From positions 64,001 to 128,000 of the forward strand of contig CAVUWD010000010.1 of NCBI GenBank assembly GCA_963745025.1: DNA of 64,000 bases, written 5' to 3'. The number at the start of each line of letters is the position of its first letter. Position 1 is the stretch's first letter. Shown one piece after another: positions 1 through 64,000 of this stretch. The DNA is from an uncultured delta proteobacterium. Lineage in GTDB: Bacteria; Desulfobacterota; Binatia; JACPRU01. A program made the position numbers and the translations under genes. The notes beneath the pieces were generated by a model that saw only the letters and a program-made list of their open reading frames with translations, ran no database searches and was not told where the DNA came from.

Positions 1-1379
1 CCGGAACTCTGGGGGCGCCGCGCTGTGTCGCGGTGTCTCACGGCAGCCTAACGAGCTACCTCGCGGCGCTCCTGCCGGTATTGGGCCATCGAGCTGACGA
101 CGTCTGCCTGCAGTCGGCGGCCTTCCATTTCTCCGCTTCCGTTCGGCAGCTCTTTGCCGGCCTGTGCGAGGGTGCCACGCTGGTCATGCTCGACGAGGAG
201 CAGCGCAAGGATCCGCGCGAGATCATGCGCGCAATCAAGGAGCACGGCGTGACCGTCTGGGATACGGTACCTTCGGTGTGGCAGGCGTGCATCGACACGC
301 TCCTGCTCATGCCGCCGACGGAGCGAGCAGAGCTGCTCGACAACCGCCTGCGGATCGTCCTGACGACAGGCGAACGGCTCGGCTGGCTTGCTCCGAGGGC
401 GTGGCGCGACCGGCTGGGCCAGACCAGCCGCATGGTGAACCTCTATTCCCAGACGGAAACCGCTGGCACCACCTGCGCCTTCGAGATCACTCGGATCGAG
501 GGGGCGGACGACGAGGTCGTGCCGCTGGGCCAATCCCTTGCGGATATCGCCGTCCACGTCATGGATGAAGCGAGGAAGCCGGTTCCCGCCGGAGAGGTCG
601 GCGAGATCTGCGTGAGTGGCCTGCGGCTCGCCATGGGCTATGTCGGGCAACCGGAACTGACCGCGGAGCGGTTCCCGATCGTGCCTTTCCGGCACGAGGG
701 CTTCTGTCGCACCGGTGATCTCGGCCGCCTCGACGAGCGAGGTCGTCTCCTGTTCGTCGGGCGGAGTGATCTACGAGTGAAAATCCGCGGGCAGACGGTG
801 GAGATCGAGGAAGTCGAGCGCGCGCTCGAGACATGCCCTGGGATCGACGGCGCCGTGGTGGTCTGCCGGGACACCGCTGCGCACGCAGCCTCCTTGCTGG
901 CGTATGTGGTTCCCGAGCAGCGTGAGGAACCACCGGGCACGCACTCGATCCTCGCCCATCTGCGCGGTATCCTCTCCGACGCTGCGCTGCCTTCGGCCAT
1001 CGTCTTCCTCGACGAGTTGCCGAGGAATGCGGCGGGCAAGCTAGACCGTTCCGCGCTTCCGTTGCCGCCAGCTGGGTTGCCCGACTCCGTGGACGAGGCT
1101 GACGATCCGGTCATCGGCGCGGTGCGGCGGCTCTTCCTCGAGGCACTCGAGACGCGGCAACTCGACAACCAGCAGAATTTCTTCGACGCAGGGGGGAACT
1201 CGCTGATGGCGACGCGCGTCGTCGCGCGCCTGCGCCAGCAGTTCGACATCGATCTTCCCCTCAGGCGCTTCTTCGATGCTCCGAGCGTTGCGGGGGTATC
1301 GAGGGTCGTAGAGGAATTGCTGATCCGCCAGATCGACGCGTTGAGCGAAGACGAGGCGGCAAGACTGCTGAAGGAATGA
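1..1379 (+). CDS. NRPS, C-terminal part (adenylation + PCP domains), 5'-truncated by the window edge
   Basis: Frame is open from the window start (GTLGAPRCVAVSHG = A3-like motif). Also YSQTE (A5 variant), RTGDLG (A7), GRSDLRVKIRG (A8), AAGKLDR (A10), PCP motif FFDAGGNSL, and a C-terminal docking-like helix IDALSEDEAARLL. Confidence 0.93.
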   Translation, partial: GTLGAPRCVAVSHGSLTSYLAALLPVLGHRADDVCLQSAAFHFSASVRQLFAGLCEGATLVMLDEEQRKDPREIMRAIKEHGVTVWDTVPSVWQACIDTLLLMPPTERAELLDNRLRIVLTTGERLGWLAPRAWRDRLGQTSRMVNLYSQTETAGTTCAFEITRIEGADDEVVPLGQSLADIAVHVMDEARKPVPAGEVGEICVSGLRLAMGYVGQPELTAERFPIVPFRHEGFCRTGDLGRLDERGRLLFVGRSDLRVKIRGQTVEIEEVERALETCPGIDGAVVVCRDTAAHAASLLAYVVPEQREEPPGTHSILAHLRGILSDAALPSAIVFLDELPRNAAGKLDRSALPLPPAGLPDSVDEADDPVIGAVRRLFLEALETRQLDNQQNFFDAGGNSLMATRVVARLRQQFDIDLPLRRFFDAPSVAGVSRVVEELLIRQIDALSEDEAARLLKE

Positions 1380-1388
1380 CGAGAGGAG

Positions 1389-4300
1389 GTGATCGAGCTG
1401 CAAGGATCGGATTCGGGCGACCGCTCGGCCAGGCTTTCTCCGACGAAGCGGGCGTTGTTGCGGAAGAGAATCGCTTCCGCGCTGGAGGTGACCCCGCCGG
1501 ACCGGGGGCGCATTCCCCGTTGCGCGCGTGACGGAACGATCCCCGCGTCGTTCTCTCAGGAGAGGATGTGGCTCATCCACCAGGTCCATCCGGGCATCAT
1601 CGCCTACAACTCCCAGGTGGCCCTGCATTTCACCGGGCCGCTCGACACGGATGCGCTGCGCCGGAGCCTCGACGACATCGTCAGGCGGCACGAGATCTAC
1701 CGGACGTCGCTGGCGGAAGAGGGAGGACGGATCGTCCAACGCATTCACGGCGTCGCGCCGGCCGGCCTGACGGTGATCGATCTGGAGACCAGCACGGAGG
1801 GACCGTCCGAGGCCGCCTTGCGCGCGACGATCGAGAAGGAGATCGCTCGGCCGTTCCGTCTCGATCAGTCGCCGCTCGTGCGGTGGGTCTTGATCCGTCT
1901 CGGTGCGGAAAGACACACCCTTCTCTGCATGGACCACCACGCGGTGGGCGACGGATGGTCTCGCCACGTCGTGCTCGGCGAGTTGATGACGCTCTACCGC
2001 CACCACCACGCGGGGACGGGCGCGATGCCCTTGCCGCCGCCCATCCAGTTCGCGGACTTCGCGGCTTGGCAGCACACGTGGATTCACAGCGAGGAGGCTC
2101 GCGCCCAGATCGCTTTCTGGAAGAACCGCCTCGAGGGAATCGCACCGGTGCTCGACCTGCCCCTGGACCGACCTCGCCCGATGCGGCCGTCCTTTCGCGG
2201 CGGTCACGAGCTGATGACATTCGAGGAGGCGGAGATGGCGCCGCTCCGTAAGCTCGCCGAGCAGGAGCAGGCCACGATGTACATGCTCTTTCTCGCCGGA
2301 TTTCTCGCGGTGTTGGGGCGGCATTGCCGGACGGAAGACATCCCGATCGGGTCCGGCATCGCCAACCGCCGCATGCCGGAGACCGACGGGCTCGTCGGCA
2401 TGCTCATCAACACGGTGGTGATGCGCGCAAACATGTCCGGCAATCCGACCTTCCTCGAGTGGCTTCGTCGCGTGCGCGCGATGACCCTGGAGGCCTACGC
2501 TCATCAGGAGGCGCCCTTCGAGAAGGTCGTCGAAGCGGTCGCGCCGCCGCGCGATCCCAAGATCAACCCGCTCCACCAGGTGACTTTCAATCTCCAGAAC
2601 AACCCCATCCCGGCCATGGATTTTCCGGGGCTCGAGGCGGAGCTCGAGCGGCCGTTGTTCAACGGCTCGGCCAAATTCGACCTCTATGTGGCCGGATGGC
2701 CGCGATCGCGCGAGCGATTCGGCGGTTGGCAACGCGACGATCATGCCCTGCTACTCTCTTGGGAATACAACGCGGACGTTTTCGACGCGGCTACGATCCG
2801 GGTGCTGCAAGACCACCTGCGACGGGCGTTGGCGCGGGCTGCATCGGATCCGGGCGTGCGTCTCGGCGATCTTCTCGAGGGGGTGGAGGTAACGGGATCC
2901 GATCGGGTGCCGCAACGAAGCGATGTTCGGGATTCCGCGATCCACCGGCTCTTCGAGGAGCAAGCCGCGATCCGTCCCGAAGCGGTCGCGGTCGAATACG
3001 GGGACCGTCGACTCAGCTATGCCGAGCTCAGCCGGCGCGCGGACGCTTTGGCCCGGCGTCTGCGCGCGGTCGGTGTGGGGCGCGACATGCCGGTGGGGTT
3101 GCTCGCCCGAAGGTCGGTCGAAATGGTGATCGGTCTGCTCGGCATCCTGAAAGCGGGAGGGTGCTACGTTCCCGTCGATACCGGGTTTCCGGCCAAGAGG
3201 CTGGCCTTCATGGCGGCGAAGGTCGGGCTCGAGCTGGTCGTCGGTCCACAAGCGGAGTTCACGTCGCTCGAGGGTGCGCTGCCGGGATGTCGCCATATCC
3301 ACTCCGATGCGGATGAACCGTCCGGCGCCTCGGATGGTCCCGAGCCATCCGATGAAGCAGTCGACGGCGAAAGCTTGGCGTATGTCCTGTTCACCTCCGG
3401 CTCTACCGGTGAGCCACGGGCGGTGGCCGTTCCCCATCGCGCGGTGGCGAGGCTGGTCAAGGGGCAGGATTTTGCCGTCATGGATGAGAAGCAGGCGTGG
3501 CTGCATCATTCGCCGCTCTCGTTCGACGCGTCCACACTCGAGATCTGGGCGGCGCTGTGCAACGGGGGCCGTTTGGTCGTTCTGCCTTGCGGGCCGGCAT
3601 CGCTCGACGAGATCGCGCGGGTCGTCCGGGAATCGGCGGTCACGTCGCTGTGGCTGACGTCCGGGCTGTTCCGGCTCATGGCGGCGGAGCGCGGCGCAGG
3701 ACTGGCGGGGCTTTCCCAGCTGCTGACGGGCGGAGACGTGGTGTTGTTGGAATCCGCGCGCCGCGTGCGCGAGATGCATCCCGAGCTCCGCCTCGTGAAT
3801 GGATACGGCCCGACGGAGAACACCACGTTCACCTGCTGCCAAGAAATCGGGATCGAGGACTTGAGGCGGCGTTCCATCCCGATCGGCCGGCCCATCCAGG
3901 GCACCAGCGTGTGGATCCTCGACGGGGAAGGACGCGCGTGTCCGATCGGAATCGCCGGCGAGCTGTGCACAGGTGGTTCAGGCCTTGCGCGCGGGTATTG
4001 GCGCGACGAGGCCGCAACCGCGGAACGGTTCATCGAGCACCCGCGGTTCGGCCGCCTCTATCGCACGGGAGACCTCTGCCGGATGCTGCCTGACGGGCGC
4101 ATCGAGTTTCTCGGACGGCTGGACAGGCAGACCAAGGTGCACGGCGTGCGCATCGAGCCCGCTGAAGTCGAGTCGGCGCTCGTGCGATGCGAGGGCGTCG
4201 CCGGCTCGGCGGTGGTGGCCGTCGAGGACGCCGCCGGAGAGCGGATCCTCATGGCCTATGTCGTGCCCTCCAATTCTTCCGAGCGGTTGTCGGTCGACCT

Positions 4301-5390
4301 CTTGCGCCGTCGATTGAAGGAACACTTGCCGGATCTCCTGCTGCCGTCCCGCTTCGTGATGGTGGAAGGCTTGCCGATCACGGCAAACGGCAAAGTGGAC
4401 TACGGGGCCTTGCCGGCGGCGGAACCGTGGACCGCCCCCGGTGCGTCGGAAGACGCCGGTTTTTCGGAAGGGGAGGCAGCCGTTGCCGCCATCTGGGAGG
4501 AGGTCCTTGGGGTCGGCGTGCGTAGCAAGCAGGACGACTTCTTCACGCTCGGTGGCCATTCGCTGGCCGTTCTACGGGTGCTTTCCCTGCTGCGCGACCG
4601 TGCGGGGGTGGAATTGCACGCACGGCAGTTCTTCGACGATCCCACGGTCCGGGGGATGGCGCGCGCCGTCGAGCAGGCGGGACTGGTCTCACGTGACAAG
4701 CAGGGCAGCGAAATTCTGATGCCCATCGGAGGAGGAGAAGGCCCGGCAATCGTGTTCATACCCGGGGGTTGGGGCGAAGAGAATGAGATTCTGGTGTTTG
4801 CGGCATTGTTACGGCGAATGCAGACGAGGCGGCCCTGTTATGCAGCTCGCTCTGGAGTCCTGGACGAAGATGTGTCGCTGCCGAGCGGCCTCGACGAGCA
4901 GGTCGACCGCGTGGTGGCGGCCATCCGGGCGAAACGCGTGAAGGGGCCGCTGGCCATGGTGGGCGAGTGCGCCGCCAGTACCCTGGCCCTGGCGGTTACG
5001 CGGAAGCTGCACGCACTCGGGGAGCCGCCGGAGTCACTGACCCTGCTGGATCCCGGTCCGCTTTCTCACCTAGAGTCGCTGCGGGAACGGCTGCGTGCCG
5101 CCGCGCCTGCCGAAGGTTCGGGCACCTCCACGCTGCCGACGCGCGTCGAGCACTACTACGGAATGCTCGGGGATGTGAGCACGACTCCGGTCAATTGCCC
5201 GCTCCATGTCATTCTTTCCTCGCGTTTCCCCGACACAGAAGCCGTGCGTGCGAGCTGGATGCCGATGGCCGGGCGCTCGTTGCGCGTGCACCGGGTGCCC
5301 GGCGACCATCACTCCTACATCCGGGACATGGCGCAGGACACGGCCCGAGTGCTCGACGGGATCGTGTCGCCCGCGGAAGAGGAGCGTTAG
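1389..5390 (+). CDS. NRPS terminal module C-A-PCP-TE (A-domain code approx. DALWLGGTFK, Val-like; TE with Cys at the nucleophile position)
   Basis: RBS GAGGAG before a GTG start. C domain SFSQER...HHAVGDG; A domain TSGSTGEP, FDASTLEIW, NGYGPTE, YRTGD, NGKVD; PCP FFTLGGHSL; TE GECAA and GDH. Confidence 0.95.
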   Translation: MIELQGSDSGDRSARLSPTKRALLRKRIASALEVTPPDRGRIPRCARDGTIPASFSQERMWLIHQVHPGIIAYNSQVALHFTGPLDTDALRRSLDDIVRRHEIYRTSLAEEGGRIVQRIHGVAPAGLTVIDLETSTEGPSEAALRATIEKEIARPFRLDQSPLVRWVLIRLGAERHTLLCMDHHAVGDGWSRHVVLGELMTLYRHHHAGTGAMPLPPPIQFADFAAWQHTWIHSEEARAQIAFWKNRLEGIAPVLDLPLDRPRPMRPSFRGGHELMTFEEAEMAPLRKLAEQEQATMYMLFLAGFLAVLGRHCRTEDIPIGSGIANRRMPETDGLVGMLINTVVMRANMSGNPTFLEWLRRVRAMTLEAYAHQEAPFEKVVEAVAPPRDPKINPLHQVTFNLQNNPIPAMDFPGLEAELERPLFNGSAKFDLYVAGWPRSRERFGGWQRDDHALLLSWEYNADVFDAATIRVLQDHLRRALARAASDPGVRLGDLLEGVEVTGSDRVPQRSDVRDSAIHRLFEEQAAIRPEAVAVEYGDRRLSYAELSRRADALARRLRAVGVGRDMPVGLLARRSVEMVIGLLGILKAGGCYVPVDTGFPAKRLAFMAAKVGLELVVGPQAEFTSLEGALPGCRHIHSDADEPSGASDGPEPSDEAVDGESLAYVLFTSGSTGEPRAVAVPHRAVARLVKGQDFAVMDEKQAWLHHSPLSFDASTLEIWAALCNGGRLVVLPCGPASLDEIARVVRESAVTSLWLTSGLFRLMAAERGAGLAGLSQLLTGGDVVLLESARRVREMHPELRLVNGYGPTENTTFTCCQEIGIEDLRRRSIPIGRPIQGTSVWILDGEGRACPIGIAGELCTGGSGLARGYWRDEAATAERFIEHPRFGRLYRTGDLCRMLPDGRIEFLGRLDRQTKVHGVRIEPAEVESALVRCEGVAGSAVVAVEDAAGERILMAYVVPSNSSERLSVDLLRRRLKEHLPDLLLPSRFVMVEGLPITANGKVDYGALPAAEPWTAPGASEDAGFSEGEAAVAAIWEEVLGVGVRSKQDDFFTLGGHSLAVLRVLSLLRDRAGVELHARQFFDDPTVRGMARAVEQAGLVSRDKQGSEILMPIGGGEGPAIVFIPGGWGEENEILVFAALLRRMQTRRPCYAARSGVLDEDVSLPSGLDEQVDRVVAAIRAKRVKGPLAMVGECAASTLALAVTRKLHALGEPPESLTLLDPGPLSHLESLRERLRAAAPAEGSGTSTLPTRVEHYYGMLGDVSTTPVNCPLHVILSSRFPDTEAVRASWMPMAGRSLRVHRVPGDHHSYIRDMAQDTARVLDGIVSPAEEER

Positions 5391-5463
5391 CCGGCAAGAC
5401 GGGAAGCTTGTCGAGGGGCGTCGGCCTGTTGCGTCGCCTTCAAGCAAAATTGGGAAGGAAGGG

Positions 5464-5940
5464 ATGGATACCAACCTCGCAACTCGATGCCTCGCTTCGT
5501 TACTTTTCGTGTGGGTGTTGTTGCCGCGGAGCTTGGCTGCCGAGTCGCTCGCGGCCGTTCCACGCCCCTTCGCTGATTCAGCCTCGTACCTCGCCTGGGG
5601 TAAGGAACTCTTCGGCATTTACTGCGCCTCCTGTCACGGAGTCGATGGAACAGGAAACGGTCCGGCGTCAGCCTCGCTCAAGACCGGCCCGCCCGATCTC
5701 ACGCAAATCAGCAAGAAGCACGACGGCAAGTTTCCGCGGATGGAGGTTGTCGGCTTCATCGACGGCGAGACTCCACTCGCCGCTCACGGATCGCGCGAGA
5801 TGCCCGTCTGGGGACGAGTCTTCAGGCCCCCGCGTCGCGGCTCGTCTTTGGGTAGCCCCGAGATTTACGCCATGACCGACTACCTCGAGTCGATTCAGAA
5901 GAAGACGGCGCAAGAGCTTGGGGTAGGAAAGAAGCCCTGA
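5464..5940 (+). CDS. monoheme c-type cytochrome (exported)
   Basis: Signal peptide after MDTNL, heme motif CASCH, PPDLT motif, distal Met in EMPVWG; purine-rich RBS upstream. Confidence 0.88.
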   Translation: MDTNLATRCLASLLFVWVLLPRSLAAESLAAVPRPFADSASYLAWGKELFGIYCASCHGVDGTGNGPASASLKTGPPDLTQISKKHDGKFPRMEVVGFIDGETPLAAHGSREMPVWGRVFRPPRRGSSLGSPEIYAMTDYLESIQKKTAQELGVGKKP

Positions 5941-6011
5941 CGTCGATGTCTTACTCGCTGTTGCCTCCCGGGTTCGCTTCTTGATCCTGCGTGCTCGGAG
6001 AAAGGGTAATT

Positions 6012-6542
6012 GTGCGCATCAAGCGAATCCTCGTGCCCACGGATCTCTCCGAGGCTTCAATGCCCGCGCTCAAGCTGGCGGAAAACCTCGGACGGATCTT
6101 CAAAGCTGACCTCGCTCTGCTCTTTGTCGTGGAGCCGCTCGATATGAGCGGAGACATTCTGAGCGGAGGAGCGGTGGCTTCCGCGATCGAAGCGCAAGAG
6201 AAAACCGCCCGTGCCCAGCTCGCTCGCGCGGCAACGCGACTACGAAGGCGAGGACTACGTGTGCGCATTCTCGTCGGCACCGGCAAGGCCGCCTCGGTCA
6301 TCGTCGACACCGCGCGGCAGGGCTCTACCGATTTGATTGTCATCGGCACGCACGGCCGGAGCGGCCTTGCGCATGTCTTGATGGGCAGCGTTGCCGAAAG
6401 GGTAGTACGGACAGCTGGCTGTCCAGTGGTCACCGTGCCGCCTCATCCGAAGCAGACGACTCGGAGGGCTGCGAGTAAGCGCCGAGGGCTACGCGGTGCG
6501 GCGAACGGACTCCGGCGAGTCTCAACTGCAACGCTGATATAG
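6012..6542 (+). CDS. universal stress protein (UspA family)
   Basis: IKRILVPTDLS N-terminus and DLIVIGTHGRSG...MGSVAERVVRTAGCPV C-terminal USP motif. Start is GTG 6012 or 5991. Confidence 0.92.
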   Translation: MRIKRILVPTDLSEASMPALKLAENLGRIFKADLALLFVVEPLDMSGDILSGGAVASAIEAQEKTARAQLARAATRLRRRGLRVRILVGTGKAASVIVDTARQGSTDLIVIGTHGRSGLAHVLMGSVAERVVRTAGCPVVTVPPHPKQTTRRAASKRRGLRGAANGLRRVSTATLI

Positions 6543-6656
6543 AACCAGGTAGCCGAGCTGGCCCCGGTGGCGACCGGACGTCCATCGCGCATTCATAGCG
6601 TGCGCCGATCGCACTTCATTCGAAATGCGGCACGGTTCACACCGTCTTCGGATGCA

Positions 6657-6743
6657 CTCCGACCAAGAGATAGTTCTTGCGCGCCAGTAGGCGTCCATCT
6701 TACGAAGAATCTCCGAGGAGAAAGCCGTTGCTATCGGGCACAC
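6657..6743 (-). pseudogene. xfp: phosphoketolase (Xfp) N-terminal remnant
   Basis: Reads SSEILRKMDAYWRA, then NYLLVG after a 1-nt shift. This matches the Xfp N-terminus (MDAYWRAANYLSVG). Similarity then stops. Lies directly downstream of glgP. Confidence 0.7.
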
Positions 6744-6766
6744 CTCCTCGGCAGGTCGAGCCCGAA

Positions 6767-9298
6767 TCAGCGCTGCCAGAGGATTTCGCTTGCCTCGAGC
6801 GGCACCGCGGCGTCTTGATGATACGGTACGAGTCGCGGTGTGTAATCGCCGGCGCTCCGCGAAGTTGGTATCCGCGCCGTGTAGAGGTAAGCGTTTCCCC
6901 GAGCTTCCAGGTTCCGGCCGCGGGCCATAGGCTGGCGGGAAGGCCCCTCGGCATCGCCGATCGGGTTTGCAAAGAGCTCGACGCGGACGGCCTGAGGATC
7001 TAGGCCACCCAGGTAGATCTCGACCGTGAATTGGTAGTCGCCCGCCTCCGTCGTCACCTGAACTTCGCCGAAGCGGGCCTCGTGCCAGTGCCGCGTGACG
7101 GCGCGCCTCCAGGCGAGGAGCTCCTTACCCACCGCTCCCTTTTTCGCCGCACGCTTTCGGTAGCCCGCGGCCGCAGGGAGGTAGTACTTTTCGGTGTACT
7201 CGCGGACGACTCGATTGGCCGAGAACCGCGGCGTCAGCTGCGCCATGCTCTCGCGGATCTTCGCGATCCACGTCGTGGGGATGCCACGTGCGTCACGCTC
7301 GTAGAATGAGGGCGCGACGTCGTGCTCGAGCAGTGTGTACAGGGCGTCGGCTTCCACGGCATCCCAGGCAGGATCGTCACCATGCTCGCGGCCGTCTCCG
7401 AGCGCCCAGCCCACCTCCGCCGAATAGGCCTCGGCCCACCAGCCGTCGAGCTCGGAGAGGTTCAGGCCTCCGTTGACGAGAACCTTCATTCCGCTCGTTC
7501 CGCTTGCTTCCCACGGCCGGCGCGGCGTGTTGATCCAGAGGTCGACGCCCTGCACGAGCCGCTCGGCCAGTAGCAGGTCGTAGTCGGGAATGAAGAGGAC
7601 ACGCCGTCGCGCGTCCGGGTGACGAAGAAACTGAAACCACTCCTTGATCATTGCCTGCCCAGCTTGATCCGCTGGATGTGCCTTGCCGGCGATGATGAGC
7701 TGCGCCGGGCGCTCTCTGTTGCTCAGGATGCGCAGCAGCCGTCCCGGATCGTGGAGAAGCAGATTGGGTCGCTTGTACACGGCGAACCGGCGTGCGAACC
7801 CGAGGGTGAGAGTGTCGGCCGGGAAGGATTCGCGCACGCGGGCGATTTCTTCGGGGGCCGCAGCTCTCGATGCTAGGTCGCGCGCTACGCGATCTCGTGC
7901 GTAGTCGAGAAGGGCCTTGCGGCCCGCTGTGCGGAGCCCCCAAAGCTCCCCGTCGGACACGCAGCGGAAATCGCGCTCGACCGTCTCCATCGTGCCGCGC
8001 CAGCGCTCTCCGCCGCAGGTCTTCGTCCAGAGCGCGTCGGCCTCGGGGGAGTCCCAACTGGGCACGTGGACGCCGTTGGTCACGTGTCCGATCGGAACCT
8101 CGCCTTCGGGCCAGCGAGGAAAGAGATTTTGGAAGAGACGCCGGCTGACGGAGCCGTGGAGCCGGCTCACGCCATTGACCGCCGCGCTACCGCGGATCGC
8201 GAGATAAGCCATGTTGAAAGGCTCGCTCGGATCATTCGGGTTCTCTCGGCCGAGGGCGAGGAGGTCGAGGAGGCCGATGTGGAGATCCGATTCGGCATAG
8301 CCCCGCAGGTACTGATCGATCAACGCTGGCGAGAAGCGATCGAAACCCGCGGAAACCGGCGTGTGTGTCGTAAAGAGGTTTGCCGCCCGTGTTACGGTCA
8401 ACGCCAGCTCGAACGGCTGTCCGCTGTCTTCCATGAAGGCACGGGCGCGCTCGAGCACGGCGAGAGCCGCGTGGCCCTCGTTTAGGTGGCAGATCTCCGG
8501 CTCGAGGTGGAGGGCCCGCAGCAGTCGCCAGCCGCCGATGCCCAGGATCATCTCCTGTCGGAGGCGGAGCTCTGGGCCCCCCCCGTAGAGCTCGCTCGTG
8601 ATACCCCGAAGGGCCGGCGGATTGGCCGGGTCGTTGCTATCGAGCAGATAGAGCATCAGGCGCCCGACCTGCACCTGCCAGGCGCGAAGCCAGATCTTGT
8701 AACCCGGCAGCTGAAATGGGATCCGGAGCCGCTCTCCGGTTCCGTCGCGTGCCGCTGTCACCGGCAACTGGCCAGGGTCATTATAGGGATAGAGAACCTC
8801 CTGGCGACCATCGGCGGCGATCGCCTGGCGGAAGTATCCCTGCTCGTAGAGGAGCCCGACCCCGACTACCGGTACGCCGAGATCACTCGCGGCCTTGAGC
8901 TGATCGCCGGCCACGTTGCCGAGCCCGCCCGAGTAGATCGGCAGCGCCTCGCTGAGGGCAAACTCCATGCTGAAGTAGGCGACGCTGTGCAGAGAATTCT
9001 GCCCGTGGATCGTCGCAAACCATGCCGCAGAAGCGACGTACTCACGCCTCCGCTCGAGTAGTGCCTCCACCCGCGCTCGATATTCGGGTTGCGCCAGAAG
9101 ATCGCGTAACCTGCTCCGCGATACCGTCTGCAGCACGACCCACGGGTTGTGGGTTTCCGCCCAAAGCTCCGGCTCGAGCTCGGCCCAGAGCTCATCGGTG
9201 CCGTGGTGCCACGACCAGCGGAGATCGAGGGCAAGCTCGGTCAGCAACTCGATCCCGGCCGAGCGCATCGACGTGGAAGAGCAGTCCGAGCTCGCCAT
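6767..9298 (-). CDS. glgP: alpha-glucan (glycogen/starch) phosphorylase
   Basis: YSGGLG, HLNEGH, FARRFAVYKR, GKAHP and the PLP-lysine motif EASGTSGMK. Confidence 0.96.
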   Translation of the reverse strand: MASSDCSSTSMRSAGIELLTELALDLRWSWHHGTDELWAELEPELWAETHNPWVVLQTVSRSRLRDLLAQPEYRARVEALLERRREYVASAAWFATIHGQNSLHSVAYFSMEFALSEALPIYSGGLGNVAGDQLKAASDLGVPVVGVGLLYEQGYFRQAIAADGRQEVLYPYNDPGQLPVTAARDGTGERLRIPFQLPGYKIWLRAWQVQVGRLMLYLLDSNDPANPPALRGITSELYGGGPELRLRQEMILGIGGWRLLRALHLEPEICHLNEGHAALAVLERARAFMEDSGQPFELALTVTRAANLFTTHTPVSAGFDRFSPALIDQYLRGYAESDLHIGLLDLLALGRENPNDPSEPFNMAYLAIRGSAAVNGVSRLHGSVSRRLFQNLFPRWPEGEVPIGHVTNGVHVPSWDSPEADALWTKTCGGERWRGTMETVERDFRCVSDGELWGLRTAGRKALLDYARDRVARDLASRAAAPEEIARVRESFPADTLTLGFARRFAVYKRPNLLLHDPGRLLRILSNRERPAQLIIAGKAHPADQAGQAMIKEWFQFLRHPDARRRVLFIPDYDLLLAERLVQGVDLWINTPRRPWEASGTSGMKVLVNGGLNLSELDGWWAEAYSAEVGWALGDGREHGDDPAWDAVEADALYTLLEHDVAPSFYERDARGIPTTWIAKIRESMAQLTPRFSANRVVREYTEKYYLPAAAGYRKRAAKKGAVGKELLAWRRAVTRHWHEARFGEVQVTTEAGDYQFTVEIYLGGLDPQAVRVELFANPIGDAEGPSRQPMARGRNLEARGNAYLYTARIPTSRSAGDYTPRLVPYHQDAAVPLEASEILWQR

Positions 9299-9437
9299 GT
9301 GATTCCTCGTGAGCTGTGGTGGCGTCAGCGCCCGCTCGTCTCGAGCGCCTTCTGAATCGCGGTCCGCGCTTCCTCCTGAATCCTCTCCAGGTGCTCGCGG
9401 GGGTGCTCCGACGGGTCGGAAGAAAGACGCAGCCCGG

Positions 9438-11426
9438 CTATCTCCCGACGGCCTGGGCGCGTGAAGACGTTTCGGTCATGCCAGTGAGCTCTCGAATCTC
9501 CTTCTCATTCAGGGACTCCGCTTCCAACAGCGCATGGGCGAGACGGTCGAGCTTGTCGCGGTGGTCCGCCAACAGGCGGTCGGCTTCAACGTGAGACTCC
9601 TCGACGATGCGGCGGACCTCGGCGTCGATCAGCTCCGAAGTCGCCTCGCTGTACGGCTGCTGCTGGAAGGCCGGCGGCAAGCCCTCGTTCCGCGGCGCGA
9701 CGAAGCTGATCGGCCCGAGCTTGTCGCTCATCCCCCAGCGCAGGACCATGTCACGGGCAATCTCGGTGACCAGCTGTAGATCGTTCTCGGCACCCGTCGT
9801 CACCACTCCATAGACGAGCTTCTCGGCCGCCCGCCCGCCGAGCGCGCTGGTGATCCGTGCCCGCAGATAGTCTTCTGCGTAGCTGGTACGATCGTCGACC
9901 GGGAGCTGCCACGTCGCACCGAGCGACATCCCGCGCGGCACGATCGAGACGCGGTGAACGGGGTCGCTGCCCGGTACCAGCAGCGCGACCAACGCGTGAC
10001 CCGCCTCGTGGTACGCGGTGCGCTCGCGATCGGCCGGATTGAGCAGAAGGTTACGCGCGGGGCCGAGGGTGATCTTCTCCATCGCCTCCGCGAAGTCCTG
10101 GGCGCGGACCGCGCTCGCGTCCTTGCGCGCCGCCAGCAGAGCTGCCTCGTTCACCAGGTTGCGCAGCTCGGCGCCGACCAGGCCGGGCGTTTCGGCGGCG
10201 ATCGTCTCGAGGGAGACGTCCGGCGCGAGGGGAACGCTCTTGGTGTGAACCTTGAGGATCGCGGCGCGGCCGGCGCGGTCGGGACGCTGGACCACGACGC
10301 GTCGGTCGAAGCGGCCCGGTCGGAGCAGCGCCTGGTCGAGCACGTCGGCACGATTCGTGGCGGCCAGCACGATGACTCCTTCCCGAGAATCGAAACCGTC
10401 CATCTCGGTCAGGATCTGATTCAATGTCTGCTCGCGCTCGTCGTGGCCACCGAGCTGCGCGCCGCTGCCACGCGTGCGGCCGATGGCGTCGAGCTCGTCG
10501 ATGAAGATGATCGAGGGTGCCGCCTCCCGAGCCTGCCGGAACAGATCTCGCACGCGCGACGCGCCGACGCCGACGATCATCTCGACGAACTCGGAGGCGC
10601 TCAAGCTGAAGAACGGCACGCCCGCCTGACCGGCAACCGCCCGTGCCAGCAGCGTCTTGCCGGTACCCGGCGCACCGACCAGCAGCACTCCTTTCGGCAC
10701 CGTTCCGCCGAGCCGCTGATACTTGGCGGGGTTCTTCAAGAAGTCGACGACCTCGACGAGCTCGTTCTCGGCCTCATCGATGCCGGCGACGTCTTCGAAG
10801 GTGACCTTCGGCTGCTGCTCGCTGTAGCGCTTGGCCCGGCTGCGGCCGAGGCCGAAGAGCCCGCCACCCGACGCGGCAGCGCGGCGACTCAGCCACACGA
10901 AGGCGCCGATCAGCAGCAGGGTCGGACCGAAGCCGATCAGCACCTTGAACCAGGATGAAGCGTTCTCATCCACCGCCTCGATGACCACGCCCTTTTCCTC
11001 GAGCAACCTCTCGAGGCCTGGGTCGGCGAAAGCCGGCCGCTGCGTCTTGAACCGAATCGCGGTACGCGGCTTCAGCTCCTCAGAGAGGGGTGATGTTGGT
11101 GTCGCGGCACTCGGAGCTTTCGACTTCTCGGACGGATAGCGGACTTCCCTTTTGAAGCTGCCCGCGATCGAGTCGCCCACGCTCGTGACGTTCTCCACGT
11201 TGCCCGCCTCGATCTGCTCCTTGAAGAACGTATAAGGGATCGTGATCGAGGAGGGTTCCGGGAAGAACACTCGCATCAGTAGGTAGTTGGCCCCCAAGAT
11301 GACCAAGAAGACCACCCACCACGGCTGCGGCCGCGTGCTTCGCTGGCGGGAAGCCGCGTCCTTCGAGCCGTCGGGTCGCCCGCCCGGGGGTGTCGCGGCA
11401 TTGTCGGTTGCTCGGTTCAACACCAT
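9438..11426 (-). CDS. ftsH: ATP-dependent zinc metalloprotease FtsH
   Basis: Two TM segments, Walker A GAPGTGKT, Walker B IIFIDE, SRH motif, zinc motif HEAGH. Confidence 0.97.
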
Positions 11427-11665
11427 TTGTACTCACGCCCGCTTCTTCCTTTTTTACGTCCGAATCGATTCGTAGACTAGAGGCCGAGTACGGCCGCAGC
11501 GAGGGAGCTGGACTCGGCCATCTGCAAGAGTGCGGCGTGGATTCAGGTATTCTCTCGTCTCATCCAAGGACGATCGAAATCAGGACAAACCCCCATCCGG
11601 TGGATTCGTAGAGAGGATCAGGACGTGCGCGTTCAAACACCGGTGTAGAGTCGATTGCTCAGAGC

Positions 11666-11885
11666 TTCGGTCAGGCCGGTGACCTCTCGAATCTCCTTCT
11701 AATTCAGGGATTCCGCTTTCAGCAGCGCATGGGCGAGACCTTCGAGCTTGTCTCGGTGGTCCGCCAACAGGCGGTCGGCTTCGACGTGAGACGAACGCAA
11801 GACTCTTCGACGATGCGGCGGACGTCGGCGGCGAATCAGCTTCGAGGTCGCCTCGCTGTATGGCTACTGCTGGAAGGCCAGCGGC
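11666..11885 (-). pseudogene. ftsH: degenerate duplicate of the ftsH 3' end
   Basis: Aligns base by base with ~9471-9678, but carries two TAG stops and a ~11-nt insertion. Confidence 0.85.
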
Positions 11886-11924
11886 CGCTCCGGCGATGCC
11901 GGCGTCCCTCTTTGGCGACCCCGC

Positions 11925-14168
11925 TCAAATCCGAGCCTCCTCGAGCGCGGCATTCAGCAGCCGGTGCACGGACAGCCCATCGTCTTCCCCGAGTGCCTCA
12001 TCGAGGAGCTCCCGTGCCCGCTTGGCCGTGAAAGTTCGGATCACGAGCTTCACGCGTGAAAGGCTCGCAGGGCTCATGCTCAGCGCATCGATTCCCATGC
12101 CGAGGAGTACGAGAGCGCCGGCGGGATCACCTGCCATTTCGCCGCACACGGTCACGGGCGTGCTTCGTTCGTGCGCGTCGTGGATCACTTTCACGACCGC
12201 ATCGAGGACGGCGGGATGAAGACTGTCGTACGGAGTCGCCACCTGGGCGTTATTTCTATCCGCTGCGAGCATGTACTGGGTGAGATCGTTCGTGCCGACG
12301 GAGAGATAGTCCACGCGTTCGGCCAACGACTTGGTCAGAAAGACGGCGGAGGGCACCTCGATCAGCGCCCCGACTCGCGGCTTCGCGCTCACCTGGCCTT
12401 CTTCCAGCAGCTCCCGGTGAGCGCGCTCCAGTAGCTCAAGGGCTTCATCCAGCTCACCGAGCCTGGCAATCATCGGAAAGAGCAGCTGCAGGTTTTCGAG
12501 GCCCGCGTTGGCTCGCAACAGAGCCCGCAGTTGAATCAGGAAGATCTCCGGGTGCTCGAGGGAGAAGCGGATTCCGCGACAGCCCAGAAATGGGTTGTCT
12601 TCCTCCACGGGAAAATATCGCAGGATCTTGTCGCCGCCTACGTCGAGAGTGCGCACGGTCACGGGCTTGGGTGCGAAGGCTTCCAATAGCTGGCGATAGA
12701 TCTGGTACTGCTCATCTTCGACCGGGAAGGATTCGCGTAATAGAAACAGGTATTCCGTGCGGTAGAGGCCGACGCCTTCGGCGCCGCTCTGCCGAGCGGT
12801 TTCGATGTCGGACACCAATCCGATATTCGCGTACAGCGGCAACCGAACACCATCCAGAGTTTCCGCCGGCAGATCGCGGAGCCCGATCAGCCGCCCAGAA
12901 ATCGCCTTCTGTTCGGCAGACGCGTCGTTCGAACGCCTCGAGCGTGGAGTGCGGTGGGTGCACGTAGATGCGACCCTGGTCGCCGTCGACTATGATCGTG
13001 CGGCCCTCGAGATGGCTGATGGGCAGCGACAAGAGACTCACGACGGCGGGAATTCCCAGGGCACGCGCCAGCACGGTGGCGTGAGACAGCGCCGAGCCGT
13101 GCGTGCACACGATGCCGGCAAGTCGCTCGACGGGCACCGCGGCGATCTCCGTTACGGTGACCGTCTCTGCCACGAGAATACAACGTTCCGGATACGTTCT
13201 TGACTCTTTGACCTTCGACTGGAGATGGACGAGAACGCTTCGGCCAATCGAGCGAATATCTTCCGCGCGTGCGCGCAAATACGGATCGTCCATTTGATCG
13301 AAGATCCTCGCGCGGTCGACGATGGTGTCACGCCATGCTCCGGCGGCCCAGTTTCCCCCGCGGATCCGTTGGATGGTGTCTGAGAGCAGGCTGTCACTGC
13401 CGAGCAACATCACGTACGCCTCGAAGCAACTCCCGCATCTCGCTGGGGAGATCACCAGTCAGGCGCTTGCTACCCAAGTCGAGCTCCTGGCGAGCGGCAG
13501 CCACAGCGGTTCGGAATAGCGGTCTCTTCGCTGGCGATGTCCTGGATGCGGCGATCCGGTACGGACTCCAGCTTTCCCAACGGGTCGAGCAGTGCAGCGG
13601 TGCCGATGGCAATACCGGCGGCCGCCTGAACGCCCTGAATGAATGCCTTCTCCTGTGCCTCGCCGCGCAGCAGCCTGGTCACTTCGTCGGCTGCCGCAGC
13701 TTCATGGATGAGCTTCGCCAGCTGCGCTGCGATCGTGACGAAGAACGTCACTTCATCCTTGTCGAATTGCGCGTGTCCCTTTTTCCAGGCTGCCAGCACG
13801 CCGAGGACGTGGTGATAATGGATCAGCGGTATGCCGAGAAAGGTGTCGTAATGTTCCTCCGCTGTTTCGGGAGAAGGGCGGTAACGCGGGTGTGCCGTCG
13901 CATCCTTCAGAACGACAAGCTCTCGGCGTTCTCCGACCAAGCCCAGCAAGCCGCTGTGCCGATCTGCGCGGACCCGTCCGACCGATGCGGAGCGAAGTCC
14001 ACTCGATGCCATCAGGACATACTCGTCGGTCTCGACATCGGTCAGGTAGACCGCGATGGCATCGACCGGCAGAGAGCGTTTGATCCGGCGAACGATGACG
14101 GCCAGAGCCTCATCCAGATTCGACGCGGTACGGACCTCCCGTACGATGTCTTGGACCTCAGCAAGCAT
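11925..14168 (-). pseudogene. ptsP: GAF-containing PEP-protein phosphotransferase (Enzyme I-Ntr), split by three +1 frameshifts (true pseudogene or sequence error)
   Basis: Fragments 13470-14168 (GAF), 12712-13455 (phospho-His motif GSALSHATVLARALGIP) and 11925-12842 (GVGLYRTE, NPFLGCRGIR, SVGTNDLTQY, VCGEMAG). Removing single bases near 13517, 13426 and 12918 gives one ~747-codon frame. Confidence 0.9.
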
Positions 14169-14180
14169 TGAGAAACACTT

Positions 14181-17100
14181 TCACGATCTGGATCCGAGCA
14201 CGACCCGCACCCGATGTGTGGCTCCGTCATCGACGAGCGGCAACTCTGCTCGTGCGGCGACCGTGCCCTCGCGGAGCGGGACGATTCGAGTGCCGTCTAG
14301 CTCTACGCTCGCGACTCCGCGCGTCGCCCCGTGCGGGTTTTCGACGACGATGGCGTAACGGGAAGAACGGTAGCGGAAGGTCATCTCGTATCCGGGCCAC
14401 GCGCGCGGGATGCAGGGGTCGATCCGGAGCGTCTCGCCGCGCAGGCGAAGCCCGAGGATCCATTCGATCCCCGCCCGATAGAGCCATCCGGCCGAGCCCG
14501 TGTACCAGGTCCAGCCGCCGCGACCGACGTGCGGCGGAGATGCGTAGACATCGGCGGCGAGCACATAAGGCTCGACCTTGTAGCGGCGGACACCGATACG
14601 TGTGTTCGCGTGATGAATCGGGTTCAAGAGCCCGAAGAGCTCGTGGGCCTTGTCGCCCTCGCCCATCTCCGCGAAGGCGACGACCACCCATGCCGCGGCA
14701 TGGGTGTACTGGCCGCCGTTCTCGCGGACGCCGGGCACGTACCCTTTGATGTACCCCGGATCGGGAAGCGAGCGGTCGAAGGGCGGTGCGAAGAGAGCGA
14801 CGAGGCCATCGTCGCGCCGCACTAGGTGCTCTTCAACCGCCGCCATCGCTCGTTTCGCGCGCGCCGGGTCCGCGGCCCCCGAGATGACCGCCCAGGACTG
14901 CGCGATCGAGTCGATACGGCATTCCGTGTTTTCCGCAGACCCGAGGGGCGTTCCGTCGTCGAAGTAGCCGCGACGATACCACTCGCCGTCCCACGCCTCG
15001 CGCTCGATCGCGGTCTCGAGGGCACCCGCGTGGCGACGCCAGCGCTCGGCACGCTCTTCATCTTTGCGGAGATCCGCGAAGCGGGCGAATCCCGAGAGTG
15101 TGGCGTGGAGGAACCAGCCGAGCCACACGCTCTCGCCTTTCCCCTCCGAGCCAACGCGGTTCATGCCGTCGTTCCAGTCTCCCGAGCCGATGAGCGGCAG
15201 GCCGTGGCTGCCGACCGCGAGGCTCCGGTCGAGCGTGCGCGCGCAGTGCTCGAAGAGCGTCGCCGATTCGCGCGATGGTGCGGGCTGGAAGTACGCGTCG
15301 TCGTGGCCGGGCTCGAGCTTCGGCCCGTCGAGAAAGGGCACGCGCTCGTCGAGCACGGCGAGATCGCCCGTCACTTCGAGGTAATGCGTGACTGCGTAAG
15401 GTAACCACAGGAGGTCGTCCGAGATCCGGGTTCGGACGCCACGGCCCGAGGGGGGGTGCCACCAATGCTGGACGTCGCCTTCGACGAACTGCCGTGCAGC
15501 AGCCCGGAGAAGCTGCTCGCGGGCCAGACCGGGCGCCGCGACAGCGAGGGCCATCCCGTCCTGAAGCTGATCGCGAAAGCCGTATGCGCCGCCCGCTTGA
15601 TAGAGCGCCGCCCGTGCCCAGAAGCGACACGCGAGCGTCTGATAGAGGAGCCAGCCGTTCAAGAGAACGTCCATCGAGCGGTCAGGCGTCTTCACCTGGA
15701 CGGCTCCTAGGACGTCCTCCCATCGCGAGGTCACGGTCCTCCACAAGACGTCGACGTCGGCCGCGCGGTAGCGCTCGATCAACGAGCGTGCTTCGGCGGC
15801 GTTCGCCCCCTGCCCGAGAAGGAAGGAGAGCTCGGTCCGCTCACCCGCGTCGAGATCGACCGTCAGCTGGAGCGCGGCGCACGGATCGATGCCCGCGCCC
15901 GCGGCTCCGGCGAGCGGCCGGCCCTCCTCCTCGAGTGCAGCCGGATGATCGAGCGTGCCGTTTCGCCCGAGAAACTCCGTACGGTCCGCCGTCCAGGACG
16001 TCTGTCGGCCCGCGAGGTCCGCGAACGCGACACGGTCCGCGAACTCGGCATTCCAGAAGTTGCGGGCGAAGAGCGCCCCGGTTCCCTCGTCGAGGTGGGT
16101 CACGATGAATGGCGCAGACGAGCTCCGGCCGGCGCCGAGCGCCCACTCGACGTAGGCGGTGACGGAGAGGCGACGCCGCCGTCCCGAGCGGTTCTCGATC
16201 GCAAGGCGCGAGACTTTGATCGGGTCTTCCGGTGGCACGAGCTGAAGCAGCTCGAGCGCGATCCCGTGGGAGGTATGCTCGAAGCGGCTGTAACCTGGAC
16301 CGTGGGTCGCGACGTACGGCGAGGTGTCCTCGCGGATCGGCAACGCCGTCGGCCCCCAGAGCTCGCCGCTCTCCTCGTCCCGGATGTACAGCGCCTCGCC
16401 GGGCGCATCGCTCACGGGGTCGTTCGACCATGGCGTCAGCTGATTCTCCCGGCTGTTCGTCGACCAGGTGTAGCCCGCGCCCGATTCCGACACCTGAAAG
16501 CCGAACGACGGATTCGCGATCACGTTGATCCACGGCGCGGGCGTCCACTGCCCTTCGCCGAGGATCGTGCGGTACTCTCGCCCTCCCGCGGCGAAACCGC
16601 CGAGGCCATTGAAAAACTCGAGATCCCCGGAGGCCGGCCTCTCTTCGATCGGCGGTGCGAGTCGGCGCCGCCGCTCGCCGGCGGAGTGTGCGACCTCGGG
16701 ATGGGGTAGCCGTTCGACCTGCTCGGCGAGCGTGCCCCGCCGACTGAGTAGCACGGCACGTGCGGCACTCTGCAAGAGGATGCGATCCGCGGGCGGGATG
16801 CGGTCCGCGCGCAGAATGAAGATCCCTCCTCGGCTTTCGAATCCGTCGTGCTGCTGGTGCTTTGCCTTACTCGTCCGCAGCAGCTCCTCCAGCGACGCCT
16901 GGAGGTCCTGCGCATAGGACGTGCCCTTTTCGTTGAGGATGACGAGGTCGACGGCGAGCCGCTTCGTGCGCCAGTACTCGTGCGCGCGAAGACACTGGCG
17001 CACGATCTCGCGATCTTCCGGCTCGTCGATGCGCACCAGTACGATCGGCAAATCGCCGGAGATGCCGTACGGCCAGAGCGCCACCTGGCCGAGCGTGTTC

Positions 17101-20100
17101 CGCGCGAGGACATCGGGCGGCGGCCGGAGGGTCGGATCGGAGTAGATGACGCGATTGGCGAGGCGCTGGAAGAGATGCGCCTCGTCGGTCCCCACACCGA
17201 GGTGGTGCAGCTGCACCTGAGCCTGCGTCCAAGCGAGCGTGACCACACGCTCGAACGCCGACGGGGCGGAGTACTTGTCGGCGAGGTCGAGGGCCTCGTC
17301 GCGCGTCGAGGCGACCACGGTCGAGAAGGTGACCCGAACGGCAACCCCGGATGGAATCCGGACGCGGCGCCGAAGGCTCACGATCGGGTCGAGGATCGAG
17401 CCAACCGTCCCGGACAATGGCCGTCCGTCGATCACGGACATCGGGGTCCGGATCCCACGCCCGTGCCCGAGAAAGCCTGCTCGGTCGGTTTCGAACTCGA
17501 CCTCCCCGACCGTCTCCCCCTCGACGGCCAGGACATGCGCGGCCCAAATCGGGGCTTCGCCTGCGAGGCGGGACCGGCGGGTCGCGAGAAGCGCCTTCGG
17601 CGAGGCGGCAAACTCCGTCTGGACGAAGAGATTCGAGAAGGCCGGATGAGCGGCGTCGGCGGCGGGCGGCGCGAGAACGATCTCGGCATAAGACGTGAGC
17701 TCGATCTCGCGCGTTCTGAGGCCGCTGTTCGTCAGCGATACGCGGCGCAGCTCCGCATCGTCCTCCGGGGAGACCACGACCTCGAGAGTGGACGTGATCG
17801 CGCCGTCGCGTCGGACGATCTGCGCGCGATCCTCGGAGTAGGCGACTTCATAGGACGTGGGCTCGGCCCCGCTCGGCTGGTATCCCGCGGACCAGACCTC
17901 GCCGCTCGCCACGTCGCGGAGGAAGACGTAGGTGCCCCAGCAGTCGCGCGTGACGTCCTCGCGCCAGCGCGTGACGGCGAGATCCCGCCAGCGGCTATAG
18001 CCCGAGCCCGCCGCCGTGATCATCACGGCGTAGCGCCCGTTCGAGAGGAGATGCGTGCGAGGCGTCGGGTCGTGCGGCGAGTGGAAGCGCCGCACGACCG
18101 GAGGGCCGACGTCGCTCACGCGACTCGCCGCTTCGACCTCCTCGGCGCGCGGTCGGGCGACGAGGGCATCGCGCGGCGTACGCTCCTGCAGCAGGAGCTC
18201 CGTCGCACGGACGATCGGCTCGGCGTGAAAGCGCGCCTGCATGACGGCGCCGGTGAGCACGTTCGCGAGCGCGACGAGCGTCATGCCCTGGTGGTGCGCC
18301 ATGTACGCGCGCACCACGGCCACGGAGGCTCCTTCGGGAACCCGGGTGGCGGTGTAATCGAGCGCCTCGTAGAAGCCGTACCGGCCGCTCCCGCCCGCCG
18401 CCTCGAGGCGCGCGAAGTTTTTCGCTGCGGCCTCCGGGTCGACCATCGCAGCCAGCGCCGTCGCATAGGGTGCGATGACGACGTCCTCGCTGAGACCGCG
18501 CTTCAGCCCGAGTCCCGGGACGCCGAAGCTCGAGTACTGATACGTTTGCTCGAGGTCGCGGGCATTGAAGGCGGACTCCGAGACCCCCCACGCCACTCCC
18601 CGCTTCCGCCCGTACTCGATCTGCCGCCGCACCACGAGCCGGCACGTGAGGTCGAAGAGGCTCGACGGCGGCGAGGAGAGCACGAGGCTCGGCATCAGGT
18701 ACTCGAACATCGAGCCCGACCACGAGACGAGCGCCGATCCCCGACCCACCGGCGTCAGTGCGCGGCCGAGCCGGAACCAGTGTGTGGACGGAACGTCGCC
18801 CTTGGCGATCGCGATGAAGCTCGTGAGCCGGGCCTCGGACGCTAGGAGATCGTAGCAGTTGGGATCGAGGCTGCCGTCGCTCACGCTGTAGCCGATCGCG
18901 AAGAGCTTTCGCGCCGGATCGAAGAGAAAACCGAACTCCATGCCGCGGAAGAGATCGTCGGCGAGCCGGGCGAGCGTCGAGAGGCGCCGGACGAGCGCGC
19001 CGGCCGCACGTTCGGGATCGCCGACCGGCGGCTCGGCCGCACCTGCAATCGCGGCCTCGCAGCGCTCGGCCATCGCGCCGAGGCTCGACATCGATCCCCC
19101 GGTCACGTCGGTCGCGCGCCACGCGGACGCGGATACGAGTTCGAGATCGCGCGCGTGGCTCGCGACGCAGGCGCGCGCGGCCTCCGCCCAGGCAAGGAGC
19201 TCGCGATCGGCCGTGTCGGCGCCGTCCCCGAGGAGAGCACGCGCGACATCGACCACAGTGTCCGCGCTCGCCTGGAGCTCTACCAAGCGAGCGGACCACT
19301 GGACAGGTGTCGGCGGAACGGACTCGAGCCCGGCAGCGAATGCGGTCAGCGCATCGTCCAGGTGCTTTCGGCTCACGAGCTCCGAACGACGCTGGTCGCC
19401 GAGCGCTTCGACCGAGGCCCGAGCGAGGAGCACTGCGTCGAGGATTCCCGCCAGCACCCGGGCGTCGAGGAGCGGCCGGTCGATCAGCTCGCGACACGCG
19501 TTCGACAACGCGAGCAGGTGCCCGGCGAGATTGCCGCTGTCGACCGACGAGACGTACTTCGGCTCGAGCGGGCGAAGATCGCGCGTCCCGTACCAGTTGT
19601 AAAAATGGCCTCGGAAACGCTCGAGGCGGGACATCGTGCCGAGCGTCGCCTCGAGCCGCTCGACCATGTCGACGGTCCCGATCCAGCCAAGATCGCGAGC
19701 GGTGACGGTGGACAGGAGAGCCATGCCGAGGTTCGTGGGCGAGGTACGGTGGGCAACGACCGGATTCGGCTCCTCCTGGAAATTGTCGGGAGGAAGCGCG
19801 TGATCTTCCGCACCGACGAAGGTCTCGAAGAAGCGCCATGTCCGACGCGCAATCAGCCGCAGGGTCCGCGCGTCTTCGGCCGAGAGCCACGGCGCACCCG
19901 CGCCGCGCGGCGGCGAGCTCAGCCAGAGCGCGACCGCGGGCGAAAGTGCCCAGAGAAACAGGAACGGCGTCGCGACGCCGGCGGCCGCGGGGCGTGCTCG
20001 AAGCACGATCACTGCCGCGATCCCTGCGAGCACCGGGGCGCTCGCGAGGCGCACGTACAGGCCTTTCAGCGTGAGATCGACACCGGATCGCGACCGCGCC

Positions 20101-22863
20101 GCCGGTACCCACTCGAGAAGCCGCCGGCGCGTCACGTAGAGCCGAGACGAGGCTCCGCACGACGGCATCGATCATCAACCACGCCTGGTGGGCGAGCATG
20201 GTGACGGCGACCGCGACGTGCGAGACGGCGAGGACGAGGTCCATCGCAACGGCGCGAGCGTGCATCCGCTTCGCGATACCGCGCCGGCGCGGCACGATCC
20301 CGAGGAAGAAGGGCAGAAGGGCCGGGATCGCGATGCTCGCGAGCACGAAGCTCGTCCAGAAGACGGGCAAAGCTCCGGGGAGCGTCCATCCGACGAGGAG
20401 TGTGAGGAAGGCCGCCGGGGCCGACAAGGAACGGCGCAGGTTGTCGAGAATCTTCCACATGCCGATCGACGGGATGCGGGTCCGCACGAGGCGGCCCTCT
20501 CCGTCGCGCGCGTGCCCGAGAACCCATGGCAGAAGCTGCCAGTCGCCACGCGCCCAGCGGTGCTGCCGCACCGCTGCGACCTCGTAGTGCGACGGAAACT
20601 CCTCGAAGAGCTCGACGTCGGTCACGAGGCCCGCTCGCGCGAAGATTCCTTCGAAGAGATCGTGACTGAGGAGCGCATTCTCCGGCACGCGGCCGGCGAG
20701 CGCGGACTCGAACGCGTCGACGTCGTAGATGCCCTTTCCCGTGTACGATCCTTCGTCAAAGAGATCTTGGTACACGTCGGAGACCGTCGACGCGTAGGGA
20801 TCGATGCCCGAGGGACCCGAGAAGATTCTCTGGAATAGCGACCCTTCGCTTCGCGTTGGCAGCGACGACGTCACTCGTGGCTGCAAGAGCCCGTAGCCCT
20901 CGATGACGCGCGACTCGACGGGATCGAACCGCGGGCGATTCAGCGGATGCGCCATCGTTCCGACGAGGCGAACGGCGGTGCCGCGCGTGAGGCGCGTGTC
21001 GGCGTCGAGCGTGACGACGTAGCGGACGTCAGGAGGCACCGCCGGCCCGCCATCGGCGAATGGCACGAACGTCGTGTCCGCTCCGCCGCGGAGAAGCCGG
21101 TTCAGCTCCTGGAGCTTGCCGCGCTTGCGCTCCCAACCCATCCACTTTCGCTCGCTCTCGTTCCAGACGCGGCGTCGGTGGAGAAGAAAGAATCGCCGTC
21201 CGCCCCCCGGGACTGCACCATGGCGGGCGTTCAACCGCGCGATCCCCGCTGTCGCCGCGGCGAGGAGGTCGTCATCGCCGGGCGCATGCTCGACGCTTGA
21301 GTCCGTCCAGTCGGAAAGCAGCCCGAAGTGCAGCGCGCCGTCCGGATTGGCGAGATAGTGCACCTCGAGTCGGTCGATCAGCTCGTGGATCTCATCCTCG
21401 CTCGTGAGAAGGGACGGCATGACGACGATTGTCCGGAGGTTCGCTGGGACGCCGTCCCGAAGCTCGAGCTTCGGCAGCGAGCGAGGGCCGATGAACTCGG
21501 TCACCGCGCGGTTCACGAGCGCCACGGCGAGGTCGGACGCCGGAAAGAGGAGGAGGAGTGCGAGGGGGATTGCCCACGCCAAGCCGATGCCCGCCGCACC
21601 GAGTTGCCAGAGCGGAAACGCGACCAGCACGCCGCTCGCGACGGCGAGGGTGAGCACATAGCCGGGGTTCGCCGTGGTGACGTACGCGCGAAGCAGCCGG
21701 CGCACCGGAGAGATGCGGCAGCCGAGATCCGCCTCGAAGCCGGTCCTCCCCTCCGCGATCAGGTAGTAGCCGGGGTCGCCCTTACGATTTTCCGGGGCGC
21801 CGTCGGCGCCTCGACCCGGCCGCTGGGCGCGCCGCACGGCCTCCGCGCTCACCTCGAGCTCCGAGCGCCCGGACCCCCGCGCGAGCTCCTCGATCGCGTG
21901 GCGGTAGCGGTCGCGCGTCTGGAAGTCCATCGCGGAGAACTCCGCGCCACCGCGCAGGGTCTCGTCGACTAGGCTGACGCTTTCGAAGAAGCTCTCCCAG
22001 TCGAACACCGACATGAACCGCATGCTGGTGATGACGTTTCGCACGGTGACGTTCGCCGCCCCCTGGCTTTGCAGCTCGAGGTCCACGAGCTTGTCCACGG
22101 TCGTCCCCTGCTCCGCGAGGCGGTCGTCGAGCCACCGCAGCGCCGGTATCACTGCGGGATCCTGCTCGCGGAGCCGTTGCGCAAGTTGAACCGCGAACGC
22201 GCGTGTGAGCGGGATACCCTCGAAGCGCCGAAGAGCGGTGGCGGGCGAGAGCTGAGTGCTTCCAGGCGCACCGAGCAGACCGTCCGCGAGCGCGTCGGCC
22301 TCTTCGCGGGCGGCTCGAGACCGAACGATCCGGTCCGCGAGGCGCCGCAGGTTTTCGACCAGGACGATACGGAGCGCGATCGCGATTGCCCAGAGCTCCC
22401 CGATCGTCAGCGGCGCGACCCGCTGGTACGCGCGGACGAAGCGGCGGAGCATCTCAGGATCGAAGCGGCTATCGGTGTGGGCCACGAACGCCCACGCGAT
22501 TCCGAGAACGCGCGGGAATCCCTCCAGATGTCCTTCGGAGAGCTTCGGCAGCTCTCGGTAGAAGCTCGGCGGCAAGTCGTCGTGGATCTCGCGAATCTGC
22601 TCCTCGACGATGTGAAAGTTGTCGACGAGCCATTCGGCGGCCGGCGTGATCGCTCGTTCTTCGCGGATCGCGTGGGCGATGGCCCGGTACGACTCGAAGA
22701 GGACGCGGGCGTTTTCGTCGACCCGTGGCGCGACCCTCCGACCGCGTCGGCGGCCGGTGGCGACCCGCTGCGCCACGGCAAGGCTTTCCGCGTGCTGCTC
22801 GAGACGCTCGATACTGAAGAGCTCTGCTCGGATGGCTTCTTCGCGGTCGGCGAGCACACTCAT
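14181..22863 (-). pseudogene. ndvB: cyclic beta-1,2-glucan synthase (Cgs/NdvB/ChvB; GT84 + GH94 domains) with a single +1 frameshift near 20145 (possibly a sequence error)
   Basis: N-part has WLVDNFHIVEEQI, WERKRGKL, TLDADT, YTGKGIYD, LSHDLFEG, HRWARGDWQL. C-part has [47 protein letters not shown]. Removing one base (GTC-T-CGG) joins them into ~2890 aa. Confidence 0.92.
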
Positions 22864-22990
22864 CGACGACGGACCACCGGACACGGATCGCCAGAATGCG
22901 CTCGCGGAACATCGCACCTCAACCGTTGCTGCGTATACGGACGGACATCTCGGGCAGTGTAGGGAGTTTCAAAAAGTAAAGTTGTCTCGA

Positions 22991-23203
22991 TTACGCGATG
23001 AGCCGGTGTTCGCGCGCAGACTCGCGCTGGATGACAAGCGTAGCAATGTCTCCCGGCTCTAACGGGGAACACGGGCTTTGCATCCACATGAACGGGATCA
23101 AAATCTTCCGGCCTCGGATGACGGCCAATGCGCCCAGATCGGTGACGGGTCGGATCTGTATTTTCTCGATCGGGACCACGTCGTCGAGATGGCTCTCATG
23201 CAT
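22991..23203 (-). CDS. small hypothetical protein (70 aa)
   Basis: ATG preceded by a G-rich RBS-like run; sequence MHESHLDDVVPIEKIQIRPVTDLGALAVIRGRKILIPF... looks beta-rich and non-random; no family recognised. Confidence 0.5.
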   Translation of the reverse strand: MHESHLDDVVPIEKIQIRPVTDLGALAVIRGRKILIPFMWMQSPCSPLEPGDIATLVIQRESAREHRLIA

Positions 23204-23469
23204 CGCGCCCCCCCTGGTCAAGGGTCCGCGAAGCGAGTTCCCGTGGACAGGCAGAAAGGCTTGTGAACGAGTGATCCCGCTGAACGGGCCGGTAAAAAGC
23301 CTATCGTACTCCCGTTATGTTGGAGTTGATAGCGTCACGTCACTTGGGCATCTTCCCGGACGCCCACATACGTAAGCAAAACTGAACCGCCGGTAGCGGC
23401 TCCGAGCGGGAAGCTTGTGTCGTTCGGTCAGCGAGCTCGCAAGTCATGATTGCGTTCGGGAGCAAAGGA

Positions 23470-23485
23470 TGGCACGGTAATGGCA
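23470..23485 (+). promoter_or_regulatory. candidate sigma54 (-24/-12) promoter upstream of the RNA motif and RRM gene
   Basis: TGGCACG-GTAA-TGGCA versus consensus TGGCACG-N4-TTGCW (one mismatch; GG/GC spacing correct). Confidence 0.5.
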
Positions 23486-23597
23486 CTAAGCCTGACTGTC
23501 CGGCGCGAGAAACCCTCCGGTTGTACCGGTTCACGCAAATCCTCCCGCTCGTCACTCTCAGGAAGTCTCGGCAACGACAGCAGGTGTCGGTTGCCGC
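23486..23597 (+). ncRNA. candidate structured cis-regulatory RNA motif, copy 1 (leader of the RRM gene)
   Basis: Shares CCTGACTGTCCGGCGCGAGAA, ACTCTCAGGAAGTCTCGGCAACG and CAGGTGTCG..TTGCCGC with 28426-28533; CCTGA/TCAGG stem plus a GGCAAC..GTTGCC hairpin. Confidence 0.6.
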
Positions 23598-23651
23598 TCG
23601 CCAACTTACCTGAGGCCCGCCGCCAAGGCGGGTTACGAGGAGATCAGCATC

Positions 23652-23942
23652 GTGGGAAAGAAACTCTACATCGGCAATCTCGGCTACGAAGTCACATCCA
23701 AGGATCTGGAGGCGCTGTTCGCCCAGGCTGGCGCTTGCCAATCCGCGACGGTCATCATGGACCGCGATAGCGGCCAGTCTCGGGGGTTCGGCTTCGTGGA
23801 AATGAGCTCCGACGCCGACGCTCAGAAGGCGATCCAGCAGTTCAACGGTCAGGATCTCAAAGGCCGCGCCCTCAAGGTGAACGAGGCGATCGATCGCGGA
23901 AACAATCGCGGTGGAGGCGGGTATTCCGGGAATCGCCGCTAG
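23652..23942 (+). CDS. RRM-domain RNA-binding protein (Gly-rich tail)
   Basis: RNP2 KLYIGNL, RNP1 SRGFGFVEM, GRALKVNEA; RBS GAGGAG, GTG start. Confidence 0.96.
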   Translation: MGKKLYIGNLGYEVTSKDLEALFAQAGACQSATVIMDRDSGQSRGFGFVEMSSDADAQKAIQQFNGQDLKGRALKVNEAIDRGNNRGGGGYSGNRR

Positions 23943-24011
23943 GGCGGGCTTGCCCTGTGAGGCGACTGCGATCGTCGCAGGGATGGTCGTCGCCAACGAA
24001 CGGAGGTAACC

Positions 24012-24152
24012 ATGGGCGACAAATCACCCAAGTCGAAACAGCGCAGCCAACGGCAGAAGAACGCCGCCAAAGCGCAAGGCGCGGCCACGGCGAAGTCCAA
24101 GCAAGACAGCCATAGCCACGCTCTTCCGATTTCGGCGCAGGGCAGGAGGTAG
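24012..24152 (+). CDS. small basic protein (46 aa, MGDKSPKSKQRSQRQK...), not in the ORF track
   Basis: GGAGG RBS just upstream of the ATG; open frame to TAG at 24150-24152; K/Q/A/S-rich. Confidence 0.7.
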   Translation: MGDKSPKSKQRSQRQKNAAKAQGAATAKSKQDSHSHALPISAQGRR

Positions 24153-24203
24153 CTCTCGGGATTCGATGCTGCCGCGGCGCCTCGGCCATGACGAGAGGCA
24201 GCG

Positions 24204-24473
24204 ATGAAGACCATCAGCAACAAGACCCAAAGACCCCTCAGTGTCCCATTGCCGCGCGGCAAGACCTTGCATCTCGGTCCCGGAAAGACCGGACAGATCG
24301 CCTCGAACGCCGCCGATCATCCGGAACTCAAGAAGCTAGTCGAAGCAGGCAAAATCGAGATCCTCGGCGAGGGTTCTGGATCCGCCGAGGGAGCCGGGAG
24401 CGACAAGGCGCGGGGAACCTGGATGCCCGGCCACGCTTCGGGCGGCCGTAGTCGCCGCAGCGGCGACCGCTAG
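24204..24473 (+). CDS. hypothetical protein (89 aa)
   Basis: RBS GAGAGG, GC3-rich codon usage, co-oriented with the RRM gene; MKTISNKTQRPLSVPLPRGKTLHLGPG... Confidence 0.7.
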   Translation: MKTISNKTQRPLSVPLPRGKTLHLGPGKTGQIASNAADHPELKKLVEAGKIEILGEGSGSAEGAGSDKARGTWMPGHASGGRSRRSGDR

Positions 24474-24729
24474 TTCCTACGGTTCTGGGGCCTCACTTTG
24501 CTCCGAACTGACACAGAAGGAGCTGCGCCTGCACCGGTGCGCGCGACTTCGTCGATTTTCTTCTCGATGGCCCGGTTGTGCTGAAGAGGCGCCGGCAGCG
24601 GTAGGCGGCGCTTCACCTGCTCGGCGACACGCGCCCAGGGGTCGCGCCCAAGGGTCGCTTGACGGGCGTGGGTGACCCCGGTCTAGTCTCTGGACCGAAG
24701 AGGCGCGGTTGCTCTCGCTCCGCGGAACG

Positions 24730-26049
24730 ATGATTCGATCCGAGCTCGCGATCATTTTGGGCCTGATCCTGCTGAACGGGCTCTTCGCCGGCGCGGAGAT
24801 CGCGCTGCTGACGCTCCGAAAGACGCGGCTTCAGCTGCTCCTCGAGCGGCGGTCGGCAGCGGCACGGGCGGTCGAAGCGCTGCGCAACGAGCCCGAGCGG
24901 TTTCTCGCCACGGTGCAGATCGGGATCACGGTCATCGGGGCCAGCACCGCCGCTTTCGGGGGCGCCTCGCTCGGCCGCGATCTCGGCGAGAGGCTCTCCA
25001 ACCTGCCCGTGATCGGCCCCTTCGGCCACGACATCGCGCTCGCCTGCGTAATCGTTCTGGTGTCCTATTTCTCACTCGTGCTCGGCGAGCTCGTCCCGAA
25101 GTCGATCGCTTTGCGCCATCCGGAGCGTTACGCGCTGATCGCGGGCCGTCCGATCCTCTGGATCTCTTTCGTCGCAAAGCCGCTCGTGTGGTTCTTGACG
25201 GGGAGCTCGAACCTCGTGCTGCGCCCGTTCGGCGACCAGACGTCGTTCGGCGAGTCGCGCCTTTCGCGCGAAGAGCTCCGGCAGCTCGTCGAGGAGGCGG
25301 CAAAGGCGGGAGCCCTCGACCCGCGGAGCGGTGAAATCGCTTCCCGTGCGTTGGAGTTCGGGCAGCTCGCGGCCCGCGACATCATGGTGCCGAGAAGCCA
25401 GATCGATGCGGTCGCGCGCAACGCCTCGCCGGAAGAGGTGAAGACGCTGCTGCTCGAGAGCGGACACTCGCGGATGCCGGTCTACGAGGCAACGCTCGAC
25501 AACATCGTCGGCTACATCAGCGCCAAGGACTTCCTCGCGCTTGCCTGGGAGAGGCAGCTGATCGTGCTGGAGGATCTGATTCGGCCGACCCATTTCGTTC
25601 CCGACAGCGTATCCGCTCCACAACTGCTGAAGGAGCTGCAAAGTCGCCATGCCTCGCTCGCCATCATCGTCAACGAGCACGGGGGAATCGTCGGGCTGGT
25701 GACGCTCGAGGACCTGATCGAGGAGCTCGTCGGCGAGATCTTCACCGAGCACGAGGTTCCCGAGGAGCTCGTGCGGCGCGAGCCCGACGGCAGCGCGCTC
25801 ATCCGCGGCAACGCCCGGATCCGGGAAGTGAACCGCGAGCTGTCGCTCGACCTGCCCGAGGGCGACAGCTCGACGATCGCGGGCCTCTGCACGGACATCG
25901 CGGGTCGGATCCCGCAGCGCGGCACGCGCCTCGAGGTCGCGGACGGCTGTTGGATCGAGGTCGTCGAGGCGTCGCCCCGCCTCGTTCGGCTCGTGCGCCT
26001 GATGCCGGGCCGTGACCGCACGGCGTCCCCCGAGAGCCCGGCGTCTTAG
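24730..26049 (+). CDS. HlyC/CorC (CNNM) family membrane protein with CBS pair and CorC domain
   Basis: NGLFAGAEIA, FLATVQIGIT, GELVPKSIA, GHSRMPVY, GLVTLEDLIEELVGEI. Confidence 0.94.
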   Translation: MIRSELAIILGLILLNGLFAGAEIALLTLRKTRLQLLLERRSAAARAVEALRNEPERFLATVQIGITVIGASTAAFGGASLGRDLGERLSNLPVIGPFGHDIALACVIVLVSYFSLVLGELVPKSIALRHPERYALIAGRPILWISFVAKPLVWFLTGSSNLVLRPFGDQTSFGESRLSREELRQLVEEAAKAGALDPRSGEIASRALEFGQLAARDIMVPRSQIDAVARNASPEEVKTLLLESGHSRMPVYEATLDNIVGYISAKDFLALAWERQLIVLEDLIRPTHFVPDSVSAPQLLKELQSRHASLAIIVNEHGGIVGLVTLEDLIEELVGEIFTEHEVPEELVRREPDGSALIRGNARIREVNRELSLDLPEGDSSTIAGLCTDIAGRIPQRGTRLEVADGCWIEVVEASPRLVRLVRLMPGRDRTASPESPAS

Positions 26050-26440
26050 AATCGGCCGGTCGTTCGACCGGCCGATTCGGTGAGCGCCGTCGACTCGCCC
26101 CCGATCCGGATTCCTTCACGCCGCGAGATCGCGTGGCGGATCCGGGGGCCCGCGGGGTTCGTCGAGTGTCTGTGGTCGACACCGCACGGCGGGTGGACAA
26201 GTAAGTCGTGGTCGCCAACGGAGAGGTCGGAGCCGTGCGACGCCGCTCGATCGCGAGTTTCGTCTCGTTGTTTTTCGCGCCCGCGGAAAGCCCGATCGAT
26301 CCCGCGGCAGGCGTCCGGGAGCATCGAAGTCGAATCCGACGCGCGCACGCTCATCGTCCTCGGCTGGATCGTCATCCTTCTCGTCGTCTTCGACCGTGGT
26401 AGCGTTGGCACCGCGCAAACGTGCCGGTGTAGAGTAGCCC

Positions 26441-27892
26441 ATGCCCCGGATCGCCGTACTCGGCCTCGACTCTGCTCCGCCGTCGTTCTTCTTCCACCGC
26501 TATCGGAAGGAGATGCCGAACCTGGAGCGACTGATGCGGACCGGCCTGGTCGCCCACCTGGAGTCGACGAACCCGCCGATCACCGTGCCCGCTTGGACCT
26601 CGATGATGTCGAGCAAGGATCCGGGGCAGCTCGGCTTCTACGGGTTCCGCAACCGCAAGGACCACTCTTACGACGGCTACCGGTTCGCCAACGGTTCGCT
26701 GATTCGCGAGCCTCTGGTGTGGGACATCCTCGGACGGCACGGCAAGCGCTCGATCCTGCTCGGCGTGCCGCAGACCTATCCGCCGCGTCCGATCGAGGGC
26801 GAGATGGTCACCTGCTTCCTCACGCCGTCGACCGAGAGTCAGTATACGTACCCCACCTCCCTCAAGGCGGAGGTCGAGCGGGTGACCGGCGGGTACGTCC
26901 TCGACGTTGACGATTTCCGCACGCCCGACAAGGGCGCGCTACTCGGCCGCATCTACGAAAAGACCCGCAAGCACTGGACCCTCGCCAAGCACATGCTCCG
27001 TACCCGGCCGTGGGACTTCTTCATGATCGTGGAGATGGGCGTCGATCGGATTCATCATGGGTTCTGGAGCTACTGCGATCCCGAGCATCACAAGTACGTT
27101 CCCGGCAATCCGTGGGAGCACGCGCTGCGCGACTACTACCGCTACCTCGACGGGGAAATCGGGGAGGTGTTGGAGCTGCTCGGAAAAGACACGATCGTCC
27201 TGGTGGTCTCCGACCACGGATCGAAGAAGATGGACGGGGGTATCTGTATCAACGAATGGCTGATCAACGGCGGCTATCTCAATCTGCTCGAGCGCCCGGC
27301 CGGGCCGACGCCGATCGGCAAGGCGAAGATCGACTGGAAGCACACCCGGGCCTGGGGCGACGGCGGCTATTACGGAAGGCTCTTCATGAACGTCCGTGGG
27401 CGTGAGCCCGAAGGGACGATCGACCCCGCGGACTACGAGCAGGTGAGACGCGAGATCGCAGCCGGAATCGAGGCGATCGCAGATCCGTCCGGACGCAACA
27501 TCGGGTCGAAGGCCTATCGGCCCGAGGACATCTATCGCGCGACCCGTGGTGTGCCGCCCGATCTGATCGTCTATTTCGGAGACCTCGACTGGCGCTCGGT
27601 CGGCTCGGTCGGCATGGGCTCGATCCACACGTTCGAGAACGACACAGGCCCGGACGAATCGAACCACGACTGGCACGGGATCTTCGTGATGAACGACCCG
27701 CGCCACCCCCGACCCGAGCCGGACTTGGACGATCTCCCGGTCTTCCGGATCTACGACGTGGCGCCGACCGTGTTGGCGGCCTTTGGGCTATCCGTGCCCG
27801 AAGACATGATCGGTCGCCCGCGTGTCGAGCCGCCCCGACCGCAGTCGCGCCCCGGCTTCTGGAAGCGGATCCTGCCGTTCGGTGATCCTTGA
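26441..27892 (+). CDS. alkaline phosphatase superfamily protein (type I phosphodiesterase / nucleotide pyrophosphatase-like)
   Basis: VLGLDSA, STNPPITVPAW (Thr nucleophile), DRIHHGFW, VVSDHG, NHDWHGIF, DVAPTVL. Confidence 0.9.
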   Translation: MPRIAVLGLDSAPPSFFFHRYRKEMPNLERLMRTGLVAHLESTNPPITVPAWTSMMSSKDPGQLGFYGFRNRKDHSYDGYRFANGSLIREPLVWDILGRHGKRSILLGVPQTYPPRPIEGEMVTCFLTPSTESQYTYPTSLKAEVERVTGGYVLDVDDFRTPDKGALLGRIYEKTRKHWTLAKHMLRTRPWDFFMIVEMGVDRIHHGFWSYCDPEHHKYVPGNPWEHALRDYYRYLDGEIGEVLELLGKDTIVLVVSDHGSKKMDGGICINEWLINGGYLNLLERPAGPTPIGKAKIDWKHTRAWGDGGYYGRLFMNVRGREPEGTIDPADYEQVRREIAAGIEAIADPSGRNIGSKAYRPEDIYRATRGVPPDLIVYFGDLDWRSVGSVGMGSIHTFENDTGPDESNHDWHGIFVMNDPRHPRPEPDLDDLPVFRIYDVAPTVLAAFGLSVPEDMIGRPRVEPPRPQSRPGFWKRILPFGDP

Positions 27893-27975
27893 TCTTTAGG
27901 GGCGTTGGAGAACAGCGGTTTTGAATCGCACCCGAACCGAGGCGCGGTGGACCCGCGGGCAGGCGGGCGTTCGAA

Positions 27976-28269
27976 TTACTTGGCGTGCTTGCTCTTCGCT
28001 GCGGCCTTTTCGGCTCGGCAGTCTTTGACGGTGACCGCGTCCACGGTCACGCCGGAGACCGTTTGGCCGTTGATGATCGGTTTCACGCAGTCATGGCCGA
28101 GTCGTTTGCCCTGTGTGTGCTCGCCCTTTACGAAGCCTGCGGCCTTGCAAGCGTCCTCGATTTTGCGGCACGCAGTGGCATCCCCACTCGCCGCGGTTGC
28201 GAGATCTACAACCGCAACTCCCACCAATCCGCTCAAACCGAAAGCAAGAGCAGCCAGTCTCGTTCTCAT
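27976..28269 (-). CDS. small secreted four-cysteine hypothetical protein
   Basis: Signal peptide MRTRLAALAFGLSGLVG..., four Cys, GGGAG RBS. Confidence 0.7.
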   Translation of the reverse strand: MRTRLAALAFGLSGLVGVAVVDLATAASGDATACRKIEDACKAAGFVKGEHTQGKRLGHDCVKPIINGQTVSGVTVDAVTVKDCRAEKAAAKSKHAK

Positions 28270-28295
28270 AGATCGTCTCCCTTGACTCAAAACAC

Positions 28296-28412
28296 ATGAC
28301 CGATGACATCGTCGCGATCCAGCAGTTGCTCTATCGGTATTGCACCGCCGTGGACAGGCATGTGCTCGCCACCACCCGTTCTACCAAGATTGCCCCCAAA
28401 CGTGATCAGTGA
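28296..28412 (+). pseudogene. truncated SnoaL/NTF2-like gene (N-terminus only)
   Basis: MTDDIVAIQQLLYRYCTAVDR is typical of the first helix of SnoaL_4-type proteins; the frame ends after 38 aa. Confidence 0.55.
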
Positions 28413-28425
28413 TAGACGTAGTTCG

Positions 28426-28533
28426 CTAATCCTGACTGTCCGGCGCGAGAACCACGCTCTGCGACTCCGGTAGTCACTTTCCCGCACCCTACTCTCAGGA
28501 AGTCTCGGCAACGGTAACAGGTGTCGTTGCCGC
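28426..28533 (+). ncRNA. candidate structured RNA motif, copy 2
   Basis: Same three conserved blocks as 23486-23597; hairpin CGGCAACGGTA-acagg-TGTCGTTGCCG keeps its pairing through G-U wobbles. Confidence 0.6.
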
Positions 28534-28708
28534 AAGGGCCTAGCCTGTAGGCGGTCGTTTCAGCGATCGCTGAAAGGGGGCGCCGTAGGCAGGATAGGCC
28601 TTCGGATGGAGAACCAGGCGGGGCGCTTTTCCCGTAGAAGCGCCACGTCGAGCGAGCAGTAGTTCTCACCATCCGGGAGTCGAGCCAGCTCGGAGCTCAG
28701 GAGATTCG

Positions 28709-29248
28709 ATGCCTTTTCCGCAGGGACCTGTTTCGAAGTTGCGAGCCACTCGAGCAGCACCCGCACAGGCGCGTCACGGTGGTCCTGTCTTCGGCGTCGG
28801 TATGCGCGCGTTCGTGAGCGACGCCGGGAGCCTCAAGGGGCTGGTGGCGCTGAACGATGCCAGCGGCAAGGTGGCTGTGGGTCATCTGGCCGACGGCGCC
28901 GAAGTGGAGATTCTCGCTTGGATACCGCGAAGGGCGGCGACCGTTTATTGCGTTCAGTCTACCGAGAACCATCTCGCAGGCTGGCTCGGGGTCGCGAATC
29001 TCCGAGCGGGCCCAGGCCCGGCGATCATCGGCAGCCCAATGCCGGCGCCGACGCCGCCGGCCTGGATCTCTCTCCTGGCGCCGAGCGCCAAACCGCCGCC
29101 GGCGCATCCGCGGAAAGCGCTCGGGGGGTCTCATTCGGAGGGTCTAACCGGCGCGCAGCGAAGAAGCGAGGAACCGTCGGATGCATTACACCCTGCTCGG
29201 GACGAGGATTCCGGCAAGAGGCCGTACGGAGGACGGGCACACTCATGA
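28709..29248 (+). CDS. hypothetical protein (possible SH3-like beta domain plus Pro-rich tail)
   Basis: RBS AGGAG; the pattern LADGAEVEILAW...YCVQ...GWLGVANL resembles SH3b folds. Confidence 0.6.
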   Translation: MPFPQGPVSKLRATRAAPAQARHGGPVFGVGMRAFVSDAGSLKGLVALNDASGKVAVGHLADGAEVEILAWIPRRAATVYCVQSTENHLAGWLGVANLRAGPGPAIIGSPMPAPTPPAWISLLAPSAKPPPAHPRKALGGSHSEGLTGAQRRSEEPSDALHPARDEDSGKRPYGGRAHS

Positions 29249-29367
29249 CCCCCTTTCTCTGGACGTTCTGGCGCCTTCGATTCTCCCGGCACGAACACTA
29301 CGCGATTCAGTACCACCGGCATCTCTTCTGGCGCTTCTGGTGGAGCGTTCCTCAGTGGCAATGGTAG
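29245..29367 (+). CDS. Trp/aromatic-rich 40-aa peptide (MTPFLWTFWRLRFSRHEHYAIQYHRHLFWRFWWSVPQWQW)
   Basis: ATGA start/stop overlap with the upstream ORF, GGAGG at 29228-29232, 7 Trp codons. Confidence 0.45.
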   Translation: MTPFLWTFWRLRFSRHEHYAIQYHRHLFWRFWWSVPQWQW

Positions 29368-29420
29368 CAATCGGAGACGGCTCGGCACGCTCATTGGCCG
29401 AGATTATTTTCGCTTCAAGG

Positions 29421-30389
29421 CTAGGGAACCAGCAGCAGCTTGCCGGTCGAGCGCCGCGATGCGAGGAAGCGCAGCGCGGCGGCTGCTTCGGCGAGCGGAA
29501 ATTTCCCGCCGATCGGGACGGTGAGCTTGCCCTCGCTCGCGAGGCGGAAGACGGCTTCGAGGCCGCGCCGGTGGATCTCGCGCATGCCGTAGACCATCGG
29601 CACGACGAACCCGCTCACCTTCAGCGATTTGCCGAAGAGGCGCATCGGATCGATGGGATCCGCAGCGCCGCCCGCGCTGCCGTAGACGACGAGATGCCCG
29701 AACGGCGCGAGGCAGCCGAGCCCCTTCGCGACGGTCGGCTTGCCGACGGCATCGAGGATGAGATCGACGCCGCGCCCATCCGTCAGCCGCAGCGCTTCCT
29801 CGGCGAAATCGCGCGACGCGTACTCGATCACGTGGTCCGCTCCGAAGCGTCGCACGAGCTCGACCTTGTCGCTGCTCGAGACCGTGCCGATCACCCGCGC
29901 CCCGGCTGCCTTGGCGATCTGAACGGCGGCGATGCCGACCCCGCCGGCCGCCGAATGCACGAGCACCCATTGTCCCGCAGCGGTGCGATGGCAGCTGTGC
30001 AGTAGATGCCACGCGGTAAGCACGGCGATCGGGAATGCCGCGCCCTGCTCGAACCCCATGTCGTCCGGCAGCGGGATCACGCGCGAGCGGCGGATGCGGG
30101 CGTACTCCGCGAACGCGCCCATACCGATGTAGGCGACGCGCATCCCGGGCTTCAGACCCACGACGTCCGTAGCGACAGCGTCGACGACGCCTGCGGCCTC
30201 CATTCCCGGAACGTCGGGGAACACCGGCTTCACGAGATATTCGCCGCGGATGAAGAAGAGGTCGCCGAAGTTGACCGCGATCACCTCGTTCCGAACGATC
30301 ACCGTCCCCGGATCTAGGTTCGGGCGGGGAACTTCGCGCAAATCGAGGACCTCGGGGCCGCCGAGTCTGTCGAACTGAATGGCTCTCAC
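29421..30389 (-). CDS. qor: NADPH:quinone oxidoreductase (MDR/zeta-crystallin family)
   Basis: GGPEVL, PGMEAAG, HSAAGGVG, GRGVDLILDAVG, STGKLLL. Confidence 0.9.
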   Translation of the reverse strand: MRAIQFDRLGGPEVLDLREVPRPNLDPGTVIVRNEVIAVNFGDLFFIRGEYLVKPVFPDVPGMEAAGVVDAVATDVVGLKPGMRVAYIGMGAFAEYARIRRSRVIPLPDDMGFEQGAAFPIAVLTAWHLLHSCHRTAAGQWVLVHSAAGGVGIAAVQIAKAAGARVIGTVSSSDKVELVRRFGADHVIEYASRDFAEEALRLTDGRGVDLILDAVGKPTVAKGLGCLAPFGHLVVYGSAGGAADPIDPMRLFGKSLKVSGFVVPMVYGMREIHRRGLEAVFRLASEGKLTVPIGGKFPLAEAAAALRFLASRRSTGKLLLVP

Positions 30390-30522
30390 ACGGCGCCCCG
30401 ATCCCGAACAACCTCGCGCGACGAGTAGCGCGCTTCGAGCAGGATCTCCTCGATCCGCTGAATTCCTTCGGTTCGTCTACTCGTCTCAATCGAGCCCGCG
30501 ACTGCGACCCTCCCTCAGATTC

Positions 30523-30861
30523 TCACCCGCGCTCGCCCGACAACAGCTCTTCCGCGCGCATGTCGAGCTCCGCCTTTGCCAGCAGGGCCTTGTCGAGCAA
30601 GAGCGTCTCCAATGCGGCGAGCCACTGCCGGTAGTAGATCGTGGCCGGGCTCGCGGACGGGTCGTTGGGAGGTGCGGCCACCGCCTCGATCAGGCGGTCG
30701 CGGAATTCGTCCCAGTGAAAGAGCCCCTTCTGGTGGAGCCCGACCACCATGCCGAAGGCACGGCTCTGCCAGGGCGCGTCGAACACGAGCTCGCCGTTCT
30801 TGCGGGGCACCGCGGCGGCGCCGCTCAAGTCCGGTGGTTGAACCGCGGCATCGGTCGACAT
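30523..30861 (-). CDS. nitrile hydratase accessory protein
   Basis: NGELVFDAPWQSRAFG, WDEFRDRLI, YYRQWLAALE; lies directly after nthA. Confidence 0.9.
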   Translation of the reverse strand: MSTDAAVQPPDLSGAAAVPRKNGELVFDAPWQSRAFGMVVGLHQKGLFHWDEFRDRLIEAVAAPPNDPSASPATIYYRQWLAALETLLLDKALLAKAELDMRAEELLSGERG

Positions 30862-30870
30862 CGGACGAAC

Positions 30871-31485
30871 CTACCGCGGCGCCTCGATGGTGCCCACGCC
30901 GATCATCGAGTCGCGCGTGACGAGGCTTGCGAGCTCCTCCTCGGTCATCCCCTCGGTGCCCTTCGGCCGCTGCGGCAATACGAGGTAGCGGATCTCCGAG
31001 CTCGAGTCCCAGACGCGAACCTCGACCGACGGATCGAGCACCACGCCGAACTCGGCGAGCACGGTGCGGGGCTCCTTCACCACGCGTGAGCGGTAGGGCA
31101 GGCTCTTGTACCAGGCCGGAGGCAGCCCGAGCACCGGCCACGGGTAGCAGGAGCAGAGCGTGCACACCACCACGTTATGAATCTTCGGCGTGTTCTCGAC
31201 GGCCACCATGTGCTCGCCCTGAAGCCCGCCGATGCCGAGCTCGCCGAGCGCCGCCGTCGCGTTCTCGAGGAGCCGCTTCTTGAAATCCGGGTCCGTCCAA
31301 GCGCGCGCCACGGCCTTCGCGCCGTTGAGCGGTCCGATGTCCTTCTCATAAGCCGCCGCGACCTGATCGATCGCGTCGGAGGAGACCAACCCCTTCTCGA
31401 TCAGCAGCGATTCGATGGCGCGGGCCCGCGCCTCGACTGGCGAAAGCGGCTCGGGGTGATGACCGCCGTCATGTTCTCCGCTCAT
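30871..31485 (-). CDS. nthA: cobalt-type nitrile hydratase alpha subunit
   Basis: Metal-binding motif VCTLCSCY (Thr/Tyr = Co-type) and PPAWYKS. Confidence 0.97.
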
Positions 31486-32240
31486 CGCTTCCTCCTCGGA
31501 CGGCGCGTTACCGCTTTGCGGCGCCGGGTCTCGCCGCGGCTCCGCGCGGCGCGCTTCGGCGCGCGAGCGGCGGGCTCGAGATAGCTCTCCCAGAGGTCGA
31601 CGTAGACCTTGCCCCTGCCCTCCGCGTCAGGTCCCCAGAGATCCGCTGCTTCGAAGCCGACGGTGTAGAGAACCCTTGGGCTTTCGCCGCCCCCGTGGGC
31701 ATGGGCGTCGGGGAACACGAATCGCTCGTGAACCTGCTCGATCGTGCCCGTCGCGCCACGCACGTAACGGGGACAACGGGTGTGACCGTGCGGGTTCATG
31801 CGGCGCACGAGAACGCGTGCCCCGCTCGCAAAGCGAGCGCGCCCCTTGCCGCGTGAGGTTGGCGCGCCCGTGCGAATCGCCTGGGCGAGACGCTGCGCGA
31901 GCGCCGGATCGGAGCGTTCGGGAACCGCGGGCGGCGCGGCGGACGCGAACTCGCGTACCTTTGCCTCGATCTCGGCTGCGGACAGCCGGCCCTTTTCGAC
32001 GAGCATGCGCTCGAGGCCCGCGAGCCAGTGCTCGTAGTACGGCGAGCCTAGATAGTGCGCGGGGCTCATGCGCTCGATCGAGTGTCGGATCTCGTCGATG
32101 TTGTAGAGACCCTGTCCCATGGTGGCGAGGAACATGCCGAAGACGCGCCGTTCCCACGTCTGGTGAAAAAGCGGTTCGTTCTTCTCGCGCACCACCGGAC
32201 CGAAACCGTCCATGCCGCCGAGATCGTGGATGCTGTTCAT
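31482..32240 (-). CDS. nthB: nitrile hydratase beta subunit
   Basis: [38 protein letters not shown]. Confidence 0.96.
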
Positions 32241-32384
32241 AGCGTGAGCGTCTTAGCACAACGGCCGTCGGCGAACAGCCGTTTTCGGTTATCGCGAAGA
32301 TGCCGCGAAGATGTCGCGATGTCTTTTGCCGAAGACCGAGAGCTGATAGCCGGGAGCCGAAGGATAGCCGAAGGAGGTCCCGCT

Positions 32385-34130
32385 ATGGCCCAGATCGACG
32401 GCGGAGAGATGCTCGTCCGAGTGCTCGAAAGCGCAGGGGTCGGGGAGCTGTTCACGCTCCACGGCGGCCACCTCGACGCAATCTATCAGGCCGCTCGGAA
32501 TCACGGCTTGCGGCTCGTCGACACCCGCCACGAGCAGGCGGCCGGGCACGCCGCCGATGGCTGGGCGCGGACCACGGGCCGAATCGGCGTGGCGATCGTG
32601 ACCGCCGGGCCGGGCGTGACCGACGTCGTCACCGCCGTCGCCAACGCCTACCTCGACTGCGTGCCGACGCTCTTCGTCGGAGGCGCCGCGCCGCTCGCCG
32701 ATGCCGAGACCCTCCCCTTGCAGGGTGGATTCGACCAGCTCGATCTGCTGCGCCCCGTCACCAAGTGGGCGCATCGCGTGACCCACCCGCACCGCATCCC
32801 CGACCTGGTCGCGCAAGCGCTGCGCACGGCCTCGACGGGCCGGCCCGGTCCCGTCTACCTCGAGATCCCGATCGACGTTCTGTTCGCGCGCATCGACGAG
32901 TCACGACCGTTCTTTCCGCGAACCGTCCGCCCGGACGCCGCTCCCGCCCCCGCACCGGAGGCAGTCGAACGCGCGATCGAAAAGCTGCGCGCCGCCGAGC
33001 GTCCGGCGATCCTCGCCGGTGGCGGCGCCTGGTTTTCCGGAGCCACGGCCGAGCTCGTCGCCTTTGCCGAGCGGACGGGGATCCCCGTGTTCGTCAACGC
33101 CAAAGCCCGCGGTATGATCGCGGACGACCATCCTCTGGCGGGCCGGAGCTTCGCCAATCTCGGCGTCGCCGCCGGGCTCGCGGGCGGCGGGCCGGACGTG
33201 GCGATGCTCGTCGGCGCGCGGCTCGGGCTCTTCACCGGCGGACGGAGCGGCGAGCTTCTCGGCGGCGCTCGCCTCATCCAGGTCGACATCGCGGGCGAAG
33301 AGATCGGGCGCAATCGTGACGTCGACGTGGCGATCGTCGCTGATTGCCGCGAGGCGCTGCGGGCGCTCGAGGCCGCGGCGAGCGCCGATCGGTGGCCGGA
33401 GCGAAGCGCGTGGCGGCGCTTCGTCGTCGAGGCCCGCGATCTTCACCGGCAGATGTTCCGCGACGCGAGCACGAAGGATTCGCCGCCGATTCATCCGTAT
33501 CGCCTGGCGGAGGCGGTCGCGCGAGCCGTCGAGCGCGACGCCGTCCTCGTGGCCGACGGTGGCGAGACCTCGTCGTGGCTCGACATGGTGGCAGAAGTGC
33601 GCGGTGGCGGCCACTGGCTCTCGCACGGTTATCTCGGCTGTCTCGGAACTGGAATGCCGTTCGCGATCGCCGCCAAGCTCGCGCATCCCGGCCGGCAGGT
33701 TGTGTGTGTCACGGGAGACGGCTCGGTCGGGCTCAACTTCGCCGAGTTCGACACCATGGTGCGTCACCGGCTGGCGATCACCACGGTCGTCAACAACGAC
33801 CAGCAGTGGGGTATGTCGGCGCACGGCCAGCAGTTGATCTACGGGAAAGAGCGGAAGGTGGTGACCGAGCTCGGCCCCACTCGCTACGATCTGGCCGCGG
33901 CGGGCTTCGGTTGCCACGCCGAGCACGTCGAGGAGCCGCGCGATCTCATGCCGGCGCTCGAGCGCGCGCTCGGGAACGGAAGGCCGGCGTGCGTCAACGT
34001 GATGACCGATCCCGACGCGATCGCGCCGATCACGCTCGCGATGTACGCCGCCTTCATGCCGTCCGACGAGCGGAAGGAGACGAAGGGCGACCGCGTGGCG
34101 ATGCCGTACTACGGTGAAGGAGACACGTGA
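32385..34130 (+). CDS. ThDP-dependent enzyme, benzaldehyde lyase / 2-hydroxyacyl-CoA lyase-like
   Basis: GGAGG RBS; DTRHEQAAGHAADG, TAGPG, HGYLGCLG and ThDP motif GDGS...NND; overall resemblance to BAL-type lyases. Confidence 0.88.
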   Translation: MAQIDGGEMLVRVLESAGVGELFTLHGGHLDAIYQAARNHGLRLVDTRHEQAAGHAADGWARTTGRIGVAIVTAGPGVTDVVTAVANAYLDCVPTLFVGGAAPLADAETLPLQGGFDQLDLLRPVTKWAHRVTHPHRIPDLVAQALRTASTGRPGPVYLEIPIDVLFARIDESRPFFPRTVRPDAAPAPAPEAVERAIEKLRAAERPAILAGGGAWFSGATAELVAFAERTGIPVFVNAKARGMIADDHPLAGRSFANLGVAAGLAGGGPDVAMLVGARLGLFTGGRSGELLGGARLIQVDIAGEEIGRNRDVDVAIVADCREALRALEAAASADRWPERSAWRRFVVEARDLHRQMFRDASTKDSPPIHPYRLAEAVARAVERDAVLVADGGETSSWLDMVAEVRGGGHWLSHGYLGCLGTGMPFAIAAKLAHPGRQVVCVTGDGSVGLNFAEFDTMVRHRLAITTVVNNDQQWGMSAHGQQLIYGKERKVVTELGPTRYDLAAAGFGCHAEHVEEPRDLMPALERALGNGRPACVNVMTDPDAIAPITLAMYAAFMPSDERKETKGDRVAMPYYGEGDT

Positions 34131-34197
34131 GGGGGACCGTCGCGCCGAAGCGCCTGGGCCCTGGTCGCGCAGAGCGCGATCTGTGCCCGAGCGTTCG

Positions 34198-34587
34198 TCA
34201 TCGGCGGAGAGAGCGGATGAAGGCGACGAGATCGGAGATCTTGTCCGCGGCGAGGCGATCTTCGTAAGCCGGCATCAACGTCGATTTTCCCACCGCCTTC
34301 CCTCCCTCCCGGATCACCCGTGCGATCTGCTCATCCGGCCAATTCTCCATGACCCCGGAATCGGTGAAGTCGATCGGACGGTCTGCGCCCCTGACCATCG
34401 CGAGCAGGCGGATGCCCATTCCTCCGCCCCTGCCATCGCGGCCGTGGCAGCCGGCGCAACGGTCGGCGAAGAGCACCGCTCCCGCCGAGGCATCTTCCCC
34501 GGCCGCTTCGCCGCGGACCGCGGGCAGCGAGAGCACCGCGGCGGCGATCACCACTCGAGCCACGAAGCGATTGACGGCACTGCTCAC
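34198..34587 (-). CDS. monoheme c-type cytochrome
   Basis: Signal peptide, CAGCH, distal Met in LMPAY; start overlaps the YceI stop codon. Confidence 0.88.
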   Translation of the reverse strand: MSSAVNRFVARVVIAAAVLSLPAVRGEAAGEDASAGAVLFADRCAGCHGRDGRGGGMGIRLLAMVRGADRPIDFTDSGVMENWPDEQIARVIREGGKAVGKSTLMPAYEDRLAADKISDLVAFIRSLRR

Positions 34588-35363
34588 GATTTCCCCTCCT
34601 CTGCTGCGAGACTGTATCGCAGACCGCTCCCGTTGGTCGCGATCCCGTCTCCGGTCGAAGCATCCTGCCGAGCTGGGAGACTAGGTCGCAGATCGCTCCC
34701 GTTGGTCGCGATCTCATCTTCGATCGAAGCATCCTGCCGAGCTAGCCCCGCGTGCGTGCCGGGGGCGAGTTGGCCGACTCCGCTGACCTCGATCGCTACT
34801 TCTTTGGCGACCCGAAGGATCAGTAGGCTCGGGTCCTTCAGGCCCCAGGCGACGTATGGCACGAGGAAGTGCGTCGTGAAGGTGACTTGGTCGCCGATCA
34901 GACGGGCAACGACCGGAAGCGCGATCTCGTGCTCGGTTCCGTGCAGCGCGAGCAGGCCGTGCACCGCCAAGTGAATCTCGTCTGCCGCGGAGTCGAGCCG
35001 CTCGAAGCGTTGCGGGGTGAAGCGAATCTCCGGGTAACGGCTCGACTCGAGGACGTCGTTGCGCATCGCCGTGTCGCGGCTGTCGTTGCCGCTTCTCCCG
35101 CTCGCGGCATCGACGACGATGAGGCCCTCGGCTTTCCCCGTCGCCGGGTCGAGCCGGATGGTTCCGTGCTTGAGCGCGAACCCGCCCTCGACCGTGTGCA
35201 GCGCCCCGCGCAGCGTGAAGGCGACGCGCGTCGCGGCGGAATCGAGCTCGACCACCGCCGGCATCGCATCCGTCCCTGTCGCTTGCCCGCTGCAAAGCAG
35301 GAGCGTTGCCGCGAGCAGCGCCGGTCCCGCGATTCGCACGAAACGTCGCACCATCGGCGGCAT
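34584..35363 (-). CDS. YceI-family lipid/polyisoprenoid-binding periplasmic protein
   Basis: Signal peptide; FTLRGALHTVEGGF, SGNDSRD..MR..VLES.RYPEIRF, G.LALHG. The start is inferred inside the longer track ORF. Confidence 0.85.
   Translation of the reverse strand: MPPMVRRFVRIAGPALLAATLLLCSGQATGTDAMPAVVELDSAATRVAFTLRGALHTVEGGFALKHGTIRLDPATGKAEGLIVVDAASGRSGNDSRDTAMRNDVLESSRYPEIRFTPQRFERLDSAADEIHLAVHGLLALHGTEHEIALPVVARLIGDQVTFTTHFLVPYVAWGLKDPSLLILRVAKEVAIEVSGVGQLAPGTHAGLARQDASIEDEIATNGSDLRPSLPARQDASTGDGIATNGSGLRYSLAAEEGKS
34608..34743. repeat. two imperfect tandem 69-bp repeats in the 3' end of the YceI gene
   Basis: Units 34608-34674 and 34677-34743; they encode ARQDASIEDEIATNGSDLR and ARQDASTGDGIATNGSGLR. 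Confidence 0.85.
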
Positions 35364-35371
35364 CGGGATCC

Positions 35372-36502
35372 TCAGACGGCGGCCGCATCGGCAGCGACGA
35401 GCTGCCATGCGAAGCCGGCGACCGCCTTCGCGCCGATCGCGGTCGGCGGGAGAGCGCCGACGTGAATCCCGAGCAGCCGATGGAACACCTCGGGCCGCGA
35501 CCGCAGCGCCGCCAGCGCGCGCCGGCGAACCCAAGCGATGTCGCTCATCAATAGCAGCAAGCTCGCCATCATCTTCGGCAGCCGGCCGATCCGGCGGTGC
35601 GCGTCTTGGTACGAACGGAGGTCGCTCGCCGCCAAGGCCTCGCCCAGCGCGACGGCCTGCTGGAATGCCATCGAGAGGCCTTCCCCGGTGATCGCATCGA
35701 CCGATCCGGAGGCGTCGCCGACGAGCGCGGCTCGATTGGCGACGACGGCTCGCAAGCGTAGCGTCGCCGAGACGCCGCCCCTGACCGAGGTCGTCGGTCG
35801 CGCGTCGCCGAGTCGCTCCGCGAGATCGGGAAACGACAGCGCGAGGCTCTCGAGACGCTTGACGGGAACGTCGCCGATCAACGCGACGCAGACTTCGTTC
35901 GCGCCGACGGGCGTTACGTACGCCTGGCAGCGGTTTCCCCAGTACACTTCCACGAAGTCGGTCCACGGGGTGACGCGGAAATGCTGTCGGACGCCGATCC
36001 GGCGTCGCGGAGCCCTCCGTGGGCCGACTCCCATCCGCGAGCGAATCCCCGACTGATGGCCATCCGCGCCGATCAGCCAGCGATAGCCGATGCGCCTTCC
36101 CCGGAGCTCGACCGCTCCCGTGCGATCGAATCGCACCGCTTCCCCCCAACAGGCTACGGCTCCGACGTCGAGCGCTCGCTCGAGCAAGCGGCGATGAAGA
36201 ACCGTGCGGCGGACGCCGACCGCCGGGATGCCGGGGAAGGCCGCTGCGGCGTGGAGATGACGATCGATGAAGCGGATCCCGTGGAACGGAAACACATCAT
36301 CGTCGCCGAACGCGACTCCGAGGCGCTCCAGTGCCGCAACGCCGTCGGGCATGAGCCCTTCGCCGCAGGCCTTGTCGATCGGAGGACGCGCACCGTCGGC
36401 GACGACCACGCTGAGCCCCCGCAGGCGAGCGGCGATGGCGGCGGCTAAGCCGGCCGGTCCTCCACCGACCACGAGGACGTCGATCTCGGCAGGAATTTCC
36501 AT
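35372..36502 (-). CDS. FAD-dependent oxidoreductase/monooxygenase
   Basis: DVLVVGGGPAG, DKACGEGL, IGADG, LVGDASG.VDAITGEG. Confidence 0.9.
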   Translation of the reverse strand: MEIPAEIDVLVVGGGPAGLAAAIAARLRGLSVVVADGARPPIDKACGEGLMPDGVAALERLGVAFGDDDVFPFHGIRFIDRHLHAAAAFPGIPAVGVRRTVLHRRLLERALDVGAVACWGEAVRFDRTGAVELRGRRIGYRWLIGADGHQSGIRSRMGVGPRRAPRRRIGVRQHFRVTPWTDFVEVYWGNRCQAYVTPVGANEVCVALIGDVPVKRLESLALSFPDLAERLGDARPTTSVRGGVSATLRLRAVVANRAALVGDASGSVDAITGEGLSMAFQQAVALGEALAASDLRSYQDAHRRIGRLPKMMASLLLLMSDIAWVRRRALAALRSRPEVFHRLLGIHVGALPPTAIGAKAVAGFAWQLVAADAAAV

Positions 36503-36507
36503 GAGCG

Positions 36508-37557
36508 TCACCACCGTACGAGCAGCAGCTCCGAGCAGAAGCCCGGACCGAGGGCGAGAAGAAGACCGAGCGTCCCCGGCGCCGGCCGCCGATCGAGCAT
36601 CACGTTCTCGAGCACGAGCAGGATCGAGGCGGACGAAAGGTTGCCGCAGCGGCGCAGGCAATTCCACGACGCCTCGAGATGTCGATTCGATATCCCGAGC
36701 GCATCCTGGATGGCTTCGAGCACTTTCGGGCCGCCGGTGTGGATGACCCAGCTGCCGACGTCGTCGCGCGTGAGACCTTGCGCCGCCAGGAACGAGTCCA
36801 CGTCCTCGGTGAGTCGCTCGCGAATCAGCTCCGGAAGCTTTGCCGACAACACGATCTCGAAGCCTCGCTCGGAGATCTTCCAACCCATGATCTCTTCCGA
36901 GTCGGGATAGAAGACGGAATGGGTCGCGAGAATCTCCGGCCCCTCCTGCGCGCGCTCGGACCCGGTGACGATGGCGGCGGCGGCTCCATCGGCGAAGAGG
37001 CCGCTGGCGATCAGATTCGCGCTCGAGAGGTCGTCGTGCCGGAGCGTCAGCGAGCAGACCTCGACGGCGAGAATGGCGGCGGCCTGACGCGGATAGGCGC
37101 GGGTATGGTCTGCGGCGCGCGTCACGCCGACTGCGCCGCCCACGCAGCCGAGCCCGAAGATCGGCGTCCGCTTGATGTCCGAGCGGAGCTTCATCCGGTT
37201 GATGAGGCGCGCGTCCAGCGACGGGCTGGCGACCCCGGTGATCGAGACCACGTAGAGCGCGTCGAGCTCACTCCGCGCGAGTCCGGCGCGCCGGCAAGCG
37301 GCGTCGAGAGCACGGGCTCCAAGAGCCTCGGCGACCTCGAGCCAAGCGGAATTCGTCTGACCCCAGGTCTCGAATTCCGGATATCGCTCGAGCGGCAGGG
37401 CGAGGTGTCGATACTGGACCCCGGCGCGAGAATGGAATCGGTCGAGCAGATCGGGCTTCTCCAGCCGATCCTGCCAATGGTGCTTCAGCGCAGCCGTGAT
37501 GAGGCTTTGGTGGTACCGATGCTCGGGCAGGGCGCTCGCCACGGCGGCGATTCTCAT
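36508..37557 (-). CDS. type III polyketide synthase
   Basis: Catalytic triad Cys (GLGCVGG), His (IHTGG), Asn (GNLSSAS); C-terminal GPGF. Confidence 0.95.
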   Translation of the reverse strand: MRIAAVASALPEHRYHQSLITAALKHHWQDRLEKPDLLDRFHSRAGVQYRHLALPLERYPEFETWGQTNSAWLEVAEALGARALDAACRRAGLARSELDALYVVSITGVASPSLDARLINRMKLRSDIKRTPIFGLGCVGGAVGVTRAADHTRAYPRQAAAILAVEVCSLTLRHDDLSSANLIASGLFADGAAAAIVTGSERAQEGPEILATHSVFYPDSEEIMGWKISERGFEIVLSAKLPELIRERLTEDVDSFLAAQGLTRDDVGSWVIHTGGPKVLEAIQDALGISNRHLEASWNCLRRCGNLSSASILLVLENVMLDRRPAPGTLGLLLALGPGFCSELLLVRW

Positions 37558-37578
37558 GGGCGTACCGTTCCCGTCCGC

Positions 37579-38940
37579 TCAGATCTTCATCACCCGCCGG
37601 GCCAGACCGAGGGCTTCGGTCCAGAAGCTCGAGGAGGTGTGAATCAATTCAAACACGGCATGGACCGCGGTCACGAATCGCTCGATCTGCTCCTCCGCGA
37701 CCATCAACGGGGGCGTGACCTTCAGCACCATGAAATCGTTGCCGCAGATCTGGCTGAGGATTCCGTGGTCGCGGAAGAGCCTCATCACCACGACCTGGCC
37801 GAACATGGCGGGATGGGTCCTTGCGAAGGCCTCGAAGGGCAGCCTCAGGCGAAAGCGCCGGGGTGCCTTGAACTCGATGCCGCAGAAGAGACCGAGGCCG
37901 CGCACCTCTCCGAACATCTCGTAGCCGCAGAGCCGCTCGACGAGCCGCGCGCGCAATCGTTCGCCGCTCTCCGCGGCTCGCCGCCCGAGCTGCTCGTGCT
38001 CGAGCACGTCGAGCGTCGCCAATCCCGCCCGCATCGCCAGGCTGTTCTCGCTGTACGTCGAGGTATGGACGAACGCGCGCTTCAGCGAGTCGTAGACCGA
38101 ATCGCCGACGGCGTCCGTCATCAACACCGCTGCGCTCGGCACTAGCCCTCCGCTCAAGGCTTTGGCGAGCACGACCATGTCGGGCTCGACGCCGAAGTGA
38201 TGGGCAGCGAGGAACGGGCCCGTGCGGTAGAGGCCCGTCTGCACCTCGTCGAGCACGAAGAGCGTCCCGAACCGGCGGCAGAGAGCCTCGGCCCGGCGCA
38301 AGTATTCGCTCGGGGCGATGCGGATTCCGCTTTCGCCCTGCACCGGCTCGACGACGAAGGCGGCGAACCGCCGGGTCGAGAGCTGGTGCTCGAGCTCCGC
38401 CAGGCGTCCGAAGGGAACCGACTCGGTGTCGGGCAGTAGGGCGCCGAAGCCTTGGGTCCAAAACGGGTTCGACATCAACGACAGCGCGCCGCAGGTGAGC
38501 CCGTGGAAGCCGCCGTCGGCGTAGAGCATGCCGGGTCGGCCGGTGTGGGCGCGCGCGAACTTGATGACCGCCTCGATCCCTTCGCTGCCCGAGCTGGCGA
38601 AGAATGCTCGGCCGAGCCGTCCTCCGGCCGACGCGCAAAGCCGTGCGGCGAGCTCGCCGGCGAGCTCGGAAACGTGGCTCTGCAGCATGGCGGGCCCCTG
38701 GCGGTCGAGTTCGTCCTTGATCGCGGCGATCACGCTCGGGTGGTTGTGGCCGACGTTGTGGACGCAGTAGCCGGAGAGAAAGTCGAGCAGTTGCCGTCCG
38801 TCGGCGGTGTGGAGCTCCGCGCCGCTGCAGCGCACGTATTCGACGTTCATCTGCAGCACGTTCAGCAATCGCACCCACTGGGGGTTGACGTGTCGCTCGT
38901 AGAGCCTGCCGCGATCTTCGGGGATTTTGTACTTGAGCAT
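37579..38940 (-). CDS. class III PLP aminotransferase (HpnO-like)
   Basis: LDFLSGY..NVGHNHP, GFHGLT, EPVQGE, DEVQTG, PLP Lys in LAKALSGG. Confidence 0.9.
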   Translation of the reverse strand: MLKYKIPEDRGRLYERHVNPQWVRLLNVLQMNVEYVRCSGAELHTADGRQLLDFLSGYCVHNVGHNHPSVIAAIKDELDRQGPAMLQSHVSELAGELAARLCASAGGRLGRAFFASSGSEGIEAVIKFARAHTGRPGMLYADGGFHGLTCGALSLMSNPFWTQGFGALLPDTESVPFGRLAELEHQLSTRRFAAFVVEPVQGESGIRIAPSEYLRRAEALCRRFGTLFVLDEVQTGLYRTGPFLAAHHFGVEPDMVVLAKALSGGLVPSAAVLMTDAVGDSVYDSLKRAFVHTSTYSENSLAMRAGLATLDVLEHEQLGRRAAESGERLRARLVERLCGYEMFGEVRGLGLFCGIEFKAPRRFRLRLPFEAFARTHPAMFGQVVVMRLFRDHGILSQICGNDFMVLKVTPPLMVAEEQIERFVTAVHAVFELIHTSSSFWTEALGLARRVMKI

Positions 38941-38984
38941 GGAAAGCCTTTGCGCGCCTCGCGGGCTAAACCTAGTAGACCTAG

Positions 38985-39000
38985 TGCAATCACCGAGCCA
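38985..39000 (-). promoter_or_regulatory. sigma54 (-24/-12) promoter for the aminotransferase-PKS operon
   Basis: Minus strand reads TGGCTCG-GTGA-TTGCA, near-consensus, 44 nt upstream of the ATG. Confidence 0.8.
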
Positions 39001-39064
39001 GCAGCGCTCGCCGGCAACGCGGCCGTATTCCCGGCGCGACCGAAGCAACGACCGTGGTCGACGT

Positions 39065-39192
39065 TGCCGAACCCGACAGGCGCTTGCCGAGATCGGCAGA
39101 AACACGCTCGGGCGCTCTCCGCGCTCGGCTGGTCCGGTTGACCTTGAAGGTTAGTGCCTGCGGAAATCGGCAGGACGGTGCCGAAATCGGCA
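39065..39192. promoter_or_regulatory. four palindromic enhancer-like (bEBP) sites, consensus TGCCGA-NN-TCGGCA
   Basis: TGCCGAACCCGACA at 39065, TGCCGAGATCGGCA at 39085, TGCGGAAATCGGCA at 39159, TGCCGAAATCGGCA at 39179: two pairs with 20-bp spacing, upstream of the sigma54 promoter. Confidence 0.75.
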
Positions 39193-39226
39193 GACTTCAC
39201 AGACCGGCGAGGACCGCGAGAGGCGG

Positions 39227-40564
39227 CTACAAGCCGTGCTTCTTGAGCTTGGTCCAAAGCGTGCGCTCGCCGATCCCGAGGAGCGCCGCGGCCGCGGTCT
39301 TGTTGTCCTTGGTTTCCATGAGCGCGCGCAGAATGATCCTACGCTCGGTCTCGGCGACGGCGCGTTCGAGATTCAAGTCCGCCGGACCGGCGAGGACTTC
39401 CTCGGGGAGCAGCGAGCGAACGAGACTCTGCGGAATCTCGCCCCGCGCGGCGAGGACTGCGGCCCGCTCCATGACGTTGCGGAGCTCTCGCACGTTGCCC
39501 GGCCAGCTATAGCGCCCGAGCGCCTGCAGCGCCTCGTCCGCGACGTGGAGGGGCGGCTTGCCGAGCTCCTTCGAGAATTGGGCGAGAAAGGCGTTGGCGA
39601 GGTCTCCGATGTCCTCCTTCCGTTCGCGCAACGGCGGGAGGTGCAGATGGAACACGTTCAGGCGGTAGAAGAGATCCTCGCGGAACGTGCCGTCGCGAAT
39701 CACGCTGCGCAAATCGCGGTTGGTCGACGAGACGATCCGCACGTCGACCGTGACGCGCCGGTTGGAGCCGACCGGCTCGATCACGCCCTCCTGCAGGACC
39801 CGTAGCAGCTTCGCTTGCAGCGGGTACGCCATGTCGCCGATCTCGTCGAGGAAGAGAGTTCCCTCGTCCGCCATCTTGAACTTGCCGACGCGCTCGGCGT
39901 GCGCGCCGGTGAATGCTCCACGCGCGTGCCCGAAGAGCTCGCTTTCGAGCAGATCCGCCGGAATCGCCGTGCAGTTGAGCGGCACGAAGAGCTTCGCGGC
40001 GCGCGGGCTGAGATCGTGGATCGCTCGCGCGACGAGCTCCTTGCCGGTACCCGTCTCGCCGGTAATCAGCACCGCGCTCTTGGTGGGTGCCACTTGCCGG
40101 ACGAGATCGTAGACCGGCTGCATCGCCGGCGACTCGCCGATGAGGTTCGCGATCGCCGCGCCGCTCGACTGCTCGCGGTAGAAGCGGTTCTCCAGCTGAT
40201 AGCGCGACACGTCGAGCGCTTTGCGGATGACGATCTCCAGCGCGGCTCGGTCGAAGGGCTTCAGAACGAAATCGAAGGCGCCGAGCTTCATCGCCTCGAT
40301 CGCGGTGGAGATCGTCCCGAATGCCGTGAGAATGATGACCGGCACGTCGGGATCGATCGCGCGTAGCTCGCGGAGCAGCGCGAGGCCGTCCATCGGCGCC
40401 ATCTTGAGATCGCTGAGCACCAGATCGATCTGCTCGCTCCGGAAGATCGCGAGCGCCTGCTCCCCTCCCTCGGCGGCGCTCGACTCGAGGCCGATCTTCT
40501 CGATCAGGATCTGCAGCACGCGCCGCATGCGCTGCTCGTCGTCGACGACGAGGACTCGCTTCAT
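39227..40564 (-). CDS. sigma54-dependent NtrC-family response regulator
   Basis: REC domain (VVDDE, DLKM), GETGTGKE, GAFTGA, FLDEIGD, WPGNVREL, Fis-type HTH. Confidence 0.96.
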   Translation of the reverse strand: MKRVLVVDDEQRMRRVLQILIEKIGLESSAAEGGEQALAIFRSEQIDLVLSDLKMAPMDGLALLRELRAIDPDVPVIILTAFGTISTAIEAMKLGAFDFVLKPFDRAALEIVIRKALDVSRYQLENRFYREQSSGAAIANLIGESPAMQPVYDLVRQVAPTKSAVLITGETGTGKELVARAIHDLSPRAAKLFVPLNCTAIPADLLESELFGHARGAFTGAHAERVGKFKMADEGTLFLDEIGDMAYPLQAKLLRVLQEGVIEPVGSNRRVTVDVRIVSSTNRDLRSVIRDGTFREDLFYRLNVFHLHLPPLRERKEDIGDLANAFLAQFSKELGKPPLHVADEALQALGRYSWPGNVRELRNVMERAAVLAARGEIPQSLVRSLLPEEVLAGPADLNLERAVAETERRIILRALMETKDNKTAAAALLGIGERTLWTKLKKHGL

Positions 40565-42354
40565 GGCGTGTTCTCCGCGGCCGGCAGCTCGACGCGAAAC
40601 ACACTGCCCGCGCCCACTACGCTCTCGACCGACAACTTGCCCTTGTGCTCTTGGATTACGCGTCGCACGACGGTCAGTCCGAGGCCGATTCCCCCTTCCC
40701 GCCTCGTGAAGAACGGCAGAAAGATCCTCTGGCGGATGTCTTCGGGGATTCCCGGGCCGTTGTCGCGAACCTCGAATCCCACGAAGCCCCCGCTCTCTGG
40801 TAGCACGACGACGGTCACCTCGCCTCCGGTCGGCACCACTTGCACCGCGTTGACGATCAGATTCAGCGCGACCTGATACATTTGGCCCTCGTCGCAGAGG
40901 GCAAGCGCGCCTTCGCCGCCGACCCGGCGGATCATCACGCCCTTGGCGCGAGCCTGGGGCTCGGCGAAGTCGGCGGCTCGGAACACGACGTTGCGCAGCG
41001 GAGTCCGATCGACCATCAGTTCGCGCGGCCTGCCGAGATTGAGGAGCTGCGTGACGACGTGGTCGAGATGTTCGATCTCGTCGAGCATGATCTGGATCAG
41101 CTCCGCGGCCTCGGCGTCCCTCGCGCCGAGCGACGGTTGAAGGATCTGCGCCGAGCTGCGCAGCACCCCGAGCGTGGTTCGCACCTGGTGCGCGATGCCG
41201 GCCGCGAGCTCGCCGACGAACGCGAACTTGGCGGCCTCGAGCACATCGCTCTGCGCGCGCCGCAGGTCGACCGACATCTGATTGAAGGCAGCCGTGAGCT
41301 GACCGACCTCGTCGCGCGAGCGCGTGGCGATCGGCACCGCGAGTGGCTCGCCGCTCGAGATCTCTCGTGTGGCCAGCGTCAGCTCGCGCAGCGGACGGGC
41401 CACGCGATTGGCGAGCACGATCGCCAGACCGAGCGCCAACGCGAGCCCCGCGGCGAGACCGATTCCCAGCCGAACGGTCATCGCGCGCACGGGTTGGAGC
41501 GCTCTCGAGAGCGGCTGCACGACGAGGATCGTCCAGGCCGGGGTGGCGCCGGGCATGCGCGAGTAGCCGACGAGCGCGCGCGCCGCTCGTTCGACGGCGA
41601 ATCCGGACGAAGCGCCGCCACGCGTGTCATCGATCGTGGTCCATCCGGCGGCGCGCAGATCCCTGCCGATCGGCGCGCGCGTGCCTGGCTCGACGGCTCC
41701 GCCGATCACCACCCCGGATCCGTCCGTGATCACGACGTCGGCTTCGAGGCTCATCTCGTGCAGGCCCTGACGAATCTGCCCGAGCGCGCTCGTCTGGTGC
41801 GCCCAGTCGTAGAGCGCAGTCAACCGCCCGAAGGAGGCGCCGCTGCGATCGGGGTCCGGAATCGGTACGCCGAGCTCGAGCCCGCTTTTATCCCCCGGCC
41901 GCAGCGGGCCACGCAGCGATTCCCCCAGCGGCGCGGTGTTTGCTCCTCCGACCGGAGGATCCGTCCGGCCGATGCTCGATGGGTCGCTGGCGGCGACGAT
42001 CCGTCCCGCCGAATCCGTTACGTGGAGCTCCACGATGGACTCGTCGCCCCGCTTTACCTCAGCCAAGAATGCCGAAATCCGCTTGTCGAGATCGCCGATG
42101 CGAATCTCTCTCATCAAGTCTTGGTGGGCGATGGTGCGCAAGTCGCCGAGCTCCGTGTTGAGAGTCGCCGCCAGAGAGTCGGCGCCGCCACGCGCTTCTT
42201 CGGCGAGCTGGCGGCCGATCGTCTCCGTCAATGCGCGACGCCCGTTCGAGATCGCGATCCAGCCGAAGACTCCCCCGGGGACCACGACGATCAACAGCGC
42301 GAACGCGAGCAGCTTGGTGCGAAGTGACGGAAACGCTAACGTTTGCCAGGTCAG
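40561..42354 (-). CDS. membrane sensor histidine kinase (periplasmic sensor, HAMP, HisKA, HATPase)
   Basis: H-box AGIAHQVRT, NLIVNAVQ, DNGPGI, GIGLGL. Start proposed at CTG 42354 behind GGAGGA; the track start is TTG 42294. Confidence 0.92.
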   Translation of the reverse strand: MTWQTLAFPSLRTKLLAFALLIVVVPGGVFGWIAISNGRRALTETIGRQLAEEARGGADSLAATLNTELGDLRTIAHQDLMREIRIGDLDKRISAFLAEVKRGDESIVELHVTDSAGRIVAASDPSSIGRTDPPVGGANTAPLGESLRGPLRPGDKSGLELGVPIPDPDRSGASFGRLTALYDWAHQTSALGQIRQGLHEMSLEADVVITDGSGVVIGGAVEPGTRAPIGRDLRAAGWTTIDDTRGGASSGFAVERAARALVGYSRMPGATPAWTILVVQPLSRALQPVRAMTVRLGIGLAAGLALALGLAIVLANRVARPLRELTLATREISSGEPLAVPIATRSRDEVGQLTAAFNQMSVDLRRAQSDVLEAAKFAFVGELAAGIAHQVRTTLGVLRSSAQILQPSLGARDAEAAELIQIMLDEIEHLDHVVTQLLNLGRPRELMVDRTPLRNVVFRAADFAEPQARAKGVMIRRVGGEGALALCDEGQMYQVALNLIVNAVQVVPTGGEVTVVVLPESGGFVGFEVRDNGPGIPEDIRQRIFLPFFTRREGGIGLGLTVVRRVIQEHKGKLSVESVVGAGSVFRVELPAAENTP

Positions 42355-42418
42355 TGCGCTTCCTCCGAGTTCGCGTCAGCGTTTCATGACGGCGTCCGAT
42401 TTCCAATTCTCCGAGCGG

Positions 42419-43522
42419 ATGTCGTGCCGCCTCGACCGGCCGACGGCTGGTCTCCGTGTCGCGTGGATTGCCGCCCTGCTTCTGCTGCTCGCGCCGGCGG
42501 CGTTCGCGCAAGACGCTCGCGCGCCGGAGCTCCCGCAGCCGGAACAGAGACCGGTGCTGGTCAGCCCGACTGCGATTGGCGACCTCGAGTATCGTCCGGG
42601 TCGCGGGCTCAGGATCGGCGACACCGGGTTCACGATCGGTGGCTACTCCACGCTCGCCGTCTCGCGACTCGAAGGTGAGCACTGGCGATTCGGCTTCGAC
42701 GACCTGGATCTCTTCGTCTTTTACGATCCGACGCCGTATCTCCACCTGTTTTCGGACACCGGGTTCCAGCACATCTTCGATCTCGACGACACCGGCGGGG
42801 GCGGCACTTCGCAGGCCGAGGCGTCGATCGAGCGACTGTACGGCGACCTGAATCTCAGTGATCGCGCCAACTTCCGGGTCGGGAAGTTCTTGACCCCGGT
42901 CGGACGGTGGAACCAGGTCCCCGCTGAGCCGCTGGTCTGGACGACCTCTCGTCCGTTGGTGACGAGCCGCCCGTTCGACGAGCACGTTGCCGGCGCGGCC
43001 TTCTGGGGAAGCGCGTTCCCCGCCGACGGATCGCTCTCATACAAGGTCTACGGGCAGTTCTTCGATCAGTTGACGTCGGACACGTCGACATCGCCTTCGG
43101 ACGAGAGCGTCGGCGCCCGCCTCGATTTCTCCTCGCTCGGCGGTTGGTCGCTCGGCAGCTCGTACTTCGCCTTCACGCGCAACGGGAAGTGGAATCAGCT
43201 CGGGGGCGTCGACGGGCTCTGGCAGTGGGACCGATGGGAGGCGAGCGGGGAGCTCCTGGCGGGTCACGGTGATCCCGATGGCCACCGAATCTTCGGGATA
43301 TACCTCCAGGGCGTCGTCGAATTGCTCGCCGGCATCCACGCGATCGCTCGCTACGAGTATTACGAGCCTGGTGCCAACCACGCGGCGATCGACCTCTACG
43401 ATACCGGCCTCGCCTGGCGTCCTCTCTCGTTCCTGATCCTCAAGGCCGACTACCTGTTCGCGAACCACTCCTCGGAGTTCGCCTCTCCGGGTCTGCAGGG
43501 ATCCTTTGCGCTTCTCTTCTGA
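42419..43522 (+). CDS. outer-membrane beta-barrel/porin-like protein
   Basis: Signal peptide ending AFA, alternating aromatic strands, RVGKFLTPVGRWN, C-terminal Phe. Confidence 0.75.
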   Translation: MSCRLDRPTAGLRVAWIAALLLLLAPAAFAQDARAPELPQPEQRPVLVSPTAIGDLEYRPGRGLRIGDTGFTIGGYSTLAVSRLEGEHWRFGFDDLDLFVFYDPTPYLHLFSDTGFQHIFDLDDTGGGGTSQAEASIERLYGDLNLSDRANFRVGKFLTPVGRWNQVPAEPLVWTTSRPLVTSRPFDEHVAGAAFWGSAFPADGSLSYKVYGQFFDQLTSDTSTSPSDESVGARLDFSSLGGWSLGSSYFAFTRNGKWNQLGGVDGLWQWDRWEASGELLAGHGDPDGHRIFGIYLQGVVELLAGIHAIARYEYYEPGANHAAIDLYDTGLAWRPLSFLILKADYLFANHSSEFASPGLQGSFALLF

Positions 43523-43952
43523 CATACTGCGCCGCGCCGCGCCGCTGCTGGCCTTGGCGTTGTCGCTGGTCGCAACCAGCGCGCGACCCGTGGACGTCGC
43601 GATCGCCGTGATCGTTCACCCGAGCCGCGATCGGTCTCTACCCGTGGACGACGTTGCGCGAATCTTCCTGAAGAAGCAGCGCTTCTGGAACGACGGGGCG
43701 CCGATCGTCCCGCTCAACCGCGAAGCAGGAAGCGCGATTCGAGAGATCTTCTCGCGACGGGTCTTCGGCATGTCGAGCGCCGCGCTGGCGGCCTATTGGA
43801 ACGACCAGTACTTTCTCGGCACGTTTCCCCCCGTGATCTTGTCTTCCACGGAAGCCGTGAAGCGTTATGTCGCGTCGGATCCAAACGCCATCGGCTATGT
43901 CGACGCCGGCTACGTCGACTCGACTGTCCGCCTCGTTCTCGAGCTGTCGTGA
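43506..43952 (+). CDS. short periplasmic PstS/PBP2-like protein
   Basis: Signal peptide, AVIVHP, IFLKKQRFW.DG, V..DPNAIGYV; overlaps the porin stop codon. Confidence 0.8.
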   Translation: MRFSSDILRRAAPLLALALSLVATSARPVDVAIAVIVHPSRDRSLPVDDVARIFLKKQRFWNDGAPIVPLNREAGSAIREIFSRRVFGMSSAALAAYWNDQYFLGTFPPVILSSTEAVKRYVASDPNAIGYVDAGYVDSTVRLVLELS

Positions 43953-43983
43953 AGGGCAACGTCCACCTCGCGACCTGGAAGAC

Positions 43984-43999
43984 CGGCCCGTGTCTTGCA
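43984..43999 (+). promoter_or_regulatory. possible sigma54 promoter for the PAP2 gene
   Basis: CGGCCCG-TGTC-TTGCA with correct GG/GC spacing, 27 nt before the ATG. Confidence 0.45.
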
Positions 44000-44026
44000 A
44001 TACGCGATGGCGGAGGCTCGGAACCA

Positions 44027-44896
44027 ATGGCACGCCAACGACCGGGAGGCGCTTCGCCGCTGCTCGCCGTGGCTCTGGCGATGGCGGTCGCCTCGGCGGC
44101 CTGGGCAGCGCCCGCGGGAGCGAATGAAGTCGCTCGCGACGCCGAGTACCTGATCGACAATACGCAGCTCGATCTCGTAGACATCGTGACCTCTCCCCTG
44201 CACGCCGCGGACGAGGATAGCGTCCTCCGATCGCCGACCTTTTACCTCGTGTTCGCGGGCATCGCCGGCGTGTGGGCGGGCTCGTTCGCCCTCGACCAGA
44301 CCATCCGCAGCCATCTCCACAACATGTCGCCGAGCACCGCCGATCTGCTGCAGCGCGTGAGCTACGGGTCGGTGGGGGCGGCCGCGGCCTCGCTCTACCT
44401 CTATGGATACTCGATCGACGACTCCCGCGCCCGCGACGACGCGATCACAGGCGCCGAAGGCGCCGGCGTGGCATCGCTCGTGAATTTGGGATTCAAGTAC
44501 GGTTTCGGTCGGCTGCGACCCCGTCAAGACGGTCACGACCACACCGCATTCTTTCGCGGCGGCGAGTCTCTTTTTTCGGGCGAGGTGACGCCGATGTTCA
44601 GCTTGGCGGCCGCCGTCAGCGAGCATTTCGAGAACCGATGGTACGTCGCGGCGCCGATCTACTCGCTCGCCCTCGTCGACGGCTTCGGCCGGATCGGCCA
44701 CGACGCCCACTGGTTTTCCGACGTCGTGGGCGCCGCATTTCTCGGCGCCGGAACCACCGAGCTCTTCCTCTACCTGCACCGCCAGCACGAGCAGCAGCCG
44801 GGGCGGTGGCGCTTTTTCCCGGACACCGTTTCGCCGGCGGCAACCCCCGACGGACAAGTCAAGGTGAGCGGCCTGGCGGCGACGTGGATCTGGTGA
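44027..44896 (+). CDS. PAP2-family membrane phosphatase-like protein
   Basis: K..FGRLRP (C1), SLFSGE (variant C2 lacking the usual PSGH His), RIGHDAHWFSDV (C3). Confidence 0.85.
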   Translation: MARQRPGGASPLLAVALAMAVASAAWAAPAGANEVARDAEYLIDNTQLDLVDIVTSPLHAADEDSVLRSPTFYLVFAGIAGVWAGSFALDQTIRSHLHNMSPSTADLLQRVSYGSVGAAAASLYLYGYSIDDSRARDDAITGAEGAGVASLVNLGFKYGFGRLRPRQDGHDHTAFFRGGESLFSGEVTPMFSLAAAVSEHFENRWYVAAPIYSLALVDGFGRIGHDAHWFSDVVGAAFLGAGTTELFLYLHRQHEQQPGRWRFFPDTVSPAATPDGQVKVSGLAATWIW

Positions 44897-45194
44897 AGGA
44901 CGGCTTGCAACCGGCGAGCCGAAGGAGCCGACCGTTCGGTCTGGACGGGGGATTCGGGTTCAAAATGGTGTTGGAGGACTTGGGTCGCGGGATTGCGTTT
45001 GCGAAGCGCGCTGCCCTGAGCCTGCGGCAAAGCTTCCGGGTCAGCCGACCACGGGGCCCGCGGCCGGCCCGCGATGCTTGCCTTCAGGGCCGCTGTTGAT
45101 CACCCGGCTGGGTCGAAGGTCGCCGGCTTGGCCGGCTCCCCGCGGGGACTTTCTCCGGGTAGGCGCGGACATGTTCGACGGCGAACATGATAGA

Positions 45195-45208
45195 CAACAA
45201 CGTTGTTG
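45195..45208. promoter_or_regulatory. perfect 14-bp palindrome, probable TetR operator overlapping the promoter
   Basis: CAACAACGTTGTTG next to TTGACT and an extended -10-like TG-A-TACGGT immediately before the TetR ATG. Confidence 0.6.
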
Positions 45209-45241
45209 ACTTGACTAGACGCAAGGTGTGATACGGTAGCC

Positions 45242-45883
45242 ATGCAGGCAAGCGTACGCGCCGTACCAAACCGCCGCGAACCGGGTACGACCTACCTAGC
45301 GATCCTGGACGCGGCGGAAGCGCTGATGGCGGAGCGAGGACCCGGGGGTCTCAGCGTTTCCGAGGTGGCTCACCGCGCCGGCGTCAACCGCACCACCGCC
45401 TATCAACACTTCCGCACACGCGGGCAGGTGATCGCCGCCGTCACGGCCCGGCTGTCGAGCGAGGTGAAGCGCATCCTCGAAGCCGAGATGTCGCTCGGCG
45501 AGCGGATCGATCACATCGTGAAGCTACACCTCGAGCGTCCGGAGATCGCACGCCTGTGGCTCTTCCATATGCTTTCCGACATCCCGCTGCCGCAAGACGA
45601 GACCTGGGAGCGCTTCTTGAACGGCCTGCGGCTGCTGGCCGCGAGCGAGCGCACCCAGCCGGGGATCGACGCAGAGATGCTCGGCCGCGTCTTGGTCGGC
45701 GCCACGCTGGTGTGGTCGCTGCTTGCGCGGCGCGGACCCAAGGGCGTCGCCGGTGCGAGCGAGCAGACCGAGAGGTTTACCCGCGAGCTCAAGCGCCTGC
45801 TCGCCTTCGGGGTCCTCAAGCCCGCGGAGTGGCCGGAGATCGTCGCCTCGATCGCTCCCCCAGCCGAGGAGAACGAATCATGA
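45242..45883 (+). CDS. TetR/AcrR family transcriptional regulator
   Basis: ILDAAEALMAERG...SVSEVAHRAGVNRTTAYQHF HTH. Confidence 0.93.
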   Translation: MQASVRAVPNRREPGTTYLAILDAAEALMAERGPGGLSVSEVAHRAGVNRTTAYQHFRTRGQVIAAVTARLSSEVKRILEAEMSLGERIDHIVKLHLERPEIARLWLFHMLSDIPLPQDETWERFLNGLRLLAASERTQPGIDAEMLGRVLVGATLVWSLLARRGPKGVAGASEQTERFTRELKRLLAFGVLKPAEWPEIVASIAPPAEENES

Positions 45884-46066
45884 CCGCGAAGCTCCGCTAC
45901 AGCCGCGAGGAGCTCTCGGCCGACCCCGCCTATTCGCGGCGCATCGAAGCGGTCGTCGACGCGATCTGCGAGAAGATCATCCGCACGCAGACCGGGGGGG
46001 GCGGCGCGACCCGACGGAGAGACGATCATCGCCGAGTTCGAGCGGCTCGGGCCCGTTCCGAGTTGA
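45880..46066 (+). pseudogene. probable internally deleted gene remnant between TetR and the LLM gene
   Basis: ATGA overlap with the TetR stop and a GAGGAG RBS. Protein-like N-terminus (MTAKLRYSREELSADPAY) and, after a shift near a G8 run, a protein-like end (ETIIAEFERLGPVPS*). Confidence 0.35.
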
Positions 46067-46115
46067 TCCTACTTCTCCCCGTCGGGGAGAGGGCAAACCG
46101 AGGGGGGACGCAGAG

Positions 46116-47351
46116 ATGAAATTCGGCATTTTCTACGAGCATCAGCTGCCGCGCCCGTGGCAAGACGGGGACGAGCTCAGACTCTTTCAGGAGGCTCTCG
46201 ACCAGGTCGAGCTCGCCGACCGGCTCGGCATTGACTTCGCCTGGGAGGTCGAGCACCACTTCCTCGAGGAGTACTCCCACTCGTCGGCCCCGGAAGTATT
46301 TCTCGCTGCCTGCTCCCAGCGCACGCAGCGCATCCGCCTCGGACACGGCATCTTCCTGATGCCGCCGGCTTACAACCATCCGGCCAAAGTCGCCGAGAAG
46401 ATCGCCACGCTCGATCTCGTCTCGAAGGGCCGAGTCGAGTTCGGCACCGGCGAATCCGCCTCGCGCGCCGAGCTCGAGGGCTTCGGCGTGCCCTACGCCG
46501 AGAAGCGCGCGATGTGGCTGGAGGCAACCGAGCAGGTCGCCAACATGATGGTGCTGGATCCCTACCCCGGCTTCCAGGGCAAGCACTTCTCGATGCCGTG
46601 CCGCAACGTGCTACCGAAACCGGTGCAGAAGCCGCATCCGCCCATGTGGGTGGCGTGCTCGAACCGCGAGATGATCCACACGGCCGCGCGGCACGGTCTG
46701 GGCGCGCTCACCTTCGCGTTCGTGGACCCGTCGGAGGCCAAGCACTGGGTCGACGACTACTACACGACGCTCAAGAACGAGTGCGTGCCGATCGGCCACG
46801 CGATCAACCCCAATATCGCCATGGTGACCGGCTTCTCCTGTCACGAGACCGAGGAGGAAGCGCGCCGTCGCGGGCTCGACGGCTTTCAGTTCTTCGGCTT
46901 CGCGCTCGGCCACCACTACATCTTCGGTACGCACAAGCCCGGCCGCACCGACATCTGGCGGATGTACGAGGCGGCGCGCGGCAAGATGCCCGACATCGGC
47001 GGTCGGGGCATCGGTACGCCGGACCAGCTGCGCGCTCACCTCCAGGCGTTCTCCGACGTGGGTGTCGACCAGGTCGTGTTCATCCAGCAGGGCGGCAAGA
47101 ACCGCCACGAGCACATCTGCGAGTCGCTCGAGCTCTTCGCCGCCCGCGTGATGCCGGAGTTCAAGGCGAACGAGGACGAGCGCCAGCGCCGGAAGATGGA
47201 GGAGCTTGCGCCGCACCTCGAAGCGGCCATGAAACGGAAGCGGTGGATGAAACCGCTCGCTGACGAGCAGATCGAAGAGTTCCGCGCCTACGGTCGGGGG
47301 ATCAGCGAGGCGCCGCGCCGGGGCGCGGTGCCGATCCTGACGACTCCCTGA
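46116..47351 (+). CDS. LLM-class (luciferase-like) flavin-dependent oxidoreductase
   Basis: MKFGIF, WEVEHHF, RIRLGHG, AEKIATLDLVSKGRVEFGTG, PKPVQKPHPP. Confidence 0.93.
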   Translation: MKFGIFYEHQLPRPWQDGDELRLFQEALDQVELADRLGIDFAWEVEHHFLEEYSHSSAPEVFLAACSQRTQRIRLGHGIFLMPPAYNHPAKVAEKIATLDLVSKGRVEFGTGESASRAELEGFGVPYAEKRAMWLEATEQVANMMVLDPYPGFQGKHFSMPCRNVLPKPVQKPHPPMWVACSNREMIHTAARHGLGALTFAFVDPSEAKHWVDDYYTTLKNECVPIGHAINPNIAMVTGFSCHETEEEARRRGLDGFQFFGFALGHHYIFGTHKPGRTDIWRMYEAARGKMPDIGGRGIGTPDQLRAHLQAFSDVGVDQVVFIQQGGKNRHEHICESLELFAARVMPEFKANEDERQRRKMEELAPHLEAAMKRKRWMKPLADEQIEEFRAYGRGISEAPRRGAVPILTTP

Positions 47352-47549
47352 CGCCGCTCAGGAAGGCCTCAGTCTCCGCACGATCGCTTCGACATGAAGG
47401 AGAACGCGGCTGGTTTGCAGTCGATCCGTACGCCGCTGGTCTATTGCTTTCCGCGCTTCGCGCGGTGGCTGGCATTTCCTGTCGGGCCGAGTACTTCCCG
47501 ACAGGAAACGCCAGCGCTTCTCGGAATTCGCAACGCCGCTGCCGTCGCG

Positions 47550-48014
47550 CTACTGCGACCAGATCTTCCCGCCGCCCTTTATCAGATCGGCGAGCGAGGT
47601 GACCTCGATCCGCCACGGGATGAGCTTCAACACCCCAAAGTTCGGATCCTGCCGACCCCCGGGCCAAAAGGCGATCGGGTCGTAGCCGACGGGTTGTGGC
47701 GTTCTCGCAAATAGATCCCAAATCTCCGACTTGACCTCGGCGCGGTCCTCCCACTCGGCACGGCACTCCGCGTAGACCTGCTCGAGGCTCGCGTTGGCGT
47801 AGCAGAGCGACACGTAGGGATTCTTCGCGAGGTGCTTCTCCTTCAGGGAGTGGCGGCTCGAGAGGATCCATCCCGTCGAGCCTTGCCAAATCGGATGCAA
47901 GATCCGCGAGCGCGGACGGCCCTGTCGGTCGACCGTCGCGACGCTGCACCAGACGATCTCGCGCACGCGCTGCGTGAAGTCCGGTTCGATGTCGGCGAAC
48001 GAGTCGACTCTCAC
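47550..48014 (-). CDS. pyridoxamine 5'-phosphate oxidase-like (split-barrel) protein
   Basis: VATVDRQGRPRSRILHP, K..HLAKNPYVSL. Confidence 0.85.
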   Translation of the reverse strand: MRVDSFADIEPDFTQRVREIVWCSVATVDRQGRPRSRILHPIWQGSTGWILSSRHSLKEKHLAKNPYVSLCYANASLEQVYAECRAEWEDRAEVKSEIWDLFARTPQPVGYDPIAFWPGGRQDPNFGVLKLIPWRIEVTSLADLIKGGGKIWSQ

Positions 48015-48910
48015 GGCGCACCTCCCGGTCGATCCGTCGAAGAACGGACTGTCGGAACGCGCGAGTCATTCCAGGTTTTCACGGCGGTGGCAACGAGAAT
48101 CGCGGCTCCGCCGACGAGCGACCACGGCCCGGGCCGCTCGCCGTGCACGAGCCAGGCCCAGAGGGGATTCAGTACCGGCTCGAGGAGCAGCAGCAACGAG
48201 GCCTCGAGCGCAGGCACCGCGCGCAGCCCGCGCGTCAGGAAATAGTACGCGCCGGCGATCTGGAAGACGCCCAGGTAGAGAATGATCGCCAGGTCGAGTC
48301 GCGACACATCGACGAGGGGGAGCGCCGCCGGCAGGCAGGCGAGAAACGCGATCAGGTTGCCGCAGGCGACGGCGGTCGCCACCGGCGCGCCGCCGCTTCC
48401 CGGGCGCGCCATCCAGCGGAGCCCGAGCGCGGTCGATGCCCAGAAGAGTCCGGAAAGGAGCGCGAGCGCGTTGCCGAGCGTCGGGCGCGGTGCGCTCGGC
48501 GACTGCGCCGGCGCGTCGACGAAGAAGAGCGCGAGGCTCGCGCCCACCACGGCAAGGAACACGACGTCGCGTGGCCGCACGGGCTCGTCGAGCAGCAGGG
48601 GCCCGGCGAGAACGAGGTAGAGGGGCGCGGTGTACTGAAGGAAGATCGTGTTCGCTGCGGTGGTGAGCTTGTTGGCGATGACGAAGAGAACCATCGTCGC
48701 GGCGTAGGCGAAGCCGACGGCGAGCGTGCGAGCGCTCCAGCCGCCGCGGCTCGCGGGGAGAATGACGAGTACCACGACGCAGGCGACGGCCGAGCGAAAG
48801 CTCGCCACCTGCCAGCCCGTGAGCGTCGCGGCCTTGATCGCCGCGCCGCCGGTGGAGAAGAGAAACGCCGCCGCCAGCACCTCGAGCCGGGCCACGAGCT
48901 CATTTGGCAC
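48011..48910 (-). CDS. EamA/DMT family transporter
   Basis: About 10 TM segments; ANTIFLQYTAP and LLEPVLNPLWAW..GE.P. Confidence 0.92.
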   Translation of the reverse strand: MPNELVARLEVLAAAFLFSTGGAAIKAATLTGWQVASFRSAVACVVVLVILPASRGGWSARTLAVGFAYAATMVLFVIANKLTTAANTIFLQYTAPLYLVLAGPLLLDEPVRPRDVVFLAVVGASLALFFVDAPAQSPSAPRPTLGNALALLSGLFWASTALGLRWMARPGSGGAPVATAVACGNLIAFLACLPAALPLVDVSRLDLAIILYLGVFQIAGAYYFLTRGLRAVPALEASLLLLLEPVLNPLWAWLVHGERPGPWSLVGGAAILVATAVKTWNDSRVPTVRSSTDRPGGAP

Positions 48911-49799
48911 GGAGCGCTTCCATCTCTTCGAGCGTCCGCGGCCAGTCCTCTTTCATGAGTCGGGAGAGCGATCGGTCGGCGAGGAGCTTTCCGCCGGTCT
49001 GGCACCGGGCGCAGTAGTTGGTCTCGTTTTCCGCGTAGGCGATCCGCTGCACCGGGGCGCCGCAGTCGGGGCAGGGCAGGCGGTAGCGGCCGTGGACCGC
49101 CATGCCGTCGCGGAAGGCGGTCACGTTCTCCGGGAAGCGATCGCCCGCCTCGCGGCGAAGCCGCTCCGTCCAGTGGCGGAGTGTTTCCTTCGTGGCCGCG
49201 AAGAGCCGCTCGATCTCTTTCGCATCGAGCTGGCGGGTGAGCTTCACGGGGGAGAGCCGCGCGCGATGCAGGATCTCGTCCGAGTATGCGTTGCCGATGC
49301 CGCTGAAGAGGCGGGGGTCGGTGAGCGCCCGCTTGAGGGTGTGGCTCTCGTGGACGAGCGTCTCGCGAAAGTGGCCGAGGTCGGTCTCGAGCACTTCGAG
49401 ACCGCCGGGGTCGTGGGCGTCCAGAGCCGCCTCGCCGCGGACGAGGTGCAGCGAGGCGCGCTTCTTCGAGCTGGCCTCGGTCGCGAGCAGCGTCCCGTTC
49501 GAAAAATCGAAGGCCGCGAGTCCGAGCTTCCCGGGAGGCTTCGCTCCGCGCGGGCGCCAGCGAAGCCTCCCGGCGATCATCAGGTGAAAGACGAGAAAGA
49601 GCTCGGCCTCGAGCGCGAGGACGATGCGTTTGCCGAGGCGCCGGAGCCCGATCACCCGCTTGCCCTCGGCTTCGCGAATCGGCGGATCGACCGAGCGCAG
49701 GAAGAAGGGGCTCGCGAGCCGGATCCGCTCGAGCCGCTGCTCGACAATCCGCGGCCGCAGCTGCTCGAGGTAGATCGTGATGTCCGGGTACTCGGGCAA
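48900..49799 (-). CDS. Fpg/Nei-family DNA glycosylase
   Basis: N-terminal (M)PEYPD from a TTG start, RLGKR, HLMIAG, H2TH SGIGNAYSDEIL, zinc finger CPDC...CARC. Confidence 0.92.
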   Translation of the reverse strand: MPEYPDITIYLEQLRPRIVEQRLERIRLASPFFLRSVDPPIREAEGKRVIGLRRLGKRIVLALEAELFLVFHLMIAGRLRWRPRGAKPPGKLGLAAFDFSNGTLLATEASSKKRASLHLVRGEAALDAHDPGGLEVLETDLGHFRETLVHESHTLKRALTDPRLFSGIGNAYSDEILHRARLSPVKLTRQLDAKEIERLFAATKETLRHWTERLRREAGDRFPENVTAFRDGMAVHGRYRLPCPDCGAPVQRIAYAENETNYCARCQTGGKLLADRSLSRLMKEDWPRTLEEMEALRAK

Positions 49800-49893
49800 G
49801 AAGCCGCGTTCCTTCCGCGCCTGTAGCCTGTTATGTTGCGGAGGCGATGGCGTTCCGCAACCGTTGCCCGGCGATCGAATACAGGAGGTTATC

Positions 49894-50301
49894 GTGAAAC
49901 CCGAAACCCGGCTTCTCTGGCTTCGCATCGTGATGGTGGCGACGGGTGCCTTCCTCGTGCTTCTGCTTCCCTTCATGTTCGATCTCTGGCCGGGCGGCTT
50001 TCGCTGGGCGCATCCGTCGATGCATCCGGCCTACGAGCGGATGATCATCGCCGTCTATTTTTCGCTCGGGATCTGCTTGTTCGCCGCCGCGCGCGATCCG
50101 GTGAGGCACGCGATCCTGATCGACTTCACGATCCTCTCGAGCCTGCTCCACGGCGCCGTCATGACGTACGACGCGTTCGTGCAGGAGCACGAGATGATGC
50201 ACCTCGTCGGTGACGTGCCGATCCTCTTCGCTCTGGCCGGCGTGCTGATCTGGTTGCATCCGCGGCGGCGGCTGCCCGAGGGCGCGGCGCTCGCGAGCTG
50301 A
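49894..50301 (+). CDS. small 4-TM membrane protein (DUF6632-like)
   Basis: AGGAGG RBS with GTG start; YERMI..VY..LG, AARDP..H..LIDF, SSLLHG.VM, HLVGDVP. Confidence 0.75.
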   Translation: MKPETRLLWLRIVMVATGAFLVLLLPFMFDLWPGGFRWAHPSMHPAYERMIIAVYFSLGICLFAAARDPVRHAILIDFTILSSLLHGAVMTYDAFVQEHEMMHLVGDVPILFALAGVLIWLHPRRRLPEGAALAS

Positions 50302-50304
50302 GGG

Positions 50305-50877
50305 CTACTCGCGGCAGAGCACGAACCAGTTGTTCATCGGCTTTCCCTCGCGTGTGGCGCGGCCGATCGACACGTGCGTCGAGACCCCGCGCATGAAGTC
50401 GCGGGTGCGGTAATAGATGACGCGGCTGAGCCGCGCGGAGTTCGGCAGGATCGGCGGCCACTGCGCGGGCTTTCGCGGCGGGAGCGCGCCGTAGTCGATG
50501 ACGACCTCGAGATCGCTCACGGGCCTCGCCACGAAGTAGCCCGGGCCGGTGAAGGCCTTGAAGCGCTGCTCGTTGTACCCCCAGAGCTCGCCGCTGCCGG
50601 CGTCGGGTTTGCAGAAGCGCTTTTCGAAGATCCTGAAGAGGGGGAGGGAGTTCCGCCCGTAGTGAATCACGGGTTGGAGCGCCGGAACGTCCGGCGGCAC
50701 GAAGTCGTCGAGCGTGATGCGCCGAAAGCCGGCAGCTCGATCGAAGAGCTGCGCCTGCTCGATCGCGGTGAGGCTACGCGCCTCGGCGATGCGCTCCGCG
50801 CCCTCGAGACCGTCGAGATACGCGGAGAGCCAACCGAGGTCGACGTCGCCACCGCGAAAAAAATCGTGGATCGACAT
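50305..50877 (-). CDS. conserved-looking hypothetical protein
   Basis: GC3-rich frame with motifs GRNSLPLF..FEKRF, GYNEQ, TGPGYF, IGRA, NWFVL. Confidence 0.75.
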   Translation of the reverse strand: MSIHDFFRGGDVDLGWLSAYLDGLEGAERIAEARSLTAIEQAQLFDRAAGFRRITLDDFVPPDVPALQPVIHYGRNSLPLFRIFEKRFCKPDAGSGELWGYNEQRFKAFTGPGYFVARPVSDLEVVIDYGALPPRKPAQWPPILPNSARLSRVIYYRTRDFMRGVSTHVSIGRATREGKPMNNWFVLCRE

Positions 50878-50952
50878 GACGACCCGGATAGACCAAAGGC
50901 GGCGGCCAGGAAAGAGCGCTTCGGCGTGGTCAGGGCAACAGTCGAGCGTTGT

Positions 50953-51894
50953 TTAGCGCGGCGCTGGCCCGGGCGTCGGCGTTTCACGCGGATCGAACAG
51001 CATCGCTCCCCATACCCCGTCGGTCTCGTAGGAGAGTGCCAGTTGGCCGACCATGAATCCGAACTTCTTCACGCCGGCGAGCTGCTTGAGGAAACGATCC
51101 TCGACCGCCATCTGCCCCGGCGGACACATCATCCGCGTCGCCCCGGCCGGCCCGACTGTCGCGTCGCCCGGCATCTCTCCGGGTTTCACCCCGGCGAAGT
51201 AGCGGTTGCAGCCCGCCGTGCCGGCGAACTTGCCGTCCTTGAACTCCATCGTCACCTGCGGCTCGGCAGGGGCTGGTTCGGCCAGGGTCCACGAGCGCAG
51301 CACCCACTCCGTGCCGGCGATCGTCTCGAGCGTCAGTCTCCCGGCCTTGGTCGCGGCGTCCGGCTCTCGCAGTCCCTTCGGCCCCAATCGCCAGCGGCGT
51401 GTGACCAGATCTCCCGGGCAGCAGGCTGCATCTTGCCGCCCGGCTTGTACCAGGTCAGCCACGATCTGCCGCTCGTCGACGCGGACATCGCGGATCTGCA
51501 CCCGGTCGCCCAGCCGCACTGTGGCGATGTTGCGCAGCCGGCCGTCGCGATGCGCGACGACAGCCAGGTAAAGGTATTCGCCGGAACCGCCGCCGTCCTC
51601 CGCGAGCAGAACGATCGCGTCGTCCGACCCGTCGTCATCCAGATCCGCGGCCCGGTAGAAGTCACGCACGAAGGTTATCCTAGGGCGCGACGCACCGCCT
51701 GCGACGTACGGTTCGCCCTCCCAATGACCGTCCTTCAGGGTGATCGGCGCCTTGATCACATCGAAGCCACTGTAGGTGCAGTTCTTCAGCTCACGGAGCG
51801 TCGGACCGGGCGGCGCAGCGAGCGCGGTGCGCCAGCCGGCCGCTGCGCCGCCAATGGCGGCCACCACAGCCAGGAGAACGATGCCCCGAGGCAT
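50953..51894 (-). CDS. exported META-domain (HslJ-like) protein
   Basis: Signal peptide; C-terminal GTEWVL..., GTAGCNRYF, ATRMMC, EDRFLKQL. Confidence 0.85.
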   Translation of the reverse strand: MPRGIVLLAVVAAIGGAAAGWRTALAAPPGPTLRELKNCTYSGFDVIKAPITLKDGHWEGEPYVAGGASRPRITFVRDFYRAADLDDDGSDDAIVLLAEDGGGSGEYLYLAVVAHRDGRLRNIATVRLGDRVQIRDVRVDERQIVADLVQAGRQDAACCPGDLVTRRWRLGPKGLREPDAATKAGRLTLETIAGTEWVLRSWTLAEPAPAEPQVTMEFKDGKFAGTAGCNRYFAGVKPGEMPGDATVGPAGATRMMCPPGQMAVEDRFLKQLAGVKKFGFMVGQLALSYETDGVWGAMLFDPRETPTPGPAPR

Positions 51895-51928
51895 GAAGAA
51901 CGGTGGCCTATGGACGGCCAGACCGGCT

Positions 51929-53473
51929 CTAGACGCCCGTCCCCGTCCGGGTGGCATCGACGAACTGCTCGGTCGAGTCGTCGATGACGCGGCCGTGGCG
52001 GCCGCGAGGCGGCAGGACGTAGAGCAGCTTGGAATTGATCTTCTCTTGCGTGGCCGCGGGCAGCGTCATCTCGTACTTGACGGGCCGCTGGTGATCGGCA
52101 AGCTGCAGCTTGGGGTCGTACACGCTGTTGAACTTCCAGAGCATCTTCACGAAGTTCGTCTGGCCGCGCAGAAGATGGCCGGCCGCGATCTTGGCCGTGG
52201 ACTTGAGCAGGGCCCAACCCAGGTGTTTTTTGTTCAGAACTTGCTGGGTCTTGACCAGCTCCTCGTAAAACTCCGAGAGCGGTAGCCGCGTCGGCAGCAC
52301 CGCGTGCTGGATGTCGAAGAGCCGATAGTCCCGCGTCTGGAACTTGCGCGCTTCGGTGCGCCAGCTCTCCGTGCCCGGGTAGGGCGTATTGACGCTGATG
52401 TTCACGATCTCCGGAACCTCCTGACACCACTCGCGGATGAGCGCAAAACGTGTCCGGTCCCAGTCGGGGTCGGCAATGATGTTGATCGCCACCTTGATGC
52501 CGAGCGAACGGGCGAACTCCAGCGCCTCGAAGTTCTTGCTTAGCGAGATGCGCTTGCGGTGCATTCTAAGGCCTTCTTCGTCGATCGCCTCGATGCCCAA
52601 GAACATGTATCGGAGCCCCAGCGTCTTCCAGAGCTGGAACACCTCCTTGTTCCGCAGGAGTACGTCCCCGCGCGTTTCCAAGTAGTACTGCTTTTTGATG
52701 CCCTGACGGGCGATCGCCTCGCCGATCTCGAGCCCGTGCTTCGCCTGGATGAAAGCCACGTCGTCCACGAGAAAGATGCCAGGCTCGTTGATCCGTTTTA
52801 GATCCTCGATGGCCCGCTCCGCGCTGACGACTCGGTAACTCCTCCCGTAGAAGGTCCAGGCGCTGCAGAATGAGCAGTCCCAGGGACAGCCACGGGCGAA
52901 TTCGATGGACGCGCAGGGGTCAAGCTCGCCGATGAAATATTTGCGGCGATGGCGCAGCAGATCGCGCGCGGGCCGCAGGTCATCCAGGCTGTCGACGAAC
53001 TGAGGCGGCGGTCCTTCACCGGCCAGCGTGACGACGCCCGGCACTTTGGTGATGGCGTTGCGATCGTGATCGACGGCCAGCAAGAGGCTGGTGACGGCCG
53101 CCTCGCCTTCACCCTTCAGAACGCAGTCGATGGTGCCTGCCGCATGCTCCAGAAATTCCCGCGCTATGAAGGAAGCGCTGTGGCCCCCGACGAAAAAGAA
53201 GCAGCCGGGCAGCTTCTCTTTGGTCAATTTGGCCAGGTCGACGATTTCCGGCACGTTCGCCAGATAGTTGCAGGAGAAGGCGACGACGTCGGGACTCCAG
53301 TCGTCGAGCAGCCTGACGTAGTCGCGATGCGTCTCCACCTGCAAGTCCAGCAGGCGGACGTCGTGGCCGGCCTGTCTGGCGGCTTGCGCGACCAACTCCA
53401 AACCGAGCGGCTCCAGCCGAAGATAGATCTTGGTGTACATGAGCGGACCCGGATGGACAGCAAGCACTTTCAT
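51929..53473 (-). CDS. hpnR: hopanoid C-3 methylase (B12-binding radical SAM)
   Basis: N-terminus VHPGPLMYTKIYLRLEPLGLE, B12-binding domain, RGCPWDCSFCSAWTFYG, FDIQHAVLPT; GGAGG RBS. Confidence 0.88.
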   Translation of the reverse strand: MKVLAVHPGPLMYTKIYLRLEPLGLELVAQAARQAGHDVRLLDLQVETHRDYVRLLDDWSPDVVAFSCNYLANVPEIVDLAKLTKEKLPGCFFFVGGHSASFIAREFLEHAAGTIDCVLKGEGEAAVTSLLLAVDHDRNAITKVPGVVTLAGEGPPPQFVDSLDDLRPARDLLRHRRKYFIGELDPCASIEFARGCPWDCSFCSAWTFYGRSYRVVSAERAIEDLKRINEPGIFLVDDVAFIQAKHGLEIGEAIARQGIKKQYYLETRGDVLLRNKEVFQLWKTLGLRYMFLGIEAIDEEGLRMHRKRISLSKNFEALEFARSLGIKVAINIIADPDWDRTRFALIREWCQEVPEIVNISVNTPYPGTESWRTEARKFQTRDYRLFDIQHAVLPTRLPLSEFYEELVKTQQVLNKKHLGWALLKSTAKIAAGHLLRGQTNFVKMLWKFNSVYDPKLQLADHQRPVKYEMTLPAATQEKINSKLLYVLPPRGRHGRVIDDSTEQFVDATRTGTGV

Positions 53474-53569
53474 GAGCCGTGACCTCCTCCTGGAGACCTG
53501 ACAGTTACCGCAAGAGACGGGGGAACAATTCCCGGGAGAATCCAGTCCCTGCCGTATCGTAGGGGTGAA

Positions 53570-54319
53570 TCATTTCATCGACCAACTGATCGTTGCAATG
53601 GCTCGTCTTCTCCGGTCATCACCGGAATATGGTTGACATTTGGCCCCCCCAATCCCCGCCAACACCTTCTCGAGATGAGGCCGGACATTCTCCGCCACGA
53701 TGCGCTGCCCCTCCGCCGTCGGATGCAATCCGTCCGGCTGCGTCAGCTCGGGATGGCCGCCGACGCCCTCCAGAAGAAACGGAACGAGCGCGATCTTCAT
53801 CTCCTTCGCGAGTTTCGCATAAACCGCCGCGAACTTCTCCGTATACTCCGGCCCATAGTTCGTCGGGATCCGCATGCCGAGGAGCAGAACCTTTGCACCC
53901 GCGCCGCGCGCCTTCGTGACGATCGCACTCAGGTTCGTCTCGAGTCCCTCGATCGGCTGGCCGCGCAGCGCATCGTTCGCGCCGAGGCCGACGACGAGAA
54001 CGTCGGGCTTCTGCTTGAGGACCCAGTCGAGCCGCCGAAGTCCCCCGGCGGACGTGTCGCCGCTCACGCCCGCGTTGACGAAGCGGATCGGATGCCCCGC
54101 CGCGGCGAGCTGCTTGGCGACGATCGCAGGATAGGCCTCGTCCTCCGACAGCCCGTAGCCGGCCGTGAGACTGTCGCCAAGAAATACGACGAGCGGCGGC
54201 GCGGGCGCGGGGACGGACGCGCCCGGAATGCCCGCAGCGGCCGCGCCCGGCGTATCCGAAATGACAGGCGCGCCTGACGCGACCGCAACGACCGCCCCGA
54301 CGAGAAGCAGAAGACGCAT
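53570..54319 (-). CDS. tesA: GDSL arylesterase / acyl-CoA thioesterase I
   Basis: FLGDSLTAGYG, NAGVSGDTS, LGANDALRG, DGLHP; divergent from ybbA/ybbP. Confidence 0.9.
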   Translation of the reverse strand: MRLLLLVGAVVAVASGAPVISDTPGAAAAGIPGASVPAPAPPLVVFLGDSLTAGYGLSEDEAYPAIVAKQLAAAGHPIRFVNAGVSGDTSAGGLRRLDWVLKQKPDVLVVGLGANDALRGQPIEGLETNLSAIVTKARGAGAKVLLLGMRIPTNYGPEYTEKFAAVYAKLAKEMKIALVPFLLEGVGGHPELTQPDGLHPTAEGQRIVAENVRPHLEKVLAGIGGAKCQPYSGDDRRRRAIATISWSMK

Positions 54320-54341
54320 GAAGATGGGATACTCGCCGGCC

Positions 54342-55124
54342 ATGAACGACGCCATCTCTCTCTCCTCGCTCTCCTCGAGCCGAACCTCGACCGGAACCCC
54401 GGCTGCGAATGGAAAACCGGCCGCTACTGGAAGCCCGTCCACCGACGGAAACCCGACGCCCCGCATCGAGCTCCGCAACCTCACTCGCCGCCTTCCGTCG
54501 GGCGGCCGGATGCTCACGATCGTCGACCGGGTCGACCTGCGGATCGCGCCGGGGGAATTTATCGCGATCCTCGGGCCGTCGGGAAGCGGCAAGTCGACGC
54601 TGCTTGCGCTCATGGCCGGGCTCGACCGGCCGACGGAGGGGGAAGCGCTCCTCGACGGCGTGCCGATCCACAACCTCTCGGAAGACGCGCTGGCGCTCCT
54701 GCGGCGGCACAAGATCGGCTTCGTGTTTCAGTCGTTCCAACTTCTTTCCAATCTGACGGCCCGCGAGAATATCATGCTGCCCCTCGAGCTCGCCGACGGC
54801 CACGACTCCGACCCCGAAGCCCGGGCCGACGAGCTTCTCCGCGCGGTCGGACTCGCCGAGCGGGGGCACCACTATCCCGGTCAGCTCTCGGGCGGCGAGC
54901 AGCAGCGTGTCGCGCTCGCGCGCGCGTTCGCGACGCGCCCGCCGATCCTCCTCGCGGACGAACCGACCGGCAACCTCGACTCCGAAACGGGCGCCGTCAT
55001 CCTCGACATGCTGAAGCGGCTCCGCTCGGATTCCGGCACGACGCTCGTTCTCGTGACGCACGATCCGGCCGTCGGCGCTCTCGCGGACCGGATCGTGCGC
55101 CTGAAAGACGGGCGGATCGCGTGA
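54342..55124 (+). CDS. ybbA: ABC transporter ATP-binding protein (YbbA-like)
   Basis: GPSGSGKS, LSGGEQQRVA, LLADEPTGNLD. Confidence 0.9.
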   Translation: MNDAISLSSLSSSRTSTGTPAANGKPAATGSPSTDGNPTPRIELRNLTRRLPSGGRMLTIVDRVDLRIAPGEFIAILGPSGSGKSTLLALMAGLDRPTEGEALLDGVPIHNLSEDALALLRRHKIGFVFQSFQLLSNLTARENIMLPLELADGHDSDPEARADELLRAVGLAERGHHYPGQLSGGEQQRVALARAFATRPPILLADEPTGNLDSETGAVILDMLKRLRSDSGTTLVLVTHDPAVGALADRIVRLKDGRIA

Positions 55125-57730
55125 CCTTCCGGCAGACCGTCCGCTTCATCCGGCGCGAGGCGCGCGGAGGACGCGGGCGGATCGCGTTCTTCATCGGATG
55201 CCTCGCGATCGGAGTCGCCGCGGTGTCCGCAGTCGCGGGGCTCTCGCTTGCACTCGATCGCGGGATCCGCGCCGAAGCCCGCAAGCTCCTCGCCGCGGAC
55301 ATCGCCGCCTCCGGCCGCCGTCCGCTGACGGCAGAGGTCGACGCCGCGATCGACGGGCTCATCGCGCGCGGCGGCGGGCGCGTGAAGCGGGCGGACATCA
55401 AGGAGCTCGCGACGATCGTCGCCTCGCCCGCGGGCAAGAGCCAGCTCGTGAAGCTGAAGGTCGTCGACGGCGGGTATCCCTTCTATGGAAAACTCGGACT
55501 TGATCCCGATCGACCGCTTGCCGAGCTGCTCGCCGCGTCGCGTTCGGGCGCGGCCGGCGTCGACGTGGCCGACGGGCCCGGCGGCGTTGTCGTCGCGCCC
55601 GATCTGTTGTCGCATCTCGGTCTCTCGAAGGGCGACACGCTGAAGATCGGCGGCGTCGATTTCCGCATCGCGGGTGTCGTTTCCTCCGAGCCCGACCGCA
55701 TCTCGATGTCGTTCACGCTCGGCCCGCGCGTTTTCATCTCCGGCGCGGGACTCGAGCGCGCGCACCTCGAGCGGCTCGGAAGCCACATCGAATACAGAAC
55801 GCTCGTCGCGGCGGGCGACACGGCGGACGCCGAAGAGATCGACGCGATCAAGAAGCGGATCGAATCCGCGCTCGCGGGAGACACCGCCTACAAGCTCGAA
55901 ACCTACGCCGACGCGCAGCCGGAGCTGCGTTCGGGATTGAAGCGGGCAGGGAGGTTTCTCGGTCTCGTCGCCCTTCTGTCCCTTCTCATCGGCGGCATCG
56001 GTGTCGCGCAGACGGTGCGCTCCTGGATCGCGGGGAGGATGGATTCGATCGCGATCCTGAAGTGCCTCGGGATGCGGCCGCGCGAGATCCTGGCCCTCTA
56101 CCTCGGACAGACCCTCCTCCTCGGCGCGATCGGCTCGCTCGTCGGATGCGCCCTGGGCGCTCTCGTCGTCCGGCTCGTTCCGCTCTTCATCGGAAACCTG
56201 CTGACGAACGTCGAGATCGACGCGGTCCAACCCGTTGCGATTCTTCGCGGCGTCGTCCTCGGGATCGGAATCGCCGTTCTCTTCAGCATCCCGCCGCTCA
56301 CGGTGCTTCGCCGCGTGGCGCCGCTTCGCGTGATGCGCCGGGAAGCGGAGCCGCTTCCGGCAGGGCGGATCGCCTCGGCATTGACGGGGGGCGTCCTCAT
56401 CGCCGGGATCTTCGTGACGGCCTGGGTACAGTCGGATTCGGCGGCGCTCGGCGGAGGGTTCACGCTCGGGATCGTCGTCGCCGTCCTCGCCCTCGCCCTC
56501 GCGGCGTTTGCGACCTCGCGCATCGTCGCGTCCGCGCGCCGGCTTCCCGCGCGGTCGACCCGGATCTGGCTGCGGCACGGGCTCACGGCCCTCGCGCGCC
56601 CGGGAGCGGGAACGCTCGGCGCGATCGTGGCGCTCGGACTCGGCGTCCTCGTCGTGGTGGCGATGTTCCTCGTCCACGACCGTCTGATCGAGGAGTTCCG
56701 CGCCGATCTTCCCGAGAGCTCGCCGACCGCGTTCGTCGTCGACATCCAGCCCGATCAGTGGGACGGGGTGCGCGCGATCCTCGAAAAGGAGAACGCGAGG
56801 AACATCGACTCGGTGCCGGTCGTGAACGCGCGGCTTCTATCGATCGACGGGCATCCGGTCGAGGATCTCGCGAAGAGCGTGCCCGACGAAGGTCGGAAAC
56901 GTTGGGTCCTGACGCGCGAACAGAACATCACCTATCTGCCGGATCTGCCGAAAGGGAACAAGATCGTCGCGGGGAAGCTGTGGAGCGACCCCGGGCACGG
57001 CGAGATCTCGATCGAGGACGACTTCGCGAAGGACCTTGGCGTCGGGCTCGGGTCGAAGCTCACGTTCAACGTGCAGGGGCTACCGGTCGAGCTCGTCGTG
57101 ACCAGCCTTCGAAAGGTCGACTGGAGGACGTTCGGGATCAACTTCTTCCTGATCGTCGAGCCGGGAGTTCTCGAAGGAGCGCCGCAGTCGCGGGTTGCGG
57201 CCGCGCGCCTCGTCGAGAACAACGATCCGAAGGCGTCCGAGAAGGAGCAGAGGATCCAGGACGAGCTCGCGGCCTCCTTCCCGAACGTCACGGTCCTGAA
57301 AATCCGCGAGATCATCGACAAGATCGTCACGATCCTCGACCGGCTCGGTCTCGGCATTCGTGTGCTCGGTAGCTTCACCGTGTTCGCGGGCATCGCGATC
57401 CTCGCCGGTGCGATCAGCGCGGGATCGATCCGCCGCGGCCGCGAGGTGGCGCTCCTCAAGACGCTCGGCATGACGCGCCGCGGCGTCGTCCTCGTGTTCT
57501 CGGTCGAATACGCGCTCATCGGCGCCGTCGCCGCCGGAATCGGCGTCGTCGGAGGCGGCGTCCTCGCCTGGGTCGTCCTCACGCGGGGAATGGAGATCGA
57601 GTGGCAGTTCCGGCCTGCGCCATTCGCGGTCGCGTTCGCCGGGACGATCGCGCTATCGGTCGTCGCGGGGCTCGCGGCGAGCGTTCGCGCTCTTTCGCGG
57701 AGCCCGATCGAAGTGCTGAGGGGGGAGTGA
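55121..57730 (+). CDS. ybbP: ABC transporter permease, FtsX/MacB type (YbbP-like)
   Basis: Two FtsX-like permease repeats; LLAADI, DIQPDQ, LRKVDW..FGINFF, ALLKTLG. Confidence 0.9.
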   Translation: MTFRQTVRFIRREARGGRGRIAFFIGCLAIGVAAVSAVAGLSLALDRGIRAEARKLLAADIAASGRRPLTAEVDAAIDGLIARGGGRVKRADIKELATIVASPAGKSQLVKLKVVDGGYPFYGKLGLDPDRPLAELLAASRSGAAGVDVADGPGGVVVAPDLLSHLGLSKGDTLKIGGVDFRIAGVVSSEPDRISMSFTLGPRVFISGAGLERAHLERLGSHIEYRTLVAAGDTADAEEIDAIKKRIESALAGDTAYKLETYADAQPELRSGLKRAGRFLGLVALLSLLIGGIGVAQTVRSWIAGRMDSIAILKCLGMRPREILALYLGQTLLLGAIGSLVGCALGALVVRLVPLFIGNLLTNVEIDAVQPVAILRGVVLGIGIAVLFSIPPLTVLRRVAPLRVMRREAEPLPAGRIASALTGGVLIAGIFVTAWVQSDSAALGGGFTLGIVVAVLALALAAFATSRIVASARRLPARSTRIWLRHGLTALARPGAGTLGAIVALGLGVLVVVAMFLVHDRLIEEFRADLPESSPTAFVVDIQPDQWDGVRAILEKENARNIDSVPVVNARLLSIDGHPVEDLAKSVPDEGRKRWVLTREQNITYLPDLPKGNKIVAGKLWSDPGHGEISIEDDFAKDLGVGLGSKLTFNVQGLPVELVVTSLRKVDWRTFGINFFLIVEPGVLEGAPQSRVAAARLVENNDPKASEKEQRIQDELAASFPNVTVLKIREIIDKIVTILDRLGLGIRVLGSFTVFAGIAILAGAISAGSIRRGREVALLKTLGMTRRGVVLVFSVEYALIGAVAAGIGVVGGGVLAWVVLTRGMEIEWQFRPAPFAVAFAGTIALSVVAGLAASVRALSRSPIEVLRGE

Positions 57731-58081
57731 GGGAGCGGTGAGCGCTCGCTTTTCGAGTCTCTCGATTATCGAGGAGCCTAGGTCCGGGGAAACCCCCCAC
57801 CGATTATTGATCGTTGCAGAAGTAATGGAAACGCTGGTGTCCTCCGGAATGTAGGTTTGCCAAGGGTTCCAGAGCTTCCACCTTTTCGATTACTTATGCA
57901 GGGCTCAAATAGACATGGTGGAGAAGCCCCACCGGTTGGGGGAATGCGCGCACACCCAGCCTCGCCTGCGTGAGACGAATCGGCCAACCGACAAGGCGCA
58001 GCCGCCTGGAACACTCCTTGCTCCGCTCTTGGGTGCACGATCTGGCCATGCACTCGACGAGAACAGACAAGGAGCACTGTC

Positions 58082-59605
58082 ATGGTGAATCGTTCAGCAA
58101 CGAGGACATTCGTCGTGACGGCACTCACCATGGCGCTCGCCGGCGGATCGTCCGCGCAGGTGTCCGATCCGGGCCGGCACAACCCACGGTCGCTCGATGA
58201 CATCCTCCGTCAAGAGCTCGCCTGGGCGGGCTTCACGGGTCGCATCGAGGAGAGCCTGGAGAGCCGGCTCGGGCGCCCGATCGACACGCGCCTCGCGGAC
58301 CTCGGGCGCCTCATCTTCTTCGACCAGCTGAACGGAATTTATGAGGACAACTCGTGCGCGGGTTGTCATGCGCCCATGAACGGGTTCGGCGACACGCAAT
58401 CGATCGCGATCGGCGTGGGTAACAACGGTGTGGTCGGCCCGAACCGACATGGAGCGCGCAATCAGCGGAAGGCGCCGATCGTCATCAACAGCGGCTTCTA
58501 TCCGAAACTCATGCTCAATGGTCGCTTCCAGTCTCTCTCGGAGGATCCCTTCGACAACTCACGGGGCTTCCAGTTCCCGCCCCCGGAAGGCACGATCCGC
58601 TTCCCGACGAACGATCCGAACGTGCGCACACTGCTCGCTGCCCAGGGACACATCCCGCAAACCGAGCTGGTGGAGATGGCGGGCTTCACGGGAACCGCCG
58701 GGACCATCGCGCCTCAGTTCGATGCCTTCGACGACGGCGAGGGCACGCCAGTGCCGCCGCCCGATGCCAGCGGGTTTCGCAACGAACCGATCCGCGACCT
58801 CGTGCTCGGGCGCTTCAATGGGGTGCAGGAGTACTTGGATCGATTCGGGGAGGCGTTCAACGGCGGCGCCCCGCTGCCGCGTGGCGGCATCACGTTCGCG
58901 ATGATCGGCAGTGCGCTCGCCGAGTTCGAGCTCTCGCTGACCTTTGCGGACGCGCCGATCGATCGGTTCGCGCGTGGCGAGAGCGACGCGCTCACGTCAC
59001 GAGAGAAGCAAGGCGCGGTCCTTTTCTTCGGCCGCGCAGGGTGCGTCGCGTGCCATGCCGTTGGCGGACGCTCGAACGAGATGTTCAGTGACTTCGAGAA
59101 CCACGTGCTCGGCGTCCCGCAGATCGCGCCCCGCTTCGGCGTAGGCTCCGGCAACGTGGTGTTCGACGGGCCTGGGCAGGACGAGGACTTCGGCGCCGAG
59201 CAAATCACCGGCGACCCTGACGACCGGTACAAGTTCCGCACATCGCCGCTCCGCAACGTCGCGGTGCAGCCGGCCTTCTTCCACAACGGCGCGTTCACGC
59301 GCCTCGAGGACGCGATCCGCCACCACGCGAACGTGGTGCGGTCGGCGCGCACCTACGATCCCAGCGACGCAGGGGTCGACGCCGACCTCACGGAGCGCCG
59401 CGGTCCGACGAAGCCGGTCTTGCGGCGCCTCGATCCGCTGGTGGCGAAGCCCACCCCGCTTTCGCCGAGCGAGCTCGATGCACTGGTAGCATTCGTTCGC
59501 GATGGTCTGCTCGACCCACGAGCGCTCCCCGCGAACCTCTGCCGATTCGTGCCGCCTACAGTGCCGAGCGGCATACCCATCGCACGGTTCGAAGGCTGCG
59601 AGTAG
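58082..59605 (+). CDS. di-heme cytochrome c peroxidase/MauG-superfamily protein
   Basis: Signal peptide; LGRLIFFD, CAGCH, G..LFFGRAGCVACH, FRTSPLRNV...FFHNG. Confidence 0.88.
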   Translation: MVNRSATRTFVVTALTMALAGGSSAQVSDPGRHNPRSLDDILRQELAWAGFTGRIEESLESRLGRPIDTRLADLGRLIFFDQLNGIYEDNSCAGCHAPMNGFGDTQSIAIGVGNNGVVGPNRHGARNQRKAPIVINSGFYPKLMLNGRFQSLSEDPFDNSRGFQFPPPEGTIRFPTNDPNVRTLLAAQGHIPQTELVEMAGFTGTAGTIAPQFDAFDDGEGTPVPPPDASGFRNEPIRDLVLGRFNGVQEYLDRFGEAFNGGAPLPRGGITFAMIGSALAEFELSLTFADAPIDRFARGESDALTSREKQGAVLFFGRAGCVACHAVGGRSNEMFSDFENHVLGVPQIAPRFGVGSGNVVFDGPGQDEDFGAEQITGDPDDRYKFRTSPLRNVAVQPAFFHNGAFTRLEDAIRHHANVVRSARTYDPSDAGVDADLTERRGPTKPVLRRLDPLVAKPTPLSPSELDALVAFVRDGLLDPRALPANLCRFVPPTVPSGIPIARFEGCE

Positions 59606-59689
59606 CGGAGCCGGTCGGCGCCGCCATCGGCGGCTCACCTGGCATCGGCACCGCCGCGGGTGCGGCGAGCGTTGTGGTGTGGAGCCTCT

Positions 59690-59936
59690 TCTCGTCGATG
59701 GTCGGCTGGATGACCCCGTCGCAACCGAGCGACGCGCACATGAATTACGCGAACATGTGCCCGAAGAACAGCAGCCACGGCGAACGAGGCGGCTTACCGG
59801 CGATCCGATTGGTGCCGTGCGCTTGGCTGCGACGCTTGGCTTCCTCGCTCGTGAGGCCGATCTCGCGGTCGGCGCCGAGTCGCTCTGCCGTCTCAGATTC
59901 GGAAAAGACCCACCATGCTGTCGATTGGGTACTCAT
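59690..59936 (-). pseudogene. cation-transporting P-type ATPase N-terminal remnant
   Basis: GLTSEEAKRR...GTNRI....P.SPW..F is the Cation_ATPase_N signature; in-frame TAA at 59745-59747; the rest of the gene is absent. Confidence 0.7.
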
Positions 59937-59988
59937 CGCAGTTTGCTCAGTCCGGTTCATGGAGGAATGTAGCCGGGAGAGGTTTCCG

Positions 59989-60597
59989 CTACGCCGCCTG
60001 GAGCGATAAAACCGCCCCGATGATCGTCACGGCTCCTGTGACGAGGAAGATGGTGGCCGCGCCGAACTTGATGAGTCGCTCCGGTAGCTGCGCCCCAACG
60101 ACTCGGCCCACTACGATCGCTAGCCCATCGGCAACCACCATGCCGAGCGTGCTGCCCAGCCATACGCTGACGAAGCTGTGGTGCTGGCTCGCCAAAGTGA
60201 CTGTCATCAGCATCGTCTTGTCGCCCAGTTCTGCGAGAAAGAAGGTCGTGCCGACGGTCATCAACGGTCCCCAGCGCCGCTCGGTCAAATGGTCGTCATC
60301 GCTCAGCTCGTCGCCCCGCAGCGTCCATAGCCCGAACGCGATGAACGCCACCCCTGCAAGAACGTGTACCCAAAAGACGGGAATGGTGAGCCCAACGATC
60401 TCGCCGAGGCCAACCGAGAACAGATGCACGAGCAGGGTAGCCACGAGCACTCCCAGCAGTACGGTCTGTGTTGTGTAACGGGTGGCGAACGCCAACGCGA
60501 CGAGTTGCGTCTTGTCTCCCATCTCTGCAGCGAACACAAAGAACAGGGACAATAGAAACGGATCGCCTACCGTCGAGCTGAAGAGAGCGTCTGACAT
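59989..60597 (-). CDS. TMEM165/GDT1 (UPF0016) Mn2+/Ca2+ transporter
   Basis: Two ExGDKT motifs (AEMGDKTQ, AELGDKT), about 6 TM segments, GGAGG RBS. Confidence 0.94.
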   Translation of the reverse strand: MSDALFSSTVGDPFLLSLFFVFAAEMGDKTQLVALAFATRYTTQTVLLGVLVATLLVHLFSVGLGEIVGLTIPVFWVHVLAGVAFIAFGLWTLRGDELSDDDHLTERRWGPLMTVGTTFFLAELGDKTMLMTVTLASQHHSFVSVWLGSTLGMVVADGLAIVVGRVVGAQLPERLIKFGAATIFLVTGAVTIIGAVLSLQAA

Positions 60598-60649
60598 TCC
60601 GGCCTCCTTCTAGCCCGGCCGGAACGTTGGAAGGAGAGAAGCAGACGAC

Positions 60650-60720
60650 GTTCGGCCAGGCACGATTCCTGGTCCGAAGGTCTCGTTCGCCTCGCCGCGG
60701 AGGTGGGGGACCGGGCCTCT
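60650..60720 (-). promoter_or_regulatory. possible 3' half of a yybP-ykoY (Mn2+) riboswitch
   Basis: Minus strand CCGGTC...CGAGACCTTCGG followed by the hairpin CCAGG..CCTGG upstream of a GDT1 gene; the 5' GGGGAGUA element was not found. Confidence 0.35.
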
Positions 60721-60960
60721 CGAACGGTCGCACGTCTCCGAATCAGATCCCGGTAGTGGAGATGGTGCTGTCGTTTTTCGCGTGAGGGTGCGCAACCTGG
60801 CGAGCCGCATCCTGGCGCGCGCGGCACGAGAGCTCGCGGGGGTGTGGTGTCCACGGGGCGGCCGCGCGCTTGTTCCGGCGAGATGCCGACGGCACATTTG
60901 GGAGGTCTTGAACACAGGCGATTCGATGTCTACGTTTTCGGATGAGTGTGGACGAAACCA

Positions 60961-61437
60961 ATGCAAGCAGAAATCCAAATCGAACCGGCTCGAGAATCCC
61001 ACAAACAAAAAGTCCTTGACCTCCTCAAGGCTCAAATGGCCGAGCATCATATCGAGATTGCGCCCGAACGAATTCTCAGAGCAATCGAAGGGTATCTCAA
61101 TCACCCAGATCTTGGCTTTATTCTCATCGCGCGCCGCCAAAAAGAAATAGTCGGCGTGGCCTGCGTGTCATTGATCTGGACCATTGAACATGGTGGAAAA
61201 TCCAGTTGGTTAGAAGAGCTGTATGTCTCGCCAGAAGCCCGAGGCACGGGAACTGGAAGTCAACTTCTCAATGAAGTGATCAAACGAGCTCGGCAGCTTG
61301 AATGTGATGCCATCGATTTAGAAGTCGAATCAGATCATCAAAGAGCGCAGGCTCTTTATCAACGCGCGGGCTTTCGAAAACACACGCGTACGCGTTGGGT
61401 GAAATCACTATGGACTTCCCCCGGCGATTCGGCATAG
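60961..61437 (+). CDS. GNAT family N-acetyltransferase
   Basis: LEELYVSPEARGTGTG (motif A) and AQALYQRAGF; AT-richer than the flanks. Confidence 0.92.
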   Translation: MQAEIQIEPARESHKQKVLDLLKAQMAEHHIEIAPERILRAIEGYLNHPDLGFILIARRQKEIVGVACVSLIWTIEHGGKSSWLEELYVSPEARGTGTGSQLLNEVIKRARQLECDAIDLEVESDHQRAQALYQRAGFRKHTRTRWVKSLWTSPGDSA

Positions 61438-61715
61438 CCCCGGCCTTCACGCCAAGCGAACGCCGTGCTCACCGGCCGATCGGGCAGTGCGGCGCCTCGC
61501 CGACGCTCGCGCGTCGAGAGGTGCGCGCGAGGGGCTGTCGGCGCGAGACGCTGCCGACGACGGCGTACAGGCGATCTGCCCCTGCGAGCCCCTTCCGCGC
61601 GACCTCGCGGCCCCGCCGCCAAGGCGGATGTCGCCGCGATCCGCGAGGCGGAGTTCGACTGCCACCTGGAAAAGCTCTCGGCCGAGGACTATCGTGATCC
61701 GGGAGTTTCGCCGTC

Positions 61716-63137
61716 ATGAGCCGGAAAAACGAAGCACTGGAGATCCACTGCGGCGAGGAGAGCGTCCGCTTCTCGCCGGAGCTGCTCGACAAGTACAACG
61801 TTCCCGGGCCGCGCTACACGAGCTATCCAACCGCTCCGGAGTGGCGCACGGATTTCGGCCCGGCCGAGATGCGCTCCGCGCTCGAGCAGTCCAACGGCGC
61901 GACGAGCCCGCGGCCCCTCTCGCTGTACATGCATCTGCCGTTCTGCGAGAACCTTTGCCTTTACTGCGGCTGCAACACGGTCATTAGTCGCGACCACGGC
62001 GTGGCGATCCCCTACCTCGCGGATCTCGAGCGAGAGATCGAGCGGTTCGCGGAGCGGCTCGATCCCGGGCGAGCGGTCGAGCAGTTTCACTGGGGAGGCG
62101 GAACGCCGACCTATCTGTCTCCGCAGCAGATGGAGGATCTCTTCGGCGCGGCGCGGAGTCGGTTCCGCTTCGACCCGAACGCGGAGATCGGCGTCGAGGT
62201 CGACCCGCGCGTCACGACCTCCGAGCACATCTCACGGCTTCGGCGTCTCGGCTTCAACCGCCTCTCGCTGGGGATCCAGGACTTCGATCCGCTCGTGCAG
62301 AGCACGGTCCGCAGGGTTCAGCCCTTCGAAGCGACGAACGAGCTTTTCCAGCAGAGCCGCGGTGAAGGCTTCGAGTCGATCAACGTCGACCTCATCTACG
62401 GTCTTCCGCATCAGACGGTGGACTTGTTCACGCGGACGCTCGACCGGGTGATCGAGATGAGCCCCGACCGCATCGCGATGTACAGCTACGCGCACGTTCC
62501 CTGGCTGAAGAAGCAGCAGGCGGCCTTCGCGCGCTTCATCCCGGAGGGAAGGGCGAAATTCGAGTTGTTCGCGGCCGGGCTCCGGCAGCTGACCTCCGCC
62601 GGCTATCGCTTCATCGGCTTCGACCACTTCGCGCGTCCGACGGACGAGCTCTGCGTCGCCCAGGAAGAGCGCACGCTCGCGCGCAACTTCCAGGGCTACA
62701 CGACGCATTCCGGCTGCGATCTGCTCGGACTCGGGGTGAGCGCGATCAGCGGGATCGGGCGCGTGTATGCCCAGAACTTCCGGGATCTGGCCTCGTACAC
62801 GCGGCGGATCGGAGGCGGCGACCTCGCGACCATGCGCGGCATCCGCCTGACCGACGACGACGTCCTTCGCCGCGAGGTGATCCTGCGCATCCTCTGCCAC
62901 GGTCGCTTGCGAGCGCGTGAAATCGAAAGTGAATTCGGGATCGACTTCGAGCGCTATTTCGCGGACGAGTCGTCGCGGCTCGAGGACCTGGAGCGGGATG
63001 GCCTGATCGAGCGGCGTCCCGGCGAGATCTCGGTCACGCTCCTCGGGCGCATCTTCCTGCGCGTCGTCGGCATGGTCTTCGACGCCTATCTCCGCCGTCG
63101 CGAGGGCGATGCCCCGCTCTTCTCGAAGACCGTGTAG
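61716..63137 (+). CDS. hemN: oxygen-independent coproporphyrinogen III oxidase
   Basis: GPRYTSYPTA, HLPFCENLCLYCGC, GGGTPT, DLIYGLP, RNFQGY. Confidence 0.96.
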   Translation: MSRKNEALEIHCGEESVRFSPELLDKYNVPGPRYTSYPTAPEWRTDFGPAEMRSALEQSNGATSPRPLSLYMHLPFCENLCLYCGCNTVISRDHGVAIPYLADLEREIERFAERLDPGRAVEQFHWGGGTPTYLSPQQMEDLFGAARSRFRFDPNAEIGVEVDPRVTTSEHISRLRRLGFNRLSLGIQDFDPLVQSTVRRVQPFEATNELFQQSRGEGFESINVDLIYGLPHQTVDLFTRTLDRVIEMSPDRIAMYSYAHVPWLKKQQAAFARFIPEGRAKFELFAAGLRQLTSAGYRFIGFDHFARPTDELCVAQEERTLARNFQGYTTHSGCDLLGLGVSAISGIGRVYAQNFRDLASYTRRIGGGDLATMRGIRLTDDDVLRREVILRILCHGRLRAREIESEFGIDFERYFADESSRLEDLERDGLIERRPGEISVTLLGRIFLRVVGMVFDAYLRRREGDAPLFSKTV

Positions 63138-63222
63138 CACCCGCAAAGACACGAGCCCTGGTTCGCATTCCGGGGCGCACGACGTTTCCATCGCCGCGGA
63201 CATCGGCTATGGGCTGGCGACC

Positions 63223-63951
63223 ATGGCAGAAACCGTCATCGAAGCGATTCGTCTCGGTCGCGGCTTCGGGTCCGTGCGGGCGCTCGGTGAGCTCGACTTG
63301 GTGGTCCACGCCGGAGAGAGCCTCGCGATCTTCGGCCCGAACGGCGCCGGCAAGACGACCCTTCTCAAGCTTCTCGCCACGGTGCTCACGCCGACCGAGG
63401 GGTCGCTGCGGCTTTTCGGCGAGCGAGAGCTGCGGCCGGAGATCCGCCGGCGCATCGGCATGCTCAGCCACGGGAGCTTCCTCTACGGCGATCTCACGGC
63501 GGCCGAGAACCTGCACTTTTACGCGGCCCTGTTCGGCATCGGGAACCCCGCGCAGAGGGTCGAGGAGATGCTCGCCGAGGTCCGCCTGACGGCATGGCGA
63601 GATCGCCCGGTCCGCACCTTCTCGCGCGGCATGGAACAGCGGCTGGCGCTCGCGCGAGCCTTCCTTCACGCCCCCGACCTCCTGCTCCTCGACGAGCCCT
63701 TCTCCGGCCTCGATCCGCAGGCCGTCCTCCACCTGCAGGAGATCCTGACGCGCGCCCACCGCCAGGGAAGGACGATCGTGCTCACGACCCACGACATCGA
63801 GAACGGGCTCGAGGTCTGTGATCGCGCGGTGATCCTCTGCGGCGGACGCATGGTCTGGCACTCGGGACGGTCCGTCCCCGCGCCGCGCGAGATGGCGAAG
63901 ATCTACCAGCGCGAGGCCGGCGAGCCGCAGGTCGGAGCCGAGACGCGCTGA
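63223..63951 (+). CDS. ccmA: heme ABC exporter ATP-binding protein
   Basis: GPNGAGKTT, FSRGMEQR, LLLDEPF; followed by a ccmB-like start. Confidence 0.82.
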   Translation: MAETVIEAIRLGRGFGSVRALGELDLVVHAGESLAIFGPNGAGKTTLLKLLATVLTPTEGSLRLFGERELRPEIRRRIGMLSHGSFLYGDLTAAENLHFYAALFGIGNPAQRVEEMLAEVRLTAWRDRPVRTFSRGMEQRLALARAFLHAPDLLLLDEPFSGLDPQAVLHLQEILTRAHRQGRTIVLTTHDIENGLEVCDRAVILCGGRMVWHSGRSVPAPREMAKIYQREAGEPQVGAETR

Positions 63952-63956
63952 CCGCG

Positions 63957-64000
63957 ATGCTCGCCATCCTCGCCAAAGACCTGCGGATCGAGCTCCGCAC
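63957..64000 (+). CDS. ccmB: heme exporter permease CcmB, 5' end (runs off the window)
   Basis: MLAILAKDLRIELR matches the CcmB N-terminal KDLxxExR pattern; directly after ccmA. Confidence 0.7.
   Translation, partial: MLAILAKDLRIELR

Follow-up and report, generated by a model that had tools for sequence, protein, structure and literature searches.

The 64-kb window, which is the whole stretch of DNA analysed here, contains two copies of a conserved leader that adjoins a promoter, is in part structured and, in Binatia-type soil bacteria, heads several unrelated mRNAs per genome, most commonly that of an RRM protein. We give a probability of about one half to the reading that this motif is a cis-acting, lineage-restricted structured 5' leader of an RRM-centred regulon, which is probably under feedback or cold control and for which we infer the mechanism set out below. 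The leader would probably control how much of the RRM protein, and of the other leader-bearing proteins, is made.

The original prediction started from two sequence blocks shared by two non-coding regions of the window, here called copies A and B, which are spaced 4.9 kb apart. A scan of the window recovered both blocks exactly where they had been reported, with two occurrences each: the 21-nt block CCTGACTGTCCGGCGCGAGAA at 23491-23511 and 28431-28451, and the 23-nt block ACTCTCAGGAAGTCTCGGCAACG at 23554-23576 and 28491-28513, all on the + strand. Neither block has a third match in the 64-kb window, even if up to three mismatches are allowed, and no match occurred in any of 100 shuffled windows (chance expectation 0). 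Pairwise alignment of the two copies displays the divergence of the middle and the flanks between the conserved blocks, and the 3' hairpin does keep its pairing despite substitutions (CGGCAACGACA/UGUCG(G)UUGCCG in copy A, CGGCAACGGUA/UGUCGUUGCCG in copy B). Each copy stands in intergenic DNA, copy A 90 nt 5' of a gene for a 96-aa RRM protein (GTG 23652-23942) and copy B 5' of an ORF of 179 aa (28709-29248).

All parts of copy A are on the + strand. A predicted promoter, identified through cross-copy conservation (-35 TTGCGT at 23450-23455, 17-nt spacer, extended -10 TGGCACGGT at 23470-23478), is followed by the 5' domain (23491-23562; arms CCUGACUGUCCGGCGCGAGAA and CCUCCCGCUCGUCACUCUCAGG; 67 bits with CM R2). 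The hairpin of this domain pairs P1 CCUGA/UCAGG, GU/AC, GG/CC, GCG/CGC and GA/UC and ends in the variable tip CCGG-UUGUA-CCGG. Next come the P4 hairpin with its conserved CAGG loop (23569-23596; CGGCAACGACA-GCAGG-UGUCGGUUGCCG) and an ACCUGAG (23608-23614), the second partner of the central CUCAGG (from 23557), in an alternative helix that encloses P4. A GC-rich hairpin (23615-23633; CCCGCC-GCCAA-GGCGGG) stands directly 5' of the ribosome-binding site, and the Shine-Dalgarno (SD) sequence GAGGAG (23638-23643) and the RRM gene complete the arrangement (23638-23942). Copy B, also on the + strand, is built alike, with a predicted promoter at 28390-28418 (-35 TTGCCC at 28390-28395, 17-nt spacer, TG and TAGACG at 28410-28418), a 5' domain at 28431-28499 (CCUGACUGUCCGGCGCGAGAA ... 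UUUCCCGCACCCUACUCUCAGG; 70.7 bits with CM R2), a P4 hairpin at 28506-28532 (CGGCAACGGUA-ACAGG-UGUCGUUGCCG) and a GCCUG at 28543-28547, a weaker counterpart of the downstream CCUGAG partner. Its downstream gene (28709-29248) encodes a 179-aa protein of no known family (PVFGVG...DGAEVEI.AW.PRR). Between the copies lie a gene for a CNNM/CBS/CorC-type transporter (24709-26049, +) and one for a type I phosphodiesterase / nucleotide pyrophosphatase (26441-27892, +); no link to the motif was seen for either. The window also holds a 1640-aa open frame at 17995-22917 (-), which matches no Pfam family at E≤1e-4 and may be either a novel protein of very large size or a frame that is open by chance in GC-rich sequence.

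The position of the motif is that of a cis-leader. In 43 aligned upstream regions we found a sigma-70-like promoter with a -35 TTG, a 17-18-nt spacer and an extended -10 TGnTAnnnT, in which TTG and TGnTA are each kept in at least 80% of the rows. The extended -10 ends ~13 nt 5' of the first conserved base of the motif. The promoter call for copy A rests on this multi-copy alignment, because a strict sigma-70 consensus scan finds no promoter 5' of it. The predicted transcription starts are ~23485 for copy A and ~28425 for copy B. This gives copy A a predicted leader of ~167 nt, and the motif hairpin begins ~6 nt from the predicted 5' end. Each copy lies 3' of the conserved promoter and on the strand of the next gene, between promoter and start codon, and all 54 genome-derived copies have a same-strand ORF start within 520 nt of the motif. 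No U-tract or intrinsic terminator was seen 3' of the motif hairpins in the leader sequences that we read.

Four contigs, each from a metatranscriptome library of a different study, run from the motif into the RRM coding sequence and show 1-5 differences from the window (23498-23863, 23500-23674, 23504-23737 and 23508-23780). They show the motif and the RRM gene on one assembled RNA-library molecule, although such contigs alone do not prove transcription. Their ends cluster at 23498-23508, 13-23 nt 3' of the predicted start, which gives a weak hint of a start site near 23485. The four libraries have no contig cover over 23250-23497, an absence that proves nothing.

Outside the window, and in the genomes sampled, the leader is found in part of one class. 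The genome of origin has four copies, namely A, B, one on contig 18 and one on contig 11, and BLAST found relatives in 6 of the 8 genomes of the family. Two covariance models were used, CM R1 from 12 family sequences and CM R2 from 42 diverse 5' domains. R2 detected the motif in 20 of the 151 genomes sampled from the class, distributed over f1, the family of the window (5/7), f10 (7/17), f11 (3/8), f18 (2/2), f19 (1/2) and f5 (1/3), and it was absent from twelve other families in the same sample. A wider sample of f10 gave 9 of 19 genomes, and R2 matched nothing in 146 genomes sampled from the rest of the phylum. Motif-bearing genomes hold 1-5 copies, and copies stand at orthologous RRM genes in different families.

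A degenerate pattern scan with one genome per species returned 47 loci, 28 of which also match R1. Most of these 28 come from records labelled Candidatus Binatia or uncultured delta proteobacterium, and a few from records labelled Myxococcales or Margulisiibacteriota. The other 19 loci (Streptomyces, Nocardia, Rhodovulum and others) have no CM match and were rejected as chance occurrences in GC-rich DNA. Two identical loci from a MAG labelled Actinomycetes (L071 and L076, 25 bits) are without the 3' arm of P1 and were left out of all counts. The same kind of scan in metagenomes gave at least 80 loci; among the matches listed, 42 match R2 strongly and 38 are without a strong CM match. De-duplication left 54 distinct genome-derived copies and at least 38 metagenome-derived copies.

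The gene that follows the leader is most often an RRM gene. It is next 3' of the motif in 39 of the 54 genome copies and, among the matches listed, in 29 of 38 metagenome copies (27 recognised by pattern, 2 by eye), which makes 68 of 92 copies with the metagenome part counted among the matches listed. The RRM protein behind copy A matches Pfam RRM_1 (E 7.6e-22) and NCBIfam NF058537 Rbp_regulator (103.9 bits, cut-off 100), and the leader thus stands on the mRNA of an RNA-binding protein. RRM genes are near-universal in the class. RRM_1 occurs in 146 of the 151 sampled genomes, a count that includes the unpublished genome G086, and usually several times per genome. The genome of origin has three RRM matches, and the motif was found 5' of only one of them. 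Since RRM genes are this widespread and only one of three is preceded by the motif, the leader thus marks one RRM paralogue in a subset of families. In two loci a cold-shock-domain (CSD) gene lies directly 3' of the leader-bearing RRM gene (L053 835-1146 (-) and L055 915-1115 (-); CSD E 3e-29), and the csp gene of L053 has a sub-threshold match to the Rfam cspA model (57.2 bits, gathering score 78).

The remaining 15 of the 54 genome copies head a mixed set of genes. Five precede a B12-binding radical-SAM protein that scores below every NCBIfam cut-off, three a 63-67-aa protein of no family, two a protein of the type found downstream of copy B and two a large unknown protein; a zinc-ribbon-like ORF, the L078 protein and a small zinc-ribbon protein follow one copy each. 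The non-RRM metagenome copies among the matches listed fall into the same gene classes. In the 99%-complete genome G075 there are two copies of the motif and neither is 5' of an RRM gene. The protein downstream of copy B (28709-29248) has no match in Pfam or NCBIfam. Its Atlas neighbours, with scores of 0.92-0.94, hint at a bacterial SH3-like domain, which we treat as a lead only.

Relatives of this protein (PVFGVG...DGxEVEI.AW.PRG) travel with the RRM operon in L029, L035, L039, L080, L082 and L085. Their gene follows the RRM gene in L029, L080, L082 and L085, and in L035 it comes directly after the leader. In L035 (contig 3 of genome G007) a remnant of an RRM gene start, AAUGGUGUACUUUGGGAAAGC, recognisable by comparison with L029, is found ~120-160 nt 3' of the motif and separates the leader from the SH3-like gene, which points to loss of the RRM gene from a duplicated operon. 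As the copy-B-type gene is second in RRM operons and L035 keeps an RRM remnant, some of the non-RRM associations probably go back to duplicated leader-RRM operons that later lost their RRM gene.

The universal part of the leader is a 5' domain of 50-86 nt with a core of ~75 nt, in which invariant arms flank a spacer or tip of variable length. Its consensus reads (C)CUGA-yU-GU-CC-GG-C-GCG-A-GAA, variable tip, UUC-C-CGC-A-CC-yy-AC-nU-UCAG(G). The arms could pair into a long, imperfect hairpin through P1 CUGA/UCAG and then GU/AC, GG/CC, GCG/CGC and GA/UC, with the helices split by conserved C.A and A.C mismatches and small loops, including a CC/YY loop. These unpaired and mismatched positions are extremely conserved beside a tip of variable length. 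In a MAFFT alignment of 53 sequences, 89.1% of 778 cells can pair, compared with 34-47% when the partners are slid by 1-3 columns. The count from 90 sequences, with metagenome rows taken from among the matches listed, agrees with this; it says nothing new about P2, because the metagenome search pattern fixes the P2 sequence.

With a sequence this close to invariant, the 5' domain offers little covariation. Five pairs have changed on both sides, a value that 20 of 500 shuffles reach. The number of cells with a change on both sides is reached by 199 of 500 shuffles and is no better than shuffled data, and the covariation score is 0.087 in the true register and 0.091 in the register slid by +3, with most pairs never varying. 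Independent compensatory events do occur, namely CCCGA/UCGGG in L043, CGGA/UCCG in L129, G-C to G-U to A-U in L142 and L144, and C-G to G-C in L039. Given that most pairs are invariant, that shuffles equal the cells with double changes and that a slid register equals the score, the predicted 5' hairpin is modestly supported; the alignment is consistent with the structure and does not prove it.

Folding of the 5' domain in isolation returned the model hairpin as the predicted structure for most copies, with mean pair probabilities over 42 sequences of 0.72 for P1, 0.73 for GU/AC and 0.49 for P2. Copy B, folded by itself, has the model hairpin as its minimum-energy structure (P1 0.96, P2 0.93). 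Folding energies of single copies are ordinary (z -0.77 for copy A and -1.35 for copy B), as are those of the full leaders (z -0.69 and -1.48). Several features point to RNA and not to a DNA site. Frequent G-U pairs in the motif helices fix the RNA strand, compensatory changes occur, and the spacer varies in length while the arms keep their sequence, which fits the tip of a hairpin and not a dimeric DNA site.

Downstream of the 5' domain, a P4 hairpin with a conserved (A)CAGG loop was judged present in 29 of the first 43 copies. Across these 29 sequences 82% of cells pair, compared with 26-52% in slid registers, 6 of 11 pairs have changed on both sides and none of 500 shuffles reaches the observed score. 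On this comparison of sequences the predicted P4 structure is clearly supported by covariation. In f1, the CUCUCAGG that takes part in P1 has a possible second partner, a downstream CCUGAG(AG), in a helix that encloses P4, and the full-leader fold of copy A adopts this UCAGG:CCUGAG helix. Its predicted probability is 0.62-1.0, with P1 at ~0, in all five f1 leaders tested. In the pair count over 12 sequences its core never varies and one pair has a double change. Since the CCUGAG pairs with the same UCAGG as P1, two mutually exclusive folds are predicted for the f1 leaders, one with the 5' CCUGA:UCAGG helix and one with UCAGG:CCUGAG-3'. The former is possible once the 5' domain has been made, the latter only after the 3' partner has been transcribed. 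Equilibrium folds of 12 full-length RRM leaders likewise put the probability of P1 at ~0, and at 5, 25 and 37 °C they revealed no shift between the helices or in SD accessibility.

Neither P4 nor the CCUGAG is universal, and other families carry different downstream parts. Many RRM leaders have a GC-rich tetraloop hairpin 5' of the SD, read by eye, in which compensating changes were seen, also by eye (GGUCGC/GCGACC, GGCCGC/GCGGCC, GACCGC/GCGGUC and GGCCAC/GUGGCC). The alternative pairings CGAGA/TCTCG and GACT/AGTC put forward in the original prediction did not hold up, because their 3' partners (AGUCUCGG) are conserved only in f1; the real competitor is UCAGG/CCUGAG. Three further pairings were rejected. 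A pseudoknot between the CAGG of the P4 loop and a downstream CCUG has four pairs that are invariant in f1 and fail elsewhere (76% paired, one double change). Pairing of the 3'-arm CCUCC with the SD could form 4-5 bp at most, and in f1 copies, B among them, UUUCCC replaces the CCUCC. Two minimum-energy folds joined the 5' arm to the spacer that precedes the AUG or to the LYVGN codons; this pairing was treated as chance, because the partner sequence varies (UUCGUGC, UUCAUGC, UUCAGGC).

The motif had been described as no recognisable riboswitch, and Rfam agrees that it belongs to no known family. Rfam 15 gave no match at the gathering score on the 64-kb window, cmscan with all 4227 models gave none at E≤10 on 23350-23700 and 28350-28700, and none was obtained at E≤0.1 on the motif in six further loci. 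A literature search for RNA motifs in Binatia or Binatota found no paper among the matches listed. The motif is a previously uncatalogued, lineage-restricted leader RNA. The nearest described element is Chlorobi-RRM (RF01697, Weinberg et al. 2010), which a table of PMC2864571 lists as a cis-regulatory candidate RNA upstream of genes of RRM-domain proteins; a full-text search for the name led to this paper only. Both are restricted to one phylum and associated with RRM genes. However, Chlorobi-RRM belongs to another phylum, and the Rfam models detect no similarity in sequence or structure; the present leader also heads non-RRM genes. Lineage-specific cis-regulatory leaders of RNA-binding-protein genes are a known kind of element, of which this leader is a new instance.

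The autoregulatory leaders of ribosomal-protein and other genes are structured and let an RNA-binding protein repress the mRNA that encodes it; they usually mimic a known rRNA or tRNA site. The Binatia leader is a candidate for the same logic. The cold box of E. coli cspA is a conserved element at the extreme 5' end that is common to several genes of one stress regulon. The thermoregulatory cspA 5' UTR (RF01766) resembles the present leader in being a long UTR on the mRNA of a small nucleic-acid chaperone, with a shared 5'-terminal element and alternative folds, which for the present leader are predicted. It differs in that there is no homology; the sole RF01766 match falls on the csp gene of L053 and not on the motif. 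The length of the cspA 5' UTR is 159 nt and it is subject to feedback by the encoded protein, as quoted in a passage of PMC13370968. In the sections of this preprint that treat them, the Bacteroides RRM-1 proteins (rbpA/B/C) are cold-induced, have 5' UTRs of 122-155 nt and exert redundant negative feedback, partly through the 5' UTR (PMC13370968). They come from an unrelated phylum, and those sections define no conserved RNA motif, whereas the Binatia leader is a defined, nearly invariant element common to other genes.

We propose the following model for the RRM-centred regulon. The 5' arms would fold into the long imperfect hairpin as soon as they are transcribed, and a trans-acting factor would read this hairpin. 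For this role the RRM protein itself is the likeliest candidate, perhaps alongside proteins with a cold-shock domain. A protein reader is favoured because the commonest gene encodes an RNA-binding protein and because loops and mismatches are as conserved as pairs; for the RRM protein in particular, the association of genes is what points to it. Binding could then provide negative feedback and co-regulate a small regulon of leader-bearing mRNAs. In f1, binding or release may shift the leader between the exclusive folds CCUGA:UCAGG and UCAGG:CCUGAG, and such a shift may change translation or mRNA stability. By analogy with Bacteroides RRM-1 and cspA, a drop in temperature or a stress akin to it is the probable natural signal, and the CSD genes in the operon point the same way.

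Several other readings have to be weighed against this model. The leader might be a riboswitch, in which a small molecule, an ion or a signalling nucleotide is bound by an aptamer made up of the invariant loops of the 5' hairpin, and P4, the competing CCUGAG and the pre-SD hairpin serve as lineage-specific expression platforms. The extreme conservation of the C.A and A.C mismatches and the CC/YY loop beside a tip of variable length would suit an aptamer, as would a conserved core followed by family-specific structures and, in f1, a helix that excludes P1. Heterogeneous controlled genes are also what second-messenger riboswitches have. We nevertheless regard this reading as rather unlikely, given that the dominant gene (68 of 92 copies, the metagenome part among the matches listed) encodes an RNA-binding protein and not a transporter or biosynthetic enzyme, that the genes (RRM, B12/radical-SAM enzyme, small unknown proteins, CSD in second place) have no metabolic theme, and that the leader has neither an intrinsic terminator 3' of the motif nor any similarity to an Rfam riboswitch. 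Temperature could also act without a protein, as in a thermosensor of the cspA type, where temperature or the co-transcriptional folding path exposes or hides the ribosome-binding site. Alternative helices exist, the helix is imperfect and rich in mismatches, and cold-shock-domain genes share the operon in L053 and L055. RRM proteins are reportedly cold-induced in cyanobacteria (Sato 1994 and 1995, as listed among the references of PMC12232666). The ~167-nt 5' UTR of copy A is comparable to the 159 nt quoted for cspA, and cold induction of RRM proteins is described for Bacteroides in a part of PMC13370968. However, the equilibrium folds predicted no temperature-dependent shift in helices or SD accessibility between 5 and 37 °C, and a pure thermometer needs pairing strength and not near-invariant loops and mismatches; we consider it improbable.

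A simpler role would be that of a 5'-terminal stabiliser or processing element, in which the hairpin sets the half-life of the mRNA by RNase protection or entry and senses no signal. The location of the hairpin ~6 nt from the predicted 5' end, the lack of a terminator after it and the unrelated nature of the mRNAs that it heads would all fit. Such an element needs neither invariance of sequence across families nor a competing downstream helix, and we judge this role to be quite improbable. The readings at the level of DNA, as promoter-proximal operator sites or as remnants of REP, MITE or IS ends, can draw on the location of the blocks directly 3' of the promoter and on the arms being an inverted repeat. 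They are disfavoured, and to us very improbable, since the spacing of the arms varies (core 50-86 nt), the G-U pairs and compensatory changes are strand-specific and RNA-library contigs cover the motif. The copies number 1-5 per genome, are always oriented with the downstream gene and recur at orthologous RRM loci across families, which agrees with the original view that they are not the ends of mobile elements. The same view preferred a selected RNA element over a neutral duplication, and this is borne out by the homologues in 20 of 151 genomes of the class, the constant promoter-proximal position and the covariation of P4.

Single-RRM proteins are widespread in bacteria. In PMC13370968 such proteins are newly seen as post-transcriptional regulators that resemble cold-shock proteins and feed back through long 5' UTRs. 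As the leader of the proposed RRM-centred regulon is a compact, almost invariant element that is tied to one RRM paralogue and also present at a few other genes, it supplies a concrete candidate for a binding site and one for a regulon. The candidate site is amenable to in vitro work without culturing the organism. A bolder reading, which we hold only tentatively, is that the 5' hairpin is the cognate high-affinity site of a single-RRM protein, or the aptamer of a new class of stress-signal riboswitch, and would thereby act as the operator through which uncultured Binatia run a dedicated, post-transcriptional regulon for stress or cold. If true, bacterial RRM regulators would have their first defined RNA recognition element. 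The main value of the leader lies in this defined candidate recognition element, and it adds an uncatalogued structured RNA family to a phylum known only from metagenomes.

Individual loci vary in their arrangement. In G007 two leader copies lie 14 kb apart, comparable to the two copies in the window at a distance of 4.9 kb. The B12/radical-SAM gene behind the fourth leader copy of the genome of origin (L045, contig 11, ~570110-571700) begins with MRVFLVHVRDPQFYALP..., runs for ~40 codons and then continues in another frame (ORFs +68 and +115), which may reflect a frameshift or an error in the MAG assembly. Shortened leaders are found in genus g38 (L130, L131 and L132), where CUGA..GUCCGGCGCG and CGCUCCCCGCAUUCAG are kept without the AGAA/UCCC top of the helix; all three lie 5' of RRM genes.
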